From a virus (taxonomy: Duplodnaviria; Caudoviricetes), in IMG/VR virus record IMGVR_UViG_3300002966_000020, positions 1-47,171 of that record: a stretch of 47,171 nt of DNA; one strand, written 5' to 3'. A model generated the notes under the pieces. That model saw only the letters and a program-made list of their open reading frames with translations, was not told where the DNA came from and ran no database searches. The first letter of the stretch is position 1. Every line of letters begins with the position of its first letter. The position numbers and the translations under genes are program-made. Below, piece by piece: positions 1 to 47,171 of this stretch.

Positions 1-193
1 ACCAAGCAGTTAACAGAAAGTGTGTAGCACTTTTGTTCTCCCATCTCTTAGTATTACATTCTGCACAAGGGCAATATGCTGTAACTCTTACATGAAGCGT
101 CTGTTGTAACGGAGCATGTGCAAATGATGTACAAAAGAATATACTTAGTGTAGTAATTAAACTAGCAGTAATACATTTCAACAAATCTCTCAT
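1..193 (-). CDS. 3D-domain (cell-wall glycosidase-like) protein, 5' part only; runs off the window edge
   Basis: Not in the ORF track. Hand translation from ATG at 193 gives MRDLLKCITASLITTLSIFFCTSFAHAPLQQTLHVRVTAYCPCAECNTKRW: signal-peptide-like N-terminus, then the VTAYCPCxxC motif that opens many 3D domains. AAAGG upstream. Confidence 0.65.
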   Translation of the reverse strand, partial: MRDLLKCITASLITTLSIFFCTSFAHAPLQQTLHVRVTAYCPCAECNTKRWENKSATHFLLTAW

Positions 194-217
194 ACACACC
201 TTTAGATATTAGGAGTA

Positions 218-688
218 TTAAAACGCATCTCTTACAACTTTTTTCTTTCTGTTTAACCTCGGCTCAGGAAACCAACCTTCTTCATTCGTCACAGTCGTCT
301 CTTTGATGTATACAGGTAGATTTCTTTTTATTAACTCTTTTATCTTAGTATATATAGCTTCTTGTAGTTGATTCATTATATTCTCAAAAACACTATAATT
401 AGGTTCTTCTTTCTCTTTACATACTGCAATAGTGTGTGAAGGAGATGTTTTTGCAACATATAACTTAAAAATCTGTGTTGCTGCATCAGCGTAAAAGTTG
501 TTAGTTTTTGCTACAACTTCATCTTGTATCTTTCGTCTTACTTCAAAAGGTTGTTGCTGATATTCTTCTAGTATTCTTGTAACAATACTACGCTTTACGT
601 TCGCAAACATAGTTGCAATACGATAGTTGCTTAATACGTTAGATCTAAACATGTTGAAAAATCGCATAATGTAATCAGCATCACTCAT
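218..688 (-). CDS. hypothetical protein
   Basis: Track ORF 218..811; the likely start is ATG at 688 (MSDADY), which overlaps the upstream stop as ATGAGTGA. Confidence 0.6.
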   Translation of the reverse strand: MSDADYIMRFFNMFRSNVLSNYRIATMFANVKRSIVTRILEEYQQQPFEVRRKIQDEVVAKTNNFYADAATQIFKLYVAKTSPSHTIAVCKEKEEPNYSVFENIMNQLQEAIYTKIKELIKRNLPVYIKETTVTNEEGWFPEPRLNRKKKVVRDAF

Positions 689-1046
689 ACTCAAATAGTT
701 CTCCTTGATAGTTATCAATATGTTTAACAACATACGGTACAATTTTCTTTTGTGCAACTTCTTTTGCTGCTTCTCTGAGAGAAGGTATTGTATACATACT
801 ACCGGTTTCAAGCTGATTCAATAATGTAGTAACTCCAACTATTCTGGAATACGTATAAAATAAATCTTCTACAAGATGTGGATATGATTGCGCAATACTA
901 ATTATATTGTCCTTATCTGGCTTAAACCTAACTTTGTTAACAACTAACTTGTATACAATTTCTGGTAGATCGCTGATAGCATCTTTATGAATATCATAAG
1001 ACAAAAAATTTTCTGCAAATAGTAGTATGTAATCAGATACGTTCAT
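681..1046 (-). CDS. hypothetical protein
   Basis: 121-aa ORF packed into the operon, AAGG upstream. Confidence 0.65.
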   Translation of the reverse strand: MNVSDYILLFAENFLSYDIHKDAISDLPEIVYKLVVNKVRFKPDKDNIISIAQSYPHLVEDLFYTYSRIVGVTTLLNQLETGSMYTIPSLREAAKEVAQKKIVPYVVKHIDNYQGELFEYE

Positions 1047-1060
1047 TTATATACCTTACA

Positions 1061-1429
1061 CTAAAAATTTTCCCAAGGGAAGACAAGCCATTTGTCATGA
1101 TTAACCTCTTTACCATAGAAATCAACATGTACGGGACAATTATATCTCCTATATAGCGTTACAATAGGATATGCTGGATACATCTCTTTTAATAAAGAAA
1201 TGGTTCTACCTGAATCAGCAATGTCGTCAATAATTAATATGGACGTATATGAAGTACTATCAAGTGTAGGTAGATAAGGTAATCCTGTAATATGGCTTAG
1301 CATAACACCAGGTACACACCCTCCACGTGGTACACCATATATTGCTTCAATATTCTGCGTTAATACCCATTCTCGTATCTTTCGTATTAAATAAGCAATT
1401 TCAAAGAAAGAAATCGGTTCTGTGTTCAT
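1061..1429 (-). CDS. purine phosphoribosyltransferase (type I PRTase, Gpt/Hpt-like)
   Basis: GVPRGG loop, PRPP-binding ILIIDDIADSGRT, C-terminal WLVFPWE. Confidence 0.88.
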   Translation of the reverse strand: MNTEPISFFEIAYLIRKIREWVLTQNIEAIYGVPRGGCVPGVMLSHITGLPYLPTLDSTSYTSILIIDDIADSGRTISLLKEMYPAYPIVTLYRRYNCPVHVDFYGKEVNHDKWLVFPWENF

Positions 1430-1452
1430 CTCTAATCCTCATGCAATCATAT

Positions 1453-1547
1453 ATAAATATAGAAATAACAAGCGCTTAAATAAGTATTATATCACAAACT
1501 AGCTCTATCTCAACTATTAACATTTATAATTATAATTCTATATTTAT
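1453..1547. promoter_or_regulatory. divergent promoter region with inverted copies of TTCTATATTTAT and a sigma70-like promoter
   Basis: TTCTATATTTAT at 1453-1464 (-) and 1536-1547 (+), each about 21-24 nt before an ATG. Minus-strand TTGAGA-16-TATAAT with extended TG at about 1486-1513. Confidence 0.55.
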
Positions 1548-1567
1548 GTATAATATAGGAGATAACA

Positions 1568-1717
1568 ATGCATGTATCTAGCGGACAAGAAATATGTATA
1601 GCTGCTCTGAGCGCAGAAATTATTGACTATTTTCTTGATTGTTATCTAACTAACATAATAAGAAGTTATATAGGTAATACACTTAAAAACCACCTGGAAT
1701 TACAAGATTTGATATAA
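1568..1717 (+). CDS. small hypothetical protein (49 aa)
   Basis: Below the track cutoff. AGGAG 7 nt before ATG 1568; MHVSSGQEICIAALSAEIIDYFLDCY...LQDLI*. Confidence 0.5.
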   Translation: MHVSSGQEICIAALSAEIIDYFLDCYLTNIIRSYIGNTLKNHLELQDLI

Positions 1718-1754
1718 GTTACTGAATACTATAACTTATATATAGGAGATAGTA

Positions 1755-2762
1755 ATGAATCTACCAACTAAGCAAGACATATTAGAGCAAATAACAAGGG
1801 ACTACCTTGAAGAATATGGGTATGAATATGAACTAACTAATGCACCAGAGTTAATACCTGCAGGGTTGCTTGAGACAATAGATCAGCATGCAGATTCTGA
1901 TTTAGTAGAATATGTGATTGATATATTAAACGAAAACTTTGAGTTTGACGACCAAGGAAGGGAGATTGTAAACTATCTTAAAAGTTTAGATATTACACAA
2001 CCTTCAAATCTTGTTACTATTATACTAAATGTACCTGCTGCTGTAAATGAAGAAGTTATACACTACTTTCTTGAGTGCAACCCAGATCAATCATTGAAAG
2101 ACATGTTAGCTAATAGTGAAGCACTTAAAGATCATAAAGATTTACGTGTTTTACTTAAACTTGCTTGTGATACTACTACAAATATTATATCACCTGAAGT
2201 TATTAAGACTGTTGTAGGTGAGCTACTTAGCAACATTATTGATGTAGATAGCTATATTCAACTTCTAGATACATTACCTTCAACAATTGCACCTTTTGAG
2301 CTACTAACACAAAAACTACATACACAGTATCAAAATGATTCTTGGAAGGTTGAGATAACAGATAATTCTGCTATCTTTATATGTGATCTTATTATTCCAA
2401 ATGTAGAAGATCTAAACATAACATTAGAACAGTTTAAGCATACATTCCCAGAAAATACTTCTGTATATATACCAAGTAGAAATCAAACACCTGTAGATAA
2501 AACTAATACAGCTATCATGTATACAGCTGATCTTGACAGTGCAATACAAGTAATGGAAACATCTGAATTATTTTCAGAATTACTAAAGTTGTGTGAAAAC
2601 GAAAGTATACTATTATTACCAGTAGATTTACGCAATATTTACATCATGTTTGAGCATCCTGAAATCATTTTTAAAGCATTTGTATTTACTAATGATATAC
2701 TTAGCATATTACAAGAAATTGATATAGCAGTAAAAAATCTAATTGAGGTACAAGTACGATGA
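1755..2762 (+). CDS. acidic hypothetical protein
   Basis: 335-aa ORF, AGGAG RBS, D/E-rich, no recognised motif. Confidence 0.75.
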   Translation: MNLPTKQDILEQITRDYLEEYGYEYELTNAPELIPAGLLETIDQHADSDLVEYVIDILNENFEFDDQGREIVNYLKSLDITQPSNLVTIILNVPAAVNEEVIHYFLECNPDQSLKDMLANSEALKDHKDLRVLLKLACDTTTNIISPEVIKTVVGELLSNIIDVDSYIQLLDTLPSTIAPFELLTQKLHTQYQNDSWKVEITDNSAIFICDLIIPNVEDLNITLEQFKHTFPENTSVYIPSRNQTPVDKTNTAIMYTADLDSAIQVMETSELFSELLKLCENESILLLPVDLRNIYIMFEHPEIIFKAFVFTNDILSILQEIDIAVKNLIEVQVR

Positions 2763-3106
2763 AAGTATACATATATACAGTTAACTTCCCCTCATGTTTT
2801 AAGTATCTAGGAATAACGTTATTTCCATTTATTTTTATTAATAAGAGAAAATTTAATCAAATAGATCCGAAACATAGAGATATTATATTAAATCATGAAT
2901 ACATTCATATAGAACAACAGAAGGAATGCTTAATTCTTTTCTTCTATGTATGGTATGTTATAGAGTTCTTAATTAAATGTATTATATATAAAAGCTGGGA
3001 TGTAGCATACATTGCTACATCATTTGAGAAAGAAGCATACCTACACCAACATAACTTTGGTTATACTAAAATGAGAAAACGCTTTGGTTGGTTTAGGTAT
3101 CTATAA
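2759..3106 (+). CDS. small zincin-like (HExxH) membrane-associated protein
   Basis: GITLFPFIF...NHEYIHIEQQ...FEKEAY: HExxH with a downstream ExEA, plus a hydrophobic segment. Confidence 0.65.
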   Translation: MKVYIYTVNFPSCFKYLGITLFPFIFINKRKFNQIDPKHRDIILNHEYIHIEQQKECLILFFYVWYVIEFLIKCIIYKSWDVAYIATSFEKEAYLHQHNFGYTKMRKRFGWFRYL

Positions 3107-3718
3107 ACCTAGTATAATTCTTCTATCAATCAACCACATACACTTTTCTTTATCAAGCTTATAAAGTTCTTGATAGATTTTAGTGTGTAGCTTGAGAAAT
3201 TCTGCATAACTACACTCACCTGTATCACTAGGTTTAATAACAAGCGCACCTTGTTGATTTATATGATAACGAATTCCTTTGAAACATGTACCAAGATATA
3301 TGATAGATTGGGATTTTTCATCATAAGAGATTTGTGCGGCAAGGTTATAGTTGATTGGTCGTGTTATTATAATCCACAAATATAAGTTTGCTAAATCTCC
3401 TTTACCGTTGGGAAATAACGCTGTATCATATCCCCAGTTTTCATAATCCTGATAATAATGTTTATACATAAAAACATATATTGTAAATATCAACTCTGCT
3501 AATATAGAGTTTCTAACTGAAAATAATTTACATATTAGATATAATGTTAACTTGGACTTACTATAAAAAGCTAATAACATGCGATATGCATATTGTATAC
3601 GCTGTATAAAAAAGTTCTTTGAAACATTTGCTACAATAAGTAAGGACAATGAAACAAGAGACATAAATAAAAATACAAAAAAGATAAAAATAATTTTTTC
3701 TTTCATCGTATACTCCAA
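3101..3718 (-). CDS. hypothetical membrane protein
   Basis: N-terminal hydrophobic helix; overlaps the SLT gene. Confidence 0.6.
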   Translation of the reverse strand: MEYTMKEKIIFIFFVFLFMSLVSLSLLIVANVSKNFFIQRIQYAYRMLLAFYSKSKLTLYLICKLFSVRNSILAELIFTIYVFMYKHYYQDYENWGYDTALFPNGKGDLANLYLWIIITRPINYNLAAQISYDEKSQSIIYLGTCFKGIRYHINQQGALVIKPSDTGECSYAEFLKLHTKIYQELYKLDKEKCMWLIDRRIILGL

Positions 3719-4239
3719 AATACTTTTTCGTACTCTTTTAAATCTTTCTGCAAATTAGACTCAAAACGCCTCACATAAGCCCAATTCTTATATGTTGCTC
3801 TATTTGAATATATTCCTGCATTATACATTCTAACAGCTTCTACATAATTACCTTTTGCAACCTTTAAACAAGTAACAAAGTATCTTGTACCATATCGTAT
3901 ATTTATATCCTCATCAAATAAATTCTCTCCTGTAGAGAATACATGTATAGGCATAACTTGCATCAATCCTATAGCACCGGTACAAGAGACAGCTTTTGGA
4001 TTGAAATCTGACTCTTCTTTGATTAATGAGAGTAATATTGCTACATTTATATTATATATCTTACTATACTTTCTTACTAACAAATATGTTTCATATTTAC
4101 AAGAAGGATAAATTTTTTTATAGATTTGATATTCTACATCAGGATCATATATGATAGTAGGATATATTGTAGTTACGAAAAAGAAGAATAGTGTAAGATG
4201 ATACACTACTATATAGCGTATTTTTGTATATGTATTCAT
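3703..4239 (-). CDS. lytic transglycosylase (SLT domain) with N-terminal TM anchor
   Basis: Catalytic IKEESDFNPKAVS, GAIGLMQVMP, NIRYGTRY and YNAG motifs. Confidence 0.92.
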   Translation of the reverse strand: MNTYTKIRYIVVYHLTLFFFFVTTIYPTIIYDPDVEYQIYKKIYPSCKYETYLLVRKYSKIYNINVAILLSLIKEESDFNPKAVSCTGAIGLMQVMPIHVFSTGENLFDEDINIRYGTRYFVTCLKVAKGNYVEAVRMYNAGIYSNRATYKNWAYVRRFESNLQKDLKEYEKVFWSIR

Positions 4240-4245
4240 TATAAC

Positions 4246-4590
4246 TCACTTGATTGAGCAGAAATCTGAGAAGATGTTTTCTTGTAAGTCTATATCTAAG
4301 ATGATAACTTTACGCTGTCTTTGTTGATTAATGTAACAGCTGATAGCAATAGCATATTTCTTACCCTCACATAATATAATTAACTTGCCCCCTGAAAATG
4401 TTAAACTATGTACATTATATTTTATGTTAGATATAATGATATATGTAGGATGCACTTCTATAACATTAGAACATTTGTTTGTGTAGTATGTACCTACATA
4501 CGATCTAGGTATTATATATGTTCTTATATCTTTTGCTATTGCTATACTAGCTATAAGTATAAAAACCACGATTAATCTATTTACTTTCAT
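4246..4590 (-). CDS. hypothetical secreted protein
   Basis: Signal-peptide-like MKVNRLIVVFILIASIAIA. Confidence 0.6.
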   Translation of the reverse strand: MKVNRLIVVFILIASIAIAKDIRTYIIPRSYVGTYYTNKCSNVIEVHPTYIIISNIKYNVHSLTFSGGKLIILCEGKKYAIAISCYINQQRQRKVIILDIDLQENIFSDFCSIK

Positions 4591-4601
4591 ATTGTAATTA
4601 T

Positions 4602-4629
4602 ATTATATCAAGTTAAAGCAATTAAACAA
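4602..4629 (-). promoter_or_regulatory. sigma70-like promoter with extended -10
   Basis: Minus strand TTGTTT-16 nt-TATAAT with TG upstream of the -10, just 5' of the ORF starting at 4590. Confidence 0.45.
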
Positions 4630-4630
4630 G

Positions 4631-4659
4631 AAAGCTGTACAAAATGTACAGCTTTTTTT
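4631..4659. terminator. intrinsic terminator, probably bidirectional
   Basis: Perfect hairpin AAAGCTGTACA-AAA-TGTACAGCTTT followed by a T run on +, and TTCTTGTTT on -, just downstream of the minus-strand ORF ending at 4669. Confidence 0.75.
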
Positions 4660-4668
4660 GTTAACTAG

Positions 4669-4974
4669 TTACATAGTACTACATTTTTTTACTTTTTCAC
4701 ACAGTTTTAATCCTTCAGTACAATAGGATTTAAATGCTTTTGAATCAAATATGTTATAATACAATCTAGATTGTATATAGAATTCAGAACCAGGTAGATC
4801 TATATTAAACATATAGGTGTCTTGACTTGTTTCATAGACTTGTACAGTACAAGAAAAAATGCTATTATCTTTGTGTCTACCTCTAATAACTACCATATTA
4901 ACTAGTGTAACTACACTACAAGACGCAAACCCATATGTACCAAGTTGATCTATATACTTCTGAGTATCCATCAC
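4669..4974 (-). CDS. hypothetical protein
   Basis: 101-aa ORF, translationally coupled to the upstream gene. Confidence 0.6.
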   Translation of the reverse strand: MMDTQKYIDQLGTYGFASCSVVTLVNMVVIRGRHKDNSIFSCTVQVYETSQDTYMFNIDLPGSEFYIQSRLYYNIFDSKAFKSYCTEGLKLCEKVKKCSTM

Positions 4975-5393
4975 TTTAAAGAACCAGATATACTATTAAA
5001 TTTTTTAAGTTTAGATACTTTATAGTTTTCAAACTCAGGGACACCACTGAGACCGCCTACTTCTTCCAATCTTGAAATAGTTTCAAGTAGGAATGTTTGA
5101 TTTGAAATAGGTACATCTTCTAATATGCGCTGTAAGATTGCAGTATACTCTTCATTATCAGGTGTGGTTGCTTCAATTGCATTAAGTAACTCAACACGCT
5201 GTAACTCAGGACATTCTTGTAAGCACATTATCAGTGTGTCATTTTCTGTACCGTCTAGAATATTATAATCGATCAAGAATTCGATCATACTATCAATATC
5301 CGAGCCATAACTTTTAATAGCATGTACAATCGATTCCGGATCTTGTTCATCTAGATTTTCAAGATTTTCTAATTCCAATCTTGTATCATCCAT
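4971..5393 (-). CDS. highly acidic hypothetical protein
   Basis: AGGAG RBS; about 30 D/E versus about 10 K/R by hand count. Confidence 0.7.
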   Translation of the reverse strand: MDDTRLELENLENLDEQDPESIVHAIKSYGSDIDSMIEFLIDYNILDGTENDTLIMCLQECPELQRVELLNAIEATTPDNEEYTAILQRILEDVPISNQTFLLETISRLEEVGGLSGVPEFENYKVSKLKKFNSISGSLK

Positions 5394-5459
5394 ACATCTA
5401 CTCCTATATCTTAAAAATTTTTTGTTACTTTAAATAAATATAGAAGTAGTTATAGTATT

Positions 5460-5636
5460 CTAAACTAAGTTCTTATGAATATTATATCCAAAATATAAAA
5501 ATATTATTGAGAATACAATCATTGTAGTATAAATACATGTACCTAGATATGAAGTACAATCAAATAAATTAACCACACATACAATTATAATAAGAAAAAA
5601 TACAGTATAATAAGAGAAAAAAGTCAAATTACGCAT
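5460..5636 (-). CDS. small two-TM membrane protein (58 aa)
   Basis: Below the track cutoff. AGGAG RBS; MRNLTFFSYYTVFFLIIIVCVVNLFDCTSYLGTCIYTTMIVFSIIFLYFGYNIHKNLV*. Confidence 0.55.
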   Translation of the reverse strand: MRNLTFFSYYTVFFLIIIVCVVNLFDCTSYLGTCIYTTMIVFSIIFLYFGYNIHKNLV

Positions 5637-5686
5637 GTTATAACTCCTGATACTATTATGTTACAAAATATTTACATATTGACTTA

Positions 5687-6037
5687 GTGAACTACCTCGC
5701 CTTGTAGAAGGCAGGGCTTCCTGCTTCACAGCATAATGGCTTTTTAGGTATCCCTTTCGAGATACGGTCATCCACCAGAGCATACTCCACAGGCTTGAAG
5801 TCGGGCTGTTCCATCCCTACTTTGTATAAGTTTATAGATGCATTTACATCTCTATCATGATATGTCCTGCATTCAGGACAATTCCAATACCTATCAGACA
5901 GTTTCAATTGTTTGCGTTTATATACACACATTACAGAGTTTGGAGCTTGGATAGAATCTGTCAACTACGATAAGAGTTTTTCCATACCAATCTGCTTTAT
6001 ACTCTAAGTATCTAATAAATGTTCCAAATCCGCTGTC
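5687..6037 (-). mobile_element. tnpB: IS200/IS605 remnant: frameshifted 3' end of tnpB plus right end
   Basis: FIRYLEYKADWYGKTLIVVDRFYPSSKLCNVC, frameshift near 5925, then LSDRYWNCPECRTYHDRDVNASINL (zinc ribbon + RuvC-III). Ends in hairpin CCTGCCTT-CTAC-AAGGCGAGG then TAGTTCAC, a typical IS605 right end. Confidence 0.85.
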
Positions 6038-6406
6038 TATTTGCTCATCAACCAGCTGTGTAAGTATTTTATATGCCTTGCTCTTGCTCACAGAATCATT
6101 AGCAAATAATACTTTGATGCGGAAAAGATATTGTGCAATCTCCTGAATTTTTGTTTTTGTCTCATCACTAAAGCCAAACAGTTCTTTCAATATCTCAAGC
6201 GATACATATATATTCACCGGAAGGTTTGGTCGGGATACTTTGTCTGAATACAATACAGAAAATACTGTTTCATCAATCCGGCAAAATACATCCTCGTAAA
6301 ATCCTTTTGCCCAGCTTTTCTCATATCTCTTTCTTAAATTCTCAAGCAGTATATTCTTCTCAGAGAAAAGCTCTGGTATTTCATGGACTCTGTTTTCTTT
6401 AAACAA
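6038..6406 (-). pseudogene. N-terminal fragment of a DDE-type (IS1182/IS5-like) transposase with an internal deletion, fused in frame to the tnpB remnant
   Basis: MFKEN...SWAKGFYEDVFCRIDETVFSVLYSDKVSRPNLPVNIYVSLEILKELFGFSDE resembles a DUF772-type transposase N-terminus; no catalytic DDE core remains. Confidence 0.65.
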
Positions 6407-6539
6407 AATGTTTTCTCCTCTCTCGTTTTATGCTTATATATTATATCGTTGTCATCTTATAAATTAATTTCTATGGTTATTGTTAATAATTTTCCTTAAC
6501 CTTTTTGCAAGGAAGTTATATATTATAAAAACAAAAGTA

Positions 6540-6752
6540 TTAAAATAACATACTAACAATCTTTTTGTATATATCCCATATAACACTTACAAACTCAGAA
6601 TATGTTACAACCGGTTCTTCTATACTTTTAACAGACTTTCTAATTAACAAATACACTACATATAGTACAGATGAAATCAGAAAAGCAACCAAAGTTGCAA
6701 GAAAATAAGGAACAAAAATCATGTACTGAAATAGAATTATAAATTCCCTCAT
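6540..6752 (-). CDS. small membrane protein
   Basis: 70 aa with a long hydrophobic segment; coupled to the terminase stop (TAATG). Confidence 0.6.
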   Translation of the reverse strand: MREFIILFQYMIFVPYFLATLVAFLISSVLYVVYLLIRKSVKSIEEPVVTYSEFVSVIWDIYKKIVSMLF

Positions 6753-8692
6753 TAGAAACCTTTCTTTAGATCTAGATTTGGCATAACATTAGTATGCACA
6801 AATGTTGACTTCTTAGAAAATATAGTATCAAATGCTCCATATGGAGAATATTCGCTATCACTTGAAAAATCTGCAAAGGGGTCAAGTAGTGTTCTACTAG
6901 TTGGAAATCGTACTCCCAACCCAAGTGGCAAACTAGGAGCAATTGATTCTGAGATTACTTTATTTTGTAACCACCACACAGCTCTACATAGAGCGTCCGC
7001 AAGGTCTTTTGAACCGTCGGGCGGGTGGTCAATCTTTTGATTTCTAATCAACTCAAGTTGTTTAAGTTCTTTTAAAAGTTTACTATTCTCAGGAATAGTA
7101 ATATAGCCTGTATACATCAGTGTTTTAAGGTTTTGATACATTTGTAGATTACAATTCATTTTTGTTGTGTTAATACCTGAAGCAAACAAACGCTGTATGC
7201 TTTGCACAGAAGACCATGTATCATATACAACATCTTTCACATTGTAGTATTGACTTAATGTTAATATAATTTCTTCAACATTTTCAAACAAAACTGTGAT
7301 TTTCTCAGATTTATCAGGTTTCCATTCCTCGATAAAATCTATAACTATTTTAAATTCTCTATTTACTTTAAGTTCTTCAGATTTATTTAGATCTTGTTGC
7401 ACATCATAGTAAGTTTTTGGTGCTTGACCAGGTATTTCATAATGACCCATACATACTGTAAAGGAGTCTTCAGACTCACCAGGGTCACAAGCAATTACAT
7501 ATGTGGAATACAATAGTGGTGAATCTTGTTCAATAATTTTCTTAGTAACATATCTTCGTTGCACAAGTTTATCTGTAAATACAGCTTGTTCAATTATTTG
7601 ATTTTCAAATAGCACAGTAGGTTTTCTTTGAATAAAGCATTGTGCAACTCTCTCTGGATACTCAAAGAATGGATTAGAAGCAGATGGGGGTATAGCAAGA
7701 TAGTCACGACGATATGCTTCATAAGCAGCTATCTTTTCTGATGCAAAATCTTCTTCGGTTAAGTTTGGATTCAATTCCATTGTTGTAGCATGGTATCCAA
7801 TCATTCTTGGAACCTTTGTTGGTACTTGTGAAGCAAGTTGCATTATAACATGTTTTTGTGAACCTGCTTTGATTGTACCACATCTATAAAGTAATCGCAT
7901 TCCATAATCATCTTCATACATTGGTGATGTTATAGTTACTACTTTAGAAAACGGTTTTAGTGATTTAGCTGCACGTGATACTGTATTATATACTGCTTGT
8001 GCTGATCTTGATTGTGTCTTAGCTTGTAGTTCATTCTCTGCAACATTAAAACGAGATAGCTCGTCAAAGATGCAACAAGCTGATGTTTTACCTGCAAGCG
8101 CTGAAGAGTTTGAATGAAGAGATAATATTGCAACATTTTTTTCTCTAAATTCAATTGAGGTTTTTGTTTGCAAAAATAATGAATACTTACCTGACTCCTC
8201 TAACTCTCTTTCTTGTAACCATGCAATATAGTGTTGCCACCAATATGTACTCTTTAAAAGTGCTTCTATTGCTGCATACGCTGTTTCATTACTTTGTGCT
8301 TGTGATGAAGAAATACATTGTACTGTAATTCTCTGACCTGGTAACTGACCTAAAGATTTCCCTGGATTATCATATGCTAATAGTTTATGAGCCTGAAATG
8401 TTCCAATGATAGCTGCTAGAACAGATTTTCCACCACGCATACCAGCAATAAACACACCTTCATCATATAAAGGATTTCCTTGACTATCCGTACTAAATAA
8501 ATCTTCAAGAAAATTTCGTTGTAAAGGAAATAGTTTGATACCTAGAAATTTATCAGATTCAGAATACTCAATAGGATCGTTTGTAAACTTAACAGGACAT
8601 TTTGATTTTACAATTGAGATTGAACTAATCTCAATTACTTTCTCTTTTGAAGGAGTATAAGAAGTATCTAGAAGTTTATCACCTAAAGGCAT
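6752..8692 (-). CDS. terL: terminase large subunit
   Basis: Walker A GMRGGKS, Walker B CIFDE, coupling motif ITSP, RNase H-like nuclease ACDPG...YDTW...KIDHPPDGSKDLADA. Confidence 0.9.
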   Translation of the reverse strand: MPLGDKLLDTSYTPSKEKVIEISSISIVKSKCPVKFTNDPIEYSESDKFLGIKLFPLQRNFLEDLFSTDSQGNPLYDEGVFIAGMRGGKSVLAAIIGTFQAHKLLAYDNPGKSLGQLPGQRITVQCISSSQAQSNETAYAAIEALLKSTYWWQHYIAWLQERELEESGKYSLFLQTKTSIEFREKNVAILSLHSNSSALAGKTSACCIFDELSRFNVAENELQAKTQSRSAQAVYNTVSRAAKSLKPFSKVVTITSPMYEDDYGMRLLYRCGTIKAGSQKHVIMQLASQVPTKVPRMIGYHATTMELNPNLTEEDFASEKIAAYEAYRRDYLAIPPSASNPFFEYPERVAQCFIQRKPTVLFENQIIEQAVFTDKLVQRRYVTKKIIEQDSPLLYSTYVIACDPGESEDSFTVCMGHYEIPGQAPKTYYDVQQDLNKSEELKVNREFKIVIDFIEEWKPDKSEKITVLFENVEEIILTLSQYYNVKDVVYDTWSSVQSIQRLFASGINTTKMNCNLQMYQNLKTLMYTGYITIPENSKLLKELKQLELIRNQKIDHPPDGSKDLADALCRAVWWLQNKVISESIAPSLPLGLGVRFPTSRTLLDPFADFSSDSEYSPYGAFDTIFSKKSTFVHTNVMPNLDLKKGF

Positions 8693-8693
8693 A

Positions 8694-8975
8694 TTAATAT
8701 ATTCTCTTTTTTAGATTATTATGATTCTCTATTCCTCTGTGCTTAAAAAATATAGAATCCTCTTCTGTAATATTAAAGTAGTGATCAAGCTCATTCCCCT
8801 CAGAAAATAAAATTATTAAGTATCCTATAACACTTCTAATATCAAGATCGTAAAATTCACACTTTATTCTAAATTTCTCAAGAACATCAGGTGTTACATA
8901 GCTAGACAGTTCACCTTTGATGACTTCTAAATAACTAAACTGCTTTTTCATATAATTTCTTCTGTTTGAAATCAA
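8694..8975 (-). CDS. small hypothetical protein, possibly ribbon-helix-helix DNA binding
   Basis: LSSYVTPDVLEKFRIKCEFYDLDIRSVIGYLI has an RHH-like pattern; the start may be MKKQF at 8951. Confidence 0.45.
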   Translation of the reverse strand: MISNRRNYMKKQFSYLEVIKGELSSYVTPDVLEKFRIKCEFYDLDIRSVIGYLIILFSEGNELDHYFNITEEDSIFFKHRGIENHNNLKKRIY

Positions 8976-9738
8976 TAATATATGAACAGTATGGACTATT
9001 TGATAAGTATTCAGCCAACTCTGATTTTATCTTAATAATTATTTGATATACAGCCGTATATGTGATTCCTAGATCTTGAGAGATTTGGCTACATGAATCG
9101 TTACCAAGAAAGAATCTATAACAAACTTCTCTGATTGTATTTCTCCTACTACTTATATTAGCTCTCTGTACAATGAACTTTACATACTCCTGCTGCAGAA
9201 TATTTCCTATTGATATATTATGAATAGATTCAGAATTCATATGCTGAAAAGGAGATTGCATAAGACTTATAGTAATCGAATCTACGACAATTTCACTTGG
9301 TCCATAATAAGATAAAAACTTCTTTATATATTCTTTTGTATACATCTTTAAAAACTTTTTTATGTAATAAGAAAATGATGAGCAAGATTGATTATATCTA
9401 TACACAAGTAAAATAAATGCTTCATAAACATATTGTTTCATATCTGCATATTCATCAGGAAAGCTCATTTCAGATAAGATAGTTCTTGCTACAAGAAGGA
9501 TAAATGGTTCATAAGCTTTTACTAAGAAATCAAGTGCTTTTTTGCACTCTTCTTCTGGTACTGAAGTATCCTGTACTGTCTTAACTGCTTTATGTATAAA
9601 CTCTTGTAAGAGTAGAGTTTGGTATTTATTTCTAAAGTGAAAACTGCGACTTAGTTTTAAACCATCTGCATAACTAAGTTTCTCTGCGTCTTTTTGTATA
9701 CTTACATAGTTATAGTTATCAAACTGATACATTTCCAA
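8935..9738 (-). CDS. RNA polymerase sigma70-family factor
   Basis: Region 2-like YEPFILLVAR...DMKQYVYEAFILLVYRYNQSCSSFSYYI; region 4 HTH SQISQDLGITYTAVYQIIIKIKSEL. Confidence 0.78.
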   Translation of the reverse strand: MEMYQFDNYNYVSIQKDAEKLSYADGLKLSRSFHFRNKYQTLLLQEFIHKAVKTVQDTSVPEEECKKALDFLVKAYEPFILLVARTILSEMSFPDEYADMKQYVYEAFILLVYRYNQSCSSFSYYIKKFLKMYTKEYIKKFLSYYGPSEIVVDSITISLMQSPFQHMNSESIHNISIGNILQQEYVKFIVQRANISSRRNTIREVCYRFFLGNDSCSQISQDLGITYTAVYQIIIKIKSELAEYLSNSPYCSYIIDFKQKKLYEKAV

Positions 9739-9764
9739 CTAATCCTACCTTGATAAGTAACTTT

Positions 9765-11192
9765 TTACAAAGTGTATTCGTTTTGTAGTTGTCGATAGTA
9801 CTTAAGGCGCATTAATCCAATACTTCTTAATACATATGAGATAGATCCGGAAGGATTTACAAGATAGACATTGTTATCAATGTAATCATACACAAGTGGA
9901 GGAGTTTTCTTACCTTCCATATAACGTCTAATCCTCCCTATTTTTTGTTTTAACTTAGGTTTATTTGACGAAGGACATGTTAGATGTATAGCAGATAGCT
10001 TTGGCAAATCTAACCCCTCAGATGCAATTTGAGATTGTGCGACAATACATTGTATTGAGTTATCTTCACGTATCTTAGACCAATCCATTTTAGCTCTTGT
10101 TTCACCTATCAATAAGATAACCTTATACCCTTTTTCGCACAACTTATTATATAAGTACTTTGAGTGACTTACCCTATCTGTTAGTACTAATGGAAAATAA
10201 CCTTGCTGTATTGAATCTTCAATATTATTTAAAATTATACTATTTCTTTCTTCATTCTTAACTAAAAAACTTAGTAATTTTGTGTAATCTAGAGTAGATT
10301 CTCCTCTTCTTACAATACAAGGTGATTCTAAGTTTATGTTTGTATAAATTGGTTTAACATCAAATGAAACAATTCTATGGTTAACTGATGATTCAGTTAT
10401 TTTATATATTGGTTCCCCTAGTACATCATACAGCAATATCTCTCTACCGTCCTTTCGTTGTACTGTACCTGTTACACCTATTCTGTATCTAGAGGGTAAA
10501 TTATTAAGTACTTTTAGATACATTGTTGCAGGTATTCGATGACATTCATCTATAATTACAACTCCAAACTTATTTAAGAATGTACTATCTTGTTCAATCA
10601 TACGATAAACACTATGAATGATTGCAACAGTAATATCCCCTATGTCTTTCTTTTCTCCATCTATCTCTCCTAATGTGAATGAACCCGAGAGTCTACTATG
10701 TATTTCTTGTAGCCATTGTTGCTTCAATCTGTGTTCATGCATTAAAATCAATGTGCTTGTTTTTAACTTGCTAATTAAATACAACATTGCTATAGTTTTA
10801 CCTGCTCCTGGGGGTGCTTCAATAAGTCCACCTTCATTTTTTATAAGCATTTCAGCGATTTTTTCTTGGTGTGCTTCAGGTTGTGTGTTTACTAGTTGTA
10901 TGTCGCAAGTATAACCTGATTCTCTTTCATCAAGTATACGATAAGCAATAGACCTTTCTTTTAAGAATTTTGTTACTTTTGGCAAACCTCCTCTTGGAAC
11001 AACAAGCACTTTCGCGGAACCGTTTGATTCTAAGCGAAAGTGCTTGAGTTGTATAGGGGTATTGTATACTGAAAGGTTTAATCTTTGCTTCTCTTGATAC
11101 TCGGGATTAGGATAAATAAATAAAGTAGAAAGATCTAACAATAACGAACTATTATTAGATGTTATATATACTTTATCCTTTACTCGTATCAT
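9765..11192 (-). CDS. superfamily 2 DExH helicase (UvsW/XPB-like)
   Basis: APPGAGKT, IIDECH, GVTGT, SEGLDLP and QKIGRIRR motifs. Confidence 0.92.
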   Translation of the reverse strand: MIRVKDKVYITSNNSSLLLDLSTLFIYPNPEYQEKQRLNLSVYNTPIQLKHFRLESNGSAKVLVVPRGGLPKVTKFLKERSIAYRILDERESGYTCDIQLVNTQPEAHQEKIAEMLIKNEGGLIEAPPGAGKTIAMLYLISKLKTSTLILMHEHRLKQQWLQEIHSRLSGSFTLGEIDGEKKDIGDITVAIIHSVYRMIEQDSTFLNKFGVVIIDECHRIPATMYLKVLNNLPSRYRIGVTGTVQRKDGREILLYDVLGEPIYKITESSVNHRIVSFDVKPIYTNINLESPCIVRRGESTLDYTKLLSFLVKNEERNSIILNNIEDSIQQGYFPLVLTDRVSHSKYLYNKLCEKGYKVILLIGETRAKMDWSKIREDNSIQCIVAQSQIASEGLDLPKLSAIHLTCPSSNKPKLKQKIGRIRRYMEGKKTPPLVYDYIDNNVYLVNPSGSISYVLRSIGLMRLKYYRQLQNEYTL

Positions 11193-11785
11193 TGAAATAG
11201 TCCATTTGAATAAAGATAACGTTTGATACTATTAAGTGCATCATACGCATAAACATCTGAACAACCTACTTTCTTACAAATGTCTGATATTGAATAACCT
11301 TGTGATTTATACAAGAAAATATCAACATGTTTTTTATACGAGCGGGTTGCATTTTGAAGATATTTCTGAAGTAATGTTTCTACAGAAATAGAAAGAATAA
11401 TATCTTGTGTAAAGTCATGCTCACCTACTAACTCCTCAGCGAGTTCTATAGCCGAAAATACTGCTTGTTCTTTTTTAGAAAACATCACCTGAAAAAGTTT
11501 AGATGTATGAAACCGAAGTCTTGTTTTGATATGCACTTTTAGTGGTTTAGCTGGATTTGCAATATACCGTTGCATACCATCATATACACCTATACGGCAA
11601 GCCTGCTCAAAGTCACTTTCATCATACATCGGATTTAGATAACCGGACTTTCTTGCTGCATATTGGCCGTGTACTTTAATAAAATGTTTAAATTCAACCC
11701 TTCGTGCGAGAGCATTAAAAGCACTGGCTACATCTTTGTTTTGTGAAAGTTCTAACTCAGCTAACTCAGCAATCTTGTTTAACAT
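11189..11785 (-). CDS. second sigma70-like (ECF-size) factor
   Basis: DESDFEQACRIGVYDGMQRY (region 2) and GYSISDICKKVGCS...ALNSIKRYL (region 4 HTH). Confidence 0.7.
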   Translation of the reverse strand: MLNKIAELAELELSQNKDVASAFNALARRVEFKHFIKVHGQYAARKSGYLNPMYDESDFEQACRIGVYDGMQRYIANPAKPLKVHIKTRLRFHTSKLFQVMFSKKEQAVFSAIELAEELVGEHDFTQDIILSISVETLLQKYLQNATRSYKKHVDIFLYKSQGYSISDICKKVGCSDVYAYDALNSIKRYLYSNGLFQ

Positions 11786-11806
11786 ATAACCTCCTGTACA
11801 TGTTTA

Positions 11807-12877
11807 CTATATAAACTCATCTAAATCGATTAACTCGATTTCATCAGTTTGGGTTAAGCGCTCCTGTTGCTTTTTATTTAGAAATCGTGCTTCATCCCTT
11901 TTTAGATTTTTAAGACGGGATTGTATGATTTTAGGGTAATCAAGACCAGAAGTAAATCGGGTAACTATAACACCGTCATTAACTGCTTTACTCTGGAACA
12001 TACCTAAACGTGAGATAGCATTTCCGTGTTTTTGTTTTATAATGCTAAATATATTAATCGCAACATGATTATACAACGCCGTATTTAGTGGGGTATCAAT
12101 ACAACATAAGTACGATGTAGATTTTTTATAATCTAAACCTTGAATCAAACAAGGTTCAAAAATCCTTTCTTGTATAACGGTTGTATCTAACGATAGTGTA
12201 GAATCAGGAAGGTATATTACTCCAATGTCACATATACCTTTATGTGTGTGCAGTAATCTAAATACCTCTTGCTGGTCTATGGAACCCATTCCTGCAAGGC
12301 TTGTTTTTCCTACATCATACACATTATCTAAACTAGTTAACATGTTAACAATATGTGTATTAACGTTAGACCAGAAATGTTTATGTCCAACCGAAAGTTT
12401 GTCTAATAAATATTGATTATCTGCTAGAATAATATAGCTTGCTTGATTTTTTATATCTTTCAATGTTTTTAATGCATTAGATGTTGCAAGAATATCTAAC
12501 ATTTGAAGGGGCAAGGTAAGGAAAACGCCCGCTTTTGTAATATTTAGTTCCTGTGCTATTTCTAGCATGAAAGGTATTACACCACCACCTGTTCCACCTC
12601 CAGCACCGCCAAGAAATAAAACCGATTGTGATTCTTTAGCAACCGTTTTCAATAGCTTTACTAGTTGTGTACGGTTCTGCTCAGCCAGTTGTCGACCTTT
12701 TAAAGGTGAACCGCCCGTACCATTTGTATCAATCATGCAGTGCTTTTCAGAACTTATAGCATCATGGCTATCCGTATTTATATAATACACATTATAACCC
12801 CGTTCCTGAAACTCAAGAGCAAGTCTTGTACCGCACTGACCAACACCTATAATTGTACCAAATACTGATTCTTTCAT
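11807..12877 (-). CDS. tubulin/FtsZ-family GTPase (PhuZ/TubZ-like)
   Basis: GVGQCG, INTD, GTGGSP, tubulin signature GGAGGGTGGG, ILADN and T7-loop-like SIDQQE. Confidence 0.88.
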   Translation of the reverse strand: MKESVFGTIIGVGQCGTRLALEFQERGYNVYYINTDSHDAISSEKHCMIDTNGTGGSPLKGRQLAEQNRTQLVKLLKTVAKESQSVLFLGGAGGGTGGGVIPFMLEIAQELNITKAGVFLTLPLQMLDILATSNALKTLKDIKNQASYIILADNQYLLDKLSVGHKHFWSNVNTHIVNMLTSLDNVYDVGKTSLAGMGSIDQQEVFRLLHTHKGICDIGVIYLPDSTLSLDTTVIQERIFEPCLIQGLDYKKSTSYLCCIDTPLNTALYNHVAINIFSIIKQKHGNAISRLGMFQSKAVNDGVIVTRFTSGLDYPKIIQSRLKNLKRDEARFLNKKQQERLTQTDEIELIDLDEFI

Positions 12878-12931
12878 AAATTAACCTCCTAAATAATATA
12901 GATCAAACACCTAGAATTTGTCAATAAAAAT

Positions 12932-13924
12932 TTAATTTTTTTTACGTTTACTTTTAGATAAAACATACTGTTTCCACGCATAAAACTGAGGTGTAGAAAC
13001 AACTTCATGAAGACTTCTAATTGATTCAAGTGATTGTTTAATTGTTGCACTATCACTTGAATCTGGGTCTTTAACTCCTTCAGGTAGTTGTGCAACATAT
13101 ACAGGAACAGAAGGTAATAAAGCCATAGCATCAAGCCACATCCATTTTCCACCTTCATCATTATCTGAAAATATAATAACATAAGGAAAGTTTTTTAATA
13201 AACTAATATGTAGAGGTGTTAATCTATTACCTAGCATACTTACACAATTAAAATACGTTCTTCTTACTTTAATACAATCAAAGATACCCTCAACAACAAC
13301 AATAGGCTTCTCATAGCATATATCATCATAACCAAACAAATATTTATGTGAGCTACTAAATATTTTATTTTTTCCAATTGTATCTCTTAAAAAGTAACCA
13401 ACTAGTATTTTCTTGAAATAAATGGGAATTAGTATGTAACCATTGTAAACACCAGGTTGTGTACAAACACGTATATCATAATAACCAATTTCCTGGTTCG
13501 TAAGTCCTCTTGTTTCAATAAGATATTTATTATTAATTGCTAGTTTGTTAGATGGTAGTGTAATAATCCGACTTGGTTTACTTTCTTTAACATATTTTCT
13601 TTTACTTTCTATTCTTTGTACCAACTGCAATTTAAGGTCGTCTGAAGTTATTGTAGGGGAATATGTTGAAAAACCCCTTAAGTATGCTAACGCACCAGCA
13701 GTATCCAATTGTAAAAAATGCTTAACAATTGATACTGCATTTCCTTTCATATGGCAACCAAAACAATAAAAAACCCCTGACTCAAGATTAATACTAAGGG
13801 AGGGTGTGCTATCATTATGGGCAGGGTTCCAGCATCTTACTAAGACATTCTTAGAGTAAGAATTTTTATATTGTATTTGTAATGAATCTAAAAGTTTTTT
13901 AATATCAATATTCATCTTCCTCAA
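12932..13924 (-). CDS. dnaG: DNA primase (CHC2 zinc finger + TOPRIM)
   Basis: CWNPAHNDSTPS...CFGC, VVEGIFD, DNDEGG, KDPD. Confidence 0.92.
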   Translation of the reverse strand: MRKMNIDIKKLLDSLQIQYKNSYSKNVLVRCWNPAHNDSTPSLSINLESGVFYCFGCHMKGNAVSIVKHFLQLDTAGALAYLRGFSTYSPTITSDDLKLQLVQRIESKRKYVKESKPSRIITLPSNKLAINNKYLIETRGLTNQEIGYYDIRVCTQPGVYNGYILIPIYFKKILVGYFLRDTIGKNKIFSSSHKYLFGYDDICYEKPIVVVEGIFDCIKVRRTYFNCVSMLGNRLTPLHISLLKNFPYVIIFSDNDEGGKWMWLDAMALLPSVPVYVAQLPEGVKDPDSSDSATIKQSLESIRSLHEVVSTPQFYAWKQYVLSKSKRKKN

Positions 13925-15395
13925 ATTGATTCACAGTTGAATTCATTTCTTTAAGTTGGTTTATAAATTCCTGGTAATCTTCTGATACTGGTGTGTATCG
14001 TGTTGTTAAAGGGTTAAAATAGAAATTTATAACTACATTTGCAAGACCCATTCGTTGTTTCATGATAATTACTTCCGCAATGTTTTTCTCTAGTGATAGA
14101 TCTATATAATCTTCAACTTCACCTTCTTCATTGTAATGTAGATTGTGTGAGGGGTCAGATGATTCAGGATGATAGTAAGGGCGGTGTATGCCAAGTATCA
14201 AGTCTGCAACTTCTTCAAATGCACCTGAATTTTTTAAGTCAGACATCTTTGGTCGCTTGTAATCTTTGCGCTTTGATGCTTCTCTATTAATCTGTGCTAC
14301 TAAACACAAGTTAACACCTAGCTCACGAGCAATAACCTGGCATTCATTTAATTTTTGTTCATATGTTCTTGCAAAGTTATCCGCACTGTAAAAATCCTTA
14401 ATTTTACCAAATAAATCTATTACAACAACAATATATTGTTGTTGTAACCTATCTTGTAGAATCATAATCTGTTCACGAATTTTCTCAAGCGATTGTGCGG
14501 GGGTATCATTAAGAAATATATATTTGTTTTCTCGCAATCTATGCAACTCATGATCTATAATTTTTCTTTCAACATCCGAAAGCATAGAGTACTCTTTTAC
14601 AATTTTTTTAACTGCTATATTACTGTTAAATGCAAGTAATTTAGTTACTATTGATGTATTATCCATTTCCAAAGCAAATTGTGCTGTTGGAATACTACGA
14701 TAGCTTAGATTCCTCATCATTGATAAAGCAAAGCTACTCTTACCCATGCCAGGTAGCCCACATACAATAGTGATTTTACCATCACCTAATCCTTCAGTTA
14801 GCATTTTATCTAGTTGTAGAAATCCTGTTGTACGAAATTGTTTTTTTAGTTTATTCTCCTCATACTGTTGTACTGCTTGATCCATTGTCAAAAACTCAGA
14901 TAATCCTGATAGTATGCCACTTCTTGCTACTTCAGACATACTATCTAGTTGCTCCTTTATTACACTAATATCCGCTTTTGGATCCAAACAAGCACGATAT
15001 AAAGAAGAAAGGGCTAAATCTGCAATCTTTGCTTTAATACTATCAGTTTTTAATACATGTATATGATATTCAAAAACAGTATCATCTTGTAATAAAGGGT
15101 ATGTATCAAGCATACTTGAGATAAATTCATAAGTAATAACACCAGGTCTTACAGGACTAGAACATGCTTTTACAATCAATGTATCAACTTCAAATGGTAT
15201 TTGTTTACTTTCAAGTTCTTGTATTGCCCAGCAAATACTTTGATATTGAGGATAGCGAAAGTCTAGGAAGTTAACTTTCTTTACAAAGATAGATCTAAAC
15301 CTAACGGATTTTATTGCATTTGTGATAATAAGTCCTTCATTATCTACATTGATAGGTACATTAAGTGTTAACCCGCTAAAATCAACCATTAGCAT
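13905..15395 (-). CDS. dnaB: replicative DnaB-like helicase
   Basis: TGFLQLD, GLPGMGKS, ALEM, AQINRE, SDLKNSGAFEEVAD, KQRMG. Confidence 0.93.
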   Translation of the reverse strand: MLMVDFSGLTLNVPINVDNEGLIITNAIKSVRFRSIFVKKVNFLDFRYPQYQSICWAIQELESKQIPFEVDTLIVKACSSPVRPGVITYEFISSMLDTYPLLQDDTVFEYHIHVLKTDSIKAKIADLALSSLYRACLDPKADISVIKEQLDSMSEVARSGILSGLSEFLTMDQAVQQYEENKLKKQFRTTGFLQLDKMLTEGLGDGKITIVCGLPGMGKSSFALSMMRNLSYRSIPTAQFALEMDNTSIVTKLLAFNSNIAVKKIVKEYSMLSDVERKIIDHELHRLRENKYIFLNDTPAQSLEKIREQIMILQDRLQQQYIVVVIDLFGKIKDFYSADNFARTYEQKLNECQVIARELGVNLCLVAQINREASKRKDYKRPKMSDLKNSGAFEEVADLILGIHRPYYHPESSDPSHNLHYNEEGEVEDYIDLSLEKNIAEVIIMKQRMGLANVVINFYFNPLTTRYTPVSEDYQEFINQLKEMNSTVNQFEEDEY

Positions 15396-16113
15396 GAATC
15401 CTTTGCAAGTAAGTAGTTATCGAACCTTGAATATGTAGTGTTATATAACTTCGTAGAAGTATTACTTTTATCTCCTGAAACACAGGATCTATACTATAAA
15501 TTGCGCAATTACTTGTACAAATAATATGTTTATTATTAGATAATAATTCATTGATAACACTAAAAAGATGTGCAATAATAAATTTGCTCGTTTTTTGATT
15601 AATAATACATCTAGAAAGATCAAATGCATCATCAATAATTATTATATCATTGCTTACAAGTCTTTGTATCTTTTCTTGCATTGTTTCAAAAGAAAATAAA
15701 ATATTTACTAATTCTTGCATAGATAAAAAATAAACCTTGTAATTCTTAGCAACAGCAGATTTGCCAAGTATAACTGCAAGTGTTGTATGACACGCATTGG
15801 GTTCATCACCCCAGATCCAAATAACATTAGGACCATTGATAAGTATGTCAATATTGTCAAGCATTTCTTTATATTTTGATAAAGCCATCTCATTATACTT
15901 TTTAGCTTCAGGTGGCAAAGGTAGCTTTAAATAGTCTTCGTATGTAAATTCTCTAATCTTTCCTTTTGGAAAATGACTTTGATCATACACCTGTTGTAAT
16001 TGTAGTTCTTTCTTTTTTTCAATAAAACAAGAACAAGGTACAATAACCTCACTCCCATCAACAATATTATTAATTACACCAGTACCATGACATTTAGGAC
16101 ATTTATCATCCAT
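15382..16113 (-). CDS. DnaC/DnaI-like helicase loader with degenerate Walker A
   Basis: CPKC...CSC zinc domain, IWGDEPNACHTTLA in place of GxxGxGKT, Walker B IIIDD, CTSN; adjacent to dnaB. Confidence 0.75.
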   Translation of the reverse strand: MDDKCPKCHGTGVINNIVDGSEVIVPCSCFIEKKKELQLQQVYDQSHFPKGKIREFTYEDYLKLPLPPEAKKYNEMALSKYKEMLDNIDILINGPNVIWIWGDEPNACHTTLAVILGKSAVAKNYKVYFLSMQELVNILFSFETMQEKIQRLVSNDIIIIDDAFDLSRCIINQKTSKFIIAHLFSVINELLSNNKHIICTSNCAIYSIDPVFQEIKVILLRSYITLHIQGSITTYLQRIHANG

Positions 16114-16600
16114 TTCTCACCTTAAATTCTTCTAGAAATTCAGTAAGTAGTAATATCATATAATTCTTCTCATCTGGCCTTTTCAGTAAGATATATTTTT
16201 TCTCATCTGTATATAATTTATTTAACTTTTCACAATGTAATATAACTGACTTATTAAACGGTAATATATCAACACAAGAGTATAAATCAACATTTAAAAT
16301 AATGTTTTCTGGAATAACTACAAAATCAATTTTGGGTTGATGTTTACTATCAATACTTACTGATAATACTGGAGTTTTAAGGTACGTTAGTGCTTGTTTT
16401 TCAATTTTCTGTAAAACAGCATACTCTAAATCATAATAAGGTTTTTCTGTTATCTTGGCTTCAAACAGAAAATTATCTGTAGTAACATCTCCTTTAGCGT
16501 ACCATACACAGCCACTACCTTTTTGGACTTTACCCCCAACAGATAAAGCAAGCATATTTTCACTCTTCTTTGACTTCTTGCGTTTCATGTATGGTTTCAT
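16106..16600 (-). CDS. PD-(D/E)XK Holliday junction resolvase-like nuclease
   Basis: E...GSG...KGDV...FEAK pattern; coupled to recA. Confidence 0.75.
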   Translation of the reverse strand: MKPYMKRKKSKKSENMLALSVGGKVQKGSGCVWYAKGDVTTDNFLFEAKITEKPYYDLEYAVLQKIEKQALTYLKTPVLSVSIDSKHQPKIDFVVIPENIILNVDLYSCVDILPFNKSVILHCEKLNKLYTDEKKYILLKRPDEKNYMILLLTEFLEEFKVRNG

Positions 16601-17961
16601 TAGAAACCTCTTACTTTGAAGTACAAATCTCTTAACAAACTTGAGTTTGTTCGGTGGGCATGCATTAATTCATTAAGTCCATGAAAAGATTTGCCGTTAA
16701 CTTTATAAAATGAACCTGCTTTCTCAATAACTCCTTGTGAGACTGCAAGTTGTATAATTTCCCTTACATGATCAATACTTCCTGTATGCATTGTACCACA
16801 AGGAGTTGTTGCAAAGTAGTAATCATACTCACCAAATCTCATAGGAAGGGAAAGTTTGTTTTTCTCAATCTTTAACCTTACACGCTGACCATATGTAACA
16901 TCTTGTGCACTTGAAGCTTCTATACCAACATCTTTTAAGTAAGAAACTCGTTTTAACTCAATTGCAACTGAGATATGATGTTCTAGTGCTCTACCTCCAC
17001 TATATGTAGGTGCAGAAGCATATGGACCTAAATTTTCCCTAACCTGCGAAACAATAAATAAAGAAGGTTTGAAAGCTTCTTCTGGATTTTCAAGATCATG
17101 CGCAGAGTAACCTGCACATATCTGTCGCATTAGTAACCCATTGATTTTTGCTTCCTTCCCCATTGTTTCCTGATCACTATCTCGTTCTTTAATAGTGCGA
17201 GGAATGGCTGCTTGTATTGAATCCCAAATAATACCATCAACTTCATTTGATTGTAAAAACATCTTTACAGTATCAATTCCTTCTTCAGTATCTTCGGGTT
17301 CTGCAACAAGTAATTCTTCATCAAGTATACCACATGATCTTAAGTAATCTAATGTACTTGTTTTCTGCTTTAAAACCTCATTTGTTTGTATATTCTTAAG
17401 AAACTTTTCAAGGTCTTTTAATTCTAACTTCTCTTCTTCACTTATATTTTTTAATGAAGATAAAAGAGTGTGCCTTTCAAGTTTTTCTTTATAATCATCA
17501 GCATCAATAACTTCTCCTGTACTTCCATTAACATATAATACTTCAGAAACTACCCCTGATTTTGCTTCTTCTAGCGCTAGTGACCTTTCATAATCTAAGA
17601 TTAGAAAAATACGCTTGCGTGATTCTGAGCACTTACATAACTTGTAACCCATTACATCTATTAGAAATTGTGATTTCTTGTCATCGCTTGAAGGTGGAAT
17701 AACACCGTTACAATTACGACATAATCTTTGGTTATACGCAATAAGTTGATTTAAATGTGCATTCTTCCCTGCACTCTTTTGCCCATAAAGTAAATGTATA
17801 CGTTTATATACAACACCTCCACCTAATAAGTTATCTAAGTAAATTGAACCAGAAAAATAACGCTTCAAGTGCATTGCACTTGCTTTTGATAATGTTGTAA
17901 TTCTTATTGCTTTCTTTTCTTTGTTAATTTTAGAAACAACATCTAATGATCTTACATCCAT
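16600..17961 (-). CDS. recA: RecA/UvsX recombinase with two insertions
   Basis: SGSIYLDNLLGGG, YGQKSAGKN, DYERSL, IIWDS, SQVRE, SGGRALEH, KNK. Confidence 0.9.
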   Translation of the reverse strand: MDVRSLDVVSKINKEKKAIRITTLSKASAMHLKRYFSGSIYLDNLLGGGVVYKRIHLLYGQKSAGKNAHLNQLIAYNQRLCRNCNGVIPPSSDDKKSQFLIDVMGYKLCKCSESRKRIFLILDYERSLALEEAKSGVVSEVLYVNGSTGEVIDADDYKEKLERHTLLSSLKNISEEEKLELKDLEKFLKNIQTNEVLKQKTSTLDYLRSCGILDEELLVAEPEDTEEGIDTVKMFLQSNEVDGIIWDSIQAAIPRTIKERDSDQETMGKEAKINGLLMRQICAGYSAHDLENPEEAFKPSLFIVSQVRENLGPYASAPTYSGGRALEHHISVAIELKRVSYLKDVGIEASSAQDVTYGQRVRLKIEKNKLSLPMRFGEYDYYFATTPCGTMHTGSIDHVREIIQLAVSQGVIEKAGSFYKVNGKSFHGLNELMHAHRTNSSLLRDLYFKVRGF

Positions 17962-17980
17962 ATTTGACCTCGTTATATAC

Positions 17981-18295
17981 TTATAGTTTTGGAACCCAAC
18001 TAAAGTTTACATCAATTGTAAATATTCTTTCATTTAGTAATGGATCAATACCGATAAGATTAAAAAAACTTGTAGGTATTTTTGTGTAACTTTTTTGTAA
18101 ATACAACATTAGTATTTCAGGATCGTTAAATTGAGCATAATGCTTTTTTAAATCAGAAAGATACTGTTGTAAAGAATAACAAGATTCAGTTGTAGGACTA
18201 CCATTGGCACATAAATACAATGAAAGCTCAATATAAAATACTAAGTCATTAACAATATCTTTATTGTATGTTATCCTATATGTAAGTGTTTCCAT
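17981..18295 (-). CDS. hypothetical protein downstream of dpdA
   Basis: 104-aa ORF with AGGAG RBS. Confidence 0.65.
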   Translation of the reverse strand: METLTYRITYNKDIVNDLVFYIELSLYLCANGSPTTESCYSLQQYLSDLKKHYAQFNDPEILMLYLQKSYTKIPTSFFNLIGIDPLLNERIFTIDVNFSWVPKL

Positions 18296-18306
18296 ATATT
18301 CTCCTA

Positions 18307-19269
18307 CTAGAAAAGTGACGTTCCTTCTACTATAGTATGTTTACTTGTACTTTCTGCAACTTTTCTGAAAACATACAAGTTTGCAGCAACACGTCCACTT
18401 GGATTATCTACAAATAAATCACGAGGTGTTAAAGGAAGGAGTTTGCATAAGAACCTAATATATGCATCAATTTGTTTAACAAATCCAGGACGGACTTCTT
18501 CATAATATTTGTAACCTCCTGAAGAAAATAATTTTCTTGGCGATGTATAAACTTGAAATGCACTGTATACTGGCGCTTCTGGATCCATAACAACTTGTCG
18601 CTTGTTATCTAGTGGTAGCAATAACCCACCATATACAGCAATCATAAACCACGAAATTGAGTCAACACTGAACCAAGGATAATGTCGCATAAGATATGAT
18701 GATGTTACAGCAAACCCATGTGTTCGCATTGATCTAGGTATATGCTTATATGTTTCATCTAACCATAATTCCCTTTGCTTTGTTGTTGCATCGTTAGAGG
18801 GTGAAACTCCTATATATGTACCTCCATAACTAAGTATCTTGTATAGCTGAGTGATAGGTTCTCCTTGATGGAACACATGTATAACATTATTAAAACCTTC
18901 ATTAAGCATGATTTCATAATTCTTTAAACCTTGATCTGCTGCTTCTATTACTTGGTCATATGTTACCTTTTCACCTCGTTTACCAGGTATTACGTCTAGG
19001 TTCACAAAATACAATTCTTCAAATAAAGAACCATACTTGGATTGAAATTCTTTTAAAAACTTTATATAATCAGATAAAACAATCACCTCACCAGAGTTCC
19101 ATGCAGAAAAAGCACCACTATCTACAATTAATCGCACAGGATGTTCTTTTGCATAATTTGTAATAACCTCAAGTTGTTCTGGATAGTGGTACGAACCTAA
19201 CATATCCTTATACTTAAAGTATCTTAACATGTTAATGTATCGTATGGAACCACTTAACACTAAACGCAT
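18307..19269 (-). CDS. dpdA: TGT-fold 7-deazaguanine DNA transglycosylase (phage DpdA-like)
   Basis: LIVDSGAFSAW, NLDVIP, HVFHQGE, HGFAVT, SVDSISW match the TGT-like barrel; sits next to preQ0/preQ1 synthesis genes. Confidence 0.75.
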   Translation of the reverse strand: MRLVLSGSIRYINMLRYFKYKDMLGSYHYPEQLEVITNYAKEHPVRLIVDSGAFSAWNSGEVIVLSDYIKFLKEFQSKYGSLFEELYFVNLDVIPGKRGEKVTYDQVIEAADQGLKNYEIMLNEGFNNVIHVFHQGEPITQLYKILSYGGTYIGVSPSNDATTKQRELWLDETYKHIPRSMRTHGFAVTSSYLMRHYPWFSVDSISWFMIAVYGGLLLPLDNKRQVVMDPEAPVYSAFQVYTSPRKLFSSGGYKYYEEVRPGFVKQIDAYIRFLCKLLPLTPRDLFVDNPSGRVAANLYVFRKVAESTSKHTIVEGTSLF

Positions 19270-19344
19270 AAATGCTCTCCGACAATGATTTATATTATAT
19301 ATTATATGACAAGTCTAACAAAAGTTTTAAAAAATTAATATAAG

Positions 19345-20535
19345 TTACTGAAAAATTTGTCGTTTATACTGCTGAATTTCTTTTTTCCTATCATATTTAT
19401 ACTTACCATAGGGGTCATAGATACGGATAGGATTAATATCAATTCCACCTCGTCTTGTATAAAATAATCTTACACGCAACCATACAGGATCAAGTGAACG
19501 TATCAGATCATATGAAATTCGTTCACAGCATTCTTCATGAAATTCCTGATGATTACGGTACGAAACAAGGTAGCGATGCAAATCTTCAGGTTTCACAATT
19601 TTTTCCTTAGGTAAATATTCTATATATGCAACTGCCCAATCAGGTAAACCTGAAAACCTGCAATTACTTTTAAAACTTCTAGTAACAAATTTCTGTACAG
19701 GAGGTTTACGTACAGAAGATTTATAAGGAGATAGTTCAACAGGAATTGAACCTGTATATGTATAAACAAAATCTCTTGTATCAAGTTTATCTAAATTGAA
19801 ATAAGATTTTAAAGGCTTTTGTATTATTGATAAATCAGGTGGGTTTAACAATACATCTACTCTCGGAGCCCTTAGGGCATGTTTCAAATCATTAGAAATA
19901 ATCTTCACAAAATCTGCTGGTACAGATTGATTAAATGAGTTAAGATAAAGTTTAAGTGACTTACTTTCAACAATAGACTCTGATGTACTATCATAGATAA
20001 TGCGTATCTGAGATGTAGTCGGTTTACCTGTAGATGTAAGAGTTGAAAACTCATATGCATTCCATATGTCCACACCCTCCAATGGAAATGCATCAACATT
20101 ATATCCAATACTTTTACGTACAGGTCCTCTGTTAATTGAATACAACAAAGAAGGTGTATATGTAGAAATATAATTCGTATTTGCACCTAAACCAGATTCC
20201 TGTGCTTGTAATATCTCAAGTATCTTATCCAGATCTTTTTGTGCTTCTTTATATGAAATAGTGTTAGAAAGTAATGAAAATACTTTCTTTAAACCACACT
20301 TTAAACATAAGCACTCAATCCAGTTTTCCCATAACTTATCATAAATCCAAAAAGCAATTTCATTCTCAGTATACTTATCAAGTATTCTAAGATCTACAGT
20401 TGAGATTAGTTTTGCTAGTCCTTGTTTACTATACTTATAAAAAGGAATAAAAGATGTGCGAATACTAGCACCACAGTGCTTACACTTATACCCTTGTTTT
20501 CTTAGTGCTTTATACTTAGCATCCATACTATACAC
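19345..20535 (-). CDS. queF: preQ0 reductase QueF (bimodular type) with an extra N-terminal Cys4 domain
   Basis: DIWNAYEFS, QueF motif VESKSLKLYLNSFN, catalytic KSNC...PDWA, FHEECCERI, YTRRGGIDINP. Confidence 0.92.
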   Translation of the reverse strand: MYSMDAKYKALRKQGYKCKHCGASIRTSFIPFYKYSKQGLAKLISTVDLRILDKYTENEIAFWIYDKLWENWIECLCLKCGLKKVFSLLSNTISYKEAQKDLDKILEILQAQESGLGANTNYISTYTPSLLYSINRGPVRKSIGYNVDAFPLEGVDIWNAYEFSTLTSTGKPTTSQIRIIYDSTSESIVESKSLKLYLNSFNQSVPADFVKIISNDLKHALRAPRVDVLLNPPDLSIIQKPLKSYFNLDKLDTRDFVYTYTGSIPVELSPYKSSVRKPPVQKFVTRSFKSNCRFSGLPDWAVAYIEYLPKEKIVKPEDLHRYLVSYRNHQEFHEECCERISYDLIRSLDPVWLRVRLFYTRRGGIDINPIRIYDPYGKYKYDRKKEIQQYKRQIFQ

Positions 20536-20537
20536 CT

Positions 20538-21164
20538 CTATCTTGAAAAATCAGATATACGTTTTAAACTTAAAAGAAACTCATTTCTTGTTTCTTGTTC
20601 TATAAAACATCCATGTATCTCAGATGTAATACATGTTGAATTTACCTGTTGTGATCCACGGCATTGAATACAATTGTGAATACCCCTCACAATTACAATA
20701 CACCCTTTAGGTTTTACATATTCAACAAATGTATTAATAATTTCTTTTGTAAAGGTTTCCTGTAGCATAGGTTGCTGTGCAAGTATTGTAATAAACCGAC
20801 TTACTTTAGATAACCCTATTGCAGTTTCTTCTGGTACATAACCAAAATCAATTGAATACTTTACAGGTAAGAAATGGTGAGGACATAACGAGAAGCATGT
20901 AATATCAGTCTGCGTCACAATTCCTTGATATGTAGTAGGAAATGATTTAGCAAAAATATCCTTAAGTTCTTTATCTCTGCCTAATCCTTGACACATTTCT
21001 ACATACATCTTTGCAATACGGTGTGGTGTTTCTATAAAATTAGGGTCGGATAAATTTAGTGTAGGAAATATCTCAGCTAATCCTTCTAATAATAATTTTG
21101 AACCCTGCTCCATCTTTGAAAAACCTTTTAAATCTAAATATTTTTTGTATGGCATATTAAACAC
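20538..21164 (-). CDS. folE: GTP cyclohydrolase I
   Basis: ETPHRIAKMY, SLCPHHFLP, GLSK, LQE, HNCIQCRG. Confidence 0.95.
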   Translation of the reverse strand: MFNMPYKKYLDLKGFSKMEQGSKLLLEGLAEIFPTLNLSDPNFIETPHRIAKMYVEMCQGLGRDKELKDIFAKSFPTTYQGIVTQTDITCFSLCPHHFLPVKYSIDFGYVPEETAIGLSKVSRFITILAQQPMLQETFTKEIINTFVEYVKPKGCIVIVRGIHNCIQCRGSQQVNSTCITSEIHGCFIEQETRNEFLLSLKRISDFSR

Positions 21165-21780
21165 TCCTTACTTTTGTAGTTGCACGTTTGATTGATGTAA
21201 CTTCAGATGCAAAATTATCAATAATCTTTCTACCTATAAACTCAACTAGATTTCTATCTAAAAAACTCTCATTTGATTCAGTTACATTATTCTGAATTTC
21301 ATACATTTCCTTAAGGCTTATGATTTTAAGTGGCATATTTGGTGTAGGTAGGATATTAACAGCCGTATGAATAAGACCTGAAAAGGTATTACCTGTTGCT
21401 ATAGATACACTGAGTTTATATAAATCTTTATCATTAGGGTTCTTATACATTAAATCATCACCTAATTGAATAAGTCGTGTACCGAATACACCAAGATTAT
21501 CTAGCACATCTTTGATAATTGTTACAAGCTTGCGCTGGTATAGAACAGTTGTTTCAAGATTAATATGGAATAATTCTACAATAAAGTTTAATGCAAGAGT
21601 TGATTTAATATAATCACATTGTAAGACATCTTCCATATCTACCATGTGTGTGGATACATCCATTGCGCCTATAAATGCTATAATGCAGTCACCTGGTTCA
21701 TTAGTTTGTTCATAACACCACAAACTTCTTAATTGACGACCATCATAAGGGAGTGTATGTGGTAAAAAACATGTTTGCAT
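21157..21780 (-). CDS. DUF366 family protein (biotin/lipoate-ligase-like fold)
   Basis: YDGRQLRSLW, MVDMEDV, FIVE, QRKL, GDDLMY, KLSVSIAT, IHTAVNI; the likely start is ATG 21780 after AAGGAG (track start 21801). Confidence 0.85.
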   Translation of the reverse strand: MQTCFLPHTLPYDGRQLRSLWCYEQTNEPGDCIIAFIGAMDVSTHMVDMEDVLQCDYIKSTLALNFIVELFHINLETTVLYQRKLVTIIKDVLDNLGVFGTRLIQLGDDLMYKNPNDKDLYKLSVSIATGNTFSGLIHTAVNILPTPNMPLKIISLKEMYEIQNNVTESNESFLDRNLVEFIGRKIIDNFASEVTSIKRATTKVRSV

Positions 21781-21803
21781 TACTAATCTCCTTACACTCA
21801 AGT

Positions 21804-22529
21804 TTACTTATTTAATATATCAGAAGTGGTCTTTATTTCAAGAGGATCATGTAATCCTGCTAATTTAAACCCTTCGCTTCTACTTTGACAAGAAGCACAC
21901 TGCATACAAGGTCGTTTGGTTCCTTTATAACATGTCCATGTATGTTCAAAAGGTACTTTAAGTTTAGCACCTAATTTAATAATCTCTGTCTTAGATAATT
22001 GTAGTAAGGGCGCATAAATAATAAATTTTGTATCTGTAGATTTACTGCCAAGGTTAATTGTTTTTTCTACAGAATCCAAAAATACATTTCTACAATCTCT
22101 GTATACAGCATAATCACTGTTATTTGTCCCAATTAAAATAAATAATTCCTTTGGATTTCTAAAATATGTATCTCCGAAAGCAGCAGCGAGTGTAAGAAGA
22201 AATGTGTTTCTAAAAGGTACAATGGAATTTTCCGCATTTTTTAAACGCCGTTTGTTCCCAGTCACAAGTAAATCAGATTTTACAACAGATGTTAAGTCAA
22301 ACGTTATCTCATAGAAAGGAACTTTTAACAACTTACATTGACGCTTTGCACAAGCATATTCTTTTTTGTTATGGTTAGAACCATAATGTATATATAGACC
22401 AATAACATTCATTTGAAATACCTTAACAGCCTGGTGTAGTACAACAGTAGAATCAATTCCGCCAGAAAGTACAACAACAGCTTTCTTCCCAGCTAATTTT
22501 TTACTTGCAACTTTTTCATGTTTATTCAT
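21804..22529 (-). CDS. queC: 7-cyano-7-deazaguanine synthase
   Basis: PP-loop LSGGIDS, VPFRN, YRDCR, TWTCY, CMQCASC. Confidence 0.95.
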   Translation of the reverse strand: MNKHEKVASKKLAGKKAVVVLSGGIDSTVVLHQAVKVFQMNVIGLYIHYGSNHNKKEYACAKRQCKLLKVPFYEITFDLTSVVKSDLLVTGNKRRLKNAENSIVPFRNTFLLTLAAAFGDTYFRNPKELFILIGTNNSDYAVYRDCRNVFLDSVEKTINLGSKSTDTKFIIYAPLLQLSKTEIIKLGAKLKVPFEHTWTCYKGTKRPCMQCASCQSRSEGFKLAGLHDPLEIKTTSDILNK

Positions 22530-22552
22530 ATATTTTCTCCTTTATGATAAAA

Positions 22553-22963
22553 TTATATAAACCATTCTGCATACGCAGTAGGTGTTTCATATAAAGTAAC
22601 TTTGCAACATTGAAGACCGTATTGTTTTAATGCTAAATCAAGCTGTTTACCAATCCACACAACAAGATTTTCACATGTAGGTGGCTGTGGTAATTCAGGA
22701 TTATCATTTAAAAATGTATGATCTAGTTTTTGTATGATATGCTTATCTACAATTTCTTTCAAAACAGAAAAGTTAATTAGCATACCATTTTCAGGAATAG
22801 TATTTGAATCATCTAAAGCACACACAGTTACACGAAGAATTGCATTATGTCCATGAACATTTGTACAGTGGCCATATAGATCTTTGTTTACTGAATCAGA
22901 GTACTTCTCACAGTATAACTTGTGTCCGTACGAAAAAGAAAATTCTTTAGTGATTGTAATCAT
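22553..22963 (-). CDS. queD: 6-carboxy-5,6,7,8-tetrahydropterin synthase
   Basis: GHKL, CTNVHGHN, LDHTFLN, PTCENL, ETPT. Confidence 0.93.
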   Translation of the reverse strand: MITITKEFSFSYGHKLYCEKYSDSVNKDLYGHCTNVHGHNAILRVTVCALDDSNTIPENGMLINFSVLKEIVDKHIIQKLDHTFLNDNPELPQPPTCENLVVWIGKQLDLALKQYGLQCCKVTLYETPTAYAEWFI

Positions 22964-22986
22964 AATAATCCCCCTGTTATTATATT

Positions 22987-24234
22987 TTAAGATTTGTCAT
23001 TTGATGAAACAACAAATGCTGAAACAACTAGAAAATATGAATAATCTGGATGGTAGAAACCGATCGGCTTCTCATTACTATCACCTAGATAAATTATTGT
23101 ATTAATATTTTCTCCTTCAGAAAGTTGTGATATAATCGAAGATACATCACTTAAACTTAAACATGTTGAAAACTTAGCTTGTAATGGTTCTGTAATACTT
23201 ATAACAGGTACTTCCTCACAGCCTTTTCTCGAATTAGAAGTTGTAACTGTTTCAAATAGCATATAATCATCAGATTCAATACTGATTGATAGGAGTGAGC
23301 GCATAGTTAAATCAACAAATGGCGTAAGTAATCTTATAACAGATTTTAAATCACTTGTAAGTAACGCAACCTGTTGACTATATGATTTTGTTGCATCAAG
23401 CACAGGCATAAAGTTTGGAAATTGTGAAACATCTTTGATACTAGTGAGTATCCATATTGATACAGTACTATCTGGAATTGTAGTATAAAACACTATATGA
23501 TAAGTGTACAATTGCAGTGTAAGAGATAAATCTAACGAATCAAGTAGTTTAATAACTCGTTCAGGAAGAAAAAAAGGAGAAGGTACCACGCGTTTAACAC
23601 TATCATCTAATGTTAAATGTGCAAGTAACCTACTGTTAGTTGAACAGATACAAGAATTATCAATATAACAACCACTAAGAAACGCCCTTGCTGAATCTTT
23701 AGCAGAAGCAGGTAACAAAAGATCTGTTATTTTAGATAAAAGTGATTTATTTAAAACTAAAAACCCTCTTGTTTCTTGTGATTGTATTAACTGTTGAATA
23801 TCTGGCATATATGTAGAAGAATTAAAATAAGTAAGTTCATACTTCGTTCTATTACCTTTCTTAACGCCATAATCAATCTCAAGACAAGTGTTAGTAAAGA
23901 TAAACTTTACCTCATTTGAAGGTAATGAAGAAATGAAATTAACTAATACTTCTAGTTCAACAAATACTGTAAAACCATTTTCCAAAACTTGTTGATCATA
24001 TACTTGTAATGAAGTATATGGAACTTTTTCGATCTTGCAAATTTCTGAACCATTTTCTGTAGTAAAAACAAATTCTTGAGTGTTATATGATATCTGAATA
24101 TGATTATGTAATGTATTTAATGAACCTATATCAGTAACACCAAATATAGATGCGATTTTTAAACATCGTTGCAAGATTGCAGTGTTAAAAGAAACTTCCA
24201 GTAACCGATTAGTGGTCACTTTACATGTACTCAT
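22987..24234 (-). CDS. dnaN: DNA polymerase III beta-like sliding clamp
   Basis: ASAKDSARAFLSGCYI, STNSRLLA and FPNFMPVL match DnaN motifs; size fits three domains; directly after the polymerase. Confidence 0.7.
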   Translation of the reverse strand: MSTCKVTTNRLLEVSFNTAILQRCLKIASIFGVTDIGSLNTLHNHIQISYNTQEFVFTTENGSEICKIEKVPYTSLQVYDQQVLENGFTVFVELEVLVNFISSLPSNEVKFIFTNTCLEIDYGVKKGNRTKYELTYFNSSTYMPDIQQLIQSQETRGFLVLNKSLLSKITDLLLPASAKDSARAFLSGCYIDNSCICSTNSRLLAHLTLDDSVKRVVPSPFFLPERVIKLLDSLDLSLTLQLYTYHIVFYTTIPDSTVSIWILTSIKDVSQFPNFMPVLDATKSYSQQVALLTSDLKSVIRLLTPFVDLTMRSLLSISIESDDYMLFETVTTSNSRKGCEEVPVISITEPLQAKFSTCLSLSDVSSIISQLSEGENINTIIYLGDSNEKPIGFYHPDYSYFLVVSAFVVSSNDKS

Positions 24235-24252
24235 ATATCCTCCTACTGAATA

Positions 24253-27200
24253 TTATTTCTCCCATCTATCTGAAATTGATACATCCGCCTTAAGATCAAT
24301 TGTAATCTTTGGCAAATCTATTGTCATGTGTTCAACAAGTTTTTGTGCAACTTCTTCAACTTCGTCTTCTTTACACTCAACTAGTATACAGTCATGAACT
24401 ATACCTACTTGTAGTGCATCATGACCAGATTTATCTAGATAGGCTTGATTTTTTATCAAGCCAAAACCTGTGCAATCTGATGCAGTACCTTGTATTGGAG
24501 TATTCACAGCTTGTCGCAATGCACGCATTTTTGTTGCAGTATCACTACTGAAAACACTAGGTAAGTACCTTCTTCTACCATGCACAGTTTCAACATATCC
24601 ATGCTTTTGACAAAATCGCATTATATCATCAATCCATCTTTTTACATCTGGATATGATTGATAAAATCTATTAATAAATTCAGTTGCACGATCTAAATCA
24701 ATATTCAAACTTGTTGCTAATGAGTTAGCAGACATTTGGTACACAACACCAAAATTAATAGAGTTGTGACTGATGAAACCTGCTGTATTGTAATGATTAC
24801 CTTCTGGTACAAATAAATCGTATACTTGTTGTTTAGTTTCTTGCAATGATTCTACCTTCATAATCATATAATCTAGATATTGATTAACTTTATAATATTG
24901 AATACCTTTATTACATTTAATATCACTCATCTTCTTTCTTTCAGTAGAAATAACATGCATTTCTTCAATAACTTGTTCAATATCGTCAATTTGAAATTTC
25001 AATACGAAAGAATTAGTTGATTTAGTTTCAAATGAAGAAGCAATTCCAAAATTAAGTAATAACAGTAATTGAATATCTTTAAGCAATTGGGGTTCTATAT
25101 GTATAAGACATCTAGCTTCACTATTCCATAAACTATACATAACTATTTCAAGAAATGCTGCACAGGATTGTTTATCAATACGAAATACAAACTCAGGTAT
25201 CTTACTTTCTTGTAATACTTCTAAAACCTCAAGTAATGTATAAAATGTTTTATCATATGCAAATGATACAACATAACCATGTGACTTTTTATAATAAGAA
25301 AGAAACCCTTTTAATCCTGCTGCATTCAAATACTTTAAGAATAATTCATATATAGTCTTATCTTTTGCTTCAAAAATCACCTGTAAGTTCTTATTTACTA
25401 AAACACCATGTGTAAAAATAAAACCTAGAATACACGATTCAGCTATTCCTATTGTAGAAAATGCAGTAGAAAACATGGGAGGAATAACTCTACTATTGTG
25501 ATTAATTTCCATAGAAACAACAACATTGTTAGAATAGTTAGGAACACATCCCTGCAATACAACTTTATCTTCTACAGTTAATTCTTGTAATTCTTTATCT
25601 ATAAGTTGTTTTGTTAATGCATCTATTACATAGATTTTATGTGTCCGACTACCTGTTAAAGTAAAACCATTTTCAAGTGTTACAGTTATACAATCAACAA
25701 GACCACCATTATAAAACTGTGCTGCTTTTACAAATCTACCATCTGGATGTATGACATTGACATTTTGTATATCAACAAACTGCTCGGGTTGTCCTGGAGT
25801 AGTACAGATATCTTCTATACGTAGAAAACCTGATTCAACAGGAATTCTAGTACCTTGTGCTACACACTTTGCTGTAGTACGTAGTTCTTGATGCTTTGTA
25901 TCAGATTTGTTAAATTTTTCAACTGGTATGCCAAACATATTACAAGCTGTCAACGTGTGAAAGTCTACATCAGATTTAAATGCGGCCTGCATCTTTTTAT
26001 CTCCACTAACCATTGCAAGTATTCTAAGTTCCATCTGACTCAGGTCAGCTGCAATCAGTTTATAACCAGGTCTTGCCACAATCATATTTCGTATCTTATT
26101 ATCTCTTGGAACATTTTGTAGATTAGGATTAGCACAACTTAAACGCCCCGTAGCAGTTGTATGTTGTAAATACTGTGGATGTATGCGTTGTGTTAATGGA
26201 TGTATAAGTTTTTTAAATCCTTCAAGATAAGTTGTTGTTTGTTTTCGCAACAAACGATATTCTAATATTAAGTTAACTAAAGGTAATTGTGATTTTTCTG
26301 ATAACAAATGTAATGCTTCCTCATCAGTTGAAGGTGCGCCAGAAGGTGTTTTCTTTACTACAGGTAACTTTAACGTCTTATATAATAAATCTCGTAATTG
26401 TGTAGATGAATCAATATTAATATCCTTCCTTGTATGCTTTTTAAATTCTTTTACTATCTCCTCAATACGAGTGTTATTTTCTTTAATACAATTTTCTATA
26501 TATTCAAGATCTACCATAATACCATTTTCTTCAAGACGCATAAGTGCGTATGTGTAAGGTATAATAAGATTATAATATACATCTTCTTTCTGTTCTTGTT
26601 TTATCATTTGATTAAGCTTTTGATAACATCTATATGTTACATCAGCATCCATTGCAGAATAATACTGTAATGGAGTTAGGCCTAAACTATCTACTTTACT
26701 TTTAAACATTTTATAAGGCATGTTAGATATTTGTAATAGTTTCTCTGAGTATTGCAGATCAACCTGATTTTCTTTCTTTGAAATTATTGGGTTACTTTCT
26801 TTTGTATCTCGTACTAAAACCCGTTTAGGAGTTTGTCCAATATTTAAAAGTTTTTTTCTTGATTCTTCCCTTTCTAGGTCAAGTGTATTGATATCCGAAA
26901 ATTTTACCATAATACTTTCAATAACTTCTTCTATGTAAGCGGAATCATGATCTGTGCAATCAATTACATAATCCTGTTTTATATAAGTTTCTTGCTGAGG
27001 TGTACTAGATCCTTGAACTGCACTTTCATTTGTCTGTTGTATTTCATTAGATAAATTTGTTTCATGCTCAGTTTCTTCAGTTTTTTCTCTAGCTTGTTTT
27101 GTGCGTTTCTTTTGAAATTCTCCTATACCATGTTCTAAAATATCTTTGTAGCCACCTTCTTTAGTAAATATATATGACATTGTATCTAGTTTATATAGTG

Positions 27201-28134
27201 ATGTATCGGCTCCTTCAAACTGCATCGTCAGCAAGTGATAAGCAAGCATTGTATCAAATCTAAATCCTTTTACATCGAAACCACACCCATGTAAGAACTT
27301 GATGTCAAATTTCCCATTATGAAATATTTTTGTAATCTTTTCGTCAGCAAGTATCTGAGAAAAAAGATTAAGGTGGGGTAACATATTAGCCCATTCAATA
27401 TGTACCCCTTCACCTTCTTTTATACATAGTGAAATATCCGTAATCTTGTCAATTAAAAAATCTAATCCTGTTGTTTCTAAGTCAATTGCTACCACATTTG
27501 ATTTCTTTACTTGTTCTAGATATTTCTGTATTTCATATGTATGTGACAATGTTTTAGGTTGTGATGGTATATATCTACATAACGGTTTTCCAAGTGTATC
27601 TTGCACAAGTGCTAGGTCACTATAAAATTCTTCATAATACATTGAATCTGAATGTCGTAACAAGAATGCAGGGTGATATGTAGCAACAACATATGCATTT
27701 AGATAACTAGCATAATATACTCTACCCCGTGCTAAGTTTTGTTGTAATTTAAGTGGAAGTAACTGTCTCAATGCAACATTACCTAGTGCCAAGATAACTT
27801 TAGGTTGCATTTCTTGTATAATTTCATATGTAAAAGGTTTACAGGATTGTATTTCAAGTTGTGTTGGTGTACGATTACCTCCTTTTTCATCGATTGGCCT
27901 GCATTTCACAGCATTAGTAATAAAGTAATCAATATTCATTTGATCTAATGCTTCATTCAATATTTTTCCTGCTGCCCCGATAAATGGAGTACCTTGCTCA
28001 TCTTCATTTCTACCTGGGGCTTCACCAACAATTAGTAATTTAGAATGTAAATTTCCCCTACCCCTAATACAAGGGTTCTTTGCAGTTTTGTATAACCTGC
28101 ATTTCTCACAAAATGTAGTTAGTATCATATACAA
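24253..28134 (-). CDS. polA: family A DNA polymerase with N-terminal family-4 uracil-DNA glycosylase, 3'-5' exonuclease and an intein
   Basis: UDG: CEKCRL, GEAPG, NAVKCRP, TYHPA. Exonuclease: DLETTG, HNGKFD, YSAMDAD. Polymerase: TATGRLS, NLQNVP, DLSQMELR, K/SINFGVVY, NTPIQG, VHD. Confidence 0.95.
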   Translation of the reverse strand: MYMILTTFCEKCRLYKTAKNPCIRGRGNLHSKLLIVGEAPGRNEDEQGTPFIGAAGKILNEALDQMNIDYFITNAVKCRPIDEKGGNRTPTQLEIQSCKPFTYEIIQEMQPKVILALGNVALRQLLPLKLQQNLARGRVYYASYLNAYVVATYHPAFLLRHSDSMYYEEFYSDLALVQDTLGKPLCRYIPSQPKTLSHTYEIQKYLEQVKKSNVVAIDLETTGLDFLIDKITDISLCIKEGEGVHIEWANMLPHLNLFSQILADEKITKIFHNGKFDIKFLHGCGFDVKGFRFDTMLAYHLLTMQFEGADTSLYKLDTMSYIFTKEGGYKDILEHGIGEFQKKRTKQAREKTEETEHETNLSNEIQQTNESAVQGSSTPQQETYIKQDYVIDCTDHDSAYIEEVIESIMVKFSDINTLDLEREESRKKLLNIGQTPKRVLVRDTKESNPIISKKENQVDLQYSEKLLQISNMPYKMFKSKVDSLGLTPLQYYSAMDADVTYRCYQKLNQMIKQEQKEDVYYNLIIPYTYALMRLEENGIMVDLEYIENCIKENNTRIEEIVKEFKKHTRKDINIDSSTQLRDLLYKTLKLPVVKKTPSGAPSTDEEALHLLSEKSQLPLVNLILEYRLLRKQTTTYLEGFKKLIHPLTQRIHPQYLQHTTATGRLSCANPNLQNVPRDNKIRNMIVARPGYKLIAADLSQMELRILAMVSGDKKMQAAFKSDVDFHTLTACNMFGIPVEKFNKSDTKHQELRTTAKCVAQGTRIPVESGFLRIEDICTTPGQPEQFVDIQNVNVIHPDGRFVKAAQFYNGGLVDCITVTLENGFTLTGSRTHKIYVIDALTKQLIDKELQELTVEDKVVLQGCVPNYSNNVVVSMEINHNSRVIPPMFSTAFSTIGIAESCILGFIFTHGVLVNKNLQVIFEAKDKTIYELFLKYLNAAGLKGFLSYYKKSHGYVVSFAYDKTFYTLLEVLEVLQESKIPEFVFRIDKQSCAAFLEIVMYSLWNSEARCLIHIEPQLLKDIQLLLLLNFGIASSFETKSTNSFVLKFQIDDIEQVIEEMHVISTERKKMSDIKCNKGIQYYKVNQYLDYMIMKVESLQETKQQVYDLFVPEGNHYNTAGFISHNSINFGVVYQMSANSLATSLNIDLDRATEFINRFYQSYPDVKRWIDDIMRFCQKHGYVETVHGRRRYLPSVFSSDTATKMRALRQAVNTPIQGTASDCTGFGLIKNQAYLDKSGHDALQVGIVHDCILVECKEDEVEEVAQKLVEHMTIDLPKITIDLKADVSISDRWEK
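24763..25866 (-). mobile_element. intein (368 aa) in polymerase motif B, with degenerate LAGLIDADG endonuclease
   Basis: TTAK|CVAQGTRI...TGSRTHKI...VYDLFVPEGNHYNTAGFISHN|SINFG; splicing restores KSINFGVVY. Confidence 0.92.
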
Positions 28135-28137
28135 TAA

Positions 28138-28770
28138 CTACTCCGATTTAATGTAAGGATTTTGTAACTCTATGCACTCTAAATCTTCGCGTGAGAAAAA
28201 AATATTCCTAACACGTAAACCTTCTTCTAATCGTTTCCATTCAAAGTTAGGACCTGGACAAAAACTTTTTGGTTTATTAGAGTACTTCCTACCATTGTAG
28301 TTGTGACTAACTATACGGGTAATAGTAGGAAATGTAGGTAATAAGTAATCAAACAACAACCATATCAACTGATCATATTGTCGATCAAGATAAGGTACAC
28401 CATTTACTTTATGAGGATTTTCTAATTCAATTCCAACTGTTTCTGAATCATGCTTACCTGATGAAGAATGGTAAAACCATTTATCCAACGGCTCAATCTG
28501 CCTTATCATATCAATATCGTATTCTATTAAGAAATGGAATAATGCAATACCTTTTATATATTCCTCCCTTCTACCTCCATCTCGTACAAACTCATATGTG
28601 CCTAAACCAGCAGTCCCATGTATTACAACTTCTGTAATCGGTATATCAATCACTTTACCCGTCCATGACATTGTTTGTCGTGGAAAGCCCGGATGCCATT
28701 TCTTACGTATTGCTATATCTTCTACTATTTCATATTTCTGTGATGAGTTTATATTCTTGTTTTCTTTCAT
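28138..28770 (-). CDS. N-acetylmuramoyl-L-alanine amidase (Amidase_2), putative endolysin
   Basis: VVIHGTAG, FHFLI, TVGIEL, IVSH and CPG zinc-ligand pattern. Confidence 0.85.
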   Translation of the reverse strand: MKENKNINSSQKYEIVEDIAIRKKWHPGFPRQTMSWTGKVIDIPITEVVIHGTAGLGTYEFVRDGGRREEYIKGIALFHFLIEYDIDMIRQIEPLDKWFYHSSSGKHDSETVGIELENPHKVNGVPYLDRQYDQLIWLLFDYLLPTFPTITRIVSHNYNGRKYSNKPKSFCPGPNFEWKRLEEGLRVRNIFFSREDLECIELQNPYIKSE

Positions 28771-28785
28771 ATAAGTATCTCCTTG

Positions 28786-29826
28786 TTAAATTAATATATC
28801 ATTTAAGCATTCTGATACAACAGTAAGTTTATAATATTGTGCAGCCCTTAAAAATCTTCCGTAATGGCTTGACTCAAAAGGTTGCTTCTCGATGCAAGGA
28901 TAGTAAGAAAAGATCTTATTTTCTAAGAAAAGTTTAGCTATGTTTCCTATACCATGAGGCTTGAGTAGTTCAATCGTATCTGAAAACCATGATTTAGCAT
29001 CATATGAAACAAGCATATCTTTCTCACAAAGATCTGTAATATTAAAGTAATTACGTTGAAAATAATAATTAATTTTTGCAGAACATTCCTTAGAATCAAT
29101 TGGAAGAGATTCTATAAATGGCAATAAAAATGATTTAGCCTTAAGCAAAAACCTTTCATATCGTTCTTCTGGATTATCCCCATGATAGAAAGAAGAACTA
29201 TACTTGCAAAATATTTTTCCAAGATACAGAAGAGCAGCTTGTGTTTTCTCAACGTTATCTACTTTAATAATATCACCTCCTCTCTTGAATGACCATCTTA
29301 ACGAGGGTATATCTGGTAACGAATATACAGAAGCATGCCCAAGTGGGGGCAGAAATGTAAAAAGATACTTTAAAAAAGATGAAGCTACTTTACCTCCTTG
29401 TACAACTCTTACTTTGTTATAATAATCATATGTACCAATAAAATTACAATGTGAATATGTATCTGCAATCACATGAGAAACAATACCAAGTAGATATGGA
29501 TCATTAAATGCAAGAGCATATTCAACAATATTTTGTGCAACAGTCCCTTCTGGTACTATATGTAAATCTTTAGAATCAGGTAGAAAGTGAAAAAGAAGTG
29601 TGGTTTCCATTCCTGTATCTTGTGGAATTATTTTTCTAACTTGATATGCTTTGTATCCTGTAGCAATTTGTTTTAATATACGGCCATCATTAAATCGTAG
29701 TGGAAAATCAAGATAATGGTCATCAACATATTGAGAACAGTTTGCAATAATATAACTGTCCTCTGGAGTAATCCCTGCCATTCTAGCTATAACATATACT
29801 AAATCAAAATGAAATTCTGGTCTCAT
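28786..29826 (-). CDS. DUF6765-like protein (zinc phospholipase C/P1-nuclease-like motif spacing)
   Basis: EFH...IARMAG...SQYVDD, FHFLP, LGIVSHVIADTYSH, GHASVYSLPD. Confidence 0.65.
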   Translation of the reverse strand: MRPEFHFDLVYVIARMAGITPEDSYIIANCSQYVDDHYLDFPLRFNDGRILKQIATGYKAYQVRKIIPQDTGMETTLLFHFLPDSKDLHIVPEGTVAQNIVEYALAFNDPYLLGIVSHVIADTYSHCNFIGTYDYYNKVRVVQGGKVASSFLKYLFTFLPPLGHASVYSLPDIPSLRWSFKRGGDIIKVDNVEKTQAALLYLGKIFCKYSSSFYHGDNPEERYERFLLKAKSFLLPFIESLPIDSKECSAKINYYFQRNYFNITDLCEKDMLVSYDAKSWFSDTIELLKPHGIGNIAKLFLENKIFSYYPCIEKQPFESSHYGRFLRAAQYYKLTVVSECLNDILI

Positions 29827-29871
29827 AAGAAATCTCCTTTACTAGATTAGATGTTACTTATACAGTAGCTG

Positions 29872-30465
29872 TTAATTTGTTTTATCAATAATTTTCTGTA
29901 GATGGTTGTGTATTGAATGCAACTTATACGAATAGTTATCAAGACTTTGTACTACACACTTTAATAATCCTAACTTATACTTTTCCTTTGAGAGTCTATC
30001 TTGATATGATTTATATTCATCTTCAAACTCAGAAATAATTAAATTATTTATTGTAGTGGCTGTACGTTGTAATTTTTTTGTACCTTTAAAGTTTCCATCT
30101 TTATCTATAACATTTTCAGTAACGGATTCTAACAATATATATTTTTTAGCATACCATCTTTCAAACTCATCCTCTAGAAGTTGCACAACTTTGGATTGAG
30201 ATTCATACATACAACCATAAATCAAAAGCTTTTGTGGAATCTTACTAACTTCTTCTAAGATGATTTGATCATCATATAAGTCAGTAATAGAGAGTGTAGT
30301 AGCTTCAAATACAAACTCCTCTTCTGGTAATTCCTCATACGAGTAATTTTCTCTAAATACTTTTATACGTTCTTTAATAACACCAAACTGCTCTAGTAAT
30401 CTTAAAAAACTTGCATCTGTTGTTGTAGATTGACTATTAGAAGAGATAAGTTTTCGTGTTTTCAT
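29872..30465 (-). CDS. UvsY-like recombination mediator (helical)
   Basis: EDEFERWYAKKY...LGLLKCVVQSLDNYSYKLHSI helical pattern; RecA/UvsX present in the window. Confidence 0.5.
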   Translation of the reverse strand: MKTRKLISSNSQSTTTDASFLRLLEQFGVIKERIKVFRENYSYEELPEEEFVFEATTLSITDLYDDQIILEEVSKIPQKLLIYGCMYESQSKVVQLLEDEFERWYAKKYILLESVTENVIDKDGNFKGTKKLQRTATTINNLIISEFEDEYKSYQDRLSKEKYKLGLLKCVVQSLDNYSYKLHSIHNHLQKIIDKTN

Positions 30466-30540
30466 AATTTCTCCTTACGTTATACATATAAATATATCAA
30501 AAAATATAAAAATTCAATAAGATAATTTGTTATAATACAA

Positions 30541-31203
30541 ATGATTGATATAAATATGTTATATAGAAATTTAAAAGAAATAAAAGGAAATACTATGCTA
30601 ACCTTATCAAGTCTTAAACGTATCCAATCTTTGATGGAAGAATATAATTTATTGTTTGATTGTTGGGATATTGAAGAACTATACATAAACTTAGGATATC
30701 CCTCACTTACTCCAGGAGATAGAGAAACATACTTTGTTCTAAAAAAGCTTGCAAAGCAAAAAAATAATACTAAAATACGAACATGTGTTATATCTGTAGA
30801 ATATCTAGCACTTATGCTTAATACATCTGAAGAAGGACAAATATCAAGATTAAAAAATCTTAAACGTGAAGGCCTTATAGAAAGTAGTAAACGTATATAT
30901 AACTATAATATGTATTATTTACCTGTAGTAAAACCAACTAAGTCTTTTGCTAAATGTATTATTCACATGATACGCAAAAAACGTATTGAATCCTTAATGC
31001 TTGAATATAAGAAAACAAAATCAGTTGAAAGTAAGTTACAGTTATCACAAGTATTATTAACACAACTACAACGCTATAAAAAATATAAAGACTTTAAAAC
31101 TGTAAAGACTAAAATTGAAAGTATACTACACATCAAGAAACAAAGAAAGCAAACCAATCAGATTCAAAAACAACAAAATAATAAGATTGTTAGAATATCC
31201 TAA
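30541..31203 (+). CDS. winged-helix DNA-binding protein (Rep/regulator-like)
   Basis: SVEYLALMLNTSEEGQISRLKNLKREGLIE...NMYYL wHTH with a basic C-terminus; TGn-TATAAT at 30528-30536; alternative start at 30595 after AAAGGA. Confidence 0.65.
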   Translation: MIDINMLYRNLKEIKGNTMLTLSSLKRIQSLMEEYNLLFDCWDIEELYINLGYPSLTPGDRETYFVLKKLAKQKNNTKIRTCVISVEYLALMLNTSEEGQISRLKNLKREGLIESSKRIYNYNMYYLPVVKPTKSFAKCIIHMIRKKRIESLMLEYKKTKSVESKLQLSQVLLTQLQRYKKYKDFKTVKTKIESILHIKKQRKQTNQIQKQQNNKIVRIS

Positions 31204-32258
31204 ATCTCATGCCTCAATGGTGTAACTAGATCCGCATGCGTAATAATAAATAGATTTGGTCTAGGTAAGTAACAATAAATGTCGTCACCACTAATACGAT
31301 GTATAATACCTATCTCATCTTCAACTAGAACAAACATGTTAGGCTGTAAATCAGAAATATTTGCTTTACTAAAATTTTTAATTTCTTGTAAGTAAAATGT
31401 ATGTATAGGAAATAAGCTATTTCTGTTTGAAAAATAAACAAAGCCTAAACCAGAATCTCTATAAACATTTACAAGAAAACCGACACTACCCTCAAACAAA
31501 GGTTGTTGCAAGAAGTTAGAGTAAGAGACAATAATGTCAAAAGGTAGCATAACTGGAATAATAAATTTCTTCCAATCTACATCTGTAAAACTTGCTTTTC
31601 CAACTTTAACTCGATTTTTTGTTTTCAAGTGAGCTACTGTTTGAGTAATAGATGTATTTAAAACTGAATCTGCATAAATAGGAATTGCAAAGAAGTTTGC
31701 ATATAATAGCTCTTTTCTTTGTTGAATCTCTTCCGGTGTTCCATACAAGGGTAAACCTGGTGCTGTATCAGGAATTTCAGCAGCAGAACTAGGTGGTTGG
31801 CACAGTATATAACATTTGCAACCTGGGTGACTTTGTGTAAAAATTGGTGCTTGTCGTTGTGAAGAAGAAAGAAGTGCTCTTAAATCAAGTGTTAATCCAT
31901 GATAATCATCGCATATATCTCGTTCAACATGAGTTTGCTCATTAAGTAACCACATCCCTGTTGTATATCCTAACGAAACTAGATATTCTAGACAAGGAAG
32001 TGAATTATCATTTTTAAAATTAAATACAATTGAAGTTACTCGAGGCTGTTGTAATTCATCAGGCCTATACTGTTTGGTAGAGGGTACTTCTGGTTGCTGC
32101 TCAAATGTTAGCAAACCTTCATCAGTGACAAACTCACGACCACCTAACTCCTGTGTTTGTATATCCTCAGGAGTTAGCTGTATTGTAGAAGTTAAATCTT
32201 TAGTTACAGAACCAGTAAGCCAATCTGAAACAGTATTCCAAACCTTTTGTAAGTTCAT
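31200..32258 (-). CDS. protein with a Mu gpF/SPP1 gp7-like head-morphogenesis Cys/His motif and SH3-like C-terminus
   Basis: DICDDYHG...SHPGCKCYI resembles the CxxLxG...HPNCRC motif. Confidence 0.45.
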   Translation of the reverse strand: MNLQKVWNTVSDWLTGSVTKDLTSTIQLTPEDIQTQELGGREFVTDEGLLTFEQQPEVPSTKQYRPDELQQPRVTSIVFNFKNDNSLPCLEYLVSLGYTTGMWLLNEQTHVERDICDDYHGLTLDLRALLSSSQRQAPIFTQSHPGCKCYILCQPPSSAAEIPDTAPGLPLYGTPEEIQQRKELLYANFFAIPIYADSVLNTSITQTVAHLKTKNRVKVGKASFTDVDWKKFIIPVMLPFDIIVSYSNFLQQPLFEGSVGFLVNVYRDSGLGFVYFSNRNSLFPIHTFYLQEIKNFSKANISDLQPNMFVLVEDEIGIIHRISGDDIYCYLPRPNLFIITHADLVTPLRHEI

Positions 32259-32485
32259 TATTGTTCTTTTATATCATTCTCTTCAGTTACTGGTACTACA
32301 CCAGAATTCGCAATGATTTCTAGAACAGAATTAACAGCCCGCTCTCTTTCTCCTTCAGGAATCAGATAAAGCACAACTCCCAGCAATCGAATAAGATCAA
32401 TTGTTGATACAGGTTGATTGCTATTAACTCTGATATCTGAATCATCTAGAAATTCCACAGTAATTACTGTATGTTTTGTTTTCAT
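32258..32485 (-). CDS. hypothetical protein
   Basis: Likely start MKTKH at 32485 after AAGGAG (track start 32539). Confidence 0.6.
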   Translation of the reverse strand: MKTKHTVITVEFLDDSDIRVNSNQPVSTIDLIRLLGVVLYLIPEGERERAVNSVLEIIANSGVVPVTEENDIKEQ

Positions 32486-32498
32486 CTCTTTCACTCCT

Positions 32499-33269
32499 TT
32501 ACAGAAGACTTTCAGCATTGGTATACTCACACCCACCACAGTATTTACAATACTTATTAGGTGTTTTTGAAAACCGCTCTTTCTTAATGTTCTCTATAGT
32601 ACTTAAAAATGTATTAAAACATTCTTCTAAGTTAAGTTCTGATGTAGATATGTAATCAGCTTTGTTTTGCTTAACATATCGTAACCCTACTTCTTTAACT
32701 GGTAACTTGTATTTCCTTTGTAATGCAATTGTATACATCGAAAGTTGTAGATTATTTTCTAAAGAATACTGCGTTTCTCCTAGTTTATTATCATACACTT
32801 TCAACCCTTCACCACGTACAAACAATACAATGTCAGCCCTTCCTGTAAAGATAAAATCACCAAAATCTTGTGTAAGATCTAACTCAACACCAAAGGGTTT
32901 TTCTAAACCATATGTTTTTAAATATTCTCTTAAGTAATTACGAAGAGCTATCTTTTGTAGATTCTCTTCTGCAAGAGAAGGATAGTTAAGAAACTTCCAT
33001 GTTTCTTGTTTTGCCAATGTAAACTTCTCCTTAAGTTGTTTTGGTACCCAGAAAGTGGAACATAAAACATCAATATCCTCTTCTGTTATATTATTATATA
33101 TATCACTATTATAGTAAATTTCTTCAAGAATATCAGAAAAACTTAATCCTAATTGTAAATGATATGAGATGCGGTCTGGTAATGTTTTAGTTATATAACG
33201 TAGATAATACTTATAAGGACATTCTAGATATAATTGTATCTTTGATACAGAGAAGGTTGGTTTAATCAT
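32499..33269 (-). CDS. RecB/Cas4-like PD-(D/E)XK exonuclease
   Basis: SVSKIQLYLECPYKY, GRADIV, YDNK, QLSMY and C-terminal CKYCGGC. Confidence 0.88.
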   Translation of the reverse strand: MIKPTFSVSKIQLYLECPYKYYLRYITKTLPDRISYHLQLGLSFSDILEEIYYNSDIYNNITEEDIDVLCSTFWVPKQLKEKFTLAKQETWKFLNYPSLAEENLQKIALRNYLREYLKTYGLEKPFGVELDLTQDFGDFIFTGRADIVLFVRGEGLKVYDNKLGETQYSLENNLQLSMYTIALQRKYKLPVKEVGLRYVKQNKADYISTSELNLEECFNTFLSTIENIKKERFSKTPNKYCKYCGGCEYTNAESLL

Positions 33270-33274
33270 TAACG

Positions 33275-34159
33275 TTAGCCTCTCTCAAGTAGCTGTTTGA
33301 TTGTAACAAGAATTCGAAGATAACCATACCTTGTTGCAAACTTATATAATAGATTTTCGTCAGAAAAATTAAAAGATGACATCAACTTCTCGAATTCAGT
33401 TTGAAGCTCTGATTTTTCAAAAGTTTTTCTTCTTAGAAGTTTTAATATATTTGCATCTGTAACAACTTTTTGTAAAGCTATATCTATATCAGATAACTGT
33501 TCTTCAATATAAGACTTAAATTGTTTTAACTGATGCGGTTGTAATGTTTTCAAGTAATCATACAAAATCATAAAGTCAATGCTCTCTTTTCTAACTTCTT
33601 CTATATCTTTAGCTATCTTATCTAAGAAAGGTTGGGCTTTCTCTTTTGCTATTTCAACAACTTTAAGCATATCTTCATATGAAATATGCTTAGGAGGTTT
33701 TAACCATTGTTGTTTAAAAACTGAGTAAAGAGAATCAAACTTTCGGTAGTTAAGATTTTTTGAATCATCTTGTGATATAAAAAAAGGATCAAGTCTGTGA
33801 TACGTACGCGGAACTTCTACATTTAAAATTCTATTACGACCTAATTCTGTTAGAAATGAACTTATATCTTTAGTATTAACTAACTCAGGTACATATGTAA
33901 GTAACTGCTCAAGTGAGTAAATGATTTTAATATCAAAGTCAGAATACTTCGTATAAAAGTATGAAGCAAGTGAAGAAGCAATTAGTATATCCTTAACAAC
34001 CACCCCTTTAATATATGGTTTAGGCACACTAAGTAGTTGGTTGAAAAAATCATCAACTTTAGAAAGCAAGAAATTTTCAACATCTTTTTTTAGTAGCAGC
34101 GTTGATAAATCCCAGATCTCAGGTGACAGTGTTTCTTGTTGATAATCAATTATGCTCAT
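33275..34159 (-). CDS. DNA pol beta-superfamily nucleotidyltransferase
   Basis: SSLASYFYTKYSDFDIKI (GS...SDxD), YSVFKQQWLKPP, helical C-terminus. Confidence 0.72.
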   Translation of the reverse strand: MSIIDYQQETLSPEIWDLSTLLLKKDVENFLLSKVDDFFNQLLSVPKPYIKGVVVKDILIASSLASYFYTKYSDFDIKIIYSLEQLLTYVPELVNTKDISSFLTELGRNRILNVEVPRTYHRLDPFFISQDDSKNLNYRKFDSLYSVFKQQWLKPPKHISYEDMLKVVEIAKEKAQPFLDKIAKDIEEVRKESIDFMILYDYLKTLQPHQLKQFKSYIEEQLSDIDIALQKVVTDANILKLLRRKTFEKSELQTEFEKLMSSFNFSDENLLYKFATRYGYLRILVTIKQLLERG

Positions 34160-34161
34160 TC

Positions 34162-34305
34162 TTAGTTGCTACCTTTAACAATCTTTATAATCTCTTTTGC
34201 AGCATTTATAAGGTCTGTTTCAGGAATAGAACCTTTTAGATACTTAAACAATATGCTTGAAATAGTTTTCTTTACTTCTTCAATAATTTTTTCTTCATCT
34301 TTCAT
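34162..34305 (-). CDS. small hypothetical protein (47 aa)
   Basis: Below the track cutoff. AAGGAG RBS; MKDEEKIIEEVKKTISSILFKYLKGSIPETDLINAAKEIIKIVKGSN*; fills the operon gap exactly. Confidence 0.65.
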   Translation of the reverse strand: MKDEEKIIEEVKKTISSILFKYLKGSIPETDLINAAKEIIKIVKGSN

Positions 34306-34322
34306 TTTTTATCTCCTTGTTG

Positions 34323-35129
34323 TTAGATTGAATATGCTACATATGTAACAGGTTTATGCAAATCTACAGTATAGATAGGAAGAAGTGCTTCTTTTCCATT
34401 AGGAAAGAAACATATCTCACAGGCTACATATTTTAATGGATATTCTGTAGTATCAATTACTTCAGGTTTATTTTGTGTACTAAAGAAAGATCGTTTTAAT
34501 GAAGTTTCTGGTAAATCATATTGTGCACACAACATAGTGATAATATCATCTTTCTGATACTTTGTACCACTTTGAGCCTCCACAGAAGCAAGATGGTCAA
34601 CAAATCTTGAAAAAGGATAAACTACATAAAATTTCTTAGCTGAAGCTTCTTTTTTAATACGGGAGTTAAAAATTTTAGGAGTGTTGCCCATACCTTTGTA
34701 AGGATCAATATCACTTCTATCATAATCTACTAATCTACCAAATGCTAAAGGTTTGCGTAAGTATGCTTCCTCCTTCCTATCAACTACATATAAAAGGTCA
34801 ATTGGAAGTATCTGAGAGCCTCCTTCATCCCATTTTACCTCAATAGTAAAGCCATCTTTCTTAAGATTAATAATCTTACCAAGTTTACCTGTTAATCTTG
34901 ACCTGACAGTTAATCCAATCTCTGCTTCTTTCTTACTAAGAAAGAGTTCTTTTAGATCTTCTTTCTTTATAGATTTGAGCAAATCCCATACTTCTTCACT
35001 TGCACATATGAATCTTCTGTTTTGTCTATAAAAATTTACAGCTTTATGTATCTTATATTCATCATTTGCATGTAACAAAAGAGATTTAAGTTCTGCTAAA
35101 ATTGCTCGCTCTTTCATTGTAATCCTCAC
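34323..35129 (-). CDS. hypothetical protein with an SH3/KOW-like segment
   Basis: GLTVRSRLTGKLGKIINLKKDGFTIEVKWDEG. Confidence 0.6.
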   Translation of the reverse strand: MRITMKERAILAELKSLLLHANDEYKIHKAVNFYRQNRRFICASEEVWDLLKSIKKEDLKELFLSKKEAEIGLTVRSRLTGKLGKIINLKKDGFTIEVKWDEGGSQILPIDLLYVVDRKEEAYLRKPLAFGRLVDYDRSDIDPYKGMGNTPKIFNSRIKKEASAKKFYVVYPFSRFVDHLASVEAQSGTKYQKDDIITMLCAQYDLPETSLKRSFFSTQNKPEVIDTTEYPLKYVACEICFFPNGKEALLPIYTVDLHKPVTYVAYSI

Positions 35130-35704
35130 TTATATAGTATAATATAGCTTAGTGTTCCTTGTTGGTGTTTATTATGATGTATACCTCTATATATAATTAT
35201 ATCATCAAAGTTGAAATTCTTAACCTCAAAATCTTGTTCTTTTTTCTTCTGCTGAAATAATACTTGATAAATGAATAGATCAGTAAGCTTTTCACTCGTT
35301 GAGGCACAATATACCATATCCTTAATTTTCACTATTATAGACAAATAACTTAGTAACGCGTATAACTCTCCTTTTATTTTAGAATCTTGTATAAGTGAGG
35401 TGTTTATGTCTTCTAGAGCTGTTTGCAACGCATACTCTGCATCACCTTTTAGTAAAAGTACATTAGGATGATAGAATAACCATGTATATACTTCTTCTAC
35501 TGTGAATGGAGGAGATTGTAGTTGAAAAAACTCACCACAACTTATACATACATCAGTATCTGTAAATTTATTTGCGTATAATATCTGCTCAAGCATATCA
35601 ATCTGAGAATAAACATGAGAGATGATAAATACTGTATTGTAACCAGACCATATAGGATTATGTATATAATTATGAAAATTATTAAGTAACATAGTTACTC
35701 TCAT
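35126..35704 (-). CDS. degenerate calcineurin-like metallophosphoesterase
   Basis: FIISHVYS / CISCGEFF / LLKGDAEY align to DxHG / GDxxDRG / GNHE, with the metal ligands substituted. Confidence 0.5.
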   Translation of the reverse strand: MRVTMLLNNFHNYIHNPIWSGYNTVFIISHVYSQIDMLEQILYANKFTDTDVCISCGEFFQLQSPPFTVEEVYTWLFYHPNVLLLKGDAEYALQTALEDINTSLIQDSKIKGELYALLSYLSIIVKIKDMVYCASTSEKLTDLFIYQVLFQQKKKEQDFEVKNFNFDDIIIYRGIHHNKHQQGTLSYIILYK

Positions 35705-36954
35705 ACAAAAATATACGCTTTGCCCGCACCTGAAATTCCACCTGGGTTAGCATAATACGCACCTATAATTGCTACGTTTCCTGAAATTGAGACAGAGCAG
35801 CCGAAGAAGTCATTCGTTGCTTTGTCAGAAGCTATCAAAATAGCTTCCTGTATCCACGAGGTTCCATTGTATCTAAAAATGTAGGCTTTGCCCGCATGTG
35901 AAATTCCACCTGGGCTAGCAAAATACGCACCCACAATTGCTACATTTCCTGAAATTGAGACAGAGCAGCCAAAGTAGTCAGTTGCTGCTTTATCAGAAGC
36001 TGTCAAAATAGCTTCCTGTATCCACGAGGTTCCATTGTATCTAAAAATGTAGGCTTTGCCTGCAGCTGAAATTCCACCTGGGTCAGCAATAATCGCACCT
36101 ACAATTGCTACATTTCCTGAAATTGAGACAGAGTTGCCAAACTGGTCATACGCTGCTTTGTCAGAAGCTGTCAAAATAGCTTCCTGTATCCATGAGGTTC
36201 CATTGTATCTAAAAATGTAAGCTTTGCCCGCATTTGAAAGTCCACCTGTGTCAGCAAGATACGAACCTATAATTGCTACGTTTCCTGAAATTGAGACAGA
36301 GTAGCCGAAGTTGTCATACTCTGCTTTGTCAGAAGCTGTCAAGATTTGAAACTCACTGTTTGGAACTGCATTAATGTTGAAACTCACTGCACTTGACCAT
36401 TGTGAATACCTGTTATTTGAATCTTTATATCTGACTCTAATATAATATGTATTATCAGACGGCACTGTAATTTGAATTGAGGTTTTATTAGTTGTGTTAT
36501 TCAAACTTTGAAAAACAATGTTTGAAAAAGCAGAATCAGTTGCAACTTGCCAATCGGAAGAAACATGCAGTGAACCAGAAGAAGACGAAAATGGAGAAGA
36601 AGTTGCAGTGAATGTAAAGTCATTGATAGTCAAACCTGTAGTTGGATACGTAATTGAGGGTGTTTCTGGTACTATTACTACTCGTATGATATAGGAATAT
36701 ACTAAACCACTCCTTTTCAATGTAAATGTATAATCACCTTGAGTAGTACCTATAGGTATCGACCAAGAAATAGTGTTATCAGTTATTGTGGCACTACCAA
36801 ATGGAACTTCTATTTCATATGTATAAAGATTACTGTAGTCTGTAATAGTATATTCAACTGTACTACCTGTTTCAAGTTCTACTGGACCTGCTAAGTTTGG
36901 TGCTGTGCTTTCAAGTCCTTGTTTCCATTTATTATAGATCATAGTTTTATTCAT
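35701..36954 (-). CDS. Ig/FN3 + FG-GAP repeat protein (putative virion adhesin or receptor-binding protein)
   Basis: SDWQVATDSAFSNIV...YYIRVRYKD...SQWS (FN3-like), then about four 56-aa FG-GAP blades (FGxSVSISG...GA...AGKAYIF); likely start MNKTM at 36954 (track start 36990). Confidence 0.85.
   Translation of the reverse strand: MNKTMIYNKWKQGLESTAPNLAGPVELETGSTVEYTITDYSNLYTYEIEVPFGSATITDNTISWSIPIGTTQGDYTFTLKRSGLVYSYIIRVVIVPETPSITYPTTGLTINDFTFTATSSPFSSSSGSLHVSSDWQVATDSAFSNIVFQSLNNTTNKTSIQITVPSDNTYYIRVRYKDSNNRYSQWSSAVSFNINAVPNSEFQILTASDKAEYDNFGYSVSISGNVAIIGSYLADTGGLSNAGKAYIFRYNGTSWIQEAILTASDKAAYDQFGNSVSISGNVAIVGAIIADPGGISAAGKAYIFRYNGTSWIQEAILTASDKAATDYFGCSVSISGNVAIVGAYFASPGGISHAGKAYIFRYNGTSWIQEAILIASDKATNDFFGCSVSISGNVAIIGAYYANPGGISGAGKAYIFV
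35707..36345. repeat. about 3.8 tandem copies of a 168-bp unit
   Basis: GCTTTGCC recurs at 35717, 35885, 36053 and 36221; units are near-identical and visibly more GC-rich than the flanks. Confidence 0.97.
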
Positions 36955-36967
36955 AATAACACCCCAC

Positions 36968-39460
36968 TTATGAACATTTTGATGTACCACAATTACGACA
37001 CGTTAGGCAACCTTCTGTATATGTCAATGGTGTATGACAATTTGGACATTCAAGTGTAGACTGAGCACCAGAATCTACATACTTTTTTAATGCACGCAAA
37101 ATTGATTTTGAAAAATCAGTCACATCCCCTTTTGCTTTACTTAACTGATCAATAATAAATGTTATAGGTACACCATATCGTAATGACGTAGAAAGTAACC
37201 TTGTAATACTTTCATAAGCAGCACAATCAAAGATTTTAGAGATATCTTTTACAATAACTTGACCATCATACTCAAATGAGTATTTTCCTTTTCCTACTTT
37301 AACTATCATTCCCTCTTTGATAGTAGAGGGTATATCGACAAGGTCAACCTTTCCTGCAAACACTTCATAAGGTTTATTGTTATGTAAACCAACAAACACC
37401 ACCCACTGCTCACCTTTTATCATAACTTTATGCACATGGCAGGGAAGTGCTTTAGGCCTTTCTAGTGCTTGTACAGCTATATGTTTGCTCTTATCATCTG
37501 TAACTTGTATTACACCTGACATTGTACCAAATCGGAAAGTTGTTAGGCCTTTAATGTAACCTGTTTCATATGCTGCTATATACACATTCTTAAAATCTTC
37601 GTACGGATAATCTTCTGGAACATTAACTGTTTTACTAATAGAGCTATCGACATACTTTGCAAATATTTTCATAACATGGATATGGTCTTCAACTTTTAAG
37701 TTGTTTATAGACTTTGCATAATCAGCATCTTTGTCAAATGAATCACCTAATACTAACATACTATAATCATAGACAATTTCCTCACGTTGTAAACCGGAGT
37801 GTTGAGTGATTTTATATACATATCCGTCAGTATGGGTTTTATATAATACAAACTGATCTCCTTCAAGTCTCCACTTCCAACCATTACTTACTGTATACTT
37901 CTGATGTGCCCAATCAATTGATTCAGGCAATACTAAATCAAGGGGTGCAGTACCTACAATAACATTTCTAACATATGAAAAATCAATAACTGGTTCTAAT
38001 CCACCTGATACATTATTAGCAAGTATACCTGTATTTCCTGTAGGAGCAACAGTTGTTAGATGAGAGTTTCGTAGTCCATACTTTCGTATCATAGAACATG
38101 TTTCTTCTGTTAGTGCATTTTTTACAAACTTTGACTGCAAGAATTTCTTAGCTTCAAATAAAGGAAAAGGCCCTTTTTCTTTAGCAAGTAATGCTGATGA
38201 TTGATATGCTGTATTAGTAACAAACTTACACAGTTTTTCTGTTAACTCCAAACACTTTGTCGAACCATAAGGTATCTTTAAAATAACTAATGCTGACCCG
38301 TATCCTGTATAACCTAACCCTATACGACGTTTGTTTTTAGCTTGCTCATAGTGTATTTCTAATGGAAACTGCGATAAGGAATTAACAGAATCAAGAAAGC
38401 GAACCATGAAAGGAATATCTTCAGCAAGTTTATCATAATCAAAATCAGTTTTATTACTATTTACATACTGTGTGAGGTTGATGTGACCTAGACAACAAGC
38501 ACCTCCTACAGGTAGCCCTTGTTCACCGCAAGGATTAGTAGAAGAGATATATTCACCTGTATAATACAGATTATTCAACTCATTGTATCTATCAATAAAA
38601 ATAACTCCAGGCTCATTACGTTTATATGTAGATCGTATGATTAATTCCCACAGCTCATTAGCATCTTTAAATTCATGCCATACATTGATAGGGTAACCTT
38701 TGCTAATCCATTTTTCAATGTTTCCATCCCATTCAGTTGAATATTTCTCAAAAGATGTTTCAGGAAAGATTAATTGCCAGGGTTTGTTATGCTTAACACA
38801 TTCTATGAACTTATCAGTTACAAGCACGGATAGATTGAATTTAGTAAGTACCCCAGGAGTTTGCTTAGCTGTAACAAACTCAACAATATCTGGGTGCCAT
38901 ACACTCATACAGGCAAGTTGTGCACCTTTTCTTACTTTATTTTTTCCAAGTTGTTGTTGTTTCTTTTTAATAACACCTGATGTAATAACAGCAGAAGAAG
39001 TGTCCCATAAGTTAAGCATTGTTACAGCACCAGGGCTTTCTGTACCTATTCCTTTAACAAAAGCACCTTTAGGTCTTAATACATCAACATTAAAACCGTA
39101 TCCACCTTCAGATTTCAGTATCTGTGCCTGTCGCTTTAAGCCTTCATAAATACCTATAATACTATCTGGATCATGCCCATACAAACCATCAACAAAACAG
39201 TTTACTAATGTAACACCATTAAGACCTGTACCAGCATTTGATAAGATCCTACCCCCAGGTAAAAATTTAAAAGAAAAGAGTAGTTCAAAATATTTTGATC
39301 TATACGTATCTACATCTTCTGGTTTTTCATCCTGTAACATGAACTCTACAACTCTCTTACATGTATCTTCATAACATGAATCATCTTGCCACTTATATGT
39401 ATCATACCATACATTATAAGAGATTCTTTGCATAAATTTATCAATATTAGTACTTTTCAT
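36968..39460 (-). CDS. nrdJ: class II (adenosylcobalamin-dependent) ribonucleotide reductase
   Basis: FLPGGRIL, NCFV, STNPCGEQ, CCLGHINL, RRIGLG, VAPTG, ISKTVN, C-terminal CPNC...EGC..C..CG.SKC; no beta-subunit gene nearby. Confidence 0.92.
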   Translation of the reverse strand: MKSTNIDKFMQRISYNVWYDTYKWQDDSCYEDTCKRVVEFMLQDEKPEDVDTYRSKYFELLFSFKFLPGGRILSNAGTGLNGVTLVNCFVDGLYGHDPDSIIGIYEGLKRQAQILKSEGGYGFNVDVLRPKGAFVKGIGTESPGAVTMLNLWDTSSAVITSGVIKKKQQQLGKNKVRKGAQLACMSVWHPDIVEFVTAKQTPGVLTKFNLSVLVTDKFIECVKHNKPWQLIFPETSFEKYSTEWDGNIEKWISKGYPINVWHEFKDANELWELIIRSTYKRNEPGVIFIDRYNELNNLYYTGEYISSTNPCGEQGLPVGGACCLGHINLTQYVNSNKTDFDYDKLAEDIPFMVRFLDSVNSLSQFPLEIHYEQAKNKRRIGLGYTGYGSALVILKIPYGSTKCLELTEKLCKFVTNTAYQSSALLAKEKGPFPLFEAKKFLQSKFVKNALTEETCSMIRKYGLRNSHLTTVAPTGNTGILANNVSGGLEPVIDFSYVRNVIVGTAPLDLVLPESIDWAHQKYTVSNGWKWRLEGDQFVLYKTHTDGYVYKITQHSGLQREEIVYDYSMLVLGDSFDKDADYAKSINNLKVEDHIHVMKIFAKYVDSSISKTVNVPEDYPYEDFKNVYIAAYETGYIKGLTTFRFGTMSGVIQVTDDKSKHIAVQALERPKALPCHVHKVMIKGEQWVVFVGLHNNKPYEVFAGKVDLVDIPSTIKEGMIVKVGKGKYSFEYDGQVIVKDISKIFDCAAYESITRLLSTSLRYGVPITFIIDQLSKAKGDVTDFSKSILRALKKYVDSGAQSTLECPNCHTPLTYTEGCLTCRNCGTSKCS

Positions 39461-39719
39461 ATTGTCCTCCGATTACTTTCTTACATACTGTACATACAAA
39501 ATCACCGTGCATATTAGTTGTTACAGCATGATGCTTGTTAACAGGACATATTACAAGTCCTTTGCAAGCTCTACATGTATTATCTGAACGTGGTTTTAAA
39601 CAAGTCTCACAATCTTTAGTATTATTAAGCAATAAAGATTTAGTAACGTATGATGTTATTTTAATCAACTGTGTTTGCATAATAGCACCTAACCTAGTAC
39701 TAGATTCCAGTATGACCAA
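39447..39719 (-). CDS. small Cys-rich zinc-finger protein
   Basis: CETC, CRAC, CPVNKHH, CTVC; the true start may be MQTQL. Confidence 0.55.
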   Translation of the reverse strand: MVILESSTRLGAIMQTQLIKITSYVTKSLLLNNTKDCETCLKPRSDNTCRACKGLVICPVNKHHAVTTNMHGDFVCTVCKKVIGGQYEKY

Positions 39720-40149
39720 AACCCCCTACACCTCGTTCAGTATCACTGAGGTTGTTTACAACATCAAATTCAGGTTGTATGTATGGAAGAAATATAGCTT
39801 GTGCGACTCTACTACCTTTTTCAAGCTTTAGTGATATGTCATCAATCCCAATAGGTATAAACCTTGCTAAAATAAATACTTCACCTCGGTAGTCTGAATC
39901 TATTGTACCAGGAGAGTTAACTAATACAAAACCTTTTAGAGAAAGACCTGAGCGGGGTCGCACATCCATGTAATAGCCTTCAGGTATTTCAAAACTCAAG
40001 CCTGTTGGAAGCTTATAAATTGTAAATGGTTCTAGTACAGCATCTTCAGCTAAACAAAGATCCCACCCTGCAGAACCTTGTGTACCATGTACAGGTAAGA
40101 TTGCATCTTCTCTAAGTTTTTTTACTTTTATACATAGTTTATCGTTCAT
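39700..40149 (-). CDS. dut: trimeric dUTPase
   Basis: AGWDL, RPRSGL, GTIDSDYRGE, RVAQ, RGVGGFGHTG. Confidence 0.96.
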   Translation of the reverse strand: MNDKLCIKVKKLREDAILPVHGTQGSAGWDLCLAEDAVLEPFTIYKLPTGLSFEIPEGYYMDVRPRSGLSLKGFVLVNSPGTIDSDYRGEVFILARFIPIGIDDISLKLEKGSRVAQAIFLPYIQPEFDVVNNLSDTERGVGGFGHTGI

Positions 40150-40164
40150 ATAATAAATAACCTC

Positions 40165-41085
40165 CTATGACTTATTTTCTTGATCTGTATCACTCAGGAG
40201 TGTGGAAGATTTAAGTATAGCATCTTCCATTGCATTAAAATAATCAGCTAATTTCCTTCGTATTTTTTGAATAACAAGTTTCTCAACCTCTCCTTCACTT
40301 TCTATATCACGAAGGGCAAGTTGAATTGAGTCAATCATTTTTGAAAGTATTTGTAACTCATATGCTTGTACAGCAGATTTTTCTACATTTTTAGATAAAC
40401 CAAAAAGTTTTTTATCCGCAAGATGAATTGTTTTAACAATTGAATTCTCTATTTCAGTAGCAAGCTTATTAAGTGCTACCCACTCTTCAATTTCAAATGA
40501 TGATAATCCATCAAAATCAATATCCCTACGTGCATTATATTCATTAAGTGTAGAATAGATTTCATTCAACCTTTGTGCTTTTCCTTTTAACACAGCTGCT
40601 AGACTTCCATGTATGTCAATCTCTCCTGACATAAGCTTAGCAACAATTTCTTTAGCTTCTTGACTTGTATCTTCTTTTAAAGCTAAGATTTTTTGATTTT
40701 GAGGTGAAATAAGATAATGTTTTTCAAAATGCTTCTCTAATAAACCAGGTGGAATGCCTGTTGCAGAGGATATTTCAGAAATAGACATATGATCTCTAGC
40801 ACGCATTAAGTTGATTTGGGCGTGGTCAGTTCTTGAACATACAGGACATAGTAGTGACTTACGTATATACTTTCCATGTTGCGATAATGTTTTTATTATT
40901 TCAGGAGTATGCACTTTATTAATAGTATCCGCATTCTGTGTTGATGCTACAACTTGTAAAGATTCAAACGGTTCTGAAGAATCTTCTATAATCTCTTCCT
41001 GTGTAACAACAATCTCTTTTTGTTCACTTTGGTTGTTTTCAATAGTATCTAATTCAACATTCTCAAGTTGTTTATTGTTATCCAT
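40165..41085 (-). CDS. zinc-HTH helical protein (possible terminase small subunit)
   Basis: CPVC...SISEISSATGIPPGLLEKHFEKH (CxxC-HTH-HxxxH) followed by coiled helices. Confidence 0.45.
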   Translation of the reverse strand: MDNNKQLENVELDTIENNQSEQKEIVVTQEEIIEDSSEPFESLQVVASTQNADTINKVHTPEIIKTLSQHGKYIRKSLLCPVCSRTDHAQINLMRARDHMSISEISSATGIPPGLLEKHFEKHYLISPQNQKILALKEDTSQEAKEIVAKLMSGEIDIHGSLAAVLKGKAQRLNEIYSTLNEYNARRDIDFDGLSSFEIEEWVALNKLATEIENSIVKTIHLADKKLFGLSKNVEKSAVQAYELQILSKMIDSIQLALRDIESEGEVEKLVIQKIRRKLADYFNAMEDAILKSSTLLSDTDQENKS

Positions 41086-41095
41086 GGTTAGCTAC

Positions 41096-41506
41096 TTATT
41101 TTGAGATTTTGATTGTTACAATGTTTACAGGTTTCCCTTTGAAGCCTTTATGGACTTCACAACGCTGAATATCTTCACACAAAACAATATGATTGTTTTC
41201 TGGAATTGCATATAATGTAACTGTAGAGAAAGATTCTGGTTTAATTTCGGATACATGTTTAAATAATAACAAGATCTCTTCAATTGATAAGTTATCAATA
41301 GTATCTACTATTGACAGAAAATCTTTTAATGATAGAAAAAACTCGTTTTGGTATTGCAATACAAAATTTGCTTGCTCCTCTTGTAATTCCTCAGACAGCT
41401 TTTCAATTTCATTTGTAAGGCTAGTTATTTTCTTAATAGCACTTATAAATTTTGGAACTGCTTTAACTTTCTTTTTAAAAAGTTTTTCAAGTAAAACTCT
41501 CATCAC
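41096..41506 (-). CDS. hypothetical protein
   Basis: 136-aa ORF coupled to the upstream gene. Confidence 0.6.
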   Translation of the reverse strand: MMRVLLEKLFKKKVKAVPKFISAIKKITSLTNEIEKLSEELQEEQANFVLQYQNEFFLSLKDFLSIVDTIDNLSIEEILLLFKHVSEIKPESFSTVTLYAIPENNHIVLCEDIQRCEVHKGFKGKPVNIVTIKISK

Positions 41507-42966
41507 TGTACCTTAATTACCCTAGTTGAACTAGTTATAGCAAGATTATATGGAGTAATTACAACAGGAGGAGTAACATTAAACCAATCATGTAACACTA
41601 AGTATAATGAAGATAACATACTATCAGTTACATTATAGGATGATGAAAGAGAAGAAGCATATTTCTGCACGTAATAAGCAACAAAATACCTAATGTAGTT
41701 TTCAACAACTGTAACATATTGTGTTTTAGTACTAGTTGAGAGAAATCTGTAAATATCTTCTGTATTAGCAGACGCAACTGATGAATATACTTCAGACATA
41801 TGGTGTGATTGTAATGTAGATAATGATTGTGTTTCAATCTCAACTCGTTTTTGTAATCCTGAAACTTTGTTTTGTAAACTATTAACTTCTTCTACTACAG
41901 CAGATAATTCTTTTTGTATAACAGGTAGCTGTTTAACATCTATTTTATCTAGTTCTTCCAACCGGCTATTAACTTCTTGCAATTGTGCAATAACTGCATC
42001 TTTTTGTATTCTAGAATTTTCAAGCAACTCATTTAATGTATTTATCTGTTTTTCAATAAGTATTTTCTTAGTACGCAACTGCTGCAATGTATCTGCTTCA
42101 TTCTTTAATGCTTCCTTAACTTGAGTATTTTGATAGGAGATAAATACTTTGTTCACCTCATCAAGTGTTTTTTCAAGAAGTGCTATCTGCTCAGCTAATC
42201 TCTTTTCACCATCTTCCAGTCCATGGTATTGTATAAGAAATGTATCTTTCTCCGTAAGCAATGTTTTTCTTGTGTCTCCAAAAGAATCAATCTCATATAG
42301 TTTTTGCTGGAGTTCTTTTCTTTTTGAATCTAGTAAAGCAAGTTGCTGTAGTAAGGATGATAGCTCCTCGTTCAAGCCTTGTATTAATGATTGCTTTTGA
42401 GAAATACGTTTCTGTATAGTTTCCACAGAACCTTTATGTATAGCTACATCATCCGTAGTTTCCTTATCTTTAGCTTTAAATACAATAACTAAAGGTTCTG
42501 GTATAGCAGGTAAAGGATTTACAAATAATGTAGTAAATATAGGGAAGTATTTATAAAACTCAGAGCAAATATTTGTGAATGGGTACTTAGGAAACATCAA
42601 TATATACATTCCACTCTTTTTTATAGTTAATAAATCATCCGTTACTGTGATCATACCATTAATAGCTGAAATCGAATCTGTGCTAGGAATAAAATCTACA
42701 CGCACTAAATCATTTTTATCATATGTAATAGCATCTGTAAAAAGATTAAAAATTACATCAAACTCATTTATATCAATTGAGTTTATATTTTGGAAATCAA
42801 GCAGTTTAACATAACTATGGTTACCTAAATCAATTTTAGCACTAGAAATCTGCAAATTGTTTATAATTTCTAGAACACTACCTAGCTTAAGAAAAACTGA
42901 CTTGTAAATATCATCTTCTAAGCCTGTATCAGAAAGAAACCTATCATATAATTTTTGTAACAACAT
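41503..42966 (-). CDS. long coiled-coil protein
   Basis: Heptad-rich Q/E/K/L central region of about 210 aa; GGAGG RBS. Confidence 0.75.
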   Translation of the reverse strand: MLLQKLYDRFLSDTGLEDDIYKSVFLKLGSVLEIINNLQISSAKIDLGNHSYVKLLDFQNINSIDINEFDVIFNLFTDAITYDKNDLVRVDFIPSTDSISAINGMITVTDDLLTIKKSGMYILMFPKYPFTNICSEFYKYFPIFTTLFVNPLPAIPEPLVIVFKAKDKETTDDVAIHKGSVETIQKRISQKQSLIQGLNEELSSLLQQLALLDSKRKELQQKLYEIDSFGDTRKTLLTEKDTFLIQYHGLEDGEKRLAEQIALLEKTLDEVNKVFISYQNTQVKEALKNEADTLQQLRTKKILIEKQINTLNELLENSRIQKDAVIAQLQEVNSRLEELDKIDVKQLPVIQKELSAVVEEVNSLQNKVSGLQKRVEIETQSLSTLQSHHMSEVYSSVASANTEDIYRFLSTSTKTQYVTVVENYIRYFVAYYVQKYASSLSSSYNVTDSMLSSLYLVLHDWFNVTPPVVITPYNLAITSSTRVIKVQ

Positions 42967-42974
42967 GCAACCTC

Positions 42975-45083
42975 CTAGTTAATATAACTAATATTGTCTG
43001 AATTCATTCTTACTGTAATAACATGAGGATATACTTCAATATTACCTACATGAGATATAACAAGTATCTGTGTAAACATCTGTGTAAGACTTGAAAGAAC
43101 CCTCTCCACTAATGTTCTATTTTTAGTATCTAGTGCACCAAAAGGTTCATCTAGTACAATCAAACCCATGTGGCAAGCTGTGCGAGTTGTAATAACATGT
43201 GAAAACCCTAAGCGTAACCCAATATCTACAACAGTTTTCTGACCTCCAGATAAACGCTTGTAACTTCTCTTTACACCATCAGTAGTAAAATCAATTTGTA
43301 ACTTACCACCTTCATCCTCGTACATATTAACTGATATTTCAGGTAGTATTTTCTGTATTAAAGAATTACTAGTTGCAGTAATTAAAGAAACTGAACTAGA
43401 AAATAAGTCAGAAGGTATTTTCTGAAATACTTTTGTCAATATATCATGCAGTTTAATATGATGAACTATATCATTCACTTGCTCATATTCATTATCTAAT
43501 GAGTTTTGTATTTGATTGAGCATATTTGTAATACTTTGTTTTCTACCTATTTTTTGGTTTAATATATCAATTTCTTTTTCAAGTTTTTGATATTCTGTAT
43601 ATATACTATTCCTTTCTTTCATAAGATTTTCTTTTGAAGCTATTTCTTGTTTTACTTTTTCAGCAGATTCATTTAATTCATTTAGTGCTTGCTGTTCTTG
43701 CTGTAAAAGAACTTGATTATTTTGTAATTGATTAGTAAGTAGTGAGACTGATGATTGTATCCTAGCAACTGATTCTTGAAGTGAACTGTATTGTAATGTA
43801 TACTCTTGTATTTTATTGTTTAAAGAGAAAATAGATGCATCAATAGTTTCAAGTTCTTTAACATAACTTGATTTTTCTTCTGTACTCTTATTTACTTCAG
43901 CTTCACTAGATTCAATTGCTACTGCTAATTCTTTTATCTTATCTTGTATTGGTTTGTTATACTGAGTAATATAATCTTGTGTAATAGTTTGAAAACAAGT
44001 AGGGCATTTACCTTCTTTTAGTTTTCCAAGTTGATTTTCATATGATTTCTGTTGAGCTTTATATTTACTAACCAATGTAAGTGAGTTAGAAAATGCTTCT
44101 TCACACTTTTTTATTTTGTGTTGAATATCTGATTTTTTTAACATTAAAACTTCAATTTCTTCTTTAAGCTTGTTAGTATCTATGTTAGTTGATTCAAATT
44201 CATTCAGCTTTTGTACTATAGCAAGTTTTTCTTTTTCTAGTTTATCTAATTGTGATTGTATTGATTTTAGTGTTGTATCATATGTACTAATTCGTTTGAG
44301 TGATGATTGTATTCTTTTTTCGTAATCTTGTAACTGTGTAATTAATGTAGAGATGCTTTCAATTGATTTAACTTTGTCTTGTATTTCTGTATATTTGATT
44401 TTAACATTTTCAAGTTCTTGCTCTACATTGCTGTATAATCTTAATTCATTCTCTAATTCAGATTTTTGTATAGTTAACTTACCAATGACTTCTTCTTTTG
44501 TTTTCTTATCAGTTTCAAGCTTTTTTGTTTTACTTTGTAAAAGCTTAAAACCTTTTCGCCATATATCTAAATCCAGTACTTTATCAACATAAGAACGTCT
44601 TACACTGGGTTCTGCATCAATAAATTTATCTAACTTTCCTTGCTCAAAGAAAACAGAAGAGGTGAACATATTATAATCCATTTGTAACACATTAAGTAAA
44701 TACTCTTGTGATGCAGCAACTCCTTTTGCATCTATTTGTTGATTATCTTCATAAATAGTTATGAAAGACTGTCCTTTTTGACGGCCTCTTCTAACACAAA
44801 TTTCTTTTCCAGCTGAATCTATAAATGTAAGTATAACTTCCATTTTTTTATCTTTATTTTTATCATTCACCAACTCATCAACAAGTGTGAATTCACCTTC
44901 GCCATAAAGTGCATAAAGGATAGAATTAACAAATGTTGATTTACCTACACCATTGCTTCTTAAAGGATCAACATCATGTTCCCCAACAACAGCCGTGAGG
45001 CCCAAAGGAATTAAAACTTCGTTAGTTTCTAAATATGACCCAAAATTTTGTAATTGGATTGATTTAATATAATGGATACCCAT
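42975..45083 (-). CDS. sbcC: SbcC/Rad50 (gp46-like) ATPase
   Basis: SNGVGKST, Q-loop FEQG, zinc hook CPTC, LSGGQ, LDEPFGALD, ISH. Confidence 0.94.
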   Translation of the reverse strand: MGIHYIKSIQLQNFGSYLETNEVLIPLGLTAVVGEHDVDPLRSNGVGKSTFVNSILYALYGEGEFTLVDELVNDKNKDKKMEVILTFIDSAGKEICVRRGRQKGQSFITIYEDNQQIDAKGVAASQEYLLNVLQMDYNMFTSSVFFEQGKLDKFIDAEPSVRRSYVDKVLDLDIWRKGFKLLQSKTKKLETDKKTKEEVIGKLTIQKSELENELRLYSNVEQELENVKIKYTEIQDKVKSIESISTLITQLQDYEKRIQSSLKRISTYDTTLKSIQSQLDKLEKEKLAIVQKLNEFESTNIDTNKLKEEIEVLMLKKSDIQHKIKKCEEAFSNSLTLVSKYKAQQKSYENQLGKLKEGKCPTCFQTITQDYITQYNKPIQDKIKELAVAIESSEAEVNKSTEEKSSYVKELETIDASIFSLNNKIQEYTLQYSSLQESVARIQSSVSLLTNQLQNNQVLLQQEQQALNELNESAEKVKQEIASKENLMKERNSIYTEYQKLEKEIDILNQKIGRKQSITNMLNQIQNSLDNEYEQVNDIVHHIKLHDILTKVFQKIPSDLFSSSVSLITATSNSLIQKILPEISVNMYEDEGGKLQIDFTTDGVKRSYKRLSGGQKTVVDIGLRLGFSHVITTRTACHMGLIVLDEPFGALDTKNRTLVERVLSSLTQMFTQILVISHVGNIEVYPHVITVRMNSDNISYIN

Positions 45084-46243
45084 TATCTCACCTCTTGAAG
45101 AATATTTAAACCTAATGATAGTAATGTATTTTTAGATGACTGTTCTAACCCATATGTAACCATATCAATCTGGTCAATATAGTTATGCAAAATATCAGCA
45201 GGGTTCACAAATGTTTGTATACCTGTGTTAGTATTTATATCATGAAGTAGTGTGATTTCTTCACTTGAAGCAATTCTTACATCACCTAATGTTGCATTTT
45301 TTGATCGTAAAATTTCCTTAACTGTATTACGATCTACAACATGGTAATCCTTTACAAGTATAAAATATACATCATTAGGATATAACCTAAGTTGTTGTAT
45401 ATATGCATATATATCTGAGATATTATCTGGAATTATAATTGTTTTAAAGTTTCTTACTGTAGTAAATTTCTTTTGAGTACACATCCCAGATTTGTCAACA
45501 AGAACATATCCTCTTGGATTGTTCACATCACTAAAATCTATAGGAATAGCTGACCCAGGATATACAGTTGTGATTGAAGAGTTTGAGTAAATTTGAGGTG
45601 TGTGTATATGACCAAGCAATAACAATGTTGTTGCATTCTTTTCATATCTATTGATATCAATAACAGGTACTGAATGCGAAATTAATTGTCCTTCCGTTCC
45701 TTTTCTACATGATGCTTCTTGAAGATGAGACACAATTATTTGTTTTTCACTTAATGGATTAGATAACAAAGATTCAACTGAATTTCTAACTAAAGAGTCT
45801 TTATCTAATAAATCATTAGATAATACATAGGGAACAAAAACAATGCTCCAATCATAATACTGTAATGTATTAGTACTATTATCTAATGAGTCAATTATAC
45901 GGATATTCTTAAGGTCTAGTGCAACTGAATGCAAGTAGATAAAACTATGACTGTAATATGAAACATCATGATTGCCTGTAATCATAATGAAAGGTTTATC
46001 AAGTGAGGAAAACTTATGCAAGATATTAATTAATCTATGAATATTTTTTGTTGTAGGAGTAGCAGAGTGAAACACATCTCCAGTATGTATAATCAAATCA
46101 ATATCTGGTTGCTGAGCAATCTCATACACTTCCTCAAATACTCTAAACGCAGATTCTTCTGAAGCAACTAAACCTGTTTTAGAGTTAAAACTATCTCCAT
46201 AAAACTTGTAACCAATATGTGTATCACCAAACACAAGTATCAT
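45083..46243 (-). CDS. sbcD: SbcD/Mre11 (gp47-like) nuclease
   Basis: GDTHIG, TGDVFH, GNHD, GHIH, YPGS. Confidence 0.93.
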   Translation of the reverse strand: MILVFGDTHIGYKFYGDSFNSKTGLVASEESAFRVFEEVYEIAQQPDIDLIIHTGDVFHSATPTTKNIHRLINILHKFSSLDKPFIMITGNHDVSYYSHSFIYLHSVALDLKNIRIIDSLDNSTNTLQYYDWSIVFVPYVLSNDLLDKDSLVRNSVESLLSNPLSEKQIIVSHLQEASCRKGTEGQLISHSVPVIDINRYEKNATTLLLLGHIHTPQIYSNSSITTVYPGSAIPIDFSDVNNPRGYVLVDKSGMCTQKKFTTVRNFKTIIIPDNISDIYAYIQQLRLYPNDVYFILVKDYHVVDRNTVKEILRSKNATLGDVRIASSEEITLLHDINTNTGIQTFVNPADILHNYIDQIDMVTYGLEQSSKNTLLSLGLNILQEVR

Positions 46244-46256
46244 AATTAATGCTCCT

Positions 46257-46817
46257 TTATTTATTTAATTGTGTTTTTGAAGATATAGAAACAGATTGCC
46301 AATCGAATGTAGCTTTGCAGTATGGACAAGTATTCTGCCAAGGATTTACCTCATTACCACATTCACATATATAACTGTAGTTGTAAAAATCTTCTTCATA
46401 ATCTTGACGAACTAATAATCCTTTCTTAGGTATCACTATATGAGTTGATGTTTTCTGTAATAGTGGTTCTTGTTTAACTTTAACTTGTTGTTTTAGTGAT
46501 TGTTGTTCCTTAGCTACATTCTCTACAATCTTTGCAAAATAAAGTACACTAAGTGTAGGTAGCACACCTGATTTATTAGCTTCAGCATGTCTAATAATAC
46601 CTTCAATAAAAGCTTCTCTTCCATATTTCTCAAGTAAGTATGTAATATTCTTTATACGCTTTTGTGTAATTGTAGCACTTTTTTTCCGAGCAAAAAAGTC
46701 ATTTCCAGATGGGAAATATAAATTTCTATAGAATTTATAAACTTTATCACCCCACTCATCTCCAAATGTTTTTGTGCAAAAGGATTTGAATTCTGTTTCT
46801 ACAAGTTTCATATACAT
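46257..46817 (-). CDS. DnaD/DnaB_2-like replication protein with a C-terminal zinc ribbon
   Basis: LLEKYGREAFIEGIIRH...SVLYFAKIVENV resembles the DnaD C-domain (YxxxILxNW); CECG...CPYC. Confidence 0.45.
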   Translation of the reverse strand: MYMKLVETEFKSFCTKTFGDEWGDKVYKFYRNLYFPSGNDFFARKKSATITQKRIKNITYLLEKYGREAFIEGIIRHAEANKSGVLPTLSVLYFAKIVENVAKEQQSLKQQVKVKQEPLLQKTSTHIVIPKKGLLVRQDYEEDFYNYSYICECGNEVNPWQNTCPYCKATFDWQSVSISSKTQLNK

Positions 46818-47022
46818 ACCTTAGCTATAAGGTTATATTACTTTAACATATTATATAATATCAAAAATCAAGAAAAGTTAACAAATAATGAAAAATAACT
46901 AGTAAGATACATATTGTAGATATCCCTAAGAAACAATAAAAAACCTAAGATTCTGGAGTGAATTATACGGAAATATCAGTAGTTATCACTATTTATTATA
47001 AAATATAAACCTTTTTTATTAT

Positions 47023-47091
47023 TGTGCGGTACTCTAGTTTCAAAGTATAAAAAATAACTAAGGAAAAACCCCTTATGTGCGGTACTCTAGT
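47023..47091 (+). repeat. two identical 16-bp direct repeats TGTGCGGTACTCTAGT, 53 bp apart
   Basis: Copies at 47023-47038 and 47076-47091, followed by an almost pure A/T tract to the window end. Confidence 0.9.
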
Positions 47092-47171
47092 ACGTGATAT
47101 TATATATTATTAATAATATATAATTATTATATTATTTATTATTTATTACATAAATAATAAATAATATAATA

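Follow-up and report, generated by a model that had tools for sequence, protein, structure and literature searches.

The window, that is, the whole stretch of DNA analysed here, comprises a virus record of 47,171 bases, which is estimated to be 19% complete, so that the phage genome should measure about 250 kb; about 120 kb of this estimated length is covered for the window's phage group. The sequencing runs holding the region described below are labelled as hot-spring or microbial-mat metagenomes, and two scans for additional virus records of the same phage returned none. The window encodes DNA polymerase A, ribonucleotide reductase, primase, helicase, RecA, SbcCD-like proteins and a terminase-like protein, and gene W, the subject of this work, is placed within this replication module (Table 1). 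The DNA polymerase A gene (24253-28134) carries an N-terminal uracil-DNA glycosylase domain and an intein; a tubulin/FtsZ-family GTPase is encoded at 11807-12877, and a broken IS605/TnpB-like remnant with a Cas12f1-like TNB domain lies at 5692-6406.

Table 1. Features of the gene W region and the phage recombinase gene in window coordinates; on the minus strand the four repeat units start at 36345, 36177, 36009 and 35841.
Feature	Position	Strand	Basis
Gene W, 417 codons, ATG at 36954; putative Ig-like domain, FN3-like module and 3.8 FG-GAP blades	35701..36954	-	ORF, Pfam
N-terminal all-beta (putatively Ig-like) domain, specific to locus W	36676..36888	-	AlphaFold strands in residues 23-90, block pLDDT 68-86
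FN3/Ig-like module	36372..36663	-	blastn; weak PF25788 match, E=0.008; phrog_5287
FG-GAP blade 1, 56 codons	36178..36345	-	TRF, PF14312, AlphaFold
FG-GAP blade 2	36010..36177	-	TRF, unit alignment
FG-GAP blade 3	35842..36009	-	TRF, unit alignment
FG-GAP blade 4, stops after strand C, then stop codon	35701..35841	-	unit alignment
6-bp inverted repeat	35685..35699	.	inside next ORF; not counted as a DGR hairpin
Ribonucleotide reductase, upstream neighbour of gene W	36968..39460	-	Pfam
Phage RecA-family recombinase	16600..17961	-	PF00154, E=2e-24

Gene W and its propeller blades

The gene W protein begins with MNKTMIY, a start common to its relatives P0002 and P0015. Its N-terminal all-beta domain has no match in Pfam, and the name of an Ig-like fold is suggested by the AlphaFold model. 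The FN3/Ig-like module is 93% identical at the nucleotide level to a paralogue from the tail locus, occurs in two copies in the region L002, and matches the minor tail protein family phrog_5287 (E=3e-4 in W, 5e-14 for protein P0001); the AlphaFold model is poor over this module.

The repeats had been predicted to form an FG-GAP beta-propeller, and Pfam, AlphaFold and Foldseek all bear this out. TRF reports a 168-bp unit in 3.8 copies at 35707-36342, with 89% matches and 0 indels, and the FG-GAP_2 profile PF14312 matches four stretches of the protein over its cut-off (229 bits, E=4e-69). In the AlphaFold model the four-stranded blades reach pLDDT 89-98, their strands spanning codons 16-20, 23-28, 40-47 and 52-58, and integrin alpha propellers rank first in Foldseek at low TM-scores of ~0.4, for a partial ring. 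A sequence search for a solved structure of the gene W protein returned none.

Each of the four units carries hypervariable codons in which positions 1-2 vary, just as the original prediction had it. Its coordinates and its seven codon columns, plus a further GAG/GCG/GCA/ACG column, are all exact on the minus strand, and CAG is indeed the sole purine-ending cell (1/28). In blade 1, the variable codons 9-15 lie at 36301-36321 and the codons 29-38 at 36232-36261; when placed on the AlphaFold strands, the variable codons map to the D-A and B-C loops. In integrin propellers, the same two loops form the top, ligand-binding face. For WD40 propellers, the D-A and B-C loops are likewise given as the top, ligand-binding face in the available part of PMC1805685. 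Strand topology and the known geometry of propellers thus predict that the variable residues of gene W lie on one binding face.

The prediction went further and read an adenine-directed signature from these codons, as an A occurs in each of the 14 columns formed by their positions 1-2. This is true of the 14 columns but not of the units as a whole, where an A is present in 23 of the 32 variable columns and missing from the other 9; the seven codons are a choice made after the fact. When four bases per column were drawn from the 57 blades outside the window, a lenient null given that these allele pools are themselves A-rich, an A appeared in all 14 columns with P=0.12. The weak hairpin reported behind the array does exist, yet it lacks significance (z = -0.79; 43 of 200 shuffled sequences fold equally well) and falls within the opening codons of the following ORF, whose ATG is at 35704. 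Its sequence is absent behind the 9 other array ends. All ten arrays examined end at an identical point of the unit, after strand C.

Paralogous propeller genes and the probable exchange of blades

Scans of virus and metagenome contigs yielded ten distinct arrays with 61 distinct blades once duplicates had been removed. This set omits L026 (a duplicate of L024), L001, L016 and L022 (duplicates of W), L002 and L017 (the same as L021), L025 (the same as L019) and a blade remnant at L020:2099-2144. The four-blade W array is also found in L001 and L022, 100% identical across 10.6-10.7 kb, where the source may be the same reads as those of the window record. The final W blade carries differences at 35733 and 35735 in runs X6 and X9, and the coding strand has a T at each of these positions.

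The arrays belong to several genes of one phage. L022, which matches the window without a difference across 10.6 kb, shares a 60-kb contig with L024, an array of gene M, so that W and M reside in one genome; likewise, L018 (gene C) and L026 (gene M) lie together on another contig. Genes T, B and C form a tandem of three family paralogues in the tail module: L020 holds the end of one propeller gene followed by two more in tandem, the T gene stands behind baseplate and fibre genes in L021 and L023, and fibre and fibre-assembly matches lie downstream of C. L019 has two M genes in tandem as against one in L024. A reconstruction from contigs that overlap between assemblies would give the genome five or six propeller genes with more than 30 blades. 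L024:1113-6436 and L019:11503-16776 also hold a tandem array of five or six paralogous ORFs of 320-375 aa, with 78-84% nucleotide identity between some copies and no convincing Pfam match; this array adjoins a DUF2201 metallopeptidase/vWA-like gene on a contig that also carries gene W.

Among the nine tabulated arrays other than W, seven have seven blades, and proteins with the W-type N-terminus have 7 (P0002), 6 (P0003) or 2 (P0015). The repeat number, which the original prediction had proposed to check, thus does vary, with 2, 4, 6 or 7 blades behind the same N-terminus, counts that collapsed assemblies could have altered. Four blades are probably unable to close a ring alone; contraction of a seven-blade gene likely produced the four-blade W allele, and an oligomer or assembly collapse may also account for it.

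The position of T-B-C among baseplate, tail-fibre and fibre-assembly genes, along with weak PHROG matches, makes the adhesin proposed earlier probable. From this gene context, the propeller proteins are likely virion adhesins; for W itself, which sits in the replication module, virion display would follow from its paralogues, and the ligand of the propellers would presumably be found on the host surface. FG-GAP proteins are counted with adhesion proteins in giant-virus islands in the accessible text of PMC13620141, and distant relatives in cultured phages carry annotations as FG-GAP or virion structural proteins. Those of Vibrio phage nt-1, S-MbCM6 and S-TIM5 belong to the same repeat family, and several are annotated as virion structural, but they are only 28-41% identical. 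Another phage protein, of 3,977 aa (L049:1340-13270), has at least four FG-GAP arrays with an internal DNA identity of 74-84%.

The suggestion that the repeats recombine with one another is supported. All four gametes were present in 250 of 300 pairs of framework sites, and in 28 of the 44 pairs within 12 nt, counts to which recurrent mutation can add. The framework distance is 0.065 within W and 0.054-0.078 between W and the blades of T, B and C; the M arrays stand slightly apart (0.09-0.11) and keep a constant blade order between strains, and the overall range within and between arrays is 0.05-0.11. An 86-nt tract including seven variable codons is identical in blade 3 of the T gene of L023 and blade 1 of the M gene of L024, and 103 nt of window blade 2 (36031-36133) show one difference from a Logan contig of run X1 with an M-type context; both tracts could be assembly chimeras. 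Between strains, orthologous T genes are 87.8% identical beside a 9.5-kb flank of 98.5% identity, so that orthologous arrays differ by 12% where the flanks differ by 1.5%, and every blade differs. The variable codons are little linked across loci (7 of 45 pairs at p<0.05); silent sites are also unlinked, and the low linkage gives no support for a DGR over exchange. Blades of the five or six paralogues would thus form one recombining pool in which gene conversion and unequal crossover, as the presumed agents, homogenise the framework of near-identical 168-bp blades; the RecA-family recombinase of the window is a candidate agent for the exchange.

A more specific scheme is RT-free antigenic variation, in which W and M, located outside the tail module, would be blade reservoirs converted by the phage recombinase into the tail-displayed T-B-C adhesins. 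We regard it as rather doubtful; if true, it would provide a combinatorial, antibody-like receptor repertoire with complete turnover between strains only 1.5% apart. A history in which every propeller arose by recent amplification of a single blade, followed by differentiation under selection with no further exchange between genes, is very unlikely. FG-GAP propellers independently amplified from single blades are described in the available part of PMC9218822, and the M arrays, with their constant blade order and slight separation, would suit such a history, but an array's own blades resemble one another no more than they resemble blades at other loci, the four-gamete test fails at all distances, different loci have tracts in common, and T orthologues differ in each blade despite their 98.5% identical flanks. 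Assembly could also have produced most of the mosaic blades and blade numbers out of co-occurring strains: none of the Logan pieces listed spans an array, contigs often end inside arrays, and part of window blade 2 occurs in an M-type context in run X1. This we consider very improbable, as misassembly can shuffle alleles but not create them, every array is in frame, the W array is found in three records, and two assemblies agree on the M array (L024 and L026, 99.99%).

Probable selection on the variable codons

The variable codons, which were picked for this analysis after inspection of the data, have pN 0.52 and pS 0.21, as compared with 0.06 and 0.20 in the framework. A comparison of the M1a and M2a models on a fixed tree gave 2dlnL of 251 and omega of 5.1, with an M2a posterior of 1.0 for codons 10, 12, 15, 29, 30, 37 and 38, of 0.92 for codon 54 and of 0.85 for codon 9, values to be read with the caution that recombination inflates tree-based tests of selection (PMC4986451, in the part available). 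As combinations of alleles, 59 of the 61 blades are distinct. Simulated point mutation under omega of ~5 produced 10.4 position-1-2 pairs per codon against the 10.6 observed, and a third-base variation of 0.175 against 0.136. The simulation thus matches the observed number of alleles as well as the retention of the third base, and no template is needed to explain this retention. Codon 29 is extreme: it ends in T in 61 of 61 blades and shows 15 of the 16 NNT codons, and only 0.6-6.7% of the simulated codons with at least 11 pairs keep the third base so well. Over six variable codons, Tyr, Asn, Asp and Ser account for 212 of 366 residues, mostly through NAY and AGY codons. The AAY-like appearance of the variable codons is explained by binding loops that favour these four residues together with a third base held by the homogenised framework.

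Taken together, these data point to concerted evolution of paralogous propeller genes combined with diversifying selection on ordinary point mutations at the predicted binding face, a reading that we consider likely. While recombination would homogenise the framework, diversifying selection would retain point mutations at about eight codons per blade.

A second group of large phages has 174-bp FG-GAP blades that are 90% identical (L033:1-916 and L034:1-846). These vary at the same positions, include TGG alleles, have T at codons 12 and 15 where the window's phage has C, and show no change in 56 silent A cells. The differing third bases, the TGG alleles and the stable adenines indicate that variable alleles arose anew on the framework of each lineage.

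An undescribed, base-independent mutator targeted to positions 1-2 of the variable codons would explain why all four bases occur at 15 of 20 variable position-1-2 sites as against 1 of 24 fourfold silent sites, and why codons 10, 29 and 37 keep their third base in 59, 61 and 60 of 61 blades, above the simulation average. It is nevertheless a most unlikely agent: the variable codons have no shared sequence context, selection accounts for the way the variation tracks reading frame and predicted loops, the simulation fits the means, and a candidate enzyme is absent near the arrays.

Silent adenines and the search for a reverse transcriptase

In DGR copying, adenines of the template are miscopied while its other bases are copied faithfully. 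Over 22 template adenines, the BPP-1 reverse transcriptase misincorporates at 51.6% on average, with a range of 28-76% and 28-30% at the most resistant adenines (all from the available part of PMC7826257), and AAC prevails in natural DGR templates (PMC12875486, in part). An A in a DGR variable region derives from a template A, so that silent adenines should vary as well.

In these blades they do not, which contradicts the claim of adenine-directed hypermutation from AAY templates. In the 61 blades, only 12 of 600 silent adenine cells at fourfold sites are changed, as compared with 12/234 for C, 24/356 for T and 109/234 for G; at about 5%, 7% and 47% change for C, T and G, the ten A sites form the most stable class. 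The original prediction had itself remarked on invariant silent adenines, and rightly so: ten window positions are unchanged (0/39 cells), which has P ~3e-6 if misincorporation is 28%. All nine silent adenines of codons 8-35 are kept in 51 of 61 blades, where 3.2 would be expected at 28% and 0.09 at 52%, the blades not being independent. Even the A of codons 33, 35 and 37, within the variable cluster, is kept in 58/61 blades, and codon 37 varies as NNA, with its third A retained in 60/61. The framework contains 38 majority-A positions, including AAA/AGA codons in which mutated adenines could create stops. Non-adenine bases are not faithful either: at the seven codons, a purine third base occurs in 47 of 427 cells, impossible from AAY, in alleles that include TGG (20), CAG (8), AAG, AGG, ATG, AAA, CAA, GAA and others and that contribute the residues W, Q, K, M, E and R. 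The prediction held that unbiased third-position divergence would refute a DGR; this is not literally what we see, as third bases are conserved, but they are so whether A, C or T, and conservation regardless of the base is what homogenisation plus selection predicts.

The remark that no RT or template is visible also stands. RVT_1 is absent from the 50 window ORFs, from the three records of the phage's own group (G000-G002), from 89 ORFs around the paralogues and from 33 other FG-GAP virus records, none of them complete. Five terminase relatives gave no RT; the single complete one has no FG-GAP_2 and is hence uninformative. A regex for RT motifs had no match, the window and the surroundings of every array up to 10 kb contain no non-coding AAY copy of a blade, and a search of species genomes (genome_contigs) for blade copies gave 0 matches. 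Among the matches listed for runs X1 and X9 (12 of 22), the loose ends are array ends or blade-like. The 46-nt remnant downstream of gene B (L020:2099-2144) does not qualify as a template, as its own ATG precedes it and it reads CAC-TGT at codons 29-30.

The adenine test is independent of how complete the search for an RT or template is, and it allows us to conclude that gene W is not a DGR target: the predicted feature is real, and the mechanism assigned to it is wrong. That a DGR elsewhere in the phage or its host diversifies each blade from an AAY template is exceedingly improbable, for all that pyrimidine endings account for 27 of 28 cells in the window and 380 of 427 in the family, that codon 29 shows 15 of the 16 NNT codons, that linkage among variable codons is weak, that the search covers about 120 of about 250 kb and that DGR targets with several variable regions exist (PMC10907252, in part); against this stand silent adenines that are stable where at least 28-30% misincorporation applies, the impossible cells, and sequence in which no RVT_1, non-coding AAY copy or conserved hairpin or IMH behind the variable region was found. 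More generally, a pattern in which positions 1-2 vary and the third base is a pyrimidine is no DGR signature unless silent adenines vary too.

Relation to known systems

Concerted evolution with diversifying selection brings gene W closest to the NWD/HNWD genes (het-d, het-e) of Podospora anserina, whose 69 WD40 repeats behave as one pool, as described in the available part of PMC1805685. Both systems have a multigene blade pool (61 blades sampled here), few selected codons per blade in the d-a loop and the b-c turn, variation in repeat number and a high proportion of distinct combinations, 55/69 there (same source) and 59/61 here. High repeat identity across the family and exchange of repeats within and between genes are found here too, with possible chimeras among the latter, and so are a few codons with dN/dS >1 in top-face loops, by a test that recombination inflates. 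The systems differ in that the Podospora genes are fungal, with WD40 repeats and four selected codons, whereas the present ones are from a phage, with FG-GAP_2 repeats and seven or eight; W has an Ig/FN3-like stalk and no NACHT or HET domain, and an intracellular receptor there contrasts with a likely virion adhesin here. Pfam found no NACHT, NB-ARC, WD40, ANK or TPR domain in the W protein that would place it in the HNWD/NLR families. By analogy, gene W appears to work like the HNWD system without being a member of the HNWD family. The ANK, TPR and WD repeats of fungal NLRs share near-identical repeats, number polymorphism and a selected binding surface, and differ in fold family, organism and domain context (PMC4986451, part of the text).

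Repetitive beta-propellers, including FG-GAP/alpha-integrin ones and viral examples, likewise combine high blade identity with more non-synonymous than synonymous change, but in the accessible text of PMC9218822 they arise by independent amplification of single blades, whereas here blades are common to five or six genes and turn over between closely related strains. DGR systems such as BPP-1 share variation at positions 1-2 and a ligand-binding surface rich in Tyr, Ser, Asp and Asn (PMC7826257 and PMC12875486, both in part); here, however, no RT, template or hairpin was found, silent adenines are fixed, non-A third bases change, and the variation is spread across all blades of several genes. 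In the literature searched, mostly papers without subscription and with PMC10907252 and PMC7159879 among them, we found neither a phage case of pooled, selected propeller blades nor a DGR combined with FG-GAP.

Gene W and its paralogues are a phage variant of an already known mechanism, since fungal non-self receptors already follow the blade-pool strategy. Pooling blades among propeller genes would offer phages a second route to DGR-like receptor diversity without a reverse transcriptase, and a constant scaffold that leaves seven or eight positions per blade free to vary would amount to a natural binder library.

Two further observations concern the composition of the phage DNA. CpG is depleted across the whole window (observed/expected 0.49), with TpG at 1.20 and CpA at 1.15, and the four silent sites that vary most within the blade are each the G of an NCG codon; cytosine methylation and deamination may underlie both. 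A cluster for the 7-deazaguanine pathway (PTPS, QueC, DUF366, GTP cyclohydrolase I and QueF) lies at 18307-22963, with a 320-aa ORF without annotation at 18307-19269 in the same region, and a QueE-like radical SAM gene is found at L024:11729-12475. The 7-deazaguanine genes suggest that the DNA of this phage is modified.
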